Assembly: GCF_963921235.1 (NCBI RefSeq)
Contig: NC_086108.1
Coordinates: 74,462,001 to 74,526,000, forward strand
Direction of reading: 5' to 3'
DNA: 64,000 nt
Source of the DNA: Mobula hypostoma
Taxonomy: Eukaryota
This document shows, piece after piece, positions 1-64,000 of the stretch (positions are counted from its first letter, which is position 1; each line of letters begins with the position of its first letter). The position numbers and the translations under genes are program-made. The notes beneath the pieces were generated by a model. It saw only the letters and a program-made list of their open reading frames with translations. It had not been told where the DNA came from and ran no database searches.

Positions 1-2869
1 CAATTACCCGGTTTCCTGCATTAATTATTCACTGTGGTCTGATCTTTATCCAAGTCACAATAGACACATACAATTTGCCTAAACTAACAACACACAACCA
101 ATTGTACTTTTCAGGTCTTTATTGAACACAGGTTAGTCATTCAGTCCAGGCTGAAGAAAGTAAGTGAACTCCTGTATTTAATAAGTGGTAGAACCTCCTG
201 TAGCAACAATAACTTTCAAATATTTCCTGTAGTTGCAGATTAGACTTAAATAGTGAGGAGAAATTTTAGACCATTCCTCCATACAAAACTATTTCAGTTC
301 ATCAATATTTCTGGGATACAGGTGTCCCCCACTTTTCAAACGTTCGCTTTACGAAACCTCACTGTTACGAAAGACCTACATTAGTTCCCTGTTTTCGCTA
401 ACAGAAGGTGTTTTCACTGTTACGAAAAAAGGCAGCGCGCGATAAAAGGCAGCACGCACCCCGACCAGCTGCTCTCCCCGGATTTGGAACGGCAGTCTAG
501 CCGGCATTGCTTAAACATGTGCCCGTGAGCAGCCGTTTGCAAGATGAGTTCTAAGGTATCGGAAAAGCCTAAAAGAGCTCGTAAGGGTGTTACACTTAGC
601 GTAAAACTAGACATAATTAAGCCTTTCGATCGTGGTCAATGAAGTAAGGACAAAGTGAGTTTGGCTTGGGGAAGTTGACGAAGATGATGTTGAAGAGGTT
701 TTAGCATCCCATGACCAAGCACTGATAGATGAAGAGCTGATGCAATTGGAAGAGGAAAGGATAACAATTGAAACTGAATGAGTAATGATAAGGGTACGTC
801 AGTTTAGGGCATATTTGTAGGATGGTTTGAGTCCGTACAAAGCACTGTATGATCTAAAAAATGCACAAGGCTAAGCAGTCAAGCAAGCCTTCCACATCGG
901 CCACAGCAGACAACAAACCTCGATCTTCGACATCCATGGCGGGCAATCATAGGAGAAGATGAGCTGCCTGCCCTAATGGAAATAGACGACACCCCAGTGT
1001 CCCACCACCCCAAACCCCAGGCCGTGGACAGATACCAATTCGCGGAGAATGCTGCAGTAGCCGGGAGACACACAGCACATCTTTAAGAAAAAAGCCGAAA
1101 TAAACTTGCTAATTATTTAGGTGCCACCCAGCACATAATTGTCGGCCCAGATCAGAGGCAATGCAATCGGCAATCGCCTCTGATCTGGGCCGACATTTAC
1201 GTGCCGGGTGGCACATAATTAATTAGCATGTTTATTTTGGCTTTTTTCTTAAAAGTGCTGTGTGCCTCCCGGCTACCGCTGTACCCCTGCATGCTTCACT
1301 GATCGGTATCGGGTCGCTACCTGGAGGGTGGGGATCACTGCACAACCCCAACCGCCAACTCAGTCTCATCATCATTAGTGTGCTCGGCACTGTCCTCCCG
1401 ATTCCCGCAAGTGATACTACACTGTACATACATTATTTCTACTTTATATAGGCTGTGTATTTATCATATCATTCCTGCTTTTACTATGTTACTGTTATTT
1501 CAGGTTATTTTTTGGGTCTGCGAACGCTCACAAAATTTTCCCATATAAATAAATGGTAATTACTTCTTCGCTTTCCGACATTCCAACTTACGAACTGTTT
1601 CATAGGAACACTCTACCTTCGGATGGCGGGGGAAACCTGTACTACACCTCGCATGAACAGCTCTCTTCAGGTCATGCCACAGTATTTCAATTGGGTTAAG
1701 GTCTGAATTCTGACACAAATTTTCTTTTTAAACCATTTTGTTGTTTATTTACTTGTGTTCTCTAATCATTATCTTGTTGTATCATCCAACTTCTATTAAG
1801 CTTCAGGTGACAGACTGCTACCTTGACATTCACCAGTAAAATGTCTGATACAATTTTGAATTCATTGTTCCTTCAACAACTGGAAGCTGTCCAGACCCTG
1901 AGGCAGCAATGCAGCCCCAAACCATGATGCTCCTTCCATCATGTTTCAGTTAGAATGAGATTTTGGTGTTGGTGTACAGTGCCCTTTTCCTCCAAACAGT
2001 ACGCATTTCTGTTTTCTCCAAACAGTATGCAAGTTCAACATCTGTCTCTTCTGTCCACAGAACATTGTTCCAGAAGCATTGTGGAACATCCAGGTTGTAT
2101 TTTGAAAATTTGTGCAGCAGTGTTTTCTTTGGAGAGCAGTGGCTTCCTCCGTGGTGTTCTTCATGAGCACCATTCTTGTTCAGTGTTTTTCTTACAGTGG
2201 ACGCAGAGAGACTTTAGCAAATTTTAGAGATTTCTGTTAGTCTTTTGCTGTTACCTTTGGGTTCTTTTTGAACTCCTTTAGCATTGTTCATTGTGCTCTT
2301 GGTGCAATCTTTGCAGGACACCCATTCCTAGGGAAAGTAGCAACAGTACTGAATTTCCTCCATTTGTAGACAATTTCTCTTATTGTGGACTGATGAACAC
2401 TCAGGTCTTTAGAAATGCTTTTACAGCCTTTTCCAATTTCATGTAACACTACAATTCTTCTAAGGTCCTCTGAAAGTCTGATCGAGGCACAGTGCACATA
2501 AACAGATCTATCTTGAGAAGAGCAGGCTCTGTCATTAACCCAACTTTGTCTTTTCTATAGAGCAGGCTACCTCTACAACCCACACCTCTAATATCATCCC
2601 TTGATTGGAACATCAGACTCCAAATAGGTTTGTAAAAGGTTTCAGCCTGAAACATTGACTATACTCTTTTCCAGAGACGCTGCCTGGCCTGTTCCTCCAA
2701 TATTGTGTGTTGCTTGGATTTCCAGGATCTACTGATTTTCTCTTGATTGTGTGGTTATTAGCTTAGGCAGATTTTTAGTCTATTATTGTGGCTTAAATGA
2801 AGATCAGACCACAGCTTTGAGTAATTAATGCAAAAAATTTGCAAAGGGTTCACAAACTTTTTGCAACTG
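1..2869 (-). mobile_element. Tc1/mariner DNA transposon, decayed; left TIR runs off the window; interrupted by a Tigger element (319-1639) and a Penelope terminal fragment (~2636-2750)
   Basis: Right end ...gggttcacaaactttttgcaactg|TA. Minus-strand Tc1 HTH fragment (LSEDLRRIVVLHEIGKGCKSISKDLSVHQSTIREIVYKWRKF, 2288-2497). Collinear with the second copy at 16830-18073. Confidence 0.88.
319..1639 (+). mobile_element. Tigger/pogo-family non-autonomous deletion derivative
   Basis: TA flanks at 317-318 and 1640-1641. Imperfect TIRs CAGGTGTCCCCC / GGGGGAAACCTG. N-terminal CENP-B-like fragment MSSKVSEKPKRARKGVTLSVKLDIIK (from 544) joined to an acidic C-terminal fragment EVDEDDVEEVLASHDQALIDEELMQLEEE. 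The host Tc1 rejoins across it. Confidence 0.85.
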
Positions 2870-2871
2870 TA

Positions 2872-4532
2872 TGCTCCAGTCCTCACAAAATGAATGCTAA
2901 CATTGCACTTGCCTTTATCACCAGTGACTAAGCCTTCAAATTAACCTTTAGGGAATCCTGCATGAAGAAGCTCACGTCCCTTTGCACCTCAGAATTTTGA
3001 ATTGTCTCTACATTTATAAAATAGACTATACATATTTATTCTACCAAAATGCATGAACACTTCCCCACACTATTCCATCTGCCACTTCTGTGCTCATTCT
3101 CCTAATCTATTCAAGCCTCCTTTGATTCCTCAACACAACCTATCCCTCCAGCTATATTTCATCATATACAAACTTGGCCACAAAACCATCAATTCCATCA
3201 TCCAAGTCATTGACACACAACATAAAAAGAATCAGTCCCAAAAGACCTCTGTAAAACACTACTAGTCACCAGCAGCCAACCAGAAAAGGCTCCCTTTATT
3301 CCCTCTCCTTGCCTCCCACAAATCAGCTAGTGCTCTATCCATGCTAAAAGCTTTCTTGTAATTCCATGGGCTCTTAAATTGTGCAGCAGCCTCATGTGTG
3401 GCATCTTGTCAAATGTCTCCTGAATATCCAAGTAAATAACAACAACCAATTCTCCTTTGTCTATCCTGCTTGTTATTTTTTCAAAGAATTCTTTCAGTTT
3501 TGTCAGGCAAGATATTCCCTTCAGGAAACAATGATGACTACAACCTACTTTATCATGTGCTTCCAAGTACCCCTAAACCACATTCTTAACAATCAACTCC
3601 AACATTTTCTAACCACTGAGGTCAGACTAACTGGCCTATAATTACCCTTCTGCCTCTCCCCCTTCCTGGAGAGTGGAGTGACAATTGCAATTTTCCAGTC
3701 CTCCAGAACCATCTAGAATCTAGTGATTCGTGCAAGATCATAACGAATGCCTTCATAATCTCTTTAGCCAGCTCTTTCAGAACCCTGGGGTATATTTCAT
3801 CTGGTCCGGCTGACTTACCTATCTGCAGACCTTTCAGTTTTCCAAGCACCTTCTCCCTAGTAATGGCAACTTCACTCATTTCTGCCCACGACAATCTTAA
3901 ACTTCTGGCATACATACTGCTCATCTTCCACAGTGGAGACCGATGTAAAATACGGATTCAGTTTGTCATTTCCTTGTGGCCCCCCACCCCACCCCCTTAC
4001 TTCCCTTCCAGCATAATTTTCCATTGGTCTTGTATCTATTTGTTGCCTCTTACTCTTTATATCTGAAGAAACTTTTGGTATCCTCTAATATTATTGGCCA
4101 GCTTACCTTTGTATTCCATCTCCCCTCCCCAACCTCCCCCCCATATAAAAGTTACCTTCTGTTGGTTTTTAAAAGCTTCCCAATCCTCTAACTTTCCACT
4201 AATATTTGCTCTATTATATGCCTTCCTTGGCCTTTATGTTGGCTTTGATTTCTCTTATCAGCCAGTTGCATCGTCCTATTTTTAGAATACTTCTTTGGGA
4301 TGCATTTATCCTGTGCCTTCCAAATAGCTCCCAGAAATTCCAACCATTACTGCTCTGCTGTCACCCCTGCCAGCAATCACTTCTGATCAACTTTGGCCAG
4401 CTTCTCTCATGTCTTTGTAATTCCCTTTAGTCCACTGTAATAGTGATACATCAGACTTTAGCTTCTGTCTCTCAAATTGCAGGGCGAATTCTATCATATT
4501 ATGATCACTGTTTCTTAAGGGTTCCTTTACCT
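2872..4532 (-). mobile_element. CR1 LINE ORF2 remnant (continues at ~6480-6970)
   Basis: Minus-strand RT fragments (KSAGPDEIYPRVLKELA; SCLTKLKEFFEKITSRIDKGELVVVIYLD..FDKMPH). Confidence 0.85.
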
Positions 4533-6346
4533 GTTCTTAGGGAAAGGTACAGAAGAAATGTGGCAAATGTTCAGGGGATATTTGTGTGGAGTGCTCATAG
4601 GTATGTTCCAATGAGACAGGGAAGTTATAGTAGGGTACAGGAACCGTGGTGTACAAAGGCTGTAGTAAATCTAGTCAAGAAGAAAAGCTTACAAAAGGTT
4701 CAGAGAGCTAGGTAATGTTAGAGATCTAGAAGATTACAAGGCTAACAGGAAGGAGCTTAAGAAGGAAATTAGTAGAATCAGAAGGGGTCATGAGAAGGCC
4801 TTGGTGGGCAGGATTAAGGAAAGCCCCAAGGCATTCTAAAAGTATGTGAAGAGCAAGAGGATAAGACATGAAAGAGTAGGACCTATCAAGTGTGATAGTG
4901 GTAAAGTGTGTAAAGAACCAGAAGAAATAGCAGAGGTACTTAATGAATACTTTACTTCAGTATTCCCTATGGAAAAGGATCTTGGTGATTATAGTGATGA
5001 CTTGCAATGATGACTGGCTGTCTACAAGAAGGGTCAGAGCCGTCTATTTCCTGAGGAGACTGAGGTCCTTTAACATCTGTCGGATGATGCTGAGGATGTT
5101 CTACGAGTCTGTGGTGGCCAGTGCCATCATGTTTGCTGTTGTGTGCTGGGGCAGCAGGCTGAGAGCAGCAGACACCAACAGAATCAACAAACTCATTCGT
5201 AAGGCCAGTGATGTTGTGGGGATGGAACTGGTCTCTCTGACGGTGGTGTCTGAAAAGAGGATGCTGTCCAAGTTGCATGCGATCTTGGTCAATGTCTCCC
5301 ATCCACTACATAATGTACTGGTTGGGCACAGGAGTACATTCAGCCAGAGACTCATTCCACCGAGATGCAACATAGAGCGTCATAGGAAGTCATTCCTGCC
5401 TGTGGCCATCAAACTTTACAACTCCTCCCTTGGAGGGTCAAACACCCTGAGCCAATAGGCTGGTCCTGGACTTATTTCCTGGCATAATTTACATATTACT
5501 ATTTAACTATTTATGGTTTTATTTATTATTTATGGCTTTATTACTATTATTTATGGTGCAACTGTAACGAAAACCTATTTCCCCGGGATCAATAAAGTAT
5601 GACTATGATTATGAACTGAAAAGCTTGAGCATGTAGATGTGAAGAGAGAGGATGTGCTAGAGCTTTTGGAAAGCATCAAGTTGGGTAAGTCGCCAGGACC
5701 AGATGAGATGTACCCCAGGCTACTCTGGGAGGCAAGGGAGGAGACTGCTGAGCCTCTGGCGATGATCTTTGCATCATCAATGGGGACGGGAGAGGTTCTG
5801 GAAGATTGGAGGGTTGTGGATGTTGTTCCCTTATTCAAGAAAGGGAGTAGAGGTAGCCCTGGAAATTATAAACCAGTGAGTCTTACTTCAGTGGTTGGTA
5901 CGTTGATGGAGAAGATCCTGAGAGGCAGGATTTATGAACATTGAGAGGTATAATATGATGAGGAACAGTCAGCATGGCTTTGTCAAGAGCAGTTCATGCC
6001 TTACAAGCCTGATTAATTTTTTTAATTAGGGATGTGACTAAACATATTGAAGGTAGAGCAGTAGATGCAGTGTTTATGGATTTCAGCAAGGCATTTGACA
6101 AGGTACCCCATGCAAGGCTCATTGAGAAAGTAAGGAGGCATGGGATCCAAAGGGACATTGCTTTGTGGATCCAGAACTGGCTTGCCCACAGAAGGCAAAG
6201 AGTGGTTGTAGACAGGTCATATTCTGCATAGAGGTCAGTGACCAGTGGTGTGCCTCAGGGATCTGTTCTTGGACCCTTACTCATCGTGATTTTTATAAAT
6301 GACCTGGATGAGGAAGTGGAGGGATGGGTTATTAAGTTTGCTGATG
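4533..6346 (+). mobile_element. CR1 LINE ORF2 remnant inserted into the older minus-strand CR1
   Basis: KSPGPDEMYPRLLWEAREE..YKPVSLTSVVG; VDAVFMDFSKAFDKVPH; SGVPQGSVLGP..KFAD. Confidence 0.88.
5010..5613 (+). mobile_element. Rex1/Babar-like (L2-group) LINE 3' fragment inserted into CR1
   Basis: YFLRRLRSFNICRMMLRMFYESVVASAIMFAVVCWG...RHRKSFLPVAIKLYNSS C-terminal domain. AATAAA plus (TATGAC)n tail. Confidence 0.8.
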
Positions 6347-6470
6347 CCAATAGGCTGGTCCTAGACTTATTTCCTGGCATAATTTACATATTACTATTTA
6401 ATTAAATATGGTGCAACTGTAACAAAAACCAATTTCCCCCAGGGTCAATGAAGTATGACCATGACTATGT
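6345..6470 (+). repeat. Second copy of the Rex-like LINE 3' UTR/tail
   Basis: Near-identical to 5451-5613 (gccaataggctggtcct..cttatttcctggcataatttacatatt...atgactatg). Confidence 0.8.
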
Positions 6471-6479
6471 ATTGTGCTG

Positions 6480-6970
6480 TAAGTTTTCTTTGCAACTTTT
6501 TAAATCAATTCCAGTTCACTGAAACACACACAGTCCAGAATAGGTGATTCCATAGTGTGCTCAACTATGAGCACTAAAAAGTCACCTCGTAGGTATTCTA
6601 GAAATTACGACTTTTGGGATTTAGCATCTACCTGATTTTCCCAAACTACCTGCATATTGAAATTCCACCCCCCCCCATGACTATTGTAACATTGCTCTTT
6701 TGACATGCATTTTCTATCTCCCTTTGTAATTTCTAGCCACATCTTTACTATTGCTTGCGAGGTCTATACAACTCCCATCAGGGAGTTTTAAAACCTTTGC
6801 GTTCCTTAGCTCTATCCACAATGATTCTACACCTTCCAATTCCACGTCACCTGCAAGGATTTGATTTCTTTTTTTAAAAAACCAACAAAGCCACACCACC
6901 CCCTCCATGTGCCTGATCTTTCAATACATGTGTATCCTTGCTTGTTAAGCTCCTAGCTATAATCTTTAGA
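6480..6970 (-). mobile_element. CR1 LINE endonuclease-region remnant
   Basis: Minus-strand VESLWIELRN fragment. Continues the 2872-4532 element. Confidence 0.7.
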
Positions 6971-7337
6971 GTCACAAATGAGGCAGATTGATAATAAATT
7001 GAGATTAGTCAGCAGTAAGTTTTTGTAGAAACTGACAGGCAAAGTCTATGTAGGTCAACCTACATTTGATTCACTAATACAACCCCACGAAATAAATTTT
7101 GGCCAAGCAAGCAAAATTTACATTAACCGTTCAATATTTAAAGTTGATTTAATTATAAAATTGTGCCTGTCATAAATTTTTTTTTTTTATAAATCATTCC
7201 ACAGAAAAGGAAAGCAAACACTTCTTCTCCAAACTGTGCTCCATGTAGGTCTAGAAACAATGTGCAGCATAAACTAAGCTTAAGTACCAAACTGAAGCAA
7301 CTTCTAAACGCTCAAAAATAAAATTCTAGGTACTAAC

Positions 7338-7468
7338 CATCTACATTCTCTGCATTTTCTATTTTGGGGCCCTCGGCTGTTGCTGTTTCTTGATCATCTT
7401 CATCCTCATCATCATCTTCATCATCAGGAACTCCTTGAAGGGCATTGCCAAGCACACCCCTCTCCATT
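7338..7468 (-). CDS. NASP: NASP (nuclear autoantigenic sperm protein, histone chaperone), 4th coding exon detected (131 nt)
   Basis: ttgcag|...|gttag. Translates (R)MERGVLGNALQGVPDDEDDDEDEDDQETATAEGPKIENAENVD, matching vertebrate NASP MENGVLGNALEGV. Phase 2 in, phase 1 out. Confidence 0.93.
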
Positions 7469-7911
7469 CTGCAAGAGATTAACTGTATTCTGTAGTTCAG
7501 ATTCTGTAAGATTTTTCTTTCAAATCCCTTTAACCCAAACTCTCTACATCAAGTTGTAATAATACCAGAAAAAGCTACTGTAACAATCAGACCTACGATT
7601 GAGGAACCCAAACAAATGTGACCCATATTCCAAATTGAATCCAGATTCAAACCCAAAGCCTCTAAACTTTCTGCTTATTATCTACTTCATGGCTGATTTT
7701 TTTTTTAAATGAACATAATGTTTAAAACTGTTGGGACTATGCTATACAAATTGATGTGGGGAAGAAACGAGTGAAAATCCTTAACAGGCAAAAAATCCAC
7801 CATGGCTTAAAAAAAATGTATTTTGATTGCTTTTAACCAATGACATGTTTTGGAATGAGATTTTTGTTCCATTTTCTTCCCAAATGTTAGTGATCAGATT
7901 GGTCAACTAAC

Positions 7912-7992
7912 CTTGCCAACTCTAGAAGAGCTTTTCCATAACAGAAGTAGGCTTCTCCACATTCATCAGCTATTTCTCCATGTGCAGTACTC
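7912..7992 (-). CDS. NASP: NASP 3rd coding exon detected (81 nt, SHNi-TPR region)
   Basis: ctag|...|gttag. STAHGEIADECGEAYFCYGKALLELAR vs human [27 protein letters not shown]. Confidence 0.95.
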
Positions 7993-8744
7993 CTAGTTGT
8001 TTGTAAAAAGGGGAAAAGATCACTTTCAAGCACAAATCAGAACAGCAAACAAACCCAATAAATACACATTAGTAAGATATGTCACAAAAGACAACTTGTA
8101 CATATATGACCTATTAAGGCACCCGTCTTGAAACCAAAAACCTGAAATGCCATTCTTCATTGGAACTTGCCAGGTTAAGCAAGCTTCAGTTAAGTGGAGC
8201 AAGTAAAGTGGAGCAAATTAAGGGTTGCAGTCTTAACACTTAAGTACCAGTAATCTCAAAAAATTCTGCTAGTCTGGCAGTAAAGTCCTAAGCATGCCCA
8301 AATAGCAGTTTTACTCTATTCAGGGTCACAAGTTTCAGACAGGCTGTCTACACCTCCTCCTGATTCAGTAAAGTAGCCCTGAATCAAAAACACCAGACAT
8401 TCTCTCCCCCCCCCCCCCATCAAGTAGAAGATACAAAACCCTTAAAGTAAAACTAGGCTTAAGGACAGCTTCTACCCTGCTGTCTAACTAGGGAACTCTT
8501 GAACAATTTCCTAGTGTGACAAGATGAACTCTTCACCCAGTCTCTCTCACTATGGCCTTGCACCTTATTGTCCGTCTGCACTTTCTCTGTAGCTCCAACA
8601 CTGTTACTACTTTAACTTGGACAACCTCAATGTACTGTTATAATGAACTGATTTTATGGTTGGCATGTAGTTTTTCCAGTGTGCCTCCCTACTTGTGACA
8701 ATAATAAACCAATTTACGTCCATGAACTACCACAATATACTTAC

Positions 8745-8852
8745 AACAGCCTGCATGCATCCTGAAAGGCATTGACAGCTGCTGCAAAGTCTTCCATTAC
8801 CATGTGCCTTTTGCCAGCCCCAAGTAACTTCATAGCTTCCACTCCATCAGTT
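8745..8852 (-). CDS. NASP: NASP 2nd coding exon detected (108 nt)
   Basis: ttatag|...|gtaagt. [36 protein letters not shown] vs human [32 protein letters not shown]. Confidence 0.95.
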
Positions 8853-9115
8853 CTATAAAATAAAAGGTGTTGTTAATTAAGCAAATCTGTTTTTGACAAG
8901 GATTTACCACTTCCACATGCTTAAAACAAGAATATCTACTTGAAAATTGAGAGAAATATCTATTTTGGCTTTTTAAAAACCCATAATCACAATCTAAAAA
9001 TAAATGAAACCACAATTACCTTCCCTTAAAAAAAGCAAATCCTAAGGTTCTTAATAGAATTTTTCAGGAGCAATCCATTGTTGATTATCACTGCCTAAAT
9101 AGTGACCCATTAGAG

Positions 9116-9192
9116 CAGGGGTTCCCAACTTTTATGCCATGGAGCCTTACTATTAACTGAGGGGTCCATGGACCCCAGATTGGGAACCCCTG
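9116..9192. mobile_element. hAT (Charlie-type) MITE, 77 bp
   Basis: TIR CAGGGGTTCCCAA / TTGGGAACCCCTG. Perfect 8-bp TSD CATTAGAG (9108-9115, 9193-9200). Confidence 0.92.
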
Positions 9193-10226
9193 CATTAGAG
9201 CAGCCCACTGTGATAGAAAGAGAAAAAACTAGACAAGCTTTCATACATTTAAATCCCAATATGCACAATAACCCATGAGTGGTTGACAAGTGTGACACTT
9301 GCTAAGGAGGTAACTGTTTAAACTTAAAGCACCTGAACAAAATAGATTTGCATTTGGATCCAACAAGATTTGAGTATTTTCCTGTTCTGAAAAGGCTAAA
9401 ATGTTGGATAAACCAATTCTGAATCAATGGCTTTCTACTTCAATTCAGAACATTGCTGTATCTTTGTGCCAACATACACAATGCAACTGTAGAACGGAGT
9501 GATTACATCTTGTGCATTAGTTTGACAATTTCACAGAATGGGACATTTATGGACCAGGATAACCATTCTGCAAATCTCTCCTGTGATGGCTCACCTTCCC
9601 ATGCTCATTCGAGCAGACAGTTACAGCATCAAAAATAAACTTCAATAGCATTTCAAAAGATAAGGAATTTTAAAATGTAACGAGCATTTCTGGATCCAGA
9701 GAATCCCGAGGCTAATTTCTCACTTCTCTAATCCATCTCCAAATTATTTAAACTATGAAGTAAACTGCCACTGAGAATGGGAAAGCTATTGTATAATTTT
9801 AAATCCCATTCGATCACCCACTTCATACTCAAGAGAATTACAGCTCAACCAGTCTTTCCTTCAATAAATAGACAACTTTTGACAACATCCTCAAACTCCT
9901 CTGACCCATGTCTCTTATCAGAATCTTTCTGCAACATACCCTTTTGAAGGCAGTGATGGTTTCAACAAACCACTCACTCTGAATTTCAGACCACATAACA
10001 AAAAAGAATTGAATTAACACCAGTTGATCCTTTGAGCCTGCTCTGCCATACAACATGAACATAAATAACCTACCTCAATACCATACTTCATGGAAGATAA
10101 GGGACTGGAGTGTAGAGGAGTTTCACCAGAATGTTGTGTGGATGGCTTTTGGGAGTCTGGGCTCATTTTCCTTTGAGAAGGCCAAGAGGTGATCTGATTG
10201 AAGTTTGCAAGAACTTTACAAGATTA

Positions 10227-13200
10227 CCTATATACTAATAAAACTCTCATGCTGTCTGTCTGTGACCTCCAATTAGTGCAAACGGTGCATTACAGTAGCA
10301 CTTGATTTGGCTAAATCAAATTAAAATGCGCTAACTTACAGAATGCAGGCAAAGTTCAGGGTTATATATTTGTATAAAATTGCTCATTCGCCAAAATCAA
10401 CAGGCTCCCTCTTAACCCGCAAGCTGATCCACCATCATGGAAATCGAGACGCGACAGCCCGACGCATGCGCACAGCCAGCCTCAGCAGCGACACCTACCG
10501 GAGCAAAAGGGCAGGGCATCTCTATTTTGAAGGGTCACATTCTGCTAATCACCATCAGCATGTGCAGGATTGGGGCAGATCTAACTGCCACCCATCAATA
10601 ACAGATAATTAAATCTTATTGTAATGACGTATTTCAAGACACGCATAAAACCCTTTGCTGCAGTCAAAGGACAACGGTGACTATATCACGTCTATTTAGG
10701 AGAGCGCCAACCACATCAAGAATAGAGAATAACTGTCTCAACTTCACCACACCTTGTTCCCATTCCAACCTCACTCCTTCCGAACGCTCTGCTCTCCACT
10801 CCCTCTGCAATAATCCTAACCTATTTAACCTACCGATAAGTGGGGTGCTGTTGTAGTCTGGCGTACTGACCTCTACTTTGCCAAGGCACAGCGATAACTC
10901 GCTGATACCTCCTCTTATTTACCCCTTGATCATGACCCCACTAAGGAGCACCAGGTCATTGTCTCACACACCATCACCAATTTTATACACTCAGAGGATC
11001 TCCCACCACTGCTACCAACCATATCGTTCCCACATCTCGCACTTCCCACTTCTACCTCCTACCCAAGATCCACAAACCTGCCTGTCCAGGTAGACTCATT
11101 GTCTCAGCTTGCTCCTGCCCCACCGAACTCATTTCTGCATATCTCGACACTGTTTTATCCCCCCTGGTTCAATCCCGTTCTACCTATGTTCGTGACACTT
11201 CTCACGCTCTGAATTTTTTTTTGATGATTTTAAGTTCCCTGGCCCCCACAGCTTTATCTTTATTTTCACTATGGATATCCAGTCCCTATATACTTCCATC
11301 CCCCACCAGGAAGGTCCCAAAGCTCTCCACTTCTTTTTGGATTCCAGACCTTACCAGTTCCCCTCTACCACCACTCTGCTCCGTCTAGCAGAATTAGTCC
11401 TCACTCTTAATAATTTCTCCTTTGGCTCCTCCCACTTCCTCCAAACTAAAGGTGTAGTCATGGGCACCCATATGGGTCCCAGCTATGCCTGCCTTTTTGT
11501 TGGCTTTGTAGAACAATCCATGTTCCAAGTCTATACGGTTATCTGTCCCCCATTTTTCCTCCACTACATTGACGACTGCATTGGTGCTGCTTCCTGCATG
11601 CATGCTGAGCTCATTGACTTCATTAACTTTGCCTCCAGCTTTCACCCTGCCCTCAAATTTACCTAGTCCATTTCCGACACATCCCTCCCCTTTTTTGATC
11701 TTTCTGTCTCTATCTCTTGAGACAGCTTATCTACTGATGTCTACTATAAGCCTACAGATTCTCACAGCTACCTGGACTATTCCTCTTCTCAACTTGTCTC
11801 TTGCAAAAATGCCATCCCCCTCTCGCAATTCCTCCGTCTCTGCCGCATCTGCTCTCAGGATGAGGCTTTTCATTCCAGGACGAAGGAGATATTCTTTTTT
11901 GAAAGAAAGGGGCTTCCCTTCCTCCACCATGAACTCTGCTCTCAAACGCATCTCTCCAATTTCACGCACATCCGCTCTCACCCCATCCTCCACTAGCAAT
12001 AGGGTTCCCCTTGTCCTCACCTACCACCCCACCAGCCTCCGGGTCCAACATATAATGCTCTGTAACTTCCGCCACCTCCAACGGGATCCCACCACTAAGC
12101 ACATCTCCCTCCACCCCCGCTTTCCGCAGAGATTGCTCCCTACACGACTCCCTTGTCCAATCATCCCCCTCATTCCTTCCCACCGATCTCCCTCCCGGCA
12201 CTTATCCTTGTAAGCGGAACAAGTGCTACACATGCCCTTACACTTCCTCCCTCACCACCATTCAGGGCCCCAGACAGTCCTTCCAAGTGAGACGACACTT
12301 CACCTATGAGTCAGCTGGGGTGATTTTCTGTGTCCGGTGCTCCCGACGTCGCCTTCTATATATTGGCAAGACCCGACACAGGCTGGGAGACGGTTACGCT
12401 GAACACCTACGCTCTGTCCGCCAGAGAAAGCAGGATCTTCCCGTGGCCACACATTTTAATTCCACGTCCCATTCCCATTCTGATATGTCTATCCTTGGCC
12501 TCCCTCCTCTATTGTCAAGATGAAGCCACATTCAGGTCAGAAGAACAACACCTTATTTTCCGTCTGGGTAGCCTCCAACCTGATGGCATGAATATTGACT
12601 TCTCTAACTTTGGTTAATGCCCCACCTCCCCTTCGTACCCCATCCGTGATTTTTCTCTCTCTCTCTCCCGGCCCCCCTTCTCCCTCTGTCCCTCTCACTA
12701 CACTCCTTGCCCATCCTCTGGGCTTTCCCCTTCCTTTCTCCCTAGGCCTCCCATCCCATGATCCTCTCATATCCTTTTTGCCGATCAACTTTCCAGCTCT
12801 TAGCTCCATCCTTCCCCCTCACGTCTTCTCCTATCATTTCGGATCACCCCTCCCCCTCTCAAATCTCTTACTATCTCTTCTTTCAGTTAGTCCTGGCAAA
12901 GGGTCGCGGCCTGAAACGTCAACTATATCTCTTCCTATAGATGCTGCCTGGCCTGCTGCATTCACCAGCAATTTTTATGTGTGTTGCTTGAAATTCCAGC
13001 ATCTGCAGATTTCCTTGTGTTTGCGTTTCAAGAATAATCAGCATCCTTTGGTGTTATTGCTTCGTATCTTCTATTCAGCATTAGGGTAAAAAAAAATGGT
13101 CAGCCTAATTATGCTGTGTGGAAAGGGAAGGGGGACATTATGGTCAAGAGATGATGCCAAACGTCATCAGGAAGTGGCAAGAAGGAGAGAACAAGAATCG

Positions 13201-13611
13201 AATGAGGCCAAGGCTGCACGACTCCAGGATCAGAGAGTCAGGACAAAAAAAGATGAGAGAAGAAGAGACAGAGGAGGAGAGGCATGCAGATCTCCAGAAT
13301 CAGAGACAAACAACAAACAGTAGAAGAGATGGAGACGGGGGATGAAAGGGCTGTGCGTCTCCAGAATGACGAGAGGCACAAGCGTGGCAGATAAACCAGA
13401 AATGATGCCGTCAAGTGTCCGTTAAATTAGGAGCAGCTATATTTGCTTTGCCACGCGTTGTTCTTCTTTAATAAACTGAAGTTTTCTACTTCAGTTTCCA
13501 AAGCAAAGCGATACCAATAGCATTCAGGAAAATTTAATGTTCATTCCGGTCACATCAGACTGCACTACCCTTCTCTCAAAGGGTGCCCCAACGGGTCACC
13601 CCGTTGTCTCG
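10227..13611 (+). mobile_element. Probable non-autonomous Helitron interrupted by a Penelope element
   Basis: 5' A|CCTATATACTAATAAAA. 3' hairpin CAACGGG-tcac-CCCGTTG followed by TCTCG|T (CTAG variant). No TSD. The flanking CR1 fragment rejoins across an A|T site. STPR-like 23-aa repeats at ~13180-13370. Confidence 0.7.
10731..13027 (+). mobile_element. Penelope-like retroelement (RT + GIY-YIG), 5'-truncated, decayed
   Basis: MDIQSLYTSIPH..GVVMGTHMGPSYACLF..YIDDCIG (RT). VIFCVRCSR..LYIGKT (GIY-YIG). Hammerhead-like terminal repeat at ~12889-12923. Candidate TSD TCAAGAATA (10716-10724, 13028-13036). Confidence 0.92.
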
Positions 13612-13780
13612 TTAAGGTATATAGATAGGGTATAGAGCCAAACATTTTCCATGGGTATTAAAAACAAGCTGATACAAGCTTAAAGCAAGGGACAATAGAT
13701 TCACACTGAAGAGTATATGATTCATTATAGCATTTTTTCCCTCCAGTCCAGACACTCACTTTAACAGACAACTCAGTAAT

Positions 13781-13952
13781 ACAAAATGCTGGTGGAACTC
13801 AGCAGGTCAGATAGCATTTACAGAAAGGGGTCAGTGTTTCAGCTGAGACCCTTCAGCAGGACATGCCCACTCTTTATTCCTTTACACTGATGCTGCCCGA
13901 CCTGCTAAGTTCCTCCAGCATTTTGTGTGTTACTCTGGATTTCTAGCATCTG
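13781..13952. mobile_element. Penelope-terminal-repeat fold-back element with degenerate hammerhead motif
   Basis: Inverted arms acaaaatgctggtggaactcagcaggtcag / cgacctgctaagttcctccagcattttgt. Minus-strand core CTGCTGA..GAAA at ~13830-13862. Confidence 0.75.
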
Positions 13953-14959
13953 CTTTTATAACAGACATCTCAGGCTCCATGCTGTTATGCCAGGAACTCA
14001 CATGAACCAGTGCGCTGAGATGCAGGCAATAATACAGACCCACAGTACCCACTCCATTCTCCTTGGAATCTGTCACTTCCCCAACAACAGTTTCCCCAAC
14101 AAATGCTACACACATGAATAATAAGAGACAAGGTGTAAAGAAAATTTCAAATGTCACAGGTTGAAGTTTAGTCATGAAACAGCACTAGCTAGGCTAGGAT
14201 TTTTTCCTTTGGGAAGGAGGAATTCAGAGAAAATGATTATATAAAATCATAAAAGACAGAAGAGCTAAACCTTAGCAGACGAGAGCGCTAAGCCTGGAAG
14301 GGTCTTCAGACAGCAGTTGAAGGGATTACAAAGACAGTTAACATTGGCCAATCTTGCCTTCACTAGTGATGCTCTATCTCAAAAAAAAATTCAAGGGCCA
14401 AGCAGGATCTATTTTCCAAGCATGGAGATTGACAACACTGTCAAAAAGGAAACAGTTTAAATTAGCTAGATGAACAGTTGAATTCCTGCAACCAACAAGC
14501 CTACAATGGATTTAATATATATTTTTTTTAAATTAGGACGTGAGCACTTCCTGCCCATTCCTGGTTTCTAAGCTGCTGGTGCACTTCCACCTTGAAATAC
14601 TGCAGTTCCTTAGGTGAAGCAACTCCAAAAACTATGCTGAGGCAAGTTGCAGGATTTAGACTTAGTAGTGACAAAAGAACAGGAAGACGCATATTCAAGG
14701 CAGGAGTTTGTGCTGCTAGAACAGTTCCACTACACGCTGCCCTTTGTCCTCCTGGGTTACAAAGAGCTTAGAGATGCTTTCGTAGCAGTCAGGCAAATGA
14801 CCAATGCACTTTGAGATGGTATACACTGCAGCCAAAGCACAATGGCATAGAGTGAATTTTTAGAAAGGTCGATAGAGGCTATGATGCAAACATATTGAAG
14901 CATTGTGGAGCTACATGCACCTAGACAGATGGAGACTATGCCGCCATGTGCACCAACAT

Positions 14960-15530
14960 GCATGTTTATTTGGGGTTTTGAGTTTAAGGGCCACAAAGTA
15001 ATGTTACAGCTCTATAAAACTCTAATTAGACCACAATTAGAATGTTGTGTTCAGAATTGGTGCCTCATTATAGAAGGAGGTAGAAAATTTAGGCAGGGCA
15101 CAGAGAGAGATTACCAGGGTGCTATTTGGAGTAGAGGGCATGTCTTATGAAGACAAGTTGAGTAAGCTAGGGCTTTTCTCTTTGGAGCAAAGGAAGATGA
15201 AGAGGTTACTTAAAGGTGCAGGTGACACGAGGCATAGTTCAAGTGGGTAGCCAGTATTTATTCCTCAGAGCAGAAATGGCTTAATACAAGGGGAGATAAT
15301 TTTAAGGTGATCAGAGGAAAGTACATTGGGGGAGGAGAGAGAAATGTCAGAGGCAAATTCTTTTTCTTTGCACAGTAGCAGGTGCATGAAACACCCAATC
15401 AAGATGTTAAAACAATGGAGATCTATGTAGGAGGGAACGGCTAGATGGATATCAGAGCAAGCTAAAAGGTTGGCATAACACCTTGGGCCAAAAGGCCTGT
15501 ACTGTGCTGTAATATTCTATGTTCTACATA
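14960..15530 (+). mobile_element. CR1 LINE 3' fragment
   Basis: VMLQLYKTLIRPQLECCVQNW and CR1 tail gggccaaaaggcctgtactgtgctgtaa..ttctatgttcta. Confidence 0.8.
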
Positions 15531-16829
15531 CAATTTGTTCCTTACAGATGCAGAAGCTTTTCTATCAAGTCATCCATGTCAAGTTACCGTCAGTGATGTT
15601 CATAGAACACTTATTTAATGTTTTGCAAAACAAATACAAAATTAATACAGGTCTTGTATTAATTAATACTGTCCCCAGAGTGTTTCCCGTGGCTGAGGCG
15701 TCTACAATCAGGGCCAATCTCAAAGCAAGGGGTTCAGCTATTAATGACTGTTCTTCATCTCAAGACAATGAATTATTGCAACTCTATCCAAGAAGACCCT
15801 AGAAGAAAATTCAATGCAGATAATTTTTTTCCCCTTTAAGTATCAAGAACCTGAAGAGATTTGGAGACTGATGAGAAAAGTGTTGCTGGTGTAAAACAAA
15901 AAACAGCCATATTCTTTTTGAGTGAAGTGCTGGCATAAAGGCTGCCGTACTGCTTCTACTTCTCCAAGTTACTTTGGTTGATCAATATTCAAGGTCTTGC
16001 TTCAAGGAGACACTGAATGCTTGTTTCTGAAAACGTAAAAATTGGGTATTGAATCTTTATAAAATCACGAATTCAGACATTATGGAATTTCAGTCATTGA
16101 GCAAGATGAGACTTATCCAATGACATCCCAAAGAGTTTCCACAACCTACACAAAAATGAGAACCAACCGAGATTGATCTTGGAGTAGGTTAAAAATTCAG
16201 CACAACATCAAGGGCCAAAGGACCTGCACTGAGCTATAATGTTCCAAAATGGTTAAACCCAGACTGCAGGAACTTTCTTTCACCATCTTTTGCAATATAC
16301 AGGACTGCATTTTCACTAAAACTTCTTTACTACCATACATCACAAGGCACCTTGCTGTCAAAGTGTCAACTGCACTTTGTTCTTTTGTCCATCTTTGGAC
16401 CAAGCCTATCAAGTCTGAAACTGAATGCTGCTTAAAAAAAAACAACAACCTCAAAGGATAATGAGCTAGATTGTTTTTGGACTGGTTTAAGAGGCATTTG
16501 ACCTTCTTTTCACGCTAAAATCTTCTACTATAACTTTTAATGACCATCTAGAACCATGGAAATTCTATCCAGACCATAGAAATATGAAGGTAACATCTAA
16601 ACAATAAATACACTACTCCAGACAACTGTCTGGCTAAACCAAATGAAGGCGCTGAATATTGACCTGCCTAAACTACAGTCTACAAAGCCCATTTGGTTGC
16701 CCCCATTATGCAGTAATTTATTCCATTTTATTGGTGGTGGAGCAGAATGCACACATCAGCATACCCCGTTCTAAATTCATCTAGTCCTTAAGGCAAAGTA
16801 ATACCCAGAAAGAATAAACATTTTGCATA

Positions 16830-18073
16830 TAGTTGCAAGGAAAAGTTTGTGAACCCTTTGCAATTACCTGGTTTTCTGCATTAATTACTCAAAATGTGGT
16901 CTGATCTTCATCAGAATTAGACTAATAGATAAACAATATGCCTAAACTACTAACACAAAAATAATTGTACTTTTCACATCTTTATTGAACACATTGTTTA
17001 TTCATTCAGTCCAGGCTGGAAGTAGTATTAACGCTTATATTTAATAACTGGCAGAACCTCCTTTGAAGTTCAAAGTAAAACTTATTATCAGAGTACATGC
17101 ATGTCACCACATACAACCCTGAGATTTTTTTTAACGTTAGCAGCAATAACCTTGGCGAGGAGGAAATTTAGACCATTCCTCTTGTTTCAATTCATCAATA
17201 TTTCTAGGATACCTTGTATAAACTGCCCTCTTCAGGCCATGCCACAGCATCTCAATTGGGTTTAGGTCCAAACTGACTTGGCCATTCCAAAACACAATTT
17301 TTTTTTTCTTTTTAAATTATTCTGTTGCTGATTTACTCTTGTGTTTTGAACCTTTGTCTTGTTGCATCACTCAACTTCTATTAAGCTTCAGGTGACAGAC
17401 AACTACCCTGACATTTTCCTGTCAATACTATTTTGAATTCGTTATTTCCTCAACAATTGCAAGCAGTCCAGGCCCCGAGGTAGCAATGCAGCCCCAAATC
17501 ATGATGTTCCTTCCACCATGCTTCAGAGTAGGGATGAGGTTTTGGTGTTGGTGAGCAGGGCCCTTGTTCCTCCAAACATAGAAGTGTACATTTCTGCCAA
17601 AAAGTGCACCTCCTATTTCACTTGTCCAGAGAACATTGTTCCAGAAGCATTATGGAACATCCAGGTGGTCTTCTGCAAACTTGAGATGTGCAGCAATGTG
17701 TTTTTTTTAAAAAAAAGAAGAGGGCAGTAGTTTCTTCCATGGTGTCATTCTATGAACACCATTCTTGTTCAGTATTTTTCTTATAGGGGACACACGAACA
17801 GAGACTTCAGCAAATTCTACAGATTTCTGCAGGTCTTTTGTTGTTACCCTTGGGTTCTTTTTGAACTCCTTCATTGTGTTCTTGATGTGATCTTTGCAGG
17901 ATGCCCACTCCTAGGGAGAACAGCAACAGTACTGAATTTCTAACGTTTGCGCATCATTAGCTTAGGCAGATTGTCTATTATTGCGACTCAGATGGAAAAA
18001 AAACTACATTTTATGAGTAATTAATGTAGAAAATCAGGTAGTTGCGAAGCGTTCACAAACTTTCTTGCAACTG
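16830..18073 (-). mobile_element. Tc1/mariner DNA transposon, internally deleted; same family as 1-2869
   Basis: TA|tagttgcaaggaaaagtttgtgaaccc ... gttcacaaactttcttgcaactg|TA with long TIRs. Collinear with the first copy. Confidence 0.88.
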
Positions 18074-18599
18074 TAAAAGAAAAATAGTAACCTTGTGAAA
18101 CCTCAACCACTAACTATTGCTACAGTAACATTAGAGTATGCAGACGTTGGAATCGACAGTAAAACAAACAGCTGGAGTAAATGATTGTCAGACGGGGGAG
18201 GGAAGGAAGTAGCGATGCTTTGAGTTAAGGCCTCACATCAGAATCAAAACGTGGAGACTTCAGTCCAGTCACCAATTCAACTTCGATATTATGATATTGG
18301 GGAATTGTAATTCTAAATGCAATCACTATGCAACCTCGCTATAGAATTTTTTTAAAAAAACTACTGCAAAGCCACTTACCAGTCCCTGTAGAGGCATAAC
18401 GAAGGCAGTGTTCAAAATGCAATTGAATTCCACGATGGTAGTGCATCGCCTTCTAACAGGTCAGAAACTACAATATCCATATTGGATCACTCACAGATGC
18501 AACCAATCAAACTTAGAGCGGATTCAACTGCCAGTTTCACGAGGGGGGAAAAAAACTTTCAAGCGCAAATGATAACAATTCGTTTGCTCGTGATTTGAA

Positions 18600-19400
18600 T
18601 GTTCGGAATAATCATTGCCAATCGCCCGAAACAATATCACGCCGACTTCCACAAACCCATTTTTTAAGTTTACGAGATTACACCGCGGCTAGCGAGACGA
18701 TAATCGGGACGCGTTTTCCGGACAAAACAAAAAAGTGTCAGTCATCCGGAATTAAACTGGGAGGACAGGGATAATAAACGGGGACTTGCACAGTGCGGCA
18801 ACCCAGCAGAAGCGGTGCATTTACCGGACTGCTGTTCGAACCGTGACCGTGACTCCGAGCTGGTTGCAAGCGGAATACGGTGGGCGCCTGGAAAGATAAA
18901 GAGAGCGCGCGTCCTACCGACGCAGCCCGGGGCGGCGAGGCGAGGCGAGGCGAGGCGAGGCAGGACAGAACCGGACCGGGCCGGGCCAGGGCTGCGTACT
19001 CCCCCCTTCACTCACTCACTCACTCACCCTTCGGCACTGCCCGCGATGCTGGACGTGGAGGCGCTCGGTTCCTGATCCGCCATTTCAAACGCTCCTTCAG
19101 GATCCTATACGCTTGCCGCCTATAAATTAAAACGAATCCGCAGGAGCCGAACGAGAAGAATATAAACCGAGCCAACAAATTACTCCGGATATTTCACTGG
19201 ATTTCTAACCCCTTCGGTTCAAAATATGGCAGCGGAAAAAAAGGGCTCTTGTTCCCGCTTTTTATTTACCCCACCTTACATCACTTCCGGTTACCTTTCA
19301 CCTCGGCGCGACTGGCGGGAAAATTAACCCTAGCAGATTGAGGTTCATTTATTCGCGCACTGAAACGTTCGCTGTGGTAACGTGGCAGCAAAAATGGGAG
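18600..19400 (-). promoter_or_regulatory. NASP CpG-island promoter with E2F, CHR, ETS and YY1-like motifs
   Basis: CpG-rich. TGGCGGGAAA (19313-19322, E2F). ACTTCCGG (19283-19290, ETS/GABP). Minus-strand TTTGAA immediately 5' of the ATG (19084-19089, CHR). AATATGGC (~19223-19230). (GGCGA)n and (CACT)n microsatellites in intron 1. Confidence 0.75.
19028..19083 (-). CDS. NASP: NASP first coding exon (56 nt)
   Basis: ATG GCG GAT CAG... MADQEPSASTSSIAGSAE(G)|gtgagt. Lies in a CpG island. Phase 2 matches the acceptor phase of exon 8745-8852. Confidence 0.82.
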
Positions 19401-19829
19401 TAATATGTTCATTATCTTCAGAATAGGATATCACTTGTTAAATAGGGCTGCGACAATGATGCAAAAGTTGCTTGTGGAAGTAAAAACGAAAATGAGAGAC
19501 ATAGATACAATGAGCAAAAAAATAGGATGATAAAATTATTAACAATGAGTGGTTGGTAAAGTTAAGACATAAAACCAAGAAATGCTTTATAAGTAAATAA
19601 GCATAAAGAATCTTAAGAGAGTAGAGCTAAAGATGCTGGAAATAAATAATAAGACAAAGTCGAATTTATTGTCACATGCTTAAGTACGCGTATACACCGG
19701 TGCAAATGAAAACCTACTTTCAACAGCATCATAGGTAAAGAGCTTCGGTATAGATTCCCAGACCTTTTTGGTTTACCCTCTTGACTCCCAGACCATACGC
19801 ACAGCACCCAATCCGGCCATTGCATAAAA

Positions 19830-22800
19830 ACTAAACAGTGAAATAAACTAGGAGTTTTGCAAACTCAAAGTGGTGGCAAATAATTGCAAGAATTATTTAC
19901 ATTTATTTAAAGCTGCAAATAACATTTAATTACCGTAGAAACAATTTTCATCAACAATTTTAGAGTGTACATTAGCAGTCCAGCTATTCATTACTTAATT
20001 CCTTTCTCACCTTTCAAAGAGATGGACGGGCTTGGTTTCAGATCCCCAAATTCAGTAACTTACAGTCTGTTTTGTTGCTTTGAAAGGAGTTGTGCAACTG
20101 AATTGAAACCATATTCCACTAAATACGACGTTAGGCAATAAAGAACATCTTGACATTTTTCCACAGTGCAAGATCATTTCTTTCTGCAACTGGAAGTCTT
20201 GGTAGGAGTTTTTGAAACTCAGCTTCATTTTGTAGCGAGATCAGTTCTTCTTTCATCGTCCCTGTTAATTCCTCATTACAGGTGTTCAGGAATGGATTTA
20301 TTACCCAATCTGGAATAGGGTAATAACTCCATTCCTGAACAGAAGATCCGGAAATCTCTCTGACATGTCTTAATGCAACTCACTCCACTGGCCACATTAT
20401 ACCTGAAGATCATCATCCAATGTTCTTTCTTTCTCTTCTAACTCACAGAAGCTTAGAAATTGGAAAAGGCCGCAACAGCCAATGTTGCACTTAGATAGGG
20501 CCAACTTGAAAAGAAATGTGGAGAAGACTGATTTGATTTTGATAAGATTTGCATATTTTCATTGCAATTGAAGATTGATTTCATTAAATGTGGTGAATAA
20601 TTCTGACAAATAAGCAACATCATGCCTAATATTCTCGAGTTGATTATTGAATGAATCATTTGAGTCTTCAAAGAATTTTATCAGTTTCAAAAAGTGCATA
20701 AACATATCTCAGCCAGTTTCCTTTTGAGCGCTTCCATGTGCAATATCAAAATCAGAATCAGGTTTATTATCACCGGCATGTGACGTGAAATTTGTTAATT
20801 TAGCAGCAACAATTCAATGCAATACATAATATAGAAGAAAAAAAGCAAAATAAAATAATCATACATAAATAAACCAATTACAGCATATGTATATTGAATA
20901 GATTAAAAATTGTGCAAAAAACAGAAATACTATACATTAAAAAAGTGAGGTAGTGTCCAAGGGTTCAATGTCCATTTAGGAATCGATAGCAAAGGGCAAG
21001 AAGCTGTTCCTGAATTGCTGAGTGTGTGCCTTCAGGCTTCTGTACCTCCTACCTGATAGTAACAGTGAGAAAAGGGCATGCCCTGGGTGCTGGGGGTCCT
21101 TAATAATCTACTCTGCCTTTCTGAGACACCGCTCCTTGAAGATGTCCTGGGTACTTTGTAGGCTAGTACCTAAGATGGAGCCAACTAAATTTACAACCCA
21201 CTGCAGTTTCTTTCAGTCCTGTGCAGCAGCCTGTCAGAATACTCTCTGTGGTACATCTATACAAGTTTTTGAGTGTATTTGTTGACCAAATCTCTTCAAA
21301 CTCCTAATGAAGTATGGCTGCTGTCTTGCCTTCTTTATAACTACATCGATATGTTGGAACCAGGTTAGATCCTCAGAGATCTTGACACCCAGGAACTTGA
21401 AACTGTTCACTCTCCACCTCTCATCCCCCTATGAGATTGGTATGTGTTCCTTCGTCTTACCTTTCCTGAAGTCCACAATCAGCTCTTTTGTCTTACTGAC
21501 GTTGAGTGCCAGGCTTTTGCTGCAACACCACTCCACCAGTTGGCATATCTCACTCCTGTACACCCTCTTATCACCACCTGAGAGTCTACCAACAATGGTT
21601 GTATTGTCAGCAAATTTATAGATGGTACTTGAGCTATGCCTAGCCACACAGTCATGGATATATAGAGAGTAGAGCAGTGGGCTAAGCACACCCTCTGAGG
21701 TGCACCAGTGTTGATTGTCAGTGGGGAGGAGATGTTATCACCAATCTGCAAAGACTGTAGTCTTCTGGTTAGGAAGTCGAGGATCCGCTTACAGAGGGAG
21801 GTACAGAGGCCCAGGTTCTGCAACTTCTCAATCAGGATTGTGGGAATGATTGTATTAAATGCTGAGCTATAGTCAATGAACAGCATCCTGACATAGTGTT
21901 TGTTTTGTCCAGGTGGTCAGCAATAGCAAGCGTTCAAACTGTTCATCATTCCCAAATGAAAACTCTCAAAATAGTTGAGAATTGAGAGCATGGGGCTTGA
22001 TTTCGTTTACCACTGTGATAACAATACAGTATTTAATGATTGGTGCAGCTGATCACTTAGATTTTTTTGCGACAAGATGTTGTCTATGATGAAGCAAGCA
22101 TAACCAAGAAACAAAGTTTTTTTGACTGGCAAAGTGGACTCATCCAACTCCAGAGTAAATTTCCAAGTATGTTGCACAATATGCCTTCCACATTTTCAGG
22201 TATTTCATCTATTCGTCTTTGAACAGAGTTGTCATTTTACGCTATCACTTCAATTATTTGGTTTGATGATTTATGGAAAACTGTACTCAGAACCTCCCCT
22301 ACTGCTGGCAGAATCAGTTCTTCTCCAATTGTATGGAGTTTTCCAGATTTAGATATGAGCAATTAAATGCTGTATGAAGTATGCAAAGCATCACTATGTT
22401 GTGAAGTGCTGGCAAACATGTTTTGAAGTCTTTTCTGTTTTTCGGAACGTTTCACAAAGTGACTGATAAGTACTTGTTTGCTTTATCAGAGTGGATTATT
22501 TTCAAGTGTTTGTGGAGCATGGATGGTTGCATTGCCTCATTTGAAATCACTTTTTCACACAACAGACACATTTGCTGCCTTTGGTTGCTTGGTGTTGGTG
22601 TAAATCCATATTTCAGATACTCCACATGATGCTGTCTACTTTTCTTTTTCATTTGGTCTGCTTCTGCAATTTTTGTTATGGATTAATGACCACAATCAAC
22701 CACCTATTGTCAAAGTCCAATCTCAAGTGCTGTAATCAAAAAATGGGACTATTTATGATGTCATCATCGCTCAGGCAAAACCTGACTTTCTGACTGAATG

Positions 22801-22860
22801 TACGTAAAAGTGGGCAGCAATATCTCGATTGGGCTCTGGGCTAGAGAAATGCTGTCAAGA
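19830..22860 (-). mobile_element. hAT (Buster/Charlie, ZBED5/SCAND3-like) transposase remnant, split by a Rex-like LINE
   Basis: KKKSRQHHVEYLKYGFTPTPSNQRQQMCLLCEKVISNEAMQPSMLHKHLKIIH (BED finger) at 22452-22652. Further decayed transposase sequence at 19950-20740 and 21930-22450. TIRs not located. Confidence 0.75.
20750..21919 (-). mobile_element. Rex1/Babar-like (L2-group) LINE, 5'-truncated
   Basis: [19 protein letters not shown]; [23 protein letters not shown]. (TTCTGA)n tail. TSD GCAATA(T/G)CAA at 20740-20749 / 21920-21929. Confidence 0.88.
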
Positions 22861-25214
22861 CCATTCGAAAGGGAAGATTGTGAACTTTACCCCATTAAAC
22901 ACCATACCTTAATTTACAGAAATTGTGCCACTGCATGATTAGAGTATAGGAATCAAACTGCTAACACTGTACTACAGTAGTGGGCTGCAAAAATGTGTGT
23001 GCTGTGCCCAGAAACAATTCAATTTCTTCAATCCAGATTTTTCATGATATGCCAATTACAGAAGTGTCATATTGCTTTTCAACAACTATAATGTGCTTTA
23101 AGCAAAGTCTAGGAGAATGATGGGTCAGCAAGAGATGAGGTGATTACTGATCATTGAAGGTCAATGCTTATAATCATTAATTCACTTATTAATCCAATAA
23201 TCCCTTAGCTGCACACCTTGCTACTGAGAGTCCCCAACCTCACCCCTCCCTTTATCTTAATCGCTGACTTAGAAACACCCACCACCTTCAGGAAGTGATA
23301 CCACCAACTCTGGAAACCACTGGTATAGAATGTATAGCCCCTGGGATCCCAGATGTAATTTCTGAAAGGAAAAAGAAAATGTTGAAAGTACTTAGAATTG
23401 TGAGCTGCCTCTATTGAAAGAAAAACTTGGGTTCTTGAAAACTTCTGTTTTTTCCTCTGATCTGCCCAACCTACTGAGTTTTGCATTTTATTTCAGATTT
23501 CTAGTACTTGCAGTAGTTTTGTTTTTAGATCTGTACATGAAGTTGGGCGAAATGGGCATGAATATTGGTGTTCCTTTGCTACCAGACGGTCTGACTTTTG
23601 GTACGTCGACCTGGTGTCAGTTTACTGTCTTTTTAAGAAGTAGCACTGAAGGTCTTATAAGGACCATGGTGGAATGAATTCTGTGAGAATTTTTTTTCAT
23701 TAAATAGATTGTGAACATAAGTAGTTGTAGAGGTAGAATGTAAGATATTGGATGTGGTAAACACTTGAAAGAAGGAAGGTTTGAGATTGAATATTTTTGA
23801 AAACAGTAGCGTACTGGGACTGTTACATTTATTACAGCTCCATTAATGTGCATGCTCAGGATGCTGATAATGCTGGACTAGCTGATTTTCCATGTTATTT
23901 TAGTTAGTACTCCAATGCACTTTAAATTCAGGTTTTTAATTAGCATTTACATCATAGTATAAATTTTCCAACAAACCCGATAAATTAAAAATCCAATAAT
24001 ACATGAAAATGGGACTTCAATTACTTTAAAGGGAGTTTGGGAACTAAGGTCTTTGATGTTGAGTGACCTCAAAATCCTACAGCATGTTGTGTTCACAGAA
24101 ATGGCCAAAACACAACAGAAACAGGCCCTTAAAGCCCACTTTGCCCATGCCAACCTTAATGCTTGTTTACATTAGTCCCATTTGGCTGTGTCAGGCCTTG
24201 TATCCCTCTACTTCTTCCCTATACAAGAATCTGTCCAAATGCTTTTAAACATTGTCTACGTCCACCATCTTCTTCAGATTGTTCCAGCTGAACCATAGGG
24301 GCATAAGACCACACTCCCACCCTTCCCCAGCATCCTTTCGGCCAATGTACAATAACTGCAGGACAAGACAGAAGACCTCAGAACAAAATTGCATTAAAAG
24401 AAGTATGTAAAGAACGCTATGTACAGTATACTGCTTCTCTCTTAACAAGTACTCCAGCCCAAGGATTTTTTGATCCTGCATGGACTGCATGGACTGAAAA
24501 TTAATTTTGACTGAAAATGAAAACCAAAATACTGTACTGTAGATAATGGCAATCTAAAATTACCAACCATCCAGGGACCCAAGCAGCCCTTCCAGTGACA
24601 TAGCACTTCAAATATAGAACAGTACAACACAGGAACAGGCCCTTTAGCCCACAATGTTGTGCTGAACCAAATAAATTACTAATGAAGTGGCCAACCAAAT
24701 GAATCCTTTATTCCTACACAATGCCCATTTTCCTCAAATTTGTGTGCCTATCTAAACATTTCTTAAAAATCCCTGTTTCTGCCTCTACCACCACCAGAGG
24801 CAGCACATTCCAGGCATCTACCACTGTGCAAAAACTTGTCCCTCATAATGTTCCGCTAAGGTGTGCACTTGTGCACACACACACACATCTTTTACTACCA
24901 GAGCACAAAGGAATTTAAACTGCACACAAAAAGTTGTCACTCTCTACCTTATTAGCATGTTAAGTATATTCCACGATCGTACACAATCACATTTCCTTTT
25001 CTGGTTTCCGATATGGAGTGTTGATGATGTGGAGTTTGCAATGATTTGTCTGCAGATTTTAGAACTGGCTTATTTCTACTGTTTTTACTGAAGAAATTAC
25101 TCAGTGCGCACATGGTGCTGTCACTGGTTAAAAAATTGCACAAGATTTTTGAGCACTCTGGTCATTACAATTTAGAGGGAACATTGTTCATAGCTTCTTT
25201 GAAATTACTCTTTC

Positions 25215-25830
25215 TCACCTTCAAAGCATTAGACATTTCAACCCAAGGAAAAAGATACTGTTAGACGACTCTATCTATTCCTCTGATCATCTTATAAATA
25301 TCTATTAGATCTCCCTTCAGCCTCTGCTACTCCAGAGAAAGCGAACTTAAGTTTGTCCGATCTCTTGTTATAGCACATGCCCTCTAATCTAGGCAACATC
25401 CAGATAAACCTCTTTTACATCCTCTCCAAAGCCTTGACATCCTTCCTATAATGGGGTGACTAGAACTGTATACAATACTTCAGATGTGGTCTAATGTTTA
25501 TAAAGCTACAACTTAATTTCCTGACTTTTGAACTGAATTCCTTGACTAATAAAGTTCATATGCCATCGTAACCATCCTATCAACCTGCGTAGCCACCTTT
25601 AGGGAGTTATGAACTTGGACCCCATGATCTTCCTGCTCATCAACTTTGTTAAGTCTCATCCTTAACAATGTACTGTCTCTTTACATTTGATTTACCAGGG
25701 TGCATCACTTAATACTTGGCTGGGTTAAACTCAATCTGCTATTTCTCCGCCTATATCTGCAACTGATCTTTATCCTGCTGTATTCTTTGCCAGTCATGAT
25801 CGCTCACACCACCACCAATTTTCGTATTTA
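25215..25830 (-). mobile_element. CR1 LINE remnant
   Basis: Reverse-complement CR1 ORF2 C-terminal sequence, heavily decayed. A CR1 tail fragment lies at ~24590-24850. Confidence 0.65.
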
Positions 25831-25834
25831 CTTT

Positions 25835-26450
25835 GCAGTCCACTTCTGATCTCGTGGACTCCATGGTCTCCCCTGGAGTAACCAAATCAGACTGGGCGAT
25901 CACTTTGCAGCCCTCTAGCATTCAGTCCACAGGACTCTGAACTCCCAGTTGCATGCCACTTTACTTCTCCGTACCACTTAAGCTCTGAGCTTTACATCTT
26001 TAGACTCCTGCATTGTTAAAATGAGGCCCTGTGCTAACTTTAGGAACACCATCTAATCTTCCATTTATGCACACTTCAACCCTCATGATTTAATATTGAA
26101 TTCTACCACTTTTTTGTGTGTATTAAAATTGGTCATTTCTGTCCGTCATCATATTGGCTGTTTTTCTTACTCTATTCATATAGAATAATGCTTTTTCTGA
26201 GCATGTCCTATAGCCCCGTCATTAACAATACAGATAAAAAAACATGATGAACCTCACCTGCTGGACTCACCCTATCCTTACTATAACATGTTCTTCTCTC
26301 AATCCCTCCTCCACCTTCTTTGATACTGAAAACTAACTTGTTTTTTTTCCCTAGATGAAGGGTCCTGTAACTGAAACCATAACAATTTCTCTTTTCACAG
26401 ATCTGCCAGGAGTTGCCTGATCTGTTAAGTGTTTCCAGCATTTTTAGTTA
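25835..26450 (+). mobile_element. Old Penelope-like 3' remnant
   Basis: Decayed GIY-YIG tail (cccagttgcatgccacttta..) and terminal repeat with gatgaagggtcc..ctgaaac at ~26353-26377. Confidence 0.6.
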
Positions 26451-26454
26451 TTAT

Positions 26455-27335
26455 GCCACATGAGGCTCTATAAGGCACTCGTGAGACCACACTTGGAGCA
26501 GTGTGTGCAGTTTTGGGCTCCTTACTTTAGAAAGGATATACTGAGATTGGAGAGGGTCCAGAGATGAAGGAATGAAAGGGTTACCATATGAGGAACTTCT
26601 GGCAGCTCTTCGGCTGTATTCCCTGGAGTTCAGGAGAATGGTAGGGGGTGGGGGGGGGGACACTCATAGAAACATTCAGAATGTTAAAAGGCCTGCACAG
26701 ATTAGATTTGGCAAAGTTATTTCCCTTGGTAGGGGATTCTCGGATAAGAGGGCACAACTTTAGGATTGAAGGACGTCCTTTTAGAACTGAGACGTGGAAA
26801 AATTACTTTGAGGGTGGTAAATCTGCGGAATTTGTTGCCACGAGCGGCTGTGGAGCCCAAGTCATTGGGTGTATTTAAGGCAGAGATAGATAGGTTCTTG
26901 ATTAGCCAGGGCATCAAAGGGTATGGGTTGAAAGCAGGAGAGTGGAAATGACTGGAAGAATTGGATCAGCCTATGATTGAATGGTGGAACAGACTCAATG
27001 GGCCGAATGGCCTACTTCTGTTCCGTAGGGCTGAAATGGCTAGCACGAGAGGGCACAGTTTTAAGGTGCTTGGAAGTAGGTACAGAGGAGATGTCGGAGG
27101 TAAGTTTTTTTAAAATGCAGAGTGGTGTGTGCGTGGAATGGGCTGTCAGCGACGGTGGTGGAGGTGGATATGATAGGGTCTTTTAAAAGACTCCTGGATA
27201 GGTACATGGAGCTCAGAAAAATAGAGGGCTATTGGTAACCCTAGGTAATTTCTAAGGGAAGGATATGTTCGGCACAGCTTTGTGGGCCAAAGGCCCTGTA
27301 TCGTGCTGTAGGTTTTCTACATCTTATGGTCTTAT
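26455..27335 (+). mobile_element. Two adjacent CR1 3' fragments
   Basis: [15 protein letters not shown]; MKGLPYEELL..LYSLEFRRM. CR1 tails at ~27000 and ~27290-27335. Confidence 0.8.
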
Positions 27336-27644
27336 GAGGTTACCTGCTTTAGACCAATGGAAATGCCTATCTATAGAATCACTTCCTCTGACAAATATTA
27401 GTATTAGTTCAAGTATAAATAATCCATTGAGTCCCTGTATTTTTTTTTATATATATATAAACCATAGTCTTGCTCTTGCACAGTTGTTTTGTTTCCCACC
27501 ACAGTGAGGTACAATTTATATGCTGTATAGTCTGTACATATGTGCCTATGCCACGACTGCATTCACATTTTTCATTGTACTGTTCCTTATCGTAATGGTG
27601 CACATGACAATAAACACGACATAACTTGACTTACAGGAGTTGAT

Positions 27645-27650
27645 TTTATT
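27645..27650 (-). terminator. Candidate AKR1A1 polyadenylation signal AATAAA
   Basis: TTTATT on the + strand, ~190 nt downstream of the AKR1A1 stop codon. Confidence 0.6.
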
Positions 27651-27839
27651 TCCAAACATTTAAATTTTTGAATGAATTACTGGCAGACGAATATCTTAAA
27701 GAGTGACTACATGTTCCTTCTATATAATGCCAACACATTCAATTTTATGAGCAGAATTGGTTTACCAAACGATACAACAAATACTGAGGCAGCAATGGCT
27801 CATCCCACCATCACTAATATGGATCATGGAAGGGCATCA

Positions 27840-27905
27840 CTAATATGGATCGTGGAAAGGGTAATGTGGATGCAGTGCATCTCTTGGCACAAATTTGTCA
27901 TCAAC
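27840..27905 (-). CDS. AKR1A1: AKR1A1 last coding exon (66 nt incl. TAG)
   Basis: aacag|VDDKFVPRDALHPHYPFHDPY* vs human [21 protein letters not shown]. Confidence 0.96.
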   Translation of the reverse strand, partial: VDDKFVPRDALHPHYPFHDPY

Positions 27906-27996
27906 CTGTTAACAACAAAAAAGGAATAATTATTTAACTATTTGGAATAATGAAATTGTTGTGGGTCAATGTGGAGTGAAGGCCATGAACACCTAC

Positions 27997-28083
27997 CTTC
28001 AACTTTGGAACAATATACCGGCAGTTTCTATTGAGACTTCCAATTATTTTCATTTCATCTTCAGTCAGTGTGAAATCAAACAC
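27997..28083 (-). CDS. AKR1A1: AKR1A1 coding exon 7 (87 nt)
   Basis: ccag|[29 protein letters not shown]|gtagg. Confidence 0.96.
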
Positions 28084-28564
28084 CTGGTTGAGGACAGAGA
28101 AAACCATATAAAATAACATACCGGAGATTTCTCAGTTAACAGTGGATAAAATGATTCCTAAATAAATAAACTTTTCATGAAATAGGAACACCACTTTAAA
28201 AAAAAACAAATTGCAATTAGAGCTGGGAGAGAAAGAACATGGTAATATTTATATACTGCAAATAATCTATTCAGAATCTGTTATTCAACAATGATATCCA
28301 CAATATGGAGCTTAGGCACCAGGGGTGTAACCTCTGCCTGGATTGTCAAGAGGACACCATAAGGAACATAGTCATATATGCACAGTGAACTCAAGTTTTG
28401 AAATTGAGTTATACTGACCCAAACAAATTGAGAGGAAATGAGTTCTACTTGAGGATTGTGAGTGTGAGAAGCATCAGAAAAAGCATGTGAGTGTCACAAC
28501 AAAAAGAAGTTGGGTTTAAGCAGAATAGCCATTGTTGGAATGGCCAGGGTCCGAGCAGCAAATT

Positions 28565-29340
28565 ATAAACACAAGAGATTCCGCAGATGCCAAAAAATAC
28601 AGAGTAACACAAACAAAATGGAGGAACTCAGCAAATCAGGCAGCAGCTTTGGAAAGAAATAAAGAGTTGACATTGCAGGCAGAGATCTTTCAGCAGGACC
28701 AGAAGCCAGAATAAGAAGGTGGAAGTGGGGGAAGAAGGAGTACAAACTGGAAGGTAACAGGTGAAGCCAACTGAGGTAGAAGGTAGGTGAATGGGTTGAT
28801 GTGAGCAGCTGGGAGGAGATGGGTACAAAAGGCAAGGACTGAGGAAAAAGGAATCTCATAGGAGAGGAGAGGAGAATAGACTATGGGAGAAAGGGGAGAA
28901 GGAGATACCAGAGGGAGATAGGCAGGTGAGGAGAAAAGATGGGGTGATAGGGGTGTCAGAATAGGTAATGGAAGACAGGAGAAGGGGAAGAGGGATAAAT
29001 TACTGGAAGCAGGAGAAATTGATGTTTATGTTGTCAGGTTGGAGGCTATCCAAACATTTGAGGCATGCTTCCCCAACCTGAGAGTGGTCTCACCATGGCA
29101 GTAGGTGAGACCATGGACCAACATATCGGAATGGGAATGAGGAATGGAATTAGAATGTTCCCGCAAAGGGACAGAATTCTTCTTGTCCTTATCTACCACC
29201 CTATGAGCCTCCACATTTGGTACATCATTCTCCACAACTTATGGCATCCTACCAAACAGATCTTTACCCCCCCCCCATTCTCTGCTTTCCACAAGGATTC
29301 TCTCCATGATTCCATTGTCCACCCATCCTTGACCACTGAT
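28565..29340 (-). mobile_element. Penelope-like 3' remnant (minus strand) with a short plus-strand internal piece at ~29150-29340
   Basis: Reverse complement of the Penelope terminal repeat and NSIPHSHSDM GIY-YIG tail, homologous to 12450-13027. Confidence 0.75.
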
Positions 29341-30062
29341 GAATGGACAAGGAATCATGGGTGAGGACAGATGCACTAGGGTTAGAGTGGACATAGTTAG
29401 AGTGAAGAGTTCGCCTCAAGAGGCTTCACTGAAAAGAATTGGAGGTTGAGTTGAGTTTCCGCAAGTTTGTCCTTCTTTACTATTGCACAGATCGAGCAGC
29501 GAAAATGGAACCCAGGACACTGTTTTGTTCCTCTTGTATGATGTGACAAGTCCAGTGTCCCCGATGACTACACCTGTGAGAAGTGCATTCGTCTGCAGCT
29601 CCTTGCAGACCATGTTAGGGAACTGGAGCAGGATGACCTACAAATCATTCAGGAGGAGAAGTTGATAGACAAGAGCGACGGGGTAGTCACATCCAAGTTG
29701 CAGGAGGCAGGTTGCTGGGTGACTGTCAGAAGGAAAGAAAACAGGCAGACAGTACAGAGTGGCAATTTCCTGAATAATAAGTATACTGCTTTGGATATTG
29801 TTGGTGGGGACAGGAAGGGGCAAGAAAAAGGACCTACCAGAGGCACTGAATCTGGCTCTGTGGCTCAGAAGAAGAAAAAGGAGAAGAGGAGAATAGTGGT
29901 TATATGGAATGCAATAGTTAGGGGAACAGACAGGCATTTCTGTGGATGACACAGATACTCCAGGATAGTATGTTGCCTTCCAGGTGCCAGGGTCAGGGAC
30001 ATCTCAGATCAAGTCCAGAGCATTCTTGAGGTGCAGGGTGAGTAGCCAGAAGCTTTGGTACA
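29340..30062 (+). mobile_element. CR1 LINE 5' end / ORF1 remnant (Cys-rich finger + SGNH esterase-like)
   Basis: DDYTCEKCIRLQLL..; RRIVVIWNAIVRGTDRHFCG; VCCLPGARVRDISDQVQSIL. Confidence 0.75.
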
Positions 30063-30579
30063 TAGAACAGTAGACACCACACCTAGAACAAGCCATTGCC
30101 TTTAAGTGTGATTATTTAATACGTGCTCTGCTTCAGTTGTAACCATTTCTCACATGGAAAATAGGGTTGGTTAGTAGGAAACAAATGCAAGTATTGAATT
30201 ACAATGATAAAAATGAAATATAGGTAGAAATCATCTTGCATCCCAGAGAGAGTTGCTCAAACAGGTGAAATGCAAAGCTATGATACTAATATTCTAAGTG
30301 GCACATGAGCAAAGTCTGGATATACTTTATTCAACTCTGGAAAAAAGCAAAATCATTCAGGAGACAATTGGTTGCTACAAACGATAAAGATTTTAAATTT
30401 TCCACTGCATGAATCAATTAACAAGAGCTGAATAAATCATCTCACTGTTAATCAACTTTCAGAAGACAGTAGGGATTACTGTGTCAAAAAAAAACTTTCT
30501 AAAGCCATTGGATTTTCAATCCTAACATTTACTAGTCATGAAATAATGAGCGACACTCACTGGCTAAGTATCAAGTTAC

Positions 30580-30652
30580 CTGCAGGTTCTGTGCAATTCG
30601 TTCTGCATTGACACTCTTGGGAATGGCTACTACCCCACGCTGTACCTGCCAC
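30580..30652 (-). CDS. AKR1A1: AKR1A1 coding exon 6 (73 nt)
   Basis: atag|(R)WQVQRGVVAIPKSVNAERIAQNLQ|gtaac. IPKS cofactor-binding motif. Confidence 0.96.
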
Positions 30653-30859
30653 CTATAGAGAGAAATATTTTAATGGATACAAAAAAGCTTATTCATTAAC
30701 TAAAATTCATTAGTCAATCATAAAGGAAGACAACAGACATCTACATTTGAAAAAGATTGCAAAGGTTGCAGAGGCTTTCTGGATAAAAAGTATTCTTTTT
30801 GTAAAAAAAATTCCAAATTCAAAATGTAATCCTTTATACACATTAAGATATGTAGAATA

Positions 30860-33190
30860 ATATTCTGTGTCAAGGACCTATGAAAGCCTGCTCATTCCCA
30901 ATAAGTGGTAAAAATGTGATAAAGTTGCTGCAGCTGAATCTTTAATGATGCAAGAGAGATTTTTGTTAAGCTGAATATTGAGAGCCATATTAGAAGCCTC
31001 TTTGTATTTAGGTGGATAAATTACTTTGGAGAAAAGGGAGGAATTGCAGAAGCCCTAGTAACAATCTTGGTGCCTGAAGAATGGAAACTTGCAGATCTTA
31101 TAGGATGTAGGGAGATGTTCAGTGATGTGAGACAAGTTGATGACACATTAGATGGTGGGGAAAAGTTTAGGAGCATAAATTAGGGCAAAATTACCAGTTA
31201 CTTGGAAGGATATGGGTTTGATGAAGGCAATTTGTGTCTAACTAACTTTAAGGTTTTATATGAGATGATTGAAGCTGACAAGGCAAATAACAAAAACAAA
31301 GTTACAAGGACAGGGAATAAACGGGGCTCTAGCAGCACATACAGTAAACTGTAATAGGAAACAGCGATGAAAGGTTGTTTTCGGACTAAAGGAAACCATA
31401 CAATGGAGTTACAGAGGGATTAGTGCTGGACCTACTGCAGATCTGACACATTAATGAGTAGAATTAGTATATACACAGTAGCTACTTTATTAGGTATCCA
31501 TTTATCCTAATAGCTATTGAATGAATGTTCATGGTCTTCTGCTGCTGTACCACATCCCCTTCAAGGTTTGAAGTGCTGTGTGTATAGAGATGCTCTTCTG
31601 CACAACCACTGCTGTAATGCGTGGTTACTTGAGCTACTGTCGTCTTGTCAGTTTGAATCAGTCTGGCCATTCTCTGACCTCTCATTAACAAGGTGTTTTT
31701 GCCCACAGAACTGCCACTCACTGGATATTTTTTGTTTTTCACACCATTCTCTGTAAACTCTGGAGATTGTTGTGTATGAAAATCCAAAGAAATCAGCAGT
31801 TTTTGATATACTCAAACCACTCCATTTGGCACCAACAATCATTCCTTGGTCAAAATCACCTTTCTTCCCCATTCTGATGTTTGGTCTGAACAACAATGTC
31901 TGCATGCTTTCATGCATTGAGCTGCTGCCACTTGATTGACTGATTGGATATTTGCAATAACGTGCAGGTGTATCTATTATGGTGAGCCGATAAAGGACAA
32001 CTTGCAAACTTTGTGTTACCTGCAGATATGGAAGCCAAGTGAATTGAGGTGGATGACCATAGATGTCAAGGAGGAATTGATAGAAAATGAAACCAGAATA
32101 CCGACAAATGTTATGATACATTTTGGTTGGAGAACGAGGCTATACAATTTAGAGGGCATATTTCTAAAGCAAGTGCAAGAAGAAAAGAAATTTAGAAGTA
32201 TTTGTAGTTCTTAATAGAGTAGGCTGAGGAAATGATTAAAATAAAAAACAGGTGGGATCCTAGGCTTTATTAATAGAGGCAGAAAATATGACAGCAAGAA
32301 GCCACAATGAACCTTTACAAAATACTGTTTTGGCCACAACTGGTATAAATGTGGGCACTTGGAAGGATGTGAAGAGTTGGAGGAAACAGGAAATTTCTAA
32401 TTATATTATGATTCTAACTTTGAGGGACCCTAGTTATATGTATAGAGGTGGGTGAGGATATCTAGTACTATTAAAGTTATGAAGGATTTCATAGCAGTGA
32501 GCATATAACATTGTTATCAGGAGATACTTTTAATGGTACTTCACTTTGCACCAGGAATGAATTTTCAGAAACAAGAGAAAATCTGCAGATGCTGGAAATC
32601 CAAGCAATACACAAAATGATGGAGGAACTCAGCAGGTCCGGCAGCATTTTGTGTTATGGGTTTTAGAAGTTCAGATTTCCTTACCCAAGGAAGGATGTGC
32701 TTGGCGTGGAAGCTGAGCAGCAAACATTCAGAAGACTATTCTAGGATAGCAGGACTGTCTAGTGAAGAGAGATTGGGGTGATTAGGCTGAGTGTCAGGAG
32801 TTTAGAAAAATGAGAACATTGAAACTTATAAAATTCTGACTGGACTGGACAGACAAGATGCAAAGAGGATGTTTTCAAAAAGCATGAAAGCTTAAAACTA
32901 AGGTGCTGAACCTAAGGATACAGGGCAGATTATTTTGGACTTACAAGGAGGAACTTATTCACCCAGATACTGGTGACCCTATGGATTCTCTACAGCAGTC
33001 AGCTTCTGACTGAATACTTAAATTGAATACATTTAAGAGTTTTAGACATGGTCCTAATGGCCAAAGAGATCAAAGAATATGAGGAGAAATCAAGGACAGG
33101 GTTTAGAATTGGGATAATCAACCATGATCATATTGTAAAATGGAACAGGCTCAAAGGCCAAAGTCCTACTCCAAACTTCTATGGTTTTAT
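30860..33190 (+). mobile_element. Old, highly decayed CR1 ORF2 remnant(s) with nested Tc1 and Penelope pieces
   Basis: Scattered CR1 RT-like sequence and a CR1 tail near 33100-33190. Penelope terminal repeat at ~32570-32655. Confidence 0.55.
31473..31990 (-). mobile_element. Non-autonomous Tc1-like element
   Basis: TIR-like cacagtagctactttattaggta. Minus-strand HTH fragment MGKKGDFDQGMIVGAKWSGLSISKTADFFGFSYTTISRVYREW. Confidence 0.75.
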
Positions 33191-33950
33191 GTTAAAAACG
33201 TAGAAAGACTTTATTTAAATCCCCATTCCCTACTGAGATGGGAATTCAAATTTCTAGATGCAGGACCAGAGTTACAGTATTAAATGGGGATTCTCATGTT
33301 ATCTCCCCATCCCCCCAACCCCCCCAGCATGGGCACATTTTATTCAAACAGTTAGTGCACATCTAAAATAATTAGTTCTGATCATGACAGAAACATTTTA
33401 AGAGCTGACAGGATTCTTTTGGAATCAATGTGCCTGTAATTATAGAATCTTTTGAGACTTTCAAGCTGCAGAAAAGAATCATTGATGGCCCGAAACCTTA
33501 TTTGGAAGTCAAGCAGCAGGGCTCTTTGGGCAAAGTTTTTAGTGTTTTTACAGTTCCAAGCTCTCAGATGGTAACCTGGCTTTTATGTATCAAAAATATT
33601 CTCAACACATAGATGGATGCACTTCTGCAAAAAGAGTGTGGAGAAAATAACCACAAGAACAAGTAGCATTAGCAATTTTAAAAATTGCATTTGGAGAGGG
33701 GGAAAATTTCTCTCATAGGCAGACTCCACAGCTACATATCCATGTTGATGTGAATCGATATAGTTGTCACTTTCTCTTTGATGCCTGATAACTATTCAAA
33801 TCTTCTGGAATCACCAAAAATATATGAATTCTTCCTGACGGTCATTCTTGTTTCTTATAATAAATAAATTAATGTGTTATTTATTTTGTGCTGTGTTTAT
33901 TGATTTAACTTATTTAAAGCCTCATGTTTACTGATTTTAAACTCTTGTAC

Positions 33951-34150
33951 CTAAGCAGCACTTGAGCGGGTGATTTTCCATGCTTATTGGCTATTGCTTT
34001 AATACCAGAATCTTCAAGTAACACTGGTTCATCTGTGTCTTTCCACGTACGATTAAAGGAACCAAGTGGACTATAGGCAGTCACTTTCAATCCAAGTTTC
34101 TGGCAATGCCCAATCAGTTCATTCTGAGCCAAGTATGGATGACACTCTAC
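33951..34150 (-). CDS. AKR1A1: AKR1A1 coding exon 5 (200 nt)
   Basis: acag|[67 protein letters not shown]|gtac. Confidence 0.97.
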
Positions 34151-34545
34151 CTGTGTAAGACAGAATGAAATGCCTTAGAAAGAAATGCTATGAATAATGT
34201 AATCAGGACTTGTGATGTTGGATCTAAAGACATTTTGATTTAAATGAAAGATTATTTGTCAAATGCCCTCAGCAAGAAAATGAAGTCCACTTAACGGATT
34301 TTTTGTTCAAATGTCGGCAAACCATCAAAATTAGTTCATTATGGAAATTATTGGTCATAGGCACTTTGTATGAAAAATAATTAACAGCAATGTGTACCTG
34401 CGTATTTAGTTCAAGCAGTTTCTTTGTTCTATTGATTTCATAATACATTATTCAGATGTGCAATAGTAATGATTTTGCGGAAGTGATACAGGTTATATAC
34501 AACTAATTCACTGGCAAGCACTTCAATTAAAGTAAAATTTCTAAC

Positions 34546-34741
34546 CTGCAGCACTGATGGCTTGATAGTAGCTGCAGCAAAAACATCATCTATCTGTCGA
34601 CTGTTGAAGTTTGAGAGGCCAATAGCTTTCACCAAGCCCTTTTCTACTAATTTCTCCATAGCTTTCCAAGTTTCCTTATAATCAATATAATCATACTGTA
34701 TTGTTCCATCAGGATTCACTGGGAAGGGGTTGTCACCTTTT
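34546..34741 (-). CDS. AKR1A1: AKR1A1 coding exon 4 (196 nt)
   Basis: gcag|(Q)[65 protein letters not shown]|gttag. Confidence 0.97.
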
Positions 34742-35045
34742 CTGCAAATAAAATTTATTGTTCAAAACATGAAGCACACACAATTTAGACACCAATAAAT
34801 AGAAAACTTGCATCTTATTAAAATTATAGTTATTTAAAACGTTCAAAAATTCATCGCTGGAGATACAATGAATACAAAACCATTGTGATAAAATCCTATG
34901 AAAATTTTAAAAGGCAAGGAGCATGTTACAATTTGGAAAAAATAAAATTTTCATCCGTATGCAATTTACAAAATTAAAATCACATTTTTCCAAAAACAAA
35001 ATCCTCCAAACTGCACAAAAAATTAAGATATAAACTATACTTTAC

Positions 35046-35197
35046 TGAAAGGCATAAGGCCAATGGATCAAGTATAAATCCAGGTAAGTGAGCTTCAGGT
35101 CTTCCAAAGATTTGCGACAAGCAGCTTCCACATCTTCAGGATGATGCTTATTATTCCACAGCTTGGAGGTTACAAAAAGTTCTTCACGTTTCACAAT
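35046..35197 (-). CDS. AKR1A1: AKR1A1 coding exon 3 (152 nt; catalytic Lys and His)
   Basis: gtag|[50 protein letters not shown]|gtaaa. Confidence 0.97.
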
Positions 35198-35279
35198 CTA
35201 CAAAAGTAAATGTATGTGATAAAACAAGCTAAATCCCTTGGTTAGTTTGGATATCCAATCAATTTCATATTGTCAAATA

Positions 35280-36171
35280 CAGTCAGCCCTCCTTACCTAC
35301 GAGGGATTGGTTCCAGATCCCCTCGCGGATACCAAAAAACGCGGATGCTCAAGTCCCTTATCGACCTGACTCAATGTGGTGGACCTTAGGACCCAGCGGA
35401 ACCCTGGACCTTATTTAACCTGTCTTAGTTTGGTGGGCATTAGGACACGGCGGTGGAGCTCTGAATCCGCAGTGTTTCTGTTCACGAAAATAGTCACGAT
35501 CACGATTGAAAATAAAGTGGAACTAATAAAGTGATCAGAAAGAGGTGAAACGCCATCGGTCATTGGAAAAGCATTAGGCTACAGTCGGTCAACGATCGGA
35601 ACAATTTTAAAGGATAAAATGAGAAAGGCCCTGGCTGATTAAAACTACAATTATTACTAGGCAACACAGTGGTTTAATGTTGGGTTTTGGGGTTTTGATC
35701 CTCTATATCAACCCGGCAGGGATGGACAGCGCGCTCGGGAGTGATCTGTCACTGGATTGAACTCTGAAACATACGTTTCAGCCCAGCGTATTTTACATGC
35801 ATGGAAAGGTAAAATATATACTATATACTAAGACAAACGTTTGACTAACTGACACTAAGTAATACTGGATGTACCTGTTCCGACTTACTTAGTAAGAGAA
35901 CTTATAGTTTTTTTTTCGNNNNNNNNNNNNNNNNNNNNNNNNNNNNNNNNNNNNNNNNNNNNNNNNNNNNNNNNNNNNNNNNNNNNNNNNNNNNNNNNNN
36001 NNNNNNNNNNNNNNNNNNNNNNNNNNNNNNNNNNNNNNNNNNNNNNNNNNNNNNNNNNNNNNNNNNNNNNNNNNNNNNNNNNNNNNNNNNGGAAGAGAAC
36101 TTCCGGGTTTTCTCAATTCACGGTTGGTTGAATTCGCACATGCGGAACTCGTGGATAAGGAGAGCCGACTG
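35280..36171 (+). mobile_element. Tigger/pogo-family non-autonomous element (contains an assembly gap)
   Basis: TA|CAGTCAGCCCTCCTTA ... TAAGGAGAGCCGACTG|TA. HTH fragment TIENKVELIK..ERGETPSVIGKALGYSRSTIGTILKDK. Confidence 0.85.
35919..36090. other. Assembly gap (172 N)
   Basis: Run of N. Confidence 1.
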
Positions 36172-36879
36172 TATCTGAATGCTTAGAATCAAAAAGTCCA
36201 ATCATTTTGAATAATTTACTTGCAAAAGTTGCAATGCAACCAAAATATTTAATACTGTCATGTCATTTTCACTAATAAAATAACATGAAACATTTGTTGT
36301 GGAATAGAACAGCCTTTCTTTTTTTTTGTACAAGACCAGGAACAAGCTTTCAGTCAAGTTATTTTTTAGCTAAAATAAACCACTACAAATCAACACAACA
36401 TAAAATGTTGGAGGAACTCAGCAGGCCTGGCAGCATCTATGGAAAAGAGAAGGAGGCGGCCATGGATGGACATCCACTGTTATGAGGATTCAGTTGAGGC
36501 TCTCCCCAAGGCTCCGGAGATGCCATGAAAATTCTGAGATATATGGTTGGACTGTAGCTCAACCCAACTATAGTTCATAATGGCCTCTTCAATGCTATTT
36601 TTTCACGTTCTTGCCCATTCTTTCTCGTTGCCAATTGGTGGCTGAGGGTTTGGGGTTTGACGTTCTTATTGCTGTTTCTCTGTATGAGTGACATTAGTTT
36701 TTGTGCGAGGGAGGGGTTGGAGGGGTTTGGGTTTTGTGAGTTTTTGTTTCTTTTTCTTTTCATGTGTGGGGGGGATTGATGTCTTTTCTTTCAACTACTT
36801 CTATGATCTTACTGTATTTTATGGCCATCTGGAGAAGACAAATCTCAGAGATGTATTCTGCATACACACTTTGACCCTG

Positions 36880-37870
36880 AGAATCAACAACTGCAACTGT
36901 ATCCTTGACTTCCTGACCATCAGTAAGATGAAGTAGCAACTCCCACAACACAACTATTTTAAACACTGGTGCTCCACAATGTTAAAACCTCTCAGCCCCT
37001 ATTCTGCTCCCTGTACACTTGTGACTGTATAGCCAGATTGTGCTCTAATTCTATCTACAAATTTGCAGACAATACTGCTAGTGGGCCATAGCTGAAATAA
37101 TGACGAGACAGTGTATAGGAAGGATATAGAGAGCTTAATAATATGGTGTCATGACAACAATCATTTCCTTAATGTCAGGAAGACAAAAGGGCTGGTCAGT
37201 GACTTCAGAAAGGGGGTGTGCACATGCTCCTGTCCATATCAACAGTGTTGAAATTTCAACTTCCTAGGAGTGAACATCACCAATAGCCTGCCCTGGTTCC
37301 ACCATGTTGACATCACAGCCAGGAAAACTCATTACTGCCTCTACTTCCTTTGGAGGCTAAAGAAATTCCTCATGTCCCCATTAACTATTACCAATTTTTA
37401 ATCCATGCACTAGAGAAAACATTTTATCTGGATGTATAACAGCATGGAATAGCAACTGTTCTGCCTGTAATTGCAGCTGCATGAAATTGTAGATAGCTAT
37501 GAACACAGCTCAAGAAAATTACAGATACCAACCTCCCCTCCATAGACCTTCTATACATTTCTTGCTATCTCAGTAGAGCAGCCAGGATAATCAAGGACCT
37601 CATCCAGGCAGACGATCCAAGACCAACTCAAGTATAGTTTCTACCCCACTGTTAAAAGACAATTAAATTGTTCACTGGTTCAGGATGATGAACCCTACCT
37701 CATTATGATATTGCACCTTATTGTTCACCAGCACTTTCACTATAGCTGTTAAATTCTTTATTCTGCATTATTTTACCCTGTACTACTTCCATGCACTGTA
37801 TCATGATTGGGTCTGTATGAACAAACTTTTCACTGTATTTCGGTACATTTGACCATAATGAACCAATTCC
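36880..37870 (+). mobile_element. Old Rex1/L2-group LINE remnant
   Basis: Decayed GAPQ..LSPLFCSLYTCDC..KFADNT RT core and a 3' UTR. Confidence 0.7.
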
Positions 37871-38142
37871 AAAAAGAATTCTTAATAATATGAAAATCCT
37901 CAAGTTAAATTATTATCTGATTTTTAACCTGGATCCACAAATTTGCAATTAAATAATTGCAGTGATACATTCAATTGCAGAGTTCTATCTATATACTTTA
38001 ATGGGGAAAGACATGGTACATGGCTCGTTGCACTTATTCTAGAAGATGGATTCTTGCATGTCATTTTTTGAAGGATACTTCCAAACACAAATTTGTGCAA
38101 TGTGATTCATATCCACGCAACATTTAATTTCTTAGATCATAC

Positions 38143-38262
38143 CTTGTCAACGCCAACTACTTCTTTAAAGAGGTCTCCAATTTCAGCTTCATTATTGTAC
38201 ACTGTAGCACAGTCCACATGACGATAACCACTCTTTAATGCATTCAGGATAGCTGTTTTTAC
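38143..38262 (-). CDS. AKR1A1: AKR1A1 coding exon 2 (120 nt; catalytic Asp and Tyr)
   Basis: ctaag|[40 protein letters not shown]|gtatg. Confidence 0.97.
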
Positions 38263-40099
38263 CTTAGCAAAAGAGCAAACATAATCATTGTCTATAATCA
38301 AAGTTCTTTTTCAGCATGAATATGAATATTGAGGATCAATTACCATTTCAAAAATTTGTCCACTTAATCACTATAAAGAAGCAAGACATTTCTTGACAGT
38401 GACATTGTATACAGAGCAAAGATGATACAGAGGCTGTAACAGTCATTTGCAGCCATTTTTATATCTCTTATTGACTAAATTCAATAGAAGGCAACATTGG
38501 TCTGGAGATAATTGAATTATTGTCTTAAGGAGGAATGGCAGAACAAAATACCGAAGTTTCGGATTTCTTCTCCACTGGTATTGCTTATTGCTTTAATTGA
38601 TAGCTGTTGAACATAACCTCACCGATACACATCCCCATAAAGGAGTACTAATGTAGTATTTTTCACAGGTATATGGAGAAATTTAAGGTGGGGGGTTATA
38701 TGGAAGGCAGGGTTTAAGGGTCGGCACAACATTGTGGGCCGAAGGGCCTGTATTATGCTGTACTATTCTATGTTCTAAAAATCTACCATTCTAGAAAATT
38801 CGAGAATAAAAATCCCTTGGGGGACCACAGGTTTTAAATCAAAGGAAAACTGGATGAGTGGATCTCGATTATTCAATGCATAAACAATGTATTGTAAAAA
38901 AAGGAGACACCCACGTAAAACAAATTTACTAATGTACACACAAACATCACAGAGCAATGGTGCTGGGTTTTGTCATTCATTCATACACAACATAAACAAC
39001 TTTCACCATAAGTGTTTCAGTACTGTTTTTAGGCTCAACATTTTTCTCGGACTGTTCACAGTAAGTCCACTAGAATGAGGTGGATATTCAAAATAAATAA
39101 TATCTGCCTTTTAAGCAATAGCTAGTCCAGTATTCCTGTAGACATAATTTTTGAATATAATTGACCAGCGGTCCTACACCTGACAAAGCCTCTTTTGCTG
39201 GACTGATGTGACAGGGAAAGAAAAACAGTATATGCTTCTTAGGTCCTCCACCAAGTTAGAGTAAAGGATCCAAAACAACATTAATTTCAAGGGAGATTAT
39301 TTTAGTGTTTTAACCGATCATTTTTAATAAAAAATTTATTTTTTTCAATTTTACTTTAAAACGTTATCTGAATGTCAGAGACCATTAAAAATGATTAAAC
39401 AAAAAAAAAGCTTTCATGTCCATTTCAGGAATTGGCTACTTTAATGTACTCCTGTAAGCCTGTCAAAATACTATGAAGATAGGGTTAGGGATTTCTTTAT
39501 CTGGAACAGGTGAGAATAGGTAATGGGGAGACAACGGATGTAGATTCTTGGAAAGTGCTGGAAGGGAAGAGCATGACTGGGTCATTAAGTTAGAAATAGA
39601 CAGATTCTTTGTTGATCCTGAAGGAAATTAGTGTCACATTAGCATTATGAATGCATAGATATACAAATATTAGAAGAAAAGTAAGAAAAAATAGAAAATA
39701 AGCTCCTTCAAATAGTCCAACAGGAGGGGGTCATCGCCTCCCCGGCAATAGGTTGATTTATTATAGGGCCTAATGGCGGAGGACAAGAATGACCTCCTAT
39801 TGCACTCTGGAGCAGCGCAGTTGTCAGTCTATTAATAAAACTAAATACTCTTTCCCTCCTATCTTCCTCAGAGAAAGTAGATATTTTATCTGGTTAGCAT
39901 ACCATCACTGCATTCTTGATCAAGTTCACTCAACTACAAGTCAGTGAAATAAATGTGTCACCTTAATATTTTGGACAGTTAAAAATTATTCAAGTACACC
40001 ATGAAAAGTTGGTACAGCGAACAAAAAGCTTTGGCTGCCGTAGGAATATTTGTCTGAAATTTGCTTGTTGCTTAGAGCAGACAGAGACTATATCTTACA

Positions 40100-40265
40100 A
40101 CACACAAAATGCTGGAGGAACTCAACTGGCTAAGCAGCATCTACGGAAAAGAGTCAACAGTCGACATTTCAGGCAGAGACCCTTCATCAGGACTCAGTCT
40201 GATGCTCCCTGACCTGCTGAGTTCCTCCAGCATTTTGTGCGCGCTGCTTTGGATTTCCAGCATCT
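40100..40265. mobile_element. Penelope-terminal-repeat fold-back element carrying a hammerhead motif
   Basis: Inverted arms 40103-40141 / 40201-40239 (cacaaaatgctggaggaactca.. / ..tgagttcctccagcattttgtg). Confidence 0.8.
40159..40194 (-). ncRNA. Minimal type I hammerhead ribozyme motif (Penelope-derived)
   Basis: Minus strand AGUC-CUGAUGA-AGG-gucucug-CCU-GAAA-UG-UC-GACU: intact CUGANGA/GAAA/UH core, stem I AGUC:GACU, stem II AGG:CCU, minimal stem III. Confidence 0.7.
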
Positions 40266-40377
40266 TTTCTTGTGACGATGTATCTCCTCAATAACTCTTC
40301 AGTTAATCTAAACTGATTAATGCTGACAGTATGCATTACTAAAGTATTCCACACTGTGATTTTAGTGAGCTCTACTC

Positions 40378-41159
40378 ATATCACCAGCATGTGACATGAA
40401 ATTTGTTAACTTAGCAGCAGTTCAATGCAATACATAATATAGAAAAAAAACAAAATAATCATAAACAAATAACAACCAATTACAGCATATGTATATTGAA
40501 TAGATTAAAAATTGTGCAAAAAACAGAAATACTATATATTAAAAAAGTGAGGTAGAGTCCAAAGATTCAATGTCCATTTAGGAATTGGATGACAGAGGAG
40601 AAGAACCTGTTCCTGAATCACTGAGTGTGAGCCTTCAGGCTTCTGGGTACCTCCTACCTGATGGTAACAGTGAGAAAAGGGCATGCCCTGGGTGCTGGAG
40701 GTCCTTTACAATGAACGCTGCCTTTCTGAGACACCGCTCCTTGAAGATGTCCTGGGTACTTTGTAGGCTAGTACCCAAGATGGAACAGACTAAATTTACA
40801 ACCTTCTGCAGCTTCTTTTGGTCCTGTGCAGTAGACCACCACCCCACCCCCCATACCAGACAGTGATGCAGCCTACCAGAATGCTCTCCACGGTACATCT
40901 ATAGAAGTTTTTGAGTTTATTTGTTGACATACCAAATCTCTTCAAACTCCTAATGAAGTATAGCCACTGTCTTGCCTTCTTTATAACTACATTGATATGT
41001 TGGGACCAGGTTAGATCCTCAGAGATACTGACACCCAGGAACTTGAAACTGCTCACTCTCTCCACTTCTGATCCCTCTATGAGGATTGGTATGTGTTCCT
41101 TCGTCTTACCCTGCCTGAAGTCCACAATCAGCTCTTTCATCTTACTGACGTTGAGTGCC
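40378..41159 (-). mobile_element. Rex1/Babar-like LINE 3' fragment, same family as 20750-21919
   Basis: Near-identical to ~20768-21510. [31 protein letters not shown]. Confidence 0.88.
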
Positions 41160-42800
41160 CAAATTAATATGCATTAATAGTTGAAATAAAATTTGCATAA
41201 TTCTTAATAGTTTCCTTAGTTTACTGAGCAATTTGGTGGTCACTCTGAGGAATTGGGGATATAAAAAAAATAATTTTGAACCTATGTAACCTCTGGCTAA
41301 AAGAATAATTTCTTTTACTGAACAGGAATTTTTGAACTGAAGTAAACTCTTTCTTCAGCAGTTAGCTAAGACGTGTCAAATAAGTTTCATGCAGTCTATG
41401 GCAGGAGTCAAAGGAACTGGAGTTCAAAACTCTATACCAGAGATAAATACCCACCCCATTAATCAATGCTAATTTCAGCACTCAAGTAGATATTTTCTTT
41501 CGTTAAAAAACAAAATCAATGCAAAAATTGTTAGATCATTAGACAATGAATTGTCACCTTTATAAGAAAGTTTAAATTCAGCTGACATTGACAATTATGT
41601 TAGTGTTTGCAGCCAAGTTTCGGCAACTTCAATTAAGTTAAGATGAATAAATTTTCAAGTATGTCTTGGAGTGGAAAATGGAAAATTCTAACGAGATGGT
41701 GCTAAAGGACTTTGAGGCACAGCTGACTGATATTTACTCTGCATACCTGATCTGCAAGAATTCCTAAAAGGGAAAATGTTAATATGGCAGGAGAGGGGGC
41801 AGGAGTTCTGTTGAAGGGTCTCGGCTTGAAACATTAACTGTTTACTCTATTACACAAATGCTACCTGGCCTGCTGAGTTCCCACAGTTTTTGTGCACGTT
41901 CCTTGGATTTTCAGTATCTCCAGATTTTCTCTTGGAAGTGATCTTTTGCACTCAATTATACCAAATTGCTGGCAAGTTCTTTTTTTTGAAAGAAATTTCC
42001 ATACGAAAATTGCAAATACCAGAAAAAATGCAAAAGCAAGAAACAGAAACTAGACAGTTTCCTGTTTTCAACAGTATGTTATTTTGCCAGTCAGCTTTAC
42101 TGGTACTTTGCCAGCCAGCACAATTTCTGATATTTCCAACATTTTGTTATTAGTAAAAACAAGGATACAGAGTAGTATTCTTAACGCATACTAGTGACTA
42201 TTTTTGAATAAATGTAAGAGAATAGGAAGAGATAATGACAAAAAACAGTTAAGTTTTGGCACTGACTTGGGAGGAAACAAACCATAACACTAATGTATGG
42301 AGATGTATTATAGTATTAAGCATCCCATTTTATCTCCTGGTAAATAAGAATTGCCAGTTTAATATACTAAATGAACAATTATTTTATTATTAAAGATTCA
42401 TAAATAATTGTTTGAAGCACATCAGAATATATCGATATACCATGAGTATTTACAAAGTTGATCGTTTCTGTAAGTTAGCTGCAAAGACTAACTGAAAAGA
42501 CACAAGGATGCATTGTAAAAATAGTAGCATATAGAATGTTAATTTTTGTATGATACAAAAATAGTGAAAACCTCCATGTACTCACTGCCTTTTAGTTAAC
42601 AGTAAATGCTGTGTGTGGATGCAAAATAGTATTTGAGTAATTACCTAGTTAATTCCAAGGATACTTTGCCAAAGGTAACTGCAGCTTGGTTTAGTGCCAT
42701 TACATTGATGGCAGAAGATGGGTATGCCCCAGAACAGGGGCCAAAGGGGGCATTAGCCAGGACCTTAAGTAAAACATTCCAAATACTGATGGATTCTCAT

Positions 42801-42976
42801 CTGCGAGAATTAATGTGAATTGCAGGACACATTGATAATTGACACTTTCTGGCCCTGCCTGGGTTCTTCCCAGGGCTACGCCTGTCTGAGAGTCGCTTGT
42901 ATGATCCATTGTGCTTACTTGCCACCAGGCTCGAGAGAACGCGTCTGGGGCGTCGCAAAGGGGCCTGATCCCTCTA
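42801..42976 (+). pseudogene. rDNA-derived fragment: 3' part of 5.8S rRNA plus start of ITS2
   Basis: ctgcgagaattaatgtgaattgcaggacacattga..gacactt..gggttcttcccagggctacgcctgtctgagagtcgctt (42801-42898) matches vertebrate 5.8S. It is followed by ITS2-like gcgtctggggcgtcgca. Confidence 0.9.
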
Positions 42977-43344
42977 TGACAAGAGAGGTTGAGTAACCAG
43001 TTGAGAAAGTTCACATGATAATGTGCTTAGACTTTTACCTAGTTCATTTTTTTGTGTCAGATCACATCTTTAAAAAGGCACCAGCATTTCCAAACTGCCA
43101 CCCACACCCAAGTCAGTCACTACTGCTGAAAACTGGAAGCTGATAATCCCTTGCATCCTTAAGAATTCGAGGTACACATGCTTAAGTAACAATGTGAAAG
43201 ACCTTGGTTGAGAAAAGTTATGGACTAAAGAGAGATAATACTTAGTCATCCCTGGAATGGAGACGTGCTACATGTGTACTCTTCAAATCAAAATTCAGCT
43301 TTGGAGTCGTTCTATTGTGTACATGTTAACATGTCTTTGGAGGA

Positions 43345-43795
43345 AATTTACCCAGATGTTAGCCAGCCTGCCTTGTAGGGAAAGGTTGAATAGCTAGGTC
43401 TTTTCTCTTTGGAGTGAATTAGGATGAGAAGAGGCTTGATAGAACTAACAGCCAGTGCTTTTTTCCATGACGGCAATGGCTAATACAACAGGACATTTTT
43501 TTTTTAAAAAGGTGATTTTTGGAGGGGAAAATTGGGGGGGGGGATTTAAGAGGAAGGCTTTTAAAAAAATTTTTTACCGAGTGGCAAGTACATGTAATGC
43601 ACTGCCAGGGGAATGAAAAGTGCACGGTCAGGTGTGATGGCAGAGGCAGATTCATTAGGGACATTTAAGGCTTTCAAATAGACATTTGAATGAAAAAAAT
43701 GGAGACCTAAGTGGAAGGGAAAGATTAGCTGCTTGCATTAAAAGGTTGGCCCAATATTGTTTGCTGAAGTGTAGGCACTATGCTGTACTGTCAAT
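43345..43795 (+). mobile_element. CR1 3' fragment
   Basis: ctaggtcttttctctttggag..aggatgagaagaggcttgataga and a decayed CR1 tail. Confidence 0.65.
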
Positions 43796-44020
43796 GCCCT
43801 ACTTCTGTCTTCCTAAATGGCTTGGATTTAAGTTTGGACTCAAGTGATCCATGACAGTTCCAAATCCTCAAGCTACAAGTCTCTGGATGAAGTCATACAC
43901 AAAATAAGGGGCCTGTTGAAGGACAATATAACAAAACAGACATAAAAGGAACACCTTTGGGTGACTCAAGGTAAGGTTAATCTAATTTTGTCAATGTAAT
44001 TGGACAATTAGACACATTAC

Positions 44021-44107
44021 CTCATCAGGTCTACTTTTCCATGTCCCCAGCCCAATGAGAGGCATCTTTTGTCCAGTATTGAGCAGAACATAATCAGAAG
44101 TAGACAT
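44021..44107 (-). CDS. AKR1A1: AKR1A1 (aldo-keto reductase 1A1, aldehyde reductase) first coding exon (87 nt; exon acceptor at 44114-44115)
   Basis: ttttag|GTTAAA ATG: [29 protein letters not shown]|gtaat. The 8 exons sum to 981 nt (326 aa + stop) with consistent phases. NASP lies downstream as in tetrapods. Confidence 0.97.
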
Positions 44108-44409
44108 TTTAACCTAAAACAAGAGAGAACGTTCCTAAAATTCTGAAAATCTTAAATGACAATTATTACAGAAACCATTTAAATCCATGTATTAATACTA
44201 TCAATGTACTATTAATAATACATACATTAGTTGGTAAAGAAAACCACGCAAATCATTTTGGAGACGCATACACTATATACTCTGCAAACGAAAGAAATCT
44301 GCAGATGCTGGAAATCTGAAACTAGAAGAGAAAATACTGAAAAGACTCAGCAGGCCAGGCAGCATCCATGAAGAGAAACAGAATTAAGGTTGCAGGTTAA
44401 ATACCCTAG

Positions 44410-44613
44410 AGGTTCACGTACTTTTCCCAAAAATACATGAATAGTGGATCATTTTTCTCAATAAATGAAAAAGTATAATGCTTTTGGTGTTGTTTACTTA
44501 ATTGGGTTCTCTTTATCTAGTTTCCGGGAAAATGAAGATCTGATCACATTTTAAGTCATATTTATGCAGAAAGGGTAAATTCTAGAGGGTTCATAAACTT
44601 TCTAGCACCACTG
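44410..44613. mobile_element. Tc1 TIR fragment inside a Penelope fold-back element (~44265-44655)
   Basis: ..gagggttcataaactttctagcaccactg|TA, related to the Tc1 TIRs above. Confidence 0.6.
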
Positions 44614-44832
44614 TATGCTGCCAAACCTGTTGCGTGTTTCTACAATTTTCTCAGTCTTTGGGTCTAAATGCCAATGCTGAGTCCAGCAGCAGAACAGTTG
44701 GTCGGATGTGGTGGCAACCAATGTCTAATGTGCATCATAATTCCTTGCTGCAAAGCACAGGAGTGTAATTCAAATGGAAGTTAAGCAGAAATTCCCTGAG
44801 GTTACAACCTGTGTTAGAACATGATCTAGTTC

Positions 44833-44917
44833 CTTGGGTTCCTGACCTGGGGGTCCACGGACCCCTCAGTTAATGGTAGGGATCCACGGCATAAAAAAAA
44901 AAGGTTGGTAACCCCCG
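44833..44917. mobile_element. hAT MITE, reverse-orientation relative of 9116-9192
   Basis: ggggtccacggacccctcagttaatggtagg..ggcataaaaa..ggttggtaacccc. Confidence 0.75.
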
Positions 44918-46559
44918 CTCCAGCTCAATAAATTTTACGGCTTCTCCTGGTTACTGTGCAGCAAAATTACTGCAAATTGGATGTCAATAAGATCTCATTT
45001 GAGCAAAAGTTTCTCTGTACTACGTGCTGCTATTTACCTTCATTATATTGAGGGAAGAAGTTATTATTTGTGTAACAGAAAATAAACTGATTTTTCCATT
45101 AAGGAAGTTGTTTTTCAAAATAAAAAGTATTGGACCGAGGTGTACTGGTAAAAACCTGAATGAATTACTGAAAGGAATGGTCTGGGCCACAAGAACCTCC
45201 CAGTGTTTTTTTATTTTGCCACAAACTGTATACAGGATGGGCTTAAAGCCTGAACAAGTAAACTATTCATACAAATTCTTTTGTACCAAATACTTGCAAT
45301 AAAAGTACATTCCTATGTGTTACCTTACAGTAGTTTCTGCAGATTTGCTTTGGCCTTAAAATTTGGGTTAAAATCCTTTGCATGTTGCCCCTTCAAAATT
45401 GAAACAAAATACTGGTGAATGAACGGCATCTCCAACTTTCTAATTTCCCTGCTCTAGGATAAATAATATTCAGGATAGATTTCATGGACATGCAGAGTTA
45501 AAATTATTTTGCTACATTCATTTCTTACTAGACTTTTATTCTGTTGCAGATTATCAAACCAATTCCCGTGCAGCTTCAAATAACTGAAATCCTATAAAAA
45601 GGACACAGTGTTTTTGAAAATACTCAGAAGCATCCTGCTATTGTCATAAATTATCTCAGTGCATTCCTAGGATTGATAAAATGGCACACTGAAAAAGGGA
45701 AGCAGAAAATATATTTCAGTTTTGATCAAATTTGGATATACTAAGTGTAAAAGTGCTCAACATTAAAACTACATTTGGGGTAGTCAAGATGTGACTGCAA
45801 TTCATTTTGGCCAAAGAGACTTCTCTGAAGCATAAATCAATTTCTCAAGTATGATCACATCAGGACATAGCCTGACTTCGCCGAAGCACTTTTATATGGG
45901 ATCTAATACTATTAAATTTTTAAAAATCAAATTAAAGAATTCCAAAAATAGAAGTGCTCAAAAATCAAGTAAAATCTGTGGATTGTGATGAAGGATCTTT
46001 AACCTGAACCATTGACTGCTTTAATCTCCATTAATACTGTTTAACTTGCTGAGTACTTCTGCCATTTTCTCTGGTTTAGTTTTGGATTTGCAGCGTCAGC
46101 AGCTCAAAATGTAATATTCTTTGCTAGGCGCTCAGGAATTATGACGACTTGCGTCCAAGACCACCTTCGAGGATTTGAGATGCCCGAGACCAATGAGGGA
46201 ACCAGTCCCTTTCACAGATGAACAGGCAGTTGGGTAGACTGGTGGCAGAATCGCCTCCAGCTTCTATCCTCTCTAAGTAACAATTTCTTAAAGGAAACCA
46301 AAAGCTCCTCGCTACGTTCAAACACACGCCCTGGATTCTCAGGAGTCAAAAGGGATGCAGCGCTTTTCCCAAGGAAACATGCAATACACCTTTGGGTTCG
46401 CCTGGATTTTCTGGTACAACCCAGAAGAGTGTCTGTAATAATGATGCACCTCAATCGTACACAGAGTGTATTGAACAGAAAGGCTTATCATTAGATCGCA
46501 CAGTATACATCTTTCAGACTTGAGAAACATATAAAGGTACTTATAGCATCCACACAAAA

Positions 46560-47100
46560 GCGCCTTACCAACGTTGAGCTTCCAGATCCTCACCCTTCCT
46601 TCTCCAGCGCGCGACAACGTCACTCCCACTCCGCGCAGCCGTCTCACCCGACCAATCAGCTGCTGCTGCTCCTGCCGCCTTACGTCGCCGTCACCAGACT
46701 TCTCTTCACATTTTAAGGAAATAAAGCCTTTTGTCTTTAAACAGCTCGCGTGCACCGATTCAACTTGCCGATAGCTTTCACACGATAGGGAGTCACATTT
46801 ATGTTTAGCAGGGAAGACGCTGGGTCGAGCCCCTAAAGTGGAGCGCCGGCGGGCAAAACAGCAGGGGCCGGGGGGGGGGTCGGCGCGTGGAGGGGTAGGG
46901 GCGGTGGCTGGGGGGGGAGGTCGGGGCGCGCGTGGAGGGGCGGTGGCTGGTGGGGGAGGTCGGGGCGCGCAGGGGCTGGGGCGGAGGGGCGCGTGCAGAA
47001 GGTGTGATGCGCTTTGCACGTGTCCAACGGTTTTCAGTGAAGGCGTCGAACAGGTTAGTGAGAACGGCGAGCGAAGGTTGGTTTCTCTGGTCAATCTGTG
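46560..47100 (-). promoter_or_regulatory. AKR1A1 CpG-island promoter and probable non-coding exon 1
   Basis: CpG-rich. CCAAT at 46652-46656, CRE-like ACGTCA, multiple GGGGCGG boxes at 46860-46990. Minus-strand donor candidates G|GTGAGG (~46593) and G|GTAAGG (~46568). Confidence 0.7.
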
Positions 47101-47700
47101 AGGAAATGCACCTTTAAAACCACATAGAAAGGAAAAGGGCCGGTTAAAAGTGAGACGAATGTTGTTCTTGGAAGTGTGTGGTAGTGGATATTTTCAGAGA
47201 GAGAGAGAAGAAGAAGTCTGCATTTTATCATTTTTTAAGCTAACTGCTACATTATAGCAGTACCATCTAGCGTGTCCTGACCAGCTGGTACGAGAATTAC
47301 AAGATATCTGACCGCAAACATCTTCAAAGATTTGCTGAGAGGTCAACATACACAAAATGCTGCAGGAACTCAGTAGGCCAGGCAGCATTTAGGAAAAGAG
47401 TACGGTCGATGTTTCGAAATCCTTTGGCAGGGCTGGAGTAGAAAAAAGCTGGGCAGGCCTGCTGAGTTCCTCCATCGGTCTATGTGTGTTGTACTCATTT
47501 CCTAAATGCTGCTTGTGTGAGTTGCTCGGATTTCCAGCTTTTGAAGATGCTCTCTTGCTTGCTGAGAGGTCACCTGGGTGTCCCTTCCATCCATTAGAGA
47601 TAGTATCAGGAGTACGGCGGATGTAGGGCCCTTGCCATTGTCAATGATCCCTCCCATCTTTGACCCTCTACCACCAGGCGTTAGGCATGGTGGCATTAGG

Positions 47701-47788
47701 CAAACAACAGGAATTCTGCAGATGCTGGAAATGCAAGCAACACACATAAAAGTTGGTGGTGATTCAAGCAACACACATAAAAGTTGCG
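47701..47788 (-). mobile_element. 88-bp Penelope terminal fragment with 12-bp TSD
   Basis: GGTGGCATTAGG at 47689-47700 and 47789-47800. Internal duplication of caagcaacacacataaaagttg. Confidence 0.8.
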
Positions 47789-48034
47789 GGTGGCATTAGG
47801 GTTAGGATGGGAAACAGCTCCTTTCCCCAGGCCGTAAGTATCTTAAACTTCCTACCACCACCCAAGTCTCATCATGTATGAAGTGACAGTAACTATATAC
47901 TGTTTGTAATTTGTGTTATATATGCTCATCTTATTTGTGGTAATATTACCTTGTGTGTACAAGTTATATGTACTGTGTAGTGCAGTTGGTCCGGAGGAAC
48001 ATTGTCTCATTTGGCAGTATACATGTGCATAAGA

Positions 48035-50420
48035 CCATAAGACATCTGGCCCATGGAGTCTGCTCTGCCATTCAATTATGGCCAATCCTTTTTCATTTCC
48101 CAGCCTTCTCCCTGTAACCTTTGATGTCATATCCAATCAAGACCTTATCAATCTTTGCCTTAAATACACTCAACGACCTGGCCTCCGCAGCTGCCTGTGG
48201 CAACAAATTTCACAAATTTACCACCCTTTGGCTAAAGAAATTTCTCCACATCTCTGTTTTGAAAGGGTGCCCCTCTATCCTGAGGCTGCGCCCTCTTGTC
48301 CTAGTCTCTCCCACCATGGGAAACATCCTTTCCACATTTACTCTGTCTAGGCCTTTCAACATTCGAAAGGTTTCAATAAGATCCCCCCTCATCCTTCGAA
48401 ATTTCAGTGAGTACAGATCCAGAGCCATCAAACATTCTTCGTATGATAACTCTTTCATTCCTGGAATTGTCCTTGTGAACCTCCTCTGAATGCTCTCCAA
48501 TGCCAGCACATCTTTTCTAAGATGAAGGGCCCAAAACTGTACACAATACTCAAGGTGAGGCCTCACCAGTCAGTGCCTTATAAAGCTTCAGCATCACATC
48601 CCTGCTCTTGTATTCTAGACCTCTTGAAATTAATGCTAACATTGCATTTGTCTTCTTCACCACCGACTCAACCTGCACATTAACCTTCAGGGTGTTCTGC
48701 ACAAGGACTCTCAAGTCCCTCTGCATCTCAGATTCCTGGATTTTCTCCCCGTTTAGAAAATACTCTGCACATTTATTTCTGCTAACAAAAGTGCATGACC
48801 ATGCATTTTCCAACATTGTATTTAATTTGCCACTTTCTTGCCCATTCTCCTAATCTGCCTAAGTCCTTCTGCATCGTAACTGTTTTCTCAACACTACCTG
48901 CCCCTCCACCAATCTTCGTATAATCTGCAAACCTGGCAACAAAGCCATCTAGTTCATCATCTAAATCATTGATATACAGCATAAAAAGAAGTGGCCCCAA
49001 CATCGACGCCTGCAGAACACCTCTAATTACTGGCAGCCAACTAGACAAGGATCCTTTTCTGCTCTCAGGATGAGGCTTTTCATTCCAGGACGAGGGAGAT
49101 GTCCTCCTTTTTTAAAGAAAGGGGCTTCCCTTCCTCCACCATCAACTCTGCTCTCAAACGCATCTTCCCCTTTTCACGCATGTCTGCTCTCACTCCATCC
49201 TCCTGCCACCCCACTAGGAATAGGGTTCCCCTGGTCCTCACCTACCACCCCACCAGCCTCTGGGTCCAACATATTCTCCGTAACTTCCGCCACCTCCAAC
49301 GGGATCCCACCACTAAGCATATTTTTCCCTCCTCCTCCCCCCACCCCCGCTTTCCACAGGGATCGCTCCCTACGCGACTCCCTTGTAAATTCATACCCTG
49401 CATCCCTCCCCACTGATCTCCCTCCTGGCACTTATCCTTGTAAGCGGAACAAGTGCTACACATGCCCTTACACTTCCTCCCTTACCACCATTCAGGGCCC
49501 CAAACAGTCCTTCCAGGTGAGGCGACACTTCACCTGTGAGTCGGCTGGGGTGATATACTGCGTCCGGTGCTCCCGATGTGGCCTCTATATATTGGCGAGA
49601 CCCGACGCAGATGGGGAGATCATTTTGCTGAACACCTACGCTCTGTCCGCCAGAGAAAGCAGGATCTCCCAGTGGCCACACATTTTAATTCCACATCCCA
49701 TTCCCATTCTGACATGTCTATCCAAGGCCTCATTCAGGTTGGAGGAACAACACCTTATATTCTGTCTGGCATGAACATTGACTTCTCAAACTTCCACTAA
49801 TGCCCCACCTCCCCCTCGTACCCCATCCGTTATTTATTTATATACACACATTCATTTGCTCGCTCTCCTTTTTCTCCCTCTGTCCCCCTCACTATACCCC
49901 TTGCCCATCCTCTGGGCTTCACCCCTCCCCCTTTTCCTTCTCCCTGGGCCTCCTGTCCCATGATCTTCTCATATCCTTTTTGTGTCCCATGATGCTCTCA
50001 TATCTCTTTTGTCAATCAACTGTCCAACTCTTTGCTCCATCCCTCCCCCTCTTGTCTTCTCCTATCATTTTGGATCTCCCCTTCCCCCTCCCCCTTTCAA
50101 ATCTCTTACTAGCTCTTTCTTGCTCTTTCTTCAGTTAGTCCTGACAAAGGGTCTCGGCCTGAAACGTTGACTGTACCTCTTCCTAGAGATGCTGCCTGGC
50201 TTGCTGCGTTCACCAGCAACTTTGATGTGTGTTGCAAGGATCCTTTTATTCCTCCTTCCAATCAGCCAGTGCTCTAACCATGTTAGTAACTTTCCTGTAA
50301 TACCATGGGCTGTTAACTTGGTAAGCAGCCTCGTGTGACACCCTTTGTCAAAGGCTTTCTGAAAGTCCAGGTATACAACATTCACCGCATCTCCTTTATC
50401 TATCGTACTTGTATGGTTGA
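48035..50420 (-). mobile_element. CR1 LINE 3' half, split by a Penelope insertion
   Basis: VVYLDFQKAFDK; LGPLLFMLYINDLDD..FADYTKIGG; RPHLEYCVQFW. (TCTTATGG) tail at the left end. Confidence 0.9.
49059..50234 (+). mobile_element. Penelope-like element, 5'-truncated
   Basis: Perfect 13-bp TSD CAAGGATCCTTTT (49046-49058, 50235-50247). GIY-YIG VIYCVRCSRCGL.YIGET. Terminal hammerhead-like agtcCTGACAAagggtctcggcctGAAAcgttgact (~50137-50172). Confidence 0.92.
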
Positions 50421-50534
50421 ACGACAATAAGCTTGATTATATTCTGCGATCTGGTTTCTGTCATTATCTCAATGTATTTACATATTCCATGAGCTACCTG
50501 AATGGCACATGTTTTCCCACTATCTCATTGCAAG

Positions 50535-50980
50535 AGAAATTTTTACAAGGATGTTGCTGGGACTTGAGGTCCTGAGTTACAAGGAAAGGTTGAATAGGTT
50601 AGGACTTTATTCCATAGTGCAGGACAATGAAGGGGGATGGTATAGAGGTATACACAATGGCGGGGCGGCTGCAAATAAGGTTTTCATCCTCGGGGGTGAG
50701 TAGAACTAGAGGTCATTGTTTCGTATTTTATGGGGAATCTGAGGGGTGAATGTAATCACTCAGAGTGTGGTGTGAATGTGGAACAAATTGCCAGAGCAGA
50801 AGTGGTAGATGCAGGTTCAATTACAATATTTAAGAGGAGTTTGGACAGATACAGTACATGAATAAGAGAGGTGTGAAGGGCTATGCTCTGGGTGCAGGTC
50901 GATAGGATGTAGAAAACCAGTCTGGCATAGATTAGTTGGGCCAAAGGGCCTGTTTCTGTGTTGTAGTGCTCTATGACTTT
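50535..50980 (+). mobile_element. CR1 3' fragment
   Basis: FTRMLLGLEVLSYKERLNRLGLYS. Tail gggccaaagggcctgtttctgtgttgtagtgctctatgac. Confidence 0.75.
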
Positions 50981-51949
50981 GAGTACAAGTGAACTGGTCA
51001 ACCTTGCTTAACTGGAAGGTCCAGGATTCCTGTGACTTGGTCTATGTAGCTAAAGGTTCATTGGGGACACTGCCTTTAAAATGGACGGGCAAAAGGCTAC
51101 TCCCAGCTTTGCTTGTTTTCAGATCTCTGAGAATTTTAGTTTTTAAATACCTCAGACATCGAGAGATATTTGAAACTACAAATAATGAAGTAAATACACA
51201 AGCCCATGAGAGATGTTTTTAAAAAATTATGTGATTTAAAAACCTTAAATCAAAGAAATAAGTAATTTTCCTTTACTATGCCCAACAATCCCAGTTGAAA
51301 TCACTTGTTCTCGTGACTTTCCAATGTAAATAATTGGATTAACAGGTTGCAGCTTTGTTACTGGGTAGAGCACATTGACAAATATGGAACTGTCCATGAG
51401 TAAGTTTAGGATTTCTGCACGTGATCAGGCCCATTGATTGAATATGGAATATGATGGATGTACCTTGAGCTTTACTTGCAAGAGAGTTGAAATTCTGTCC
51501 AAGTTTGATAGTTAAGCGAGGCCATAAAATCAATGGATGGGCTGTGGCTGTTACTTAGAATTGTTTAGGGCTTGTGGATTATCCAAGGCTGAAGTATATA
51601 AATGTAGATTTGTTTAATGAAGAATACTATTCCTTCATAAGTCTAATTTCCTTACTGGACAAAGAGATGGAGTGAATAATCCCTATTCAAAACTTCACAA
51701 CTGAGTTTGGCATTACCGTTGATAATGCCGTTGTTAAATTCAGCTGACATTCTGACTATTCTGAAACTGTACTACTCTAGAGCAGTGAATAGTTTCTAAA
51801 GATTTCCATCTTGCCATTATTAATCAAGTTATTTACTTTGAATCAGTATTGCTTCTGAGTCTGCTATACATCTGACACCATAGTAGTAGCTTTTTTTGGT
51901 CAGCAAATATTCCCATGCCTTGGACCTTTTTTTTTTAGGGGCTTATAAC

Positions 51950-52128
51950 CGCCTGTACAATTGCTTCCTCAATTTCCTCACTTGAAGACCCAGTCAGTTC
52001 AGATTGACAGCAACAGCTCCTCTGCAATCTTTAACAGCACAGGTACACCACAAAGCTGTGTGCTTAGTCCCCTGCTCTACTCACTTTACACTTATAACTG
52101 AGGCTAAGCACAGCTGCAATGCCAGATT
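51950..52128 (+). mobile_element. Rex1/L2-group LINE, 5' piece of the host element (continues at 63197-63950)
   Basis: [26 protein letters not shown], continuing as ILKFADDTTV at ~63207. Confidence 0.8.
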
Positions 52129-52655
52129 TTTTAAAACAATATTTTTATTGAAATATATATATATGGAGCGAGAATTGGAGGAGCAAATTTGTAAGGAGAT
52201 ATCAGTAGTAGGCACAAGGTTGTGATTGTGGGAGATTTTAATTTTCCACACATAGACTGGGAAGCCCATACTGTAAAAGGGCTGGATGGTTTGGAGTTTG
52301 TAAAATGTGTGCAAGATAGTTTTTTGCAGCAATACGTAGAGGTACCAATGAGAGAAGGGGCAGTGTTGGATCTCCTGTTAGGGAATGAGATAGGTCAGGT
52401 GACAGAGGTTTGTGTTGGGGAGCACTTCGGGTCCAGTGATCTCAATGCTATTAGTTTCAATATAGTTATGGAGAGGGATAGATCTGGACTCAGGGTTGAG
52501 ATTTCTGATTGGAGAAAAGTTAACTTTGAGGAGATGTGAAAGGATTTAGAAGGAGTGGATTAGGACAGTTTGTTTTATGGGAAGGATGTAATAGAGAAAT
52601 GGAGATCATTTGAAGGTGAAATTTTGAGAGTACAGAATCTTTATGTTCCTGTTAG

Positions 52656-54652
52656 TTTTTTTTAATATAGTTTTTATTGAGTTTTCAAAGTGATACATGA
52701 GAAAAAAATACCTCCCCTCCTCTCCCCCCTCTCCTTAACCCTCCCACCCCGATATATACTCCCACCCAAAAAGAAAAGAAAAAAAGAGGAACCGCCTGAA
52801 TATTGGAAGGTTTGCACATGCTCCATGGGATAAAAATAAATTTAATACGGATTTGTTACTTTCCCCCAAGGAACCAAGATCTTCATCATCGGAGCTATAA
52901 ATAAGTGCTCCAAATATTCAAAAATGTTACATATTTATCTCTTAAAATCTAAAACATTACTTAGCTTCTCAACTCTCATAGTTCCCTGGGGAATCTCTGA
53001 ACTTCACCATGTTGCTATGTGTTTCCCTCCCAATCATCCAGGCAAAAAGAAAAAAAAGATAGATAAGATACAAAAAAAGAAAAAACAAAATACCCCCCCG
53101 ACTACTGTTGTGAATGAAAAGATACACAACACTACCCCCCTCCATTGTGCGAGTCGTGGCTGTTTCCACGCTTGCACACATGAATAACGTAGCGATTGGT
53201 CAGTATTTCTTCCAGCTCCCCGTAACAAAAAATTATATATATATAGAAAAAAATTAATATTATTCCCAGCTAATATTCCTCAAATTTTAACCTTTCTTCT
53301 CCTCCCTCATATAATTAATAATGTATTTATATATTCATCCGCCTAAAAATTCAACAGGCCTAATCCTTGATCCAGTCTTCATCTTCAATCCATCTCGCTT
53401 CCTTAAGTTTGTTCTTGTATCTAGTGAATATTCAAAGAATCTCGCACAAACTCTTCCGCTTTCCGGTAATCGTCAAAAAATCTTTTTTCTCCACCAGGCA
53501 AAAAAATCTTCAAGGTTGCAGGATAACGCAATATAAATTGATAACCATGATCCCATAGGGCTTTTTTCACTGGATTAAACTTCTTCCTTCTTTTCAAAAG
53601 TTCGTAACTTATGTCAGGGTAGAAAAGAATTTTCTTCCCTTCTATCATCAGTGGCCCTTTTCTCTTCTTGGCAGCTTGGGCAGCCGCCTGTAGAATCCTT
53701 TCTTTGTCTTGAAATCTTAAGAATTTTATTAAAATTGATCATGGATATTGGTCATCTTGTGGTTTTGGTCTTAGAGCTCTATGTACCCGCTCAATTTCAA
53801 TTGATTGGTCTTCCTCTTTCATTTGCAAGGTTTTCGGGATCCATCTTTGAAAAAATTCTATTGGATTATCTCTCTCTATACCTTCTTTAAGACCAACAAT
53901 TTTAATGTTATTATGTCTACTAAAATTTTCCAACACGTCCACTTTCTCCAAGAGTCGATTTCTTTCAGTTTTCCAGATAAGCACATTATTTTCTGTTTTT
54001 TCCACTCTATCGTTAATATGCTCCATTGTTCTTTCCATCTTCTGAAGTTTCTTATCCATTTTATCCTGTCTTTTCATAGCTTTATCATAGCACATCTTTG
54101 CGTCTCTAAGCTCTGTTCTTAATTTTCTTAGTTCAGCCGTTAATTGCAATAAAGCCTCTCTTACGTCTCCATCGTCTCCTTTACTTCTGTCTCTTCCAGT
54201 TCTTCCTCCTCTTCTTCATCTGTATTCTCTGCGATATCCAATTCTGACTCTGAGTCACTTTCAGTTGCAGTGGCCGTCGGTTCTTGTAGTTTAGATTGTG
54301 TCGATTTGCGCATGCGTAATTCCGGCATCATCTTCCAAGAGACCGCTGCTGCCGCCATTGCTCCCCATTCTTCTACGCCAGAGATAAAATGCGTCTCCTC
54401 TGAAGGAGATCCAACCTGAATCCGAGGCTCCATCGCTGCAGTAGGCCCTTTTTTCTTCCCATCTCGCGGCGACTTCACAACAATAGACTTCTGCTGTTGT
54501 GGTTTACGAGGCATATCGTAGAGTAGTCTTCGAAGTTTATAAGTAGTTTTTGGAAAGTATTTATTAACTTTGTTTAAACGGTACTTTGCTGATTTTTTAC
54601 GGGAGAGCTGGATTTACACATTTCAATCCTACGTCATCACGTGATGCCCCCC
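52656..54652 (-). mobile_element. ORF1-only L1 derivative (half-L1/HAL1-like), 1997 bp
   Basis: Perfect 13-bp TSD ATGTTCCTGTTAG (52643-52655, 54653-54665). 5' end GGGGGGCATCACGTGATGACG. ORF1 54514-53421 (LENFSRHNNIKIVGLKEGIE, IEIERVHR, FYPDIS) with one frameshift and one stop. AATAAA and A tail. Confidence 0.9.
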
Positions 54653-55212
54653 ATGTTCCTGTTAGGTTGAAAGGAAAGGTTAAAAGTTTGAGAGAGCCAT
54701 GGTTTTCAAGGGATATTGGAAACTTGGTTCGGGAAAAAAGAGAGATCTACAATAAATATAGACAGCATGGAGTAAATGAGGTGCTTGAGGAATATGAAGA
54801 ATGTAAAAAGAATCTTAAGAAAGAAATTAGGAAAGCTAAAAGAAGATATGAGGTTGTTTTGGCAAGTAAGGTGAAAATAAATCCCAAGAGTTTCTACCGT
54901 TATATAAATAGCAAAAGGATAAAGGATAAAATTGATCCCTTAGAGAATCAGAGTGGACGGCTATGTGTGGAGCCAGAAGAGATGGGGGAGATTCTTAACA
55001 ATTTCTTTTTTTCGGTATTCACTAAGGAGAAGGATATTGAATTGTGTAAGTTAAGGGAAGTTATGGAAACTATGACGATTAAAGAAGTAGTATTACTGGA
55101 GCTTTTAAGGAATATAAAAGTGGCTAAGTCTCCGGGTCCTGACAGGATATTCCCTAGGACATTGAGGGAAGTTAGTGTGGAAATAGCAGGGGCTCTGACA
55201 GAAATACTTCAA

Positions 55213-56123
55213 TAACATGTTGGTCAGACACAGAAATACCATGGATATTTTGAGGAACTATTCCAAAAAGCACAGTTAATTTATTAGGTTGTAAATTAAT
55301 TTCAAATGCTTTAGAAATTGTTGAGAAAACTGACTTCCAGAACTGTTCCAATATAGAACAAGACCAAAACATATGTGTCAGTGTAGCTATCTCAGTTTTA
55401 CATCTATCACAATGACTATCAACATTAGGAAAAATTTTAGAAAGTCTCTCCTTTGTCAAATGATAACGATGTTCAATTTTAATTTGAATCAATGAATGGC
55501 TAGCACAAATTGAAGAAAAGTTAACCAACTTCAATATCCGCATCCAATCCTCGCATTTGTTACATTGATAACTAGGAGGGCCATTTTGTTGAAGTGGAAG
55601 GATACATCAGCTCCCACTTTGTCACAATGGTTCTCTCAAGTGATGCTATGTCTTAGTTTGGAGAAAATTAGTAGTCGAACCTTTGAACCTTTATTTGATT
55701 TTGAGAAAAGATGGGGCTCATTTGCTCGTTATTATCATTTGAGTTAATTGATATAATTTTTCCACCATCTAATTGTAAACTCTTTTAGTATATTTTCTTT
55801 TCTTGCTGGCGGTTTGATGTTTATTTTTAGAAGCTTTTTGTATGACGCATGGCTCCGGGGTTGTACACCTAATGGGTTTTCCTTTTTTTCCCCTCACTTT
55901 CCTGCTTAGTAGGTTTTTTTTTGTTATCACAAAATTTTGTTTTCAATCTTTAAGTTTTTTTTGTGGCATTGTAAGAGTTGTTACTTCGAAGTACNNNNNN
56001 NNNNNNNNNNNNNNNNNNNNNNNNNNNNNNNNNNNNNNNNNNNNNNNNNNNNNNNNNNNNNNNNNNNNNNNNNNNNNNNNNNNNNNNNNNNNNNNNNNNN
56101 NNNNNNNNNNNNNNNNNNNNNNN
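55213..56123. mobile_element. 5'-truncated, 5'-inverted L1 (ORF2 C-terminus)
   Basis: Minus segment ~55211-55552 (CCHC finger CDRC..HMFWSC ..SDQHVI). Plus segment from 55553 (AFVTLITRRAILLKWKD..RWGSF). TSD AAATA(C/T)TTCAA at 55202-55212 / 56124-56134. The 3' end lies in the gap. Confidence 0.87.
55995..56123. other. Assembly gap (129 N)
   Basis: Run of N. Confidence 1.
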
Positions 56124-59100
56124 AAATATTTCAAATGTCATTAGAAACGGGGATGGGATGGTGTCAGAGGATTGGCGTATTGCTCATGTTGTTCCATTGT
56201 TTAAAAAGGGTTCTAAGAGTAAACCTAGCAATTGTCGGCCTGTGAGTTTGACGTCAGTGGTAGGTAAATTGATGGAAAGTATTCTTAGAGATGGTATATA
56301 TAATTATCTGGATAGACAGGGTCTGATTAGGAACAGTTAACATGAATTTGTGCATGGAAAGTCGTGTTTGACAAATCTTATTGAATTTTTTGAAGAGGTT
56401 ACTAGGAATGTTGACGAGGGTAAAGCGGTGGATGTTGTCTATATGGACTTCAGTAAGGCCTTTGACAAGGTTCCACACGGAAAGTTAGTTAGGAAGATTC
56501 AATCATTAGGTATTAATATTGAAGTCGTAAAATGGATTCAGCAGTGGCTGGATGGGAGACGCCAGAGAGTGGTGGTGGAAAACTGTTTGTCAGATTGGAG
56601 GCCGGTGTCTAGTGGTGTGCCTCAGGGATCTGTACTGGGTCCAATGTTATTTGTCATATACATTAATGATCTGGATGATGGGGTGGTAAATTGGATGAGT
56701 AAGTATGCAGATGATACTAAGATACGTGGAGTTGTGGATAATGAAGTAGGGTTTCAAACCTTGCAGAGAGATTTCGGCCAGTTAGAAGAGTGGGCTGAAA
56801 GATGGCAGATGGAGTTTAACGCTGATAAATGTGAGGTGCTACACTTTGGTAGGACTAATCAAAATAGGACATACATGGTAAATGGTAGGGCATTGAAGAA
56901 TGCTGTAGAACAGAGGAATCTAGGAATAATGGTGCATAATTCCCTGAAGGTGGAATGTCATGTGGATAGGGTGGTGAAGAAAGCTTTTGGTATGCTGGCC
57001 TTTATAAATCAGAGCATTGGGTATAGTAGTTGGGAAGTAATGTTCAAATTGTACAAGGCATTGGTGAGGCCAAATTTGGAGTATTGTGTACAGTTTTGGT
57101 CATCAAATTATAGGAAAGATGTCAACAAAATAGAGTACAGAGAATGTTTACTAAAATGTTACCTGGGTTTCATCACCTATGTTACAGAGAAAGGTTGAAC
57201 AGGTTGGGTCCTAATTCGTTGGAACGTAGAAGGTTGAGGGGGACTTGATAGAGGTATTTAAAATTATGAGAGGGATGGATAGAGTGTATGTGGATAGGCT
57301 TTTTCCATTGAGAATGGGGGAGATTCAAACAAGAGGACATGAGTTGAGAGTTAAAGGGCGAAAGTTTAGGGGTAACATGAGGGGGAACTTCTTTACTCAG
57401 AGAGTGGTGGCTGTGTGGAACAAGTTTCCAGCAGAAGTGGTTGAGGCAGGTTCGATGTTGTGGTTTAAAGTTAAACTGGACAGCTATATGGACAGGAAAG
57501 GAATGGAGGGTTATGGGCTAAGTGCAGGTCGGTGGGACTAGGTGAGAGTAAGAGTCCGGCACGGACTAGAAGGGCCGAGATGGCCTGTTTCCGTGCTGTA
57601 ATTGTTATATGGTTATATTTCACATATACAAATAAACAATAGTAATAATTAAACTAAATAGTGAAACATGTCCTCAAGTTTTTCACAATCATCAAAGGAA
57701 AAGAGATATACAATTTCACACACTTCACATATTTAATAAAGAAATAAAGTAAAAACACATCAGGAAAAAAAAACGTAGAAGCACTCAACAACACACAGCT
57801 ATTTCAAAATGACTGTGCATCTTGATGTCCAAGAAACTCCAAAATAGGTTTCCACATTTTCAAATTCTGCCCTTCCTCTGGTTATGTAAGTCAGTCTCTC
57901 CAATGTAATACAAGATGCCATCTCCTTCACCCATACATGTATCGAAGATATATCTATTTTTCTCCAAGATAAAGCTATGATCCTTGCCTGTAGGAGTCCA
58001 AAGTCAATTAAAGTTAACTGTTTTGGGCTAACAGTAAAGTTCTTTGGATATATGCCTAGTACACACATTTTTGCTTGGTGAGGCACCTTTACTCCAACAA
58101 TCTCAGATATAGTCTGAACAACTGTTTTCCAGTATTTTTAAAATTTTGGACAGTCCTATGCACAGTGAAACAGACTACCCATTTCTTCTAAATATTTAAC
58201 ACAAATGTCCAGGATGTCAGGAGTCCAATGGTTCAGTTTGACAGGGGTAATATAAATTCTCATTAACCATTTGTATTGTAATAGCTTCATTCTCGTATTG
58301 ATTGATTGTTTTTGGGCTTTTAAGCATGCTATTTCCCGCTTAGTTTCTAGTATGTCCTCTTGAACATCCAGTCTCCATGCCTCCAGCCTGTCAGTGGTGG
58401 ACTCCTTATGATATGACCTCAAAGCTGTATAGAATAAAGAAATCAGACTCCTCCCCTTTAGGTTTAGAAGTGTGAGGTTTTCAAGATGTGATAGTGGTGG
58501 TTCAGATATTAAATGCTTATATTTTGATAATATGAAATGTTTCAGTTGCAAATATTTTAAAAAAGTGTTTTTTAGGGATATGGTATGTCTGACACCGTAT
58601 CAAATGCATATTGATCAAATGTAATAAGATTACCATTCATATAAAGGCCCTCTATTTTCTGCACACCTTTGTCTGCCCAGATTCTGAAACCACCATCTGC
58701 TCTTCCTGCCCTGAAGTATGTATTGCTCCATATTGGGGAGAAGTGAGAGATGGGAGGAGTATCTTTGATATGCTGATGTACTTTATTACAGATGTCAATA
58801 GTATTTTTGAGGAAAGGGTTCTCGGTTGTTCTTTTCAGATTTCCTGGGTCTGCAGAGTATAGATACTGTAGAGCTTTAATGGGAGGTTTGGTACTGATGC
58901 CTGTTCAATATTCACCCGGGCTGGAACGGCCTCCATTGAGAAATAAAACATTGTAGAACGTAACTGAGCAGACCAATAATACCATTTCAGGTTGGGGAGC
59001 CGTAGCCCTCCCCTTTCGTAAGGCAGGTATAGCAACCTAAGTCTCAGTCTAGATTTTATATTATTCCAAATGAATTTACTAAAAATACTATTAAGCTTAT

Positions 59101-62100
59101 CAAAAAATGACTTTGGTAGTGGGAGAGGGAGTGATTGAAAAGGGTACAGAAATTTTTGGTAATATATTCATTTTGATCATGTTTATACGGCCAATCATTG
59201 ATATGGGCATTGTTATCCATTGATCCAACGTCCCTTTCACTTCATCCACTAGTGGGTCATAGTTTGTTGGGACGATTGTTTTAATTTCAGGGGTAATTTT
59301 GACACCAAGGTAGGTAAATCCTTCCTTTGCATTTATAAATGGGGTTTTTATGACTGGTTTCAGTCTTTCTTCTTTGTTCAAAAATAATATTGATGATTTT
59401 GAGTTGTTAATGTTATAACCAGAGAACTACCCAAACAATTCAATCTGTTGCATTAAGTTTGGAATACTGATGGATAAATTTGTTAAAAAAAGAATCATGT
59501 CATCAGCATATAAGGATATTCTATGTTCCTGTTCTCCTAGCTAGATGCCGTCAGTCCTGTCTGTGTTCTTATTGCCATAGCCAGGGGTTCTATGGCCAGT
59601 ATAAACAACATCGGTGACAAAGGGCATCCCCGGCGAGTAGATCGCTCCAAGATGACTGGTTTAGAAACTATAATGTTTGTTAAGACACTGGCTATTGGGT
59701 TTATATATAAAATCTGAATCCATTTAAGGAAGTTCTTTCCAAATCCAAATCTAGGCAATACATTAAATAAATATGGCCATTCTATTCTATCGAAGGCCTG
59801 CTGAGCATCCAGTGATAATACTGCTGTATCTTTAGCGTCAAATTTTTCATGAATTATGTTAAGAACTCTTCTAATATTATGGAATCCTTGGTGTTTTTGC
59901 ACAAACCCATTCTGATCATTATGAACTAGATGTGGGATATAAGGATCCAATCTTCTTGCTAAGGCTTTACAAATTATTTTTGTGTACGATCCAATTAGAT
60001 TTAATTGGAACATTCTGTAGGAGGTTTGCCTGGCTTCAAGATCAGTGTGATCATTGCCAGCCTTAAAGAGGGTGGGAGAGTTCCATTCCGATAAGATTCG
60101 TTATACATGGTTAAGAGTGGGACTAGTAATTTTTCTTGAAATGTTTTGTAGAATTCAATTGGTAGGCTGTCAGGCCCTGGCGCTTTACCACTGTTAATAT
60201 TTTGGATAGCCTGTGATAACTCTTCAATTGTTAAACCTCTATCTAACTCCTTTTTTGCATCTTCTGTCGGTGCCTAGAATTGAAAATGATCAAGAAATAC
60301 GTCCGGTTCTTCTGCGGCTTGGGAGCATTCTGATCTATATAAATGTTCATAAAATTCTCTAAAACTGTTATTAATTTCCAATGGGTCTACTGTTAGGCTT
60401 CCTGAAGAAGTTATTATACTGATAATTGCTCTATTAGGCTGCATTTTTTTAATTCTCCATGTCAAAAGTTTCCCAGCCTTTTCTCCTTGATTGTAATAAG
60501 ATTACTTCAGCCACATTAAACTTTTTGCAGCTTTATCAGCAGATAATTTATTATATTTGCCTCTCAAAAGTAGCAGATCTCTTTGTTTTGTTGGATCACC
60601 CTTTAGTTCTGTCTCTAAAGATTTAATTTGTTTTTCCAGTGTTTCCATCTCTATTTTTTGTTGTTTGGACTTGGAGCTTGCATAACTGATGATTTCTCCT
60701 CTAATATATGCCTTGAAAGCCTCCCATCTTGTGCTGGCACTAATTTGATCTGTATTTAACTCAAAATAACTATTTTAGTTCCCACAAATTTAACAAAGTC
60801 TGGGGTTTGTAGCCATCTCACCTGAAATTGCCAGTTAGGGGGACTGTGAATAAATTTCTCTATATGAATACTTAATGAAATAGCAGCATGGTCACTTATT
60901 ACTATGCTATCATACCAGCAACTTTTAATCTTTGATAAGAGCTCTCTTGAGACAAGAAAATAATCAATACGAGAACAAGATTTACATATACTTGAATGGC
61001 AAGAGTATTCTATTTTGCCAGGGTTTTGTTCTCTCCATACTTCAACCAAGTTTATATCCACAATGTATTGTTTTAGTAATTTTGTAATTTGTGCCTTATA
61101 GGTATCATAGCCTGTAGAGCTATCCATTGCTGGGTTTAAAGTGCAATTAAAGTCTCCTCCAATGATATAAAAGCCTCATAAAGTGGACAAAGTAAGGAAG
61201 AAATCTTCAAAAAAATTTAGGATTGTCCTCATTTGGGCTATATATACTAACTAGGTTTAATGTGAACGAGGGTATTACCTTGCGTAATCACATACCTTCC
61301 GGCTGAGTCTTGGATTGTTTTCATAATTTAAAATGGTATCGTTTTGTGAATAAGAATAAGTACACTTCTAGCATAGTTGTTGTATGTTGCATATATTACT
61401 TGGCCAGGCCATCTATTCCATATCAGTTTAATATCTGAAACTGTCAGATGAGTTTCTTGAAGAAAAATTATTTTGGACTTAAGCTGTTTGATTCTATTCA
61501 TAACCTGTTTCAATTTGGTTAACTTCTTTAGTCCCCTAACATTCCAGCTCGTGACTTTTATATTCTGATATTCTGAGTGCTGGTCTGTTCCATATATAGT
61601 ACATGTCAATTATACCAGGAAAAGGAGTAAGAAATATTACTGCTGCGTTGGGTGCATGACATATAGAAAAACAAAAAACACATATACATCTACACATATA
61701 AACATTTGAATTCTTGAATTCCCCCTCCCTTACTCAAAACAAAGAACTGTAGAGCTTGTGCTGATCCACTCTATGGAGGAGCAGCTAAACTATGCAAACC
61801 TAACTCCATAGGCAGCTAATGGTGTCCATCAATCATGCACCATATTATATCTTAGAATGTTATATACTCAACCCATTTAGCATAAAAGTAAAGTCAAAGT
61901 AGCCACTGAACTGTATGCCAGTATTGCCTATTATAAATGTTCATTCATGTCATCTCAATAGAATTAAGGTTTCAACAAACAAAAATGTGGTAAATAATAA
62001 AAATAAGCAAAATAATAAAGCTATTCTGGCCGTATAAACAACTTCTTAAATACAGTATCTTTTCAAGAATAGAATAAAAGGCTAAAGTGGCAGTTCTAGT

Positions 62101-63196
62101 AAAAAAAAAGGAAGAAAAAGAAGTCTTCTGGGACCCTGTAGACATATACCTGTTATGCAGTCAGTATCAGCTGATTCTCAGGGGTATGGAAGTAAACAAA
62201 TCTCACTACTGCTTTAATCAGACCCCTCAGCAGGCGTGTCCTCGATGGAAATCTTCCACTTCTTTTGGTGATGAAAACAGGTGTATTTTCCCATTGTGGA
62301 GGACTCTCATCTTGCATGGATTATATTGAAATCCGCGGAAAGTTCCTTTTTCGACAAACGCTCTTCTGACCATGTTAAACTCGTTTGGCTGTCGCATGGT
62401 CTCAGCTGAGAGGTCCTGAGCGAAGAAAAGCTTGTTTCCCTCATATGTGATATTATACTGTTTAGTGGAGCAGAAAACAAACTCCCGATCTTGAAATTTC
62501 AGAAACTGAATGAGAACTACTCTGTTCTGGTTTGGTTTCGACGGTGCTAGAGTTCGGTGAACTCTTTCTAGGATAAAGGATCTGTCGGTGTCCAGCTCCA
62601 GCCAGCGCAGTAGCATGTTTTGTATAAACTTCAGCAGTGGTTGTTTTCCTTCAGCGCCCTCCCGGAGGCTGAGGAACTGCAAGTTTTTCCTTCAACTCTG
62701 ATTCTCCAGGTCTTCAGTCTTGGATTCCAGCTAGGCGATTCATTTCATGGCATTGGTTAGTTCAGTCTTGTTCTTTTCCAAGTGCTCCTCTGCCATCATT
62801 ATTTGGTTTTCAACATCTACTATCGTGTGGTATTAGAAGCAACATTTCGCTTCACCTCCGACATACTGTTTTCCAAAGCAATGACAGAGCTGGCCATCTT
62901 ACCCAGGTGGTCATCTGTACTGTCCAGTTTGGATCCAAACTCAGAGCAAAGTAACTTTAATTCAGCTAATGCCACCGTTAGCTCTGCCATGTTGCTAGAT
63001 GCTTCCTCCTCTTCCTTCATTGATGGAGTGTTGATTTTCGATTTTTTGGATCCACATTTTCGGGTGAAGATATCACAGTCCTTGATTGTAATCGTTTTTG
63101 ACGTAGCCTGAGTTCGGTTGGAATTATTAACTTAGGTTTTTAAAGTTGTTTAGTGCAGGTTGTATGGTACCTCCACATTAAGCTGCCATTTTTGTT

Positions 63197-63950
63197 CTGC
63201 AATGCCATATTGAAGTTTGCTGATGACACCACTGTCGCTGGCTGAATCAATGTGGTGAAGAATCAGCAAAGAGGAGGGTCTGGCCGAGTAGTGCTAAAAC
63301 AACTACCTCTCTCTCAATTTCGGCAAAGCCAAGGAGCTGATTATTGACTTCAGGAGGAGGAAAGTGGAGGTCTGTAAGTCAGTCCTCATTGGGGCTTTGA
63401 GGTGGAGAGGGTCACCAACTTTTAAATTCCTCTGTTTTGTCACTGCAAAAGATATGTCCTGGGCTCAGCACTTAAGTGCCATTACGAAGAATGCACGGCA
63501 GCACTTCTACTTCCTTAGCAGTGTGCAAAGATTTGGCATCTAAAACTTTGTCAAACTTCTATAGCTATGTGGTGGAGAGTATGTTGACTGGTTGCATCAC
63601 AGCCTGGTATGAAAACACCAATGTCCTTGAATGAAAAATTCTGCAAGAAGTAGTAGATACAGCCCAGTCCATCACAGATAAAGCCCATCACTGAGCACCT
63701 CTACATGGAGCGCTCTCACAGGAAAGCAGCATCCAAGGACTCTTCCCCTTGTGTTCTTGATCTTTTACTCTTGCTTGGTTATTTATTTCTCTTGTATTTG
63801 TGCAGTTTGTAGTCTTTTGCACATTGGTTGTTTGTCCGTCCTGTTAGAAGCTGTCGTTAATTGATTCTATTGCATTTCTTGGATTTACTGTGTATACTTG
63901 CACGAAAACGAATCTCAGGGTTGTATATGGTGACATAAGTTTACTTTGAA
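63197..63950 (+). mobile_element. Rex1/L2-group LINE, 3' piece of the host element
   Basis: KFADDTTV..KAKELIIDFRR..ARQHFYFL..VVESMLTGCITAWY and a 3' UTR ending tactttgaac. Confidence 0.85.
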
Positions 63951-64000
63951 CATTAATTCATTTTGTTTTTAAACAGAATTTGTACTTAAGCTGTGTCTTA

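What the first reader, a model, noticed from the sequence alone, without database searches (positions are those of the whole stretch)
52656..54652. Intact-ended ORF1-only L1 (half-L1/HAL1-like) with ORF2 almost entirely deleted
Seen: a 1997-bp minus-strand element bounded by a perfect 13-bp TSD. It has a distinct 5' end (G run plus palindrome CATCACGTGATG, 54635-54646), a near-complete L1 ORF1 (one frameshift, one TGA), a spacer, and poly(A). There is no endonuclease or RT. At ~52945 the sequence ..AGTAATGTTTTAGATT runs straight into TTAAGAGATAAA.. = LRDKYVTFLNIWSTYL* (52945-52895), which resembles the last 16 codons of a fish-type L1 ORF2. Known: ORF1-only HAL1 elements, mobilised in trans by L1, are described from mammals. 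Inference: either a non-autonomous half-L1 family in this lineage that keeps ORF1p and borrows ORF2p, or a one-off ~3.7-kb deletion, possibly at TTAAG microhomology.
Basis: partly seen in the sequence, partly recalled or inferred. Interest (0 to 1): 0.75.

Follow-up and report, generated by a model that had tools for sequence, protein, structure and literature searches.

The report
ORF1-only half-L1 family in ray
This 2-kb insert is a dead copy of a jumping-gene family in devil rays that lost its copying-enzyme gene, kept its first gene, and spread by borrowing the enzyme from complete L1 elements; it is a ray counterpart of the mammalian "half-L1" (HAL1).

Summary
A 1997-bp minus-strand element (52656-54652) sits between perfect 13-bp target-site duplications. 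It has the complete L1 5' end, ORF1, the inter-ORF spacer, 16 ORF2-tail codons, a 3' UTR, AATAAA and a short A-tail.

A second copy in Mobula hypostoma (L001) is 92.7% identical over the whole length and has the identical junction. It has its own 16-bp duplication and unrelated flanks. A contig from another labelled organism bridges the junction at repeat-level depth. The scan also holds two other unchecked notes of ~2.04-2.05-kb half-L1s in this genome.

Full-length ray L1s (L002, L003) show what was lost: 3.6-3.7 kb, from 22 nt upstream of the ORF2 ATG to just before the tail. Microhomology is 1 nt and there is no GT..AG, so the TTAAG idea and splicing are not supported.

This copy has three private defects, not two: a 1-nt deletion, a TGA and a premature TAG. 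The two copies share no defect, so their source probably had an open ORF1. I found no sign of selection on ORF1.

Verdict: an independently arisen HAL1-like non-autonomous L1 family in a ray. It is a new member of a known kind and of moderate interest.

The parts
54653..54665 (-). 5' target-site duplication CTAACAGGAACAT
   Evidence: Exact 13-mer, present only twice in the window. Contigs of the empty host repeat skip 2010 nt with a 13-nt overlap.
54515..54652 (-). Complete L1 5' end and 5' UTR (138 nt): G-run, then palindrome CATCACGTGATG (54635-54646), which holds an E-box (CACGTG) next to TGACGT. Probable internal promoter (inferred).
   Evidence: Starts at the same base and with the same motif as full-length L1s L002 (GGGGCGTCACGTGATGACGTGGG) and L003 (GGGGGGATGTCACGTGATGACGTAGG), each directly after its own TSD.
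53403..54514 (-). L1 ORF1 (N-terminal region, coiled coil, RRM, CTD), dead in this copy. Defects: 1-nt deletion at 54186/54187, TGA at 53741-53739, premature TAG at 53423-53421. Family stop is TAA at 53405-53403.
   Evidence: Frames. The three pieces are 63%, 79% and 86% identical to intact ORF1p P0002. P0002 hits human L1 ORF1p 2YKP at 6e-12 and passes Pfam Tnp_22_dsRBD. Nearly all contig depth reads G at 53741 and all reads G at 53423 on the + strand, giving CGA and CAG; some contigs carry an extra base at 54186-54189.
52946..53402 (-). Inter-ORF spacer of the parental L1, kept up to 22 nt before the ORF2 ATG. It includes a T-rich stretch and part of the short upstream ORF that in full-length L1 ends on the ORF2 start.
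   Evidence: Aligns to L002 up to 11565 and to L003 up to 11523, and homology stops exactly at ...TTTTAGATT. In L002 the next bases are GGAGTAACTTTGTTAAGAATAATGACTAAT, with the ORF2 ATG at 11588. Eight contigs of run X1 show the same continuation as loose ends at 52946.
52945..52946 (-). Deletion junction that defines the family. 3595 bp (L002) or 3706 bp (L003) of ORF2 are missing. 1-nt (T) microhomology, no GT..AG.
   Evidence: Identical junction in L001. Bridged by X9 record 11, 52910-53014, depth 31.4.
52895..52945 (-). ORF2 tail: 16 codons LRDKYVTFLNIWSTYL plus TAG. Not expected to be translated.
   Evidence: Matches LRDKYVTFFNIWRPYL in L002 and LRDKYETFLKIWSPYL in L003 at the ORF2 C-terminus. 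An X9 loose end gives upstream EKITYN in frame. In the L001 copy the short upstream ORF's frame crosses the junction in a different frame and stops 3 codons later, read directly.
52664..52894 (-). 3' UTR with a G-rich polypurine tract (about 52711-52767) and AATAAA (52678-52673)
   Evidence: 88.5% identical to the L001 copy but only 69% to L002.
52656..52663 (-). Short A-tail (8 A)
52643..52655 (-). 3' target-site duplication CTAACAGGAACAT
52222..52539 (+). Endonuclease part of the host CR1-like LINE that the half-L1 interrupted (context only, not part of the element)
   Evidence: Pfam Exo_endo_phos_2, E 1.5e-4. Host repeat depth is about 10-20 times that of the element.

Best explanation
The element is one decayed copy of a multi-copy, non-autonomous 'half-L1' family of devil rays. 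Shown: an L1 of the local ray lineage lost about 3.6 kb, from 22 nt upstream of the ORF2 start codon to 16 codons before an in-frame stop. What remains is the 5' UTR, ORF1, the inter-ORF spacer, an ORF2 stub, the 3' UTR and the polyadenylation signal. Inferred: RNA from such a roughly 2-kb source copy is transcribed from the retained 5' end and polyadenylated. It probably translates ORF1p, which coats its own RNA. It is then reverse-transcribed into new sites by ORF2p supplied in trans by full-length L1s, through target-primed reverse transcription. That leaves full-length copies with A-tails and 13-16-bp target-site duplications. The copy in this window landed inside a CR1-like LINE. It later acquired a 1-nt deletion and two C-to-T nonsense changes, so it is now inert.
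For: Anatomy and exact boundaries.

Same junction at an independent locus. L001 is 92.7% identical over element positions 2-1997 with identical junction letters. It has its own 16-bp TSD AAGATGTGTTCCAACT and an A-tail, and its flanks are unrelated.

Repeat-level presence. About 40% of the element's 31-mers are held by low-coverage runs of organisms A and B, and 17-29% by runs of only 44-134 Mb of organisms C and D. All 30 depth bins are covered in X1 and X9, with no 3' excess and no dip at the junction. X9 record 11 bridges the junction at depth 31, similar to the ORF1 contigs at 31-47.

Parental architecture. Full-length L1s L002 and L003 have the same 5' terminus, ORF1, spacer and ORF2 (RVT_1; APE endonuclease; 1e-96 to human ORF2p). 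Contigs carrying the undeleted form on each side of the breakpoint exist in X1 and X9, so an ORF2 donor with near-identical ends is present.

State of the source copy. The defects of W (this window's copy) and M (the L001 copy) lie at different sites. W's two nonsense codons are absent from nearly all family contig depth, and an extra base at its 1-nt deletion is seen in some contigs. The common source of W and M therefore probably had an open ORF1.

Earlier notes. Two further half-L1s of 2037 and 2050 letters with other TSDs were noted in the same genome. These are leads only and were not checked.
Against: Only two complete copies were available as sequence. L001 may come from the same genome as the window, so a cross-species spread rests on coded run labels and short contigs. 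Copy number cannot be read from summed contig depth. Trans-mobilisation by ORF2p is inferred, not shown, and no RNA evidence was obtained. ORF1 changes specific to W or M fit neutral decay: 17 synonymous against 15.7 expected, z 0.4. Nothing therefore shows that ORF1p is needed. The target site (AC|CTAACA) is not a typical TT|AAAA L1 endonuclease site. The nearest full-length L1 in hand (L002) is only 84-87% identical in the 5' part and 69% in the 3' UTR, so the direct parent was not recovered.
Confidence: 0.85

Rival explanations
1. Recurrent origin. Each half-L1 copy was made afresh from full-length L1 RNA by the same aberrant event, such as an RT template jump or non-canonical RNA processing between the similar motifs TTAGATT and TTATAATT. 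On this reading there is no self-propagating ORF1-only source lineage.
For: The breakpoints sit in two imperfectly similar short motifs. Parental-type contigs that match at 90% or better right up to the breakpoint exist on both sides. The W- and M-specific changes look neutral, so no long independent half-L1 history is demonstrated.
Against: Only 1 nt of true microhomology and no GT..AG, GC..AG or AT..AC. In X9 the one listed junction-bridging contig has a depth close to that of ORF1 contigs, and only 8 (X1) and 1 (X9) parental loose-end contigs are listed at the junction, with 344 loose-end rows not shown. That is not what a rare by-product would give. The 3' UTR shared by W and M differs strongly from L002. 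The 3' region shows no depth excess of the kind that 5'-truncated full-length L1s sharing this tail would produce.
Confidence: 0.1
2. A private, one-off internal deletion of a single L1 copy at this locus, arising after or during insertion.
For: No other copy lies in the 64-kb window. Internal deletions of single L1 copies are common (general knowledge).
Against: The same junction occurs at a second locus with a different TSD. A contig bridges the junction at repeat depth in a 110-Mb run. Two further notes of similar elements exist in the same genome.
Confidence: 0.02
3. A host gene derived from L1 ORF1 (L1TD1-like domestication), not a mobile element.
For: NCBI annotates the L001 copy's ORF1 fragment as 'uncharacterized protein LOC134343551'.
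Against: Both copies carry nonsense or frameshift defects. Both have TSDs, A-tails and complete L1 termini, and the sequence is multi-copy. This copy lies antisense inside another LINE.
Confidence: 0.01

Closest known systems
HAL1 (half-L1) families of mammals (Smit 1999; Bao & Jurka 2010, as cited in PMC5753468, PMC5786205, PMC13756887)
   Same: Both are L1-derived, encode only ORF1p, lack the endonuclease and RT, and are non-autonomous dispersed copies presumed to use L1 ORF2p in trans. HAL1s are already known to have arisen independently several times.
   Different: The host is a cartilaginous fish, whereas the held literature describes HAL1 only in mammals. This family comes from a different, ray-specific L1 lineage. 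The deletion is an almost exact excision of ORF2 that keeps the whole inter-ORF spacer and an ORF2 stub. It is therefore an analogue of independent origin, not a member of the mammalian HAL1 lineages.
ORF1-present 'bipartite non-autonomous LINEs' (HeT-A from Jockey, Ag-Sponge from CR1; Kojima 2018, PMC5786205)
   Same: The same design: 5' and 3' parts of an autonomous LINE joined by an internal deletion, with the ORF1 protein retained.
   Different: Those derive from other LINE clades in insects. This one is from the L1 clade in a vertebrate.
Spliced integrated retrotransposed L1 elements (SpIREs) and other internally deleted L1 copies (recalled from general knowledge, not checked here)
   Same: L1 copies with an internal segment missing, flanked by normal L1 hallmarks.
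   Different: The junction has no splice-site dinucleotides. The deleted form here is itself a multi-copy family.
Full-length L1 of Mobula hypostoma (L002) and Hypanus sabinus (L003)
   Same: Same 5' terminal motif, ORF1 (79-86% amino-acid identity to P0002 in the structured part), inter-ORF spacer, ORF2 tail, and G-rich 3' UTR with AATAAA.
   Different: They carry a roughly 3.6-3.7-kb ORF2, and their ORF2 runs 7 codons further. L002's 3' UTR is only 69% identical to this element's.

Membership tests
L1 clade of LINEs (derivative of) | ORF1p of the coiled-coil, RRM and CTD type (Transposase_22 / Tnp_22_dsRBD) | tested here: met
   W's pieces are 79-86% identical to P0002 in the structured part. 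P0002 scores Tnp_22_dsRBD 22.4 bits against a cut-off of 22.2, and hits human L1 ORF1p 2YKP at 5.9e-12. W's own C-terminal piece alone is sub-threshold at 18.8 bits.
L1 clade of LINEs (derivative of) | The parental element has an ORF2 with an APE-type endonuclease and an L1-type RT | tested here: met
   The L002 ORF2 piece hits human L1 ORF2p (8UW3) at 1.2e-96 and RVT_1 at 2.7e-30. The L003 ORF2 N-terminus hits Exo_endo_phos at 4.6e-15.
L1 clade of LINEs (derivative of) | TPRT hallmarks: TSD, A-tail, polyadenylation signal | tested here: met
   13-bp TSD, AATAAA and an 8-A tail here. 16-bp TSD in L001. 12-14-bp TSDs on L002 and L003.
HAL1-type (ORF1-only, non-autonomous L1 derivative) | Contains ORF1 but no endonuclease or RT coding sequence | tested here: met
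   There is no ORF2 apart from a 16-codon stub. 3595-3706 bp are missing relative to L002 and L003.
HAL1-type (ORF1-only, non-autonomous L1 derivative) | The deleted form is itself a repeated, retrotransposed family: same junction, different insertion sites | tested here: met
   Two sequenced loci share the junction and have different TSDs. A contig bridges the junction at repeat depth. The true copy number was not measured.
HAL1-type (ORF1-only, non-autonomous L1 derivative) | ORF1 open in the source copies and maintained by selection | tested here: inconclusive
   W and M share no defect, and W's two nonsense codons are absent from the bulk of family contigs. The W- and M-specific changes are neutral: 17 synonymous against 15.7 expected. 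No intact half-L1 copy was seen.
HAL1-type (ORF1-only, non-autonomous L1 derivative) | Mobilised in trans by L1 ORF2p | not testable with these tools
   Inferred from the lack of ORF2 together with TPRT hallmarks and the presence of full-length L1s that share the ends.
Mammalian HAL1 lineages (Repbase HAL1, HAL1b and others) | Descent from mammalian L1 lineages, with a mammalian host | tested here: not met
   The host is a devil ray (P0001 and L001 are from Mobula hypostoma; earlier notes). The parent is a ray L1 (L002, L003). It works like HAL1 but arose independently.
Spliced L1 (SpIRE-like) | Deleted segment bounded by canonical splice dinucleotides | tested here: not met
   The parental sequence at the breakpoints reads ATT|GGAGTAAC ... 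CTTATAA|TTTAAG. With the 1-nt ambiguity no GT..AG, GC..AG or AT..AC can be placed.

The most novel reading that the evidence does not exclude
A long-lived, self-propagating ORF1-only L1 parasite lineage in batoid fishes. It would be the first HAL1 analogue outside mammals. Its ORF1p would be kept open by selection, and at least in some species it would rival or outnumber its autonomous L1 partner. That would make it a natural system for asking whether ORF1p made in cis helps an RNA capture ORF2p in trans.
Probability: 0.3. Interest if true: 0.55.

Novelty: new member of a known kind. Interest (0 to 1): 0.4.

Why it matters
ORF1-only L1 derivatives (HAL1) are described in the held literature only from mammals, where they arose several times. 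A ray family with the same design shows that this route to parasitising L1 is open wherever active two-ORF L1s exist, including cartilaginous fishes. The almost exact removal of ORF2, with promoter, ORF1, spacer and 3' end all kept, marks out what an L1 RNA may need to be copied in trans. There is also a practical point for annotation. Public annotations of Mobula hypostoma already name such ORF1s as host proteins: LOC134343551 and 'transcriptional adapter 1 isoform X1'. This family should therefore be added to repeat libraries for elasmobranch genomes. It does not change the current understanding of L1 biology.

Tried and rejected
- BLASTN of the element against the window found no other copy or fragment.
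- Pfam on this copy's broken ORF1 pieces gave only coiled-coil noise and a sub-threshold Tnp_22_dsRBD hit. Identity had to be settled through intact relatives.
- The word-based protein search with the 105-aa C-terminal piece found nothing. With P0001 it found only 5 proteins, so more copies could not be collected that way.
- An exact 30-nt junction probe against JGI metagenome contigs gave 0 hits.
- The raw-read runs X19 and X20 do not hold the organism (0 reads), so there is no read-level copy number and no ratio of junction to parental reads.
- Nei-Gojobori dN/dS between the two copies was 0.48 and looked like constraint. I rejected this after matching the expectation to mutation type and CpG context: 45 of 50 changes are transitions and 18 are at CpG, and the result was neutral.
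- The splice-site and TTAAG-microhomology explanations of the junction were rejected.
- L004 and L005, other ORF1 hits, are not half-L1s. L004 is too short to reach the junction.
- The large representative protein search was not used, because the protein's identity was no longer open.

Full report
**1. The observation**

On the minus strand, 52656-54652 is a 1997-bp insertion flanked by the 13-mer CTAACAGGAACAT at 54653-54665 and 52643-52655. Those are the only two occurrences in the window.

The insertion interrupts a plus-strand CR1-like LINE, whose endonuclease part lies at 52222-52539. Short repeat contigs of that host LINE from two public runs pass straight through the site. They skip 2010 nt, which is 1997 plus 13, and 13 letters fit either side. 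These are paralogous empty sites, and they fix the boundaries to the base.

Inside the element, in element sense:
- A G-run and the palindrome CATCACGTGATG (54635-54646).
- A 138-nt leader.
- ORF1 from the ATG at 54514.
- A 457-nt spacer.
- LRDKYVTFLNIWSTYL* at 52945-52895.
- A G-rich 3' UTR, AATAAA (52678-52673) and eight A's.
- No endonuclease or RT.

**2. What it derives from**

The middle ORF1 piece found one close protein, P0001 from Mobula hypostoma (91% identity). P0001 in turn found P0002, an intact 367-aa ORF1p of the same species, and P0004 from Hypanus sabinus. Their loci were fetched as L001, L002 and L003.

L002 and L003 are full-length L1s with their own TSDs. They share the 5' terminus GGGG..TCACGTGATGACGT and have ORF1, a spacer and a roughly 3.6-kb ORF2. 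Supporting hits:
- P0002 passes Pfam Tnp_22_dsRBD and hits human L1 ORF1p at 6e-12.
- The L002 ORF2 piece hits RVT_1 and human L1 ORF2p at 1e-96.
- The L003 ORF2 N-terminus is an APE-type endonuclease.

The window element aligns to L002 9859-11565 with positions 3-1707 (84%) and to L002 15155-15471 with positions 1701-1996 (69%). The pattern is the same on L003. Between 3595 bp (L002) and 3706 bp (L003) are therefore missing.

The 5' breakpoint lies right after ...TTTTAGATT. In L002 the next letters are GGAGTAACTTTGTTAAGAATAATGACTAAT, so the ORF2 ATG lies 22 nt downstream of the breakpoint. The 3' breakpoint keeps TTTAAGAGATAAA..., which is LRDKYV... of ORF2. L002 reads ...EKITYNLRDKYVTFFNIWRPYLQKIGWHI* and L003 reads ...EKITYNLRDKYETFLKIWSPYLLKTGLNL*.

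In these relatives, however, the retained codons are residues -23 to -8 rather than the very last 16.

True microhomology at the junction is one T, within two loosely similar motifs (TTAGATT and TTATAATT). No splice dinucleotides can be placed there.

**3. Family or one-off**

L001 9858-11885 aligns to element positions 2-1997 in one block at 92.7% identity, and the junction letters are identical. It is flanked by a different 16-bp TSD (AAGATGTGTTCCAACT) and an A-tail. Its flanks show no similarity to those in the window.

Public runs add independent support:
- Low-coverage runs of two organism labels hold about 40% of the element's 31-mers. Runs of only 44-134 Mb from two further labels hold 17-29%. 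Such small data sets can yield contigs only from repeats.
- A share of 0.4 is about what 3% private divergence predicts (0.97^31 = 0.39). This is inference. It suggests that the runs hold the family's common sequence rather than this particular locus.
- Laying contigs of X1 and X9 covers all 30 bins, with no dip at the junction and no 3' excess.
- X9 record 11 (107 nt, depth 31.4) bridges the junction with 36 and 69 nt on either side. Its depth is similar to the ORF1 contigs of the same run, at 31-47.
- Loose ends at 52946 show the undeleted parental form on each side. Eight X1 contigs continue into the ORF2 start, and one X9 contig comes out of ORF2 in frame as EKITYN. An autonomous L1 with near-identical ends therefore coexists with the family.

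The scan's index also lists two other first-reader notes of complete half-L1s in this genome, of 2050 and 2037 letters, one with a 14-bp TSD. I could not inspect them and count them only as leads. One of them may be the L001 copy, if the window itself comes from M. hypostoma. Earlier notes call the genome a devil ray.

**4. State of ORF1**

This copy (W) has three private defects:
- A missing G at 54186/54187. Some contigs carry an extra base there.
- TGA at 53741-53739, where nearly all contig depth reads CGA.
- TAG at 53423-53421, where all contig depth reads CAG.

The stop position shared by both copies is six codons further on (TAA at 53405-53403 here, TAG in L001).

The L001 copy (M) is broken at other positions: codons 222 and 342 in L002 numbering. 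The two copies share no defect, so their common source probably had an open ORF1 of about 370 codons.

Segment identities between the two copies:

| Segment | W-M identity |
|---|---|
| 5' UTR | 93.5% |
| ORF1 | 95.2% |
| Inter-ORF spacer | 93.2% |
| ORF2 stub | 98% |
| 3' UTR | 88.5% |

Nei-Gojobori dN/dS between the copies is 0.48. However, 45 of the 50 polarised changes are transitions and 18 are at CpG. With an expectation matched for mutation type and CpG context, synonymous changes number 17 against 15.7 expected (z 0.4). The differences are therefore ordinary post-insertion decay, about 2.3% per copy within ORF1. Nothing here shows selection on ORF1p within the half-L1 lineage.

**5. 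Mechanism**

Shown:
- The anatomy, the exact deletion and the L1 parentage.
- TPRT hallmarks at two independent loci.
- Repeat-level abundance.
- Coexisting L1 forms that carry ORF2.

Inferred:
- Transcription from the retained 5' end. Its TCACGTGATGACGT motif is conserved from Mobula to Hypanus L1s.
- Translation of ORF1p in source copies.
- Reverse transcription by ORF2p supplied in trans.

The ORF2 stub is unlikely to be translated. In the L001 copy the short upstream ORF's frame crosses the junction in another frame and stops three codons later. I read this directly.

How the deletion arose cannot be decided. Candidates are an RT template jump or a DNA-level deletion in a source copy.

**6. 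Comparison with what is known**

Reviews describe HAL1 as an L1 derivative that encodes only ORF1p. It arose independently several times in mammals and is found throughout mammals (PMC5753468, PMC13756887). Kojima 2018 groups HAL1 with HeT-A and Ag-Sponge as ORF1-present 'bipartite non-autonomous LINEs' made by internal deletion (PMC5786205).

A full-text search for 'half-L1' and 'HAL1' found no report outside mammals in the held library. The original paper by Bao and Jurka (2010) is not held, and Repbase entries could not be checked.

The ray family meets the functional definition of a HAL1-type element. It is not a member of the mammalian lineages. It is an independent origin from a ray L1.

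**7. Verdict**

- The family reading is supported.
- The mechanism is that of a known kind of element.
- Novelty: a new member of a known kind, and probably the first noted in cartilaginous fish.
- Interest is moderate.

Noticed in passing
L001:10001-10711 and L002:10001-11104: Public annotation of Mobula hypostoma names L1 ORF1 reading frames as host proteins. LOC134343551 is the ORF1 fragment of a half-L1 copy. 'Transcriptional adapter 1 isoform X1' (P0002) is the intact ORF1p of a full-length L1 lying inside the TADA1 gene range.
   Followed up: partly
window 54627-54652; L002:9857-9885; L003:9853-9882: The L1 5' terminus G(4-6)..TCACGTGATGACGT(A/G)GG, an E-box next to a CRE-like TGACGT, is conserved between Mobula and Hypanus L1s and is kept in the half-L1. 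It is a likely core of the internal promoter.
   Followed up: partly
L002:11499-11596: In the full-length L1 a short upstream ORF (MVKFKEIPQGTMKVEKINNVLDWSNFVKNND*) ends on TAA overlapping the ORF2 start (AATAATGACTAA). In the half-L1 copy L001 this frame crosses the deletion junction and stops 3 codons later. The window copy has a private 2-nt deletion near 52993 that shifts the frame.
   Followed up: partly
window 52711-52767 (-): A G-rich polypurine tract (GGGTGGGAG..GGGGTGGGAGGG..GAGGGGGGAGAGGAGGGGAGG) lies in the L1 3' UTR and is also present in L002 and L003. It recalls the G-quadruplex-prone tract of mammalian L1 3' UTRs (resemblance recalled from memory, not tested).
   Followed up: no
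window 52300-52655 and 54666-55000 (+): The host CR1-like LINE has about 10-20 times the summed contig depth of the half-L1 in both runs laid. Many of its copies differ from this one at the same positions, so it is a very abundant family.
   Followed up: no
window 52656-54652: The best share of 31-mers held by any run is 0.41, even in the probable source organism. This is close to 0.97^31. Low-coverage runs appear to retain only the words that this copy shares with the family's common sequence.
   Followed up: partly
window 54653-54672 (-): The insertion site AC|CTAACA is not the TT|AAAA-like motif. The other three ray L1 insertions examined (TC|AAGA, TT|AACA, TC|AAGA) are closer to it.
   Followed up: no
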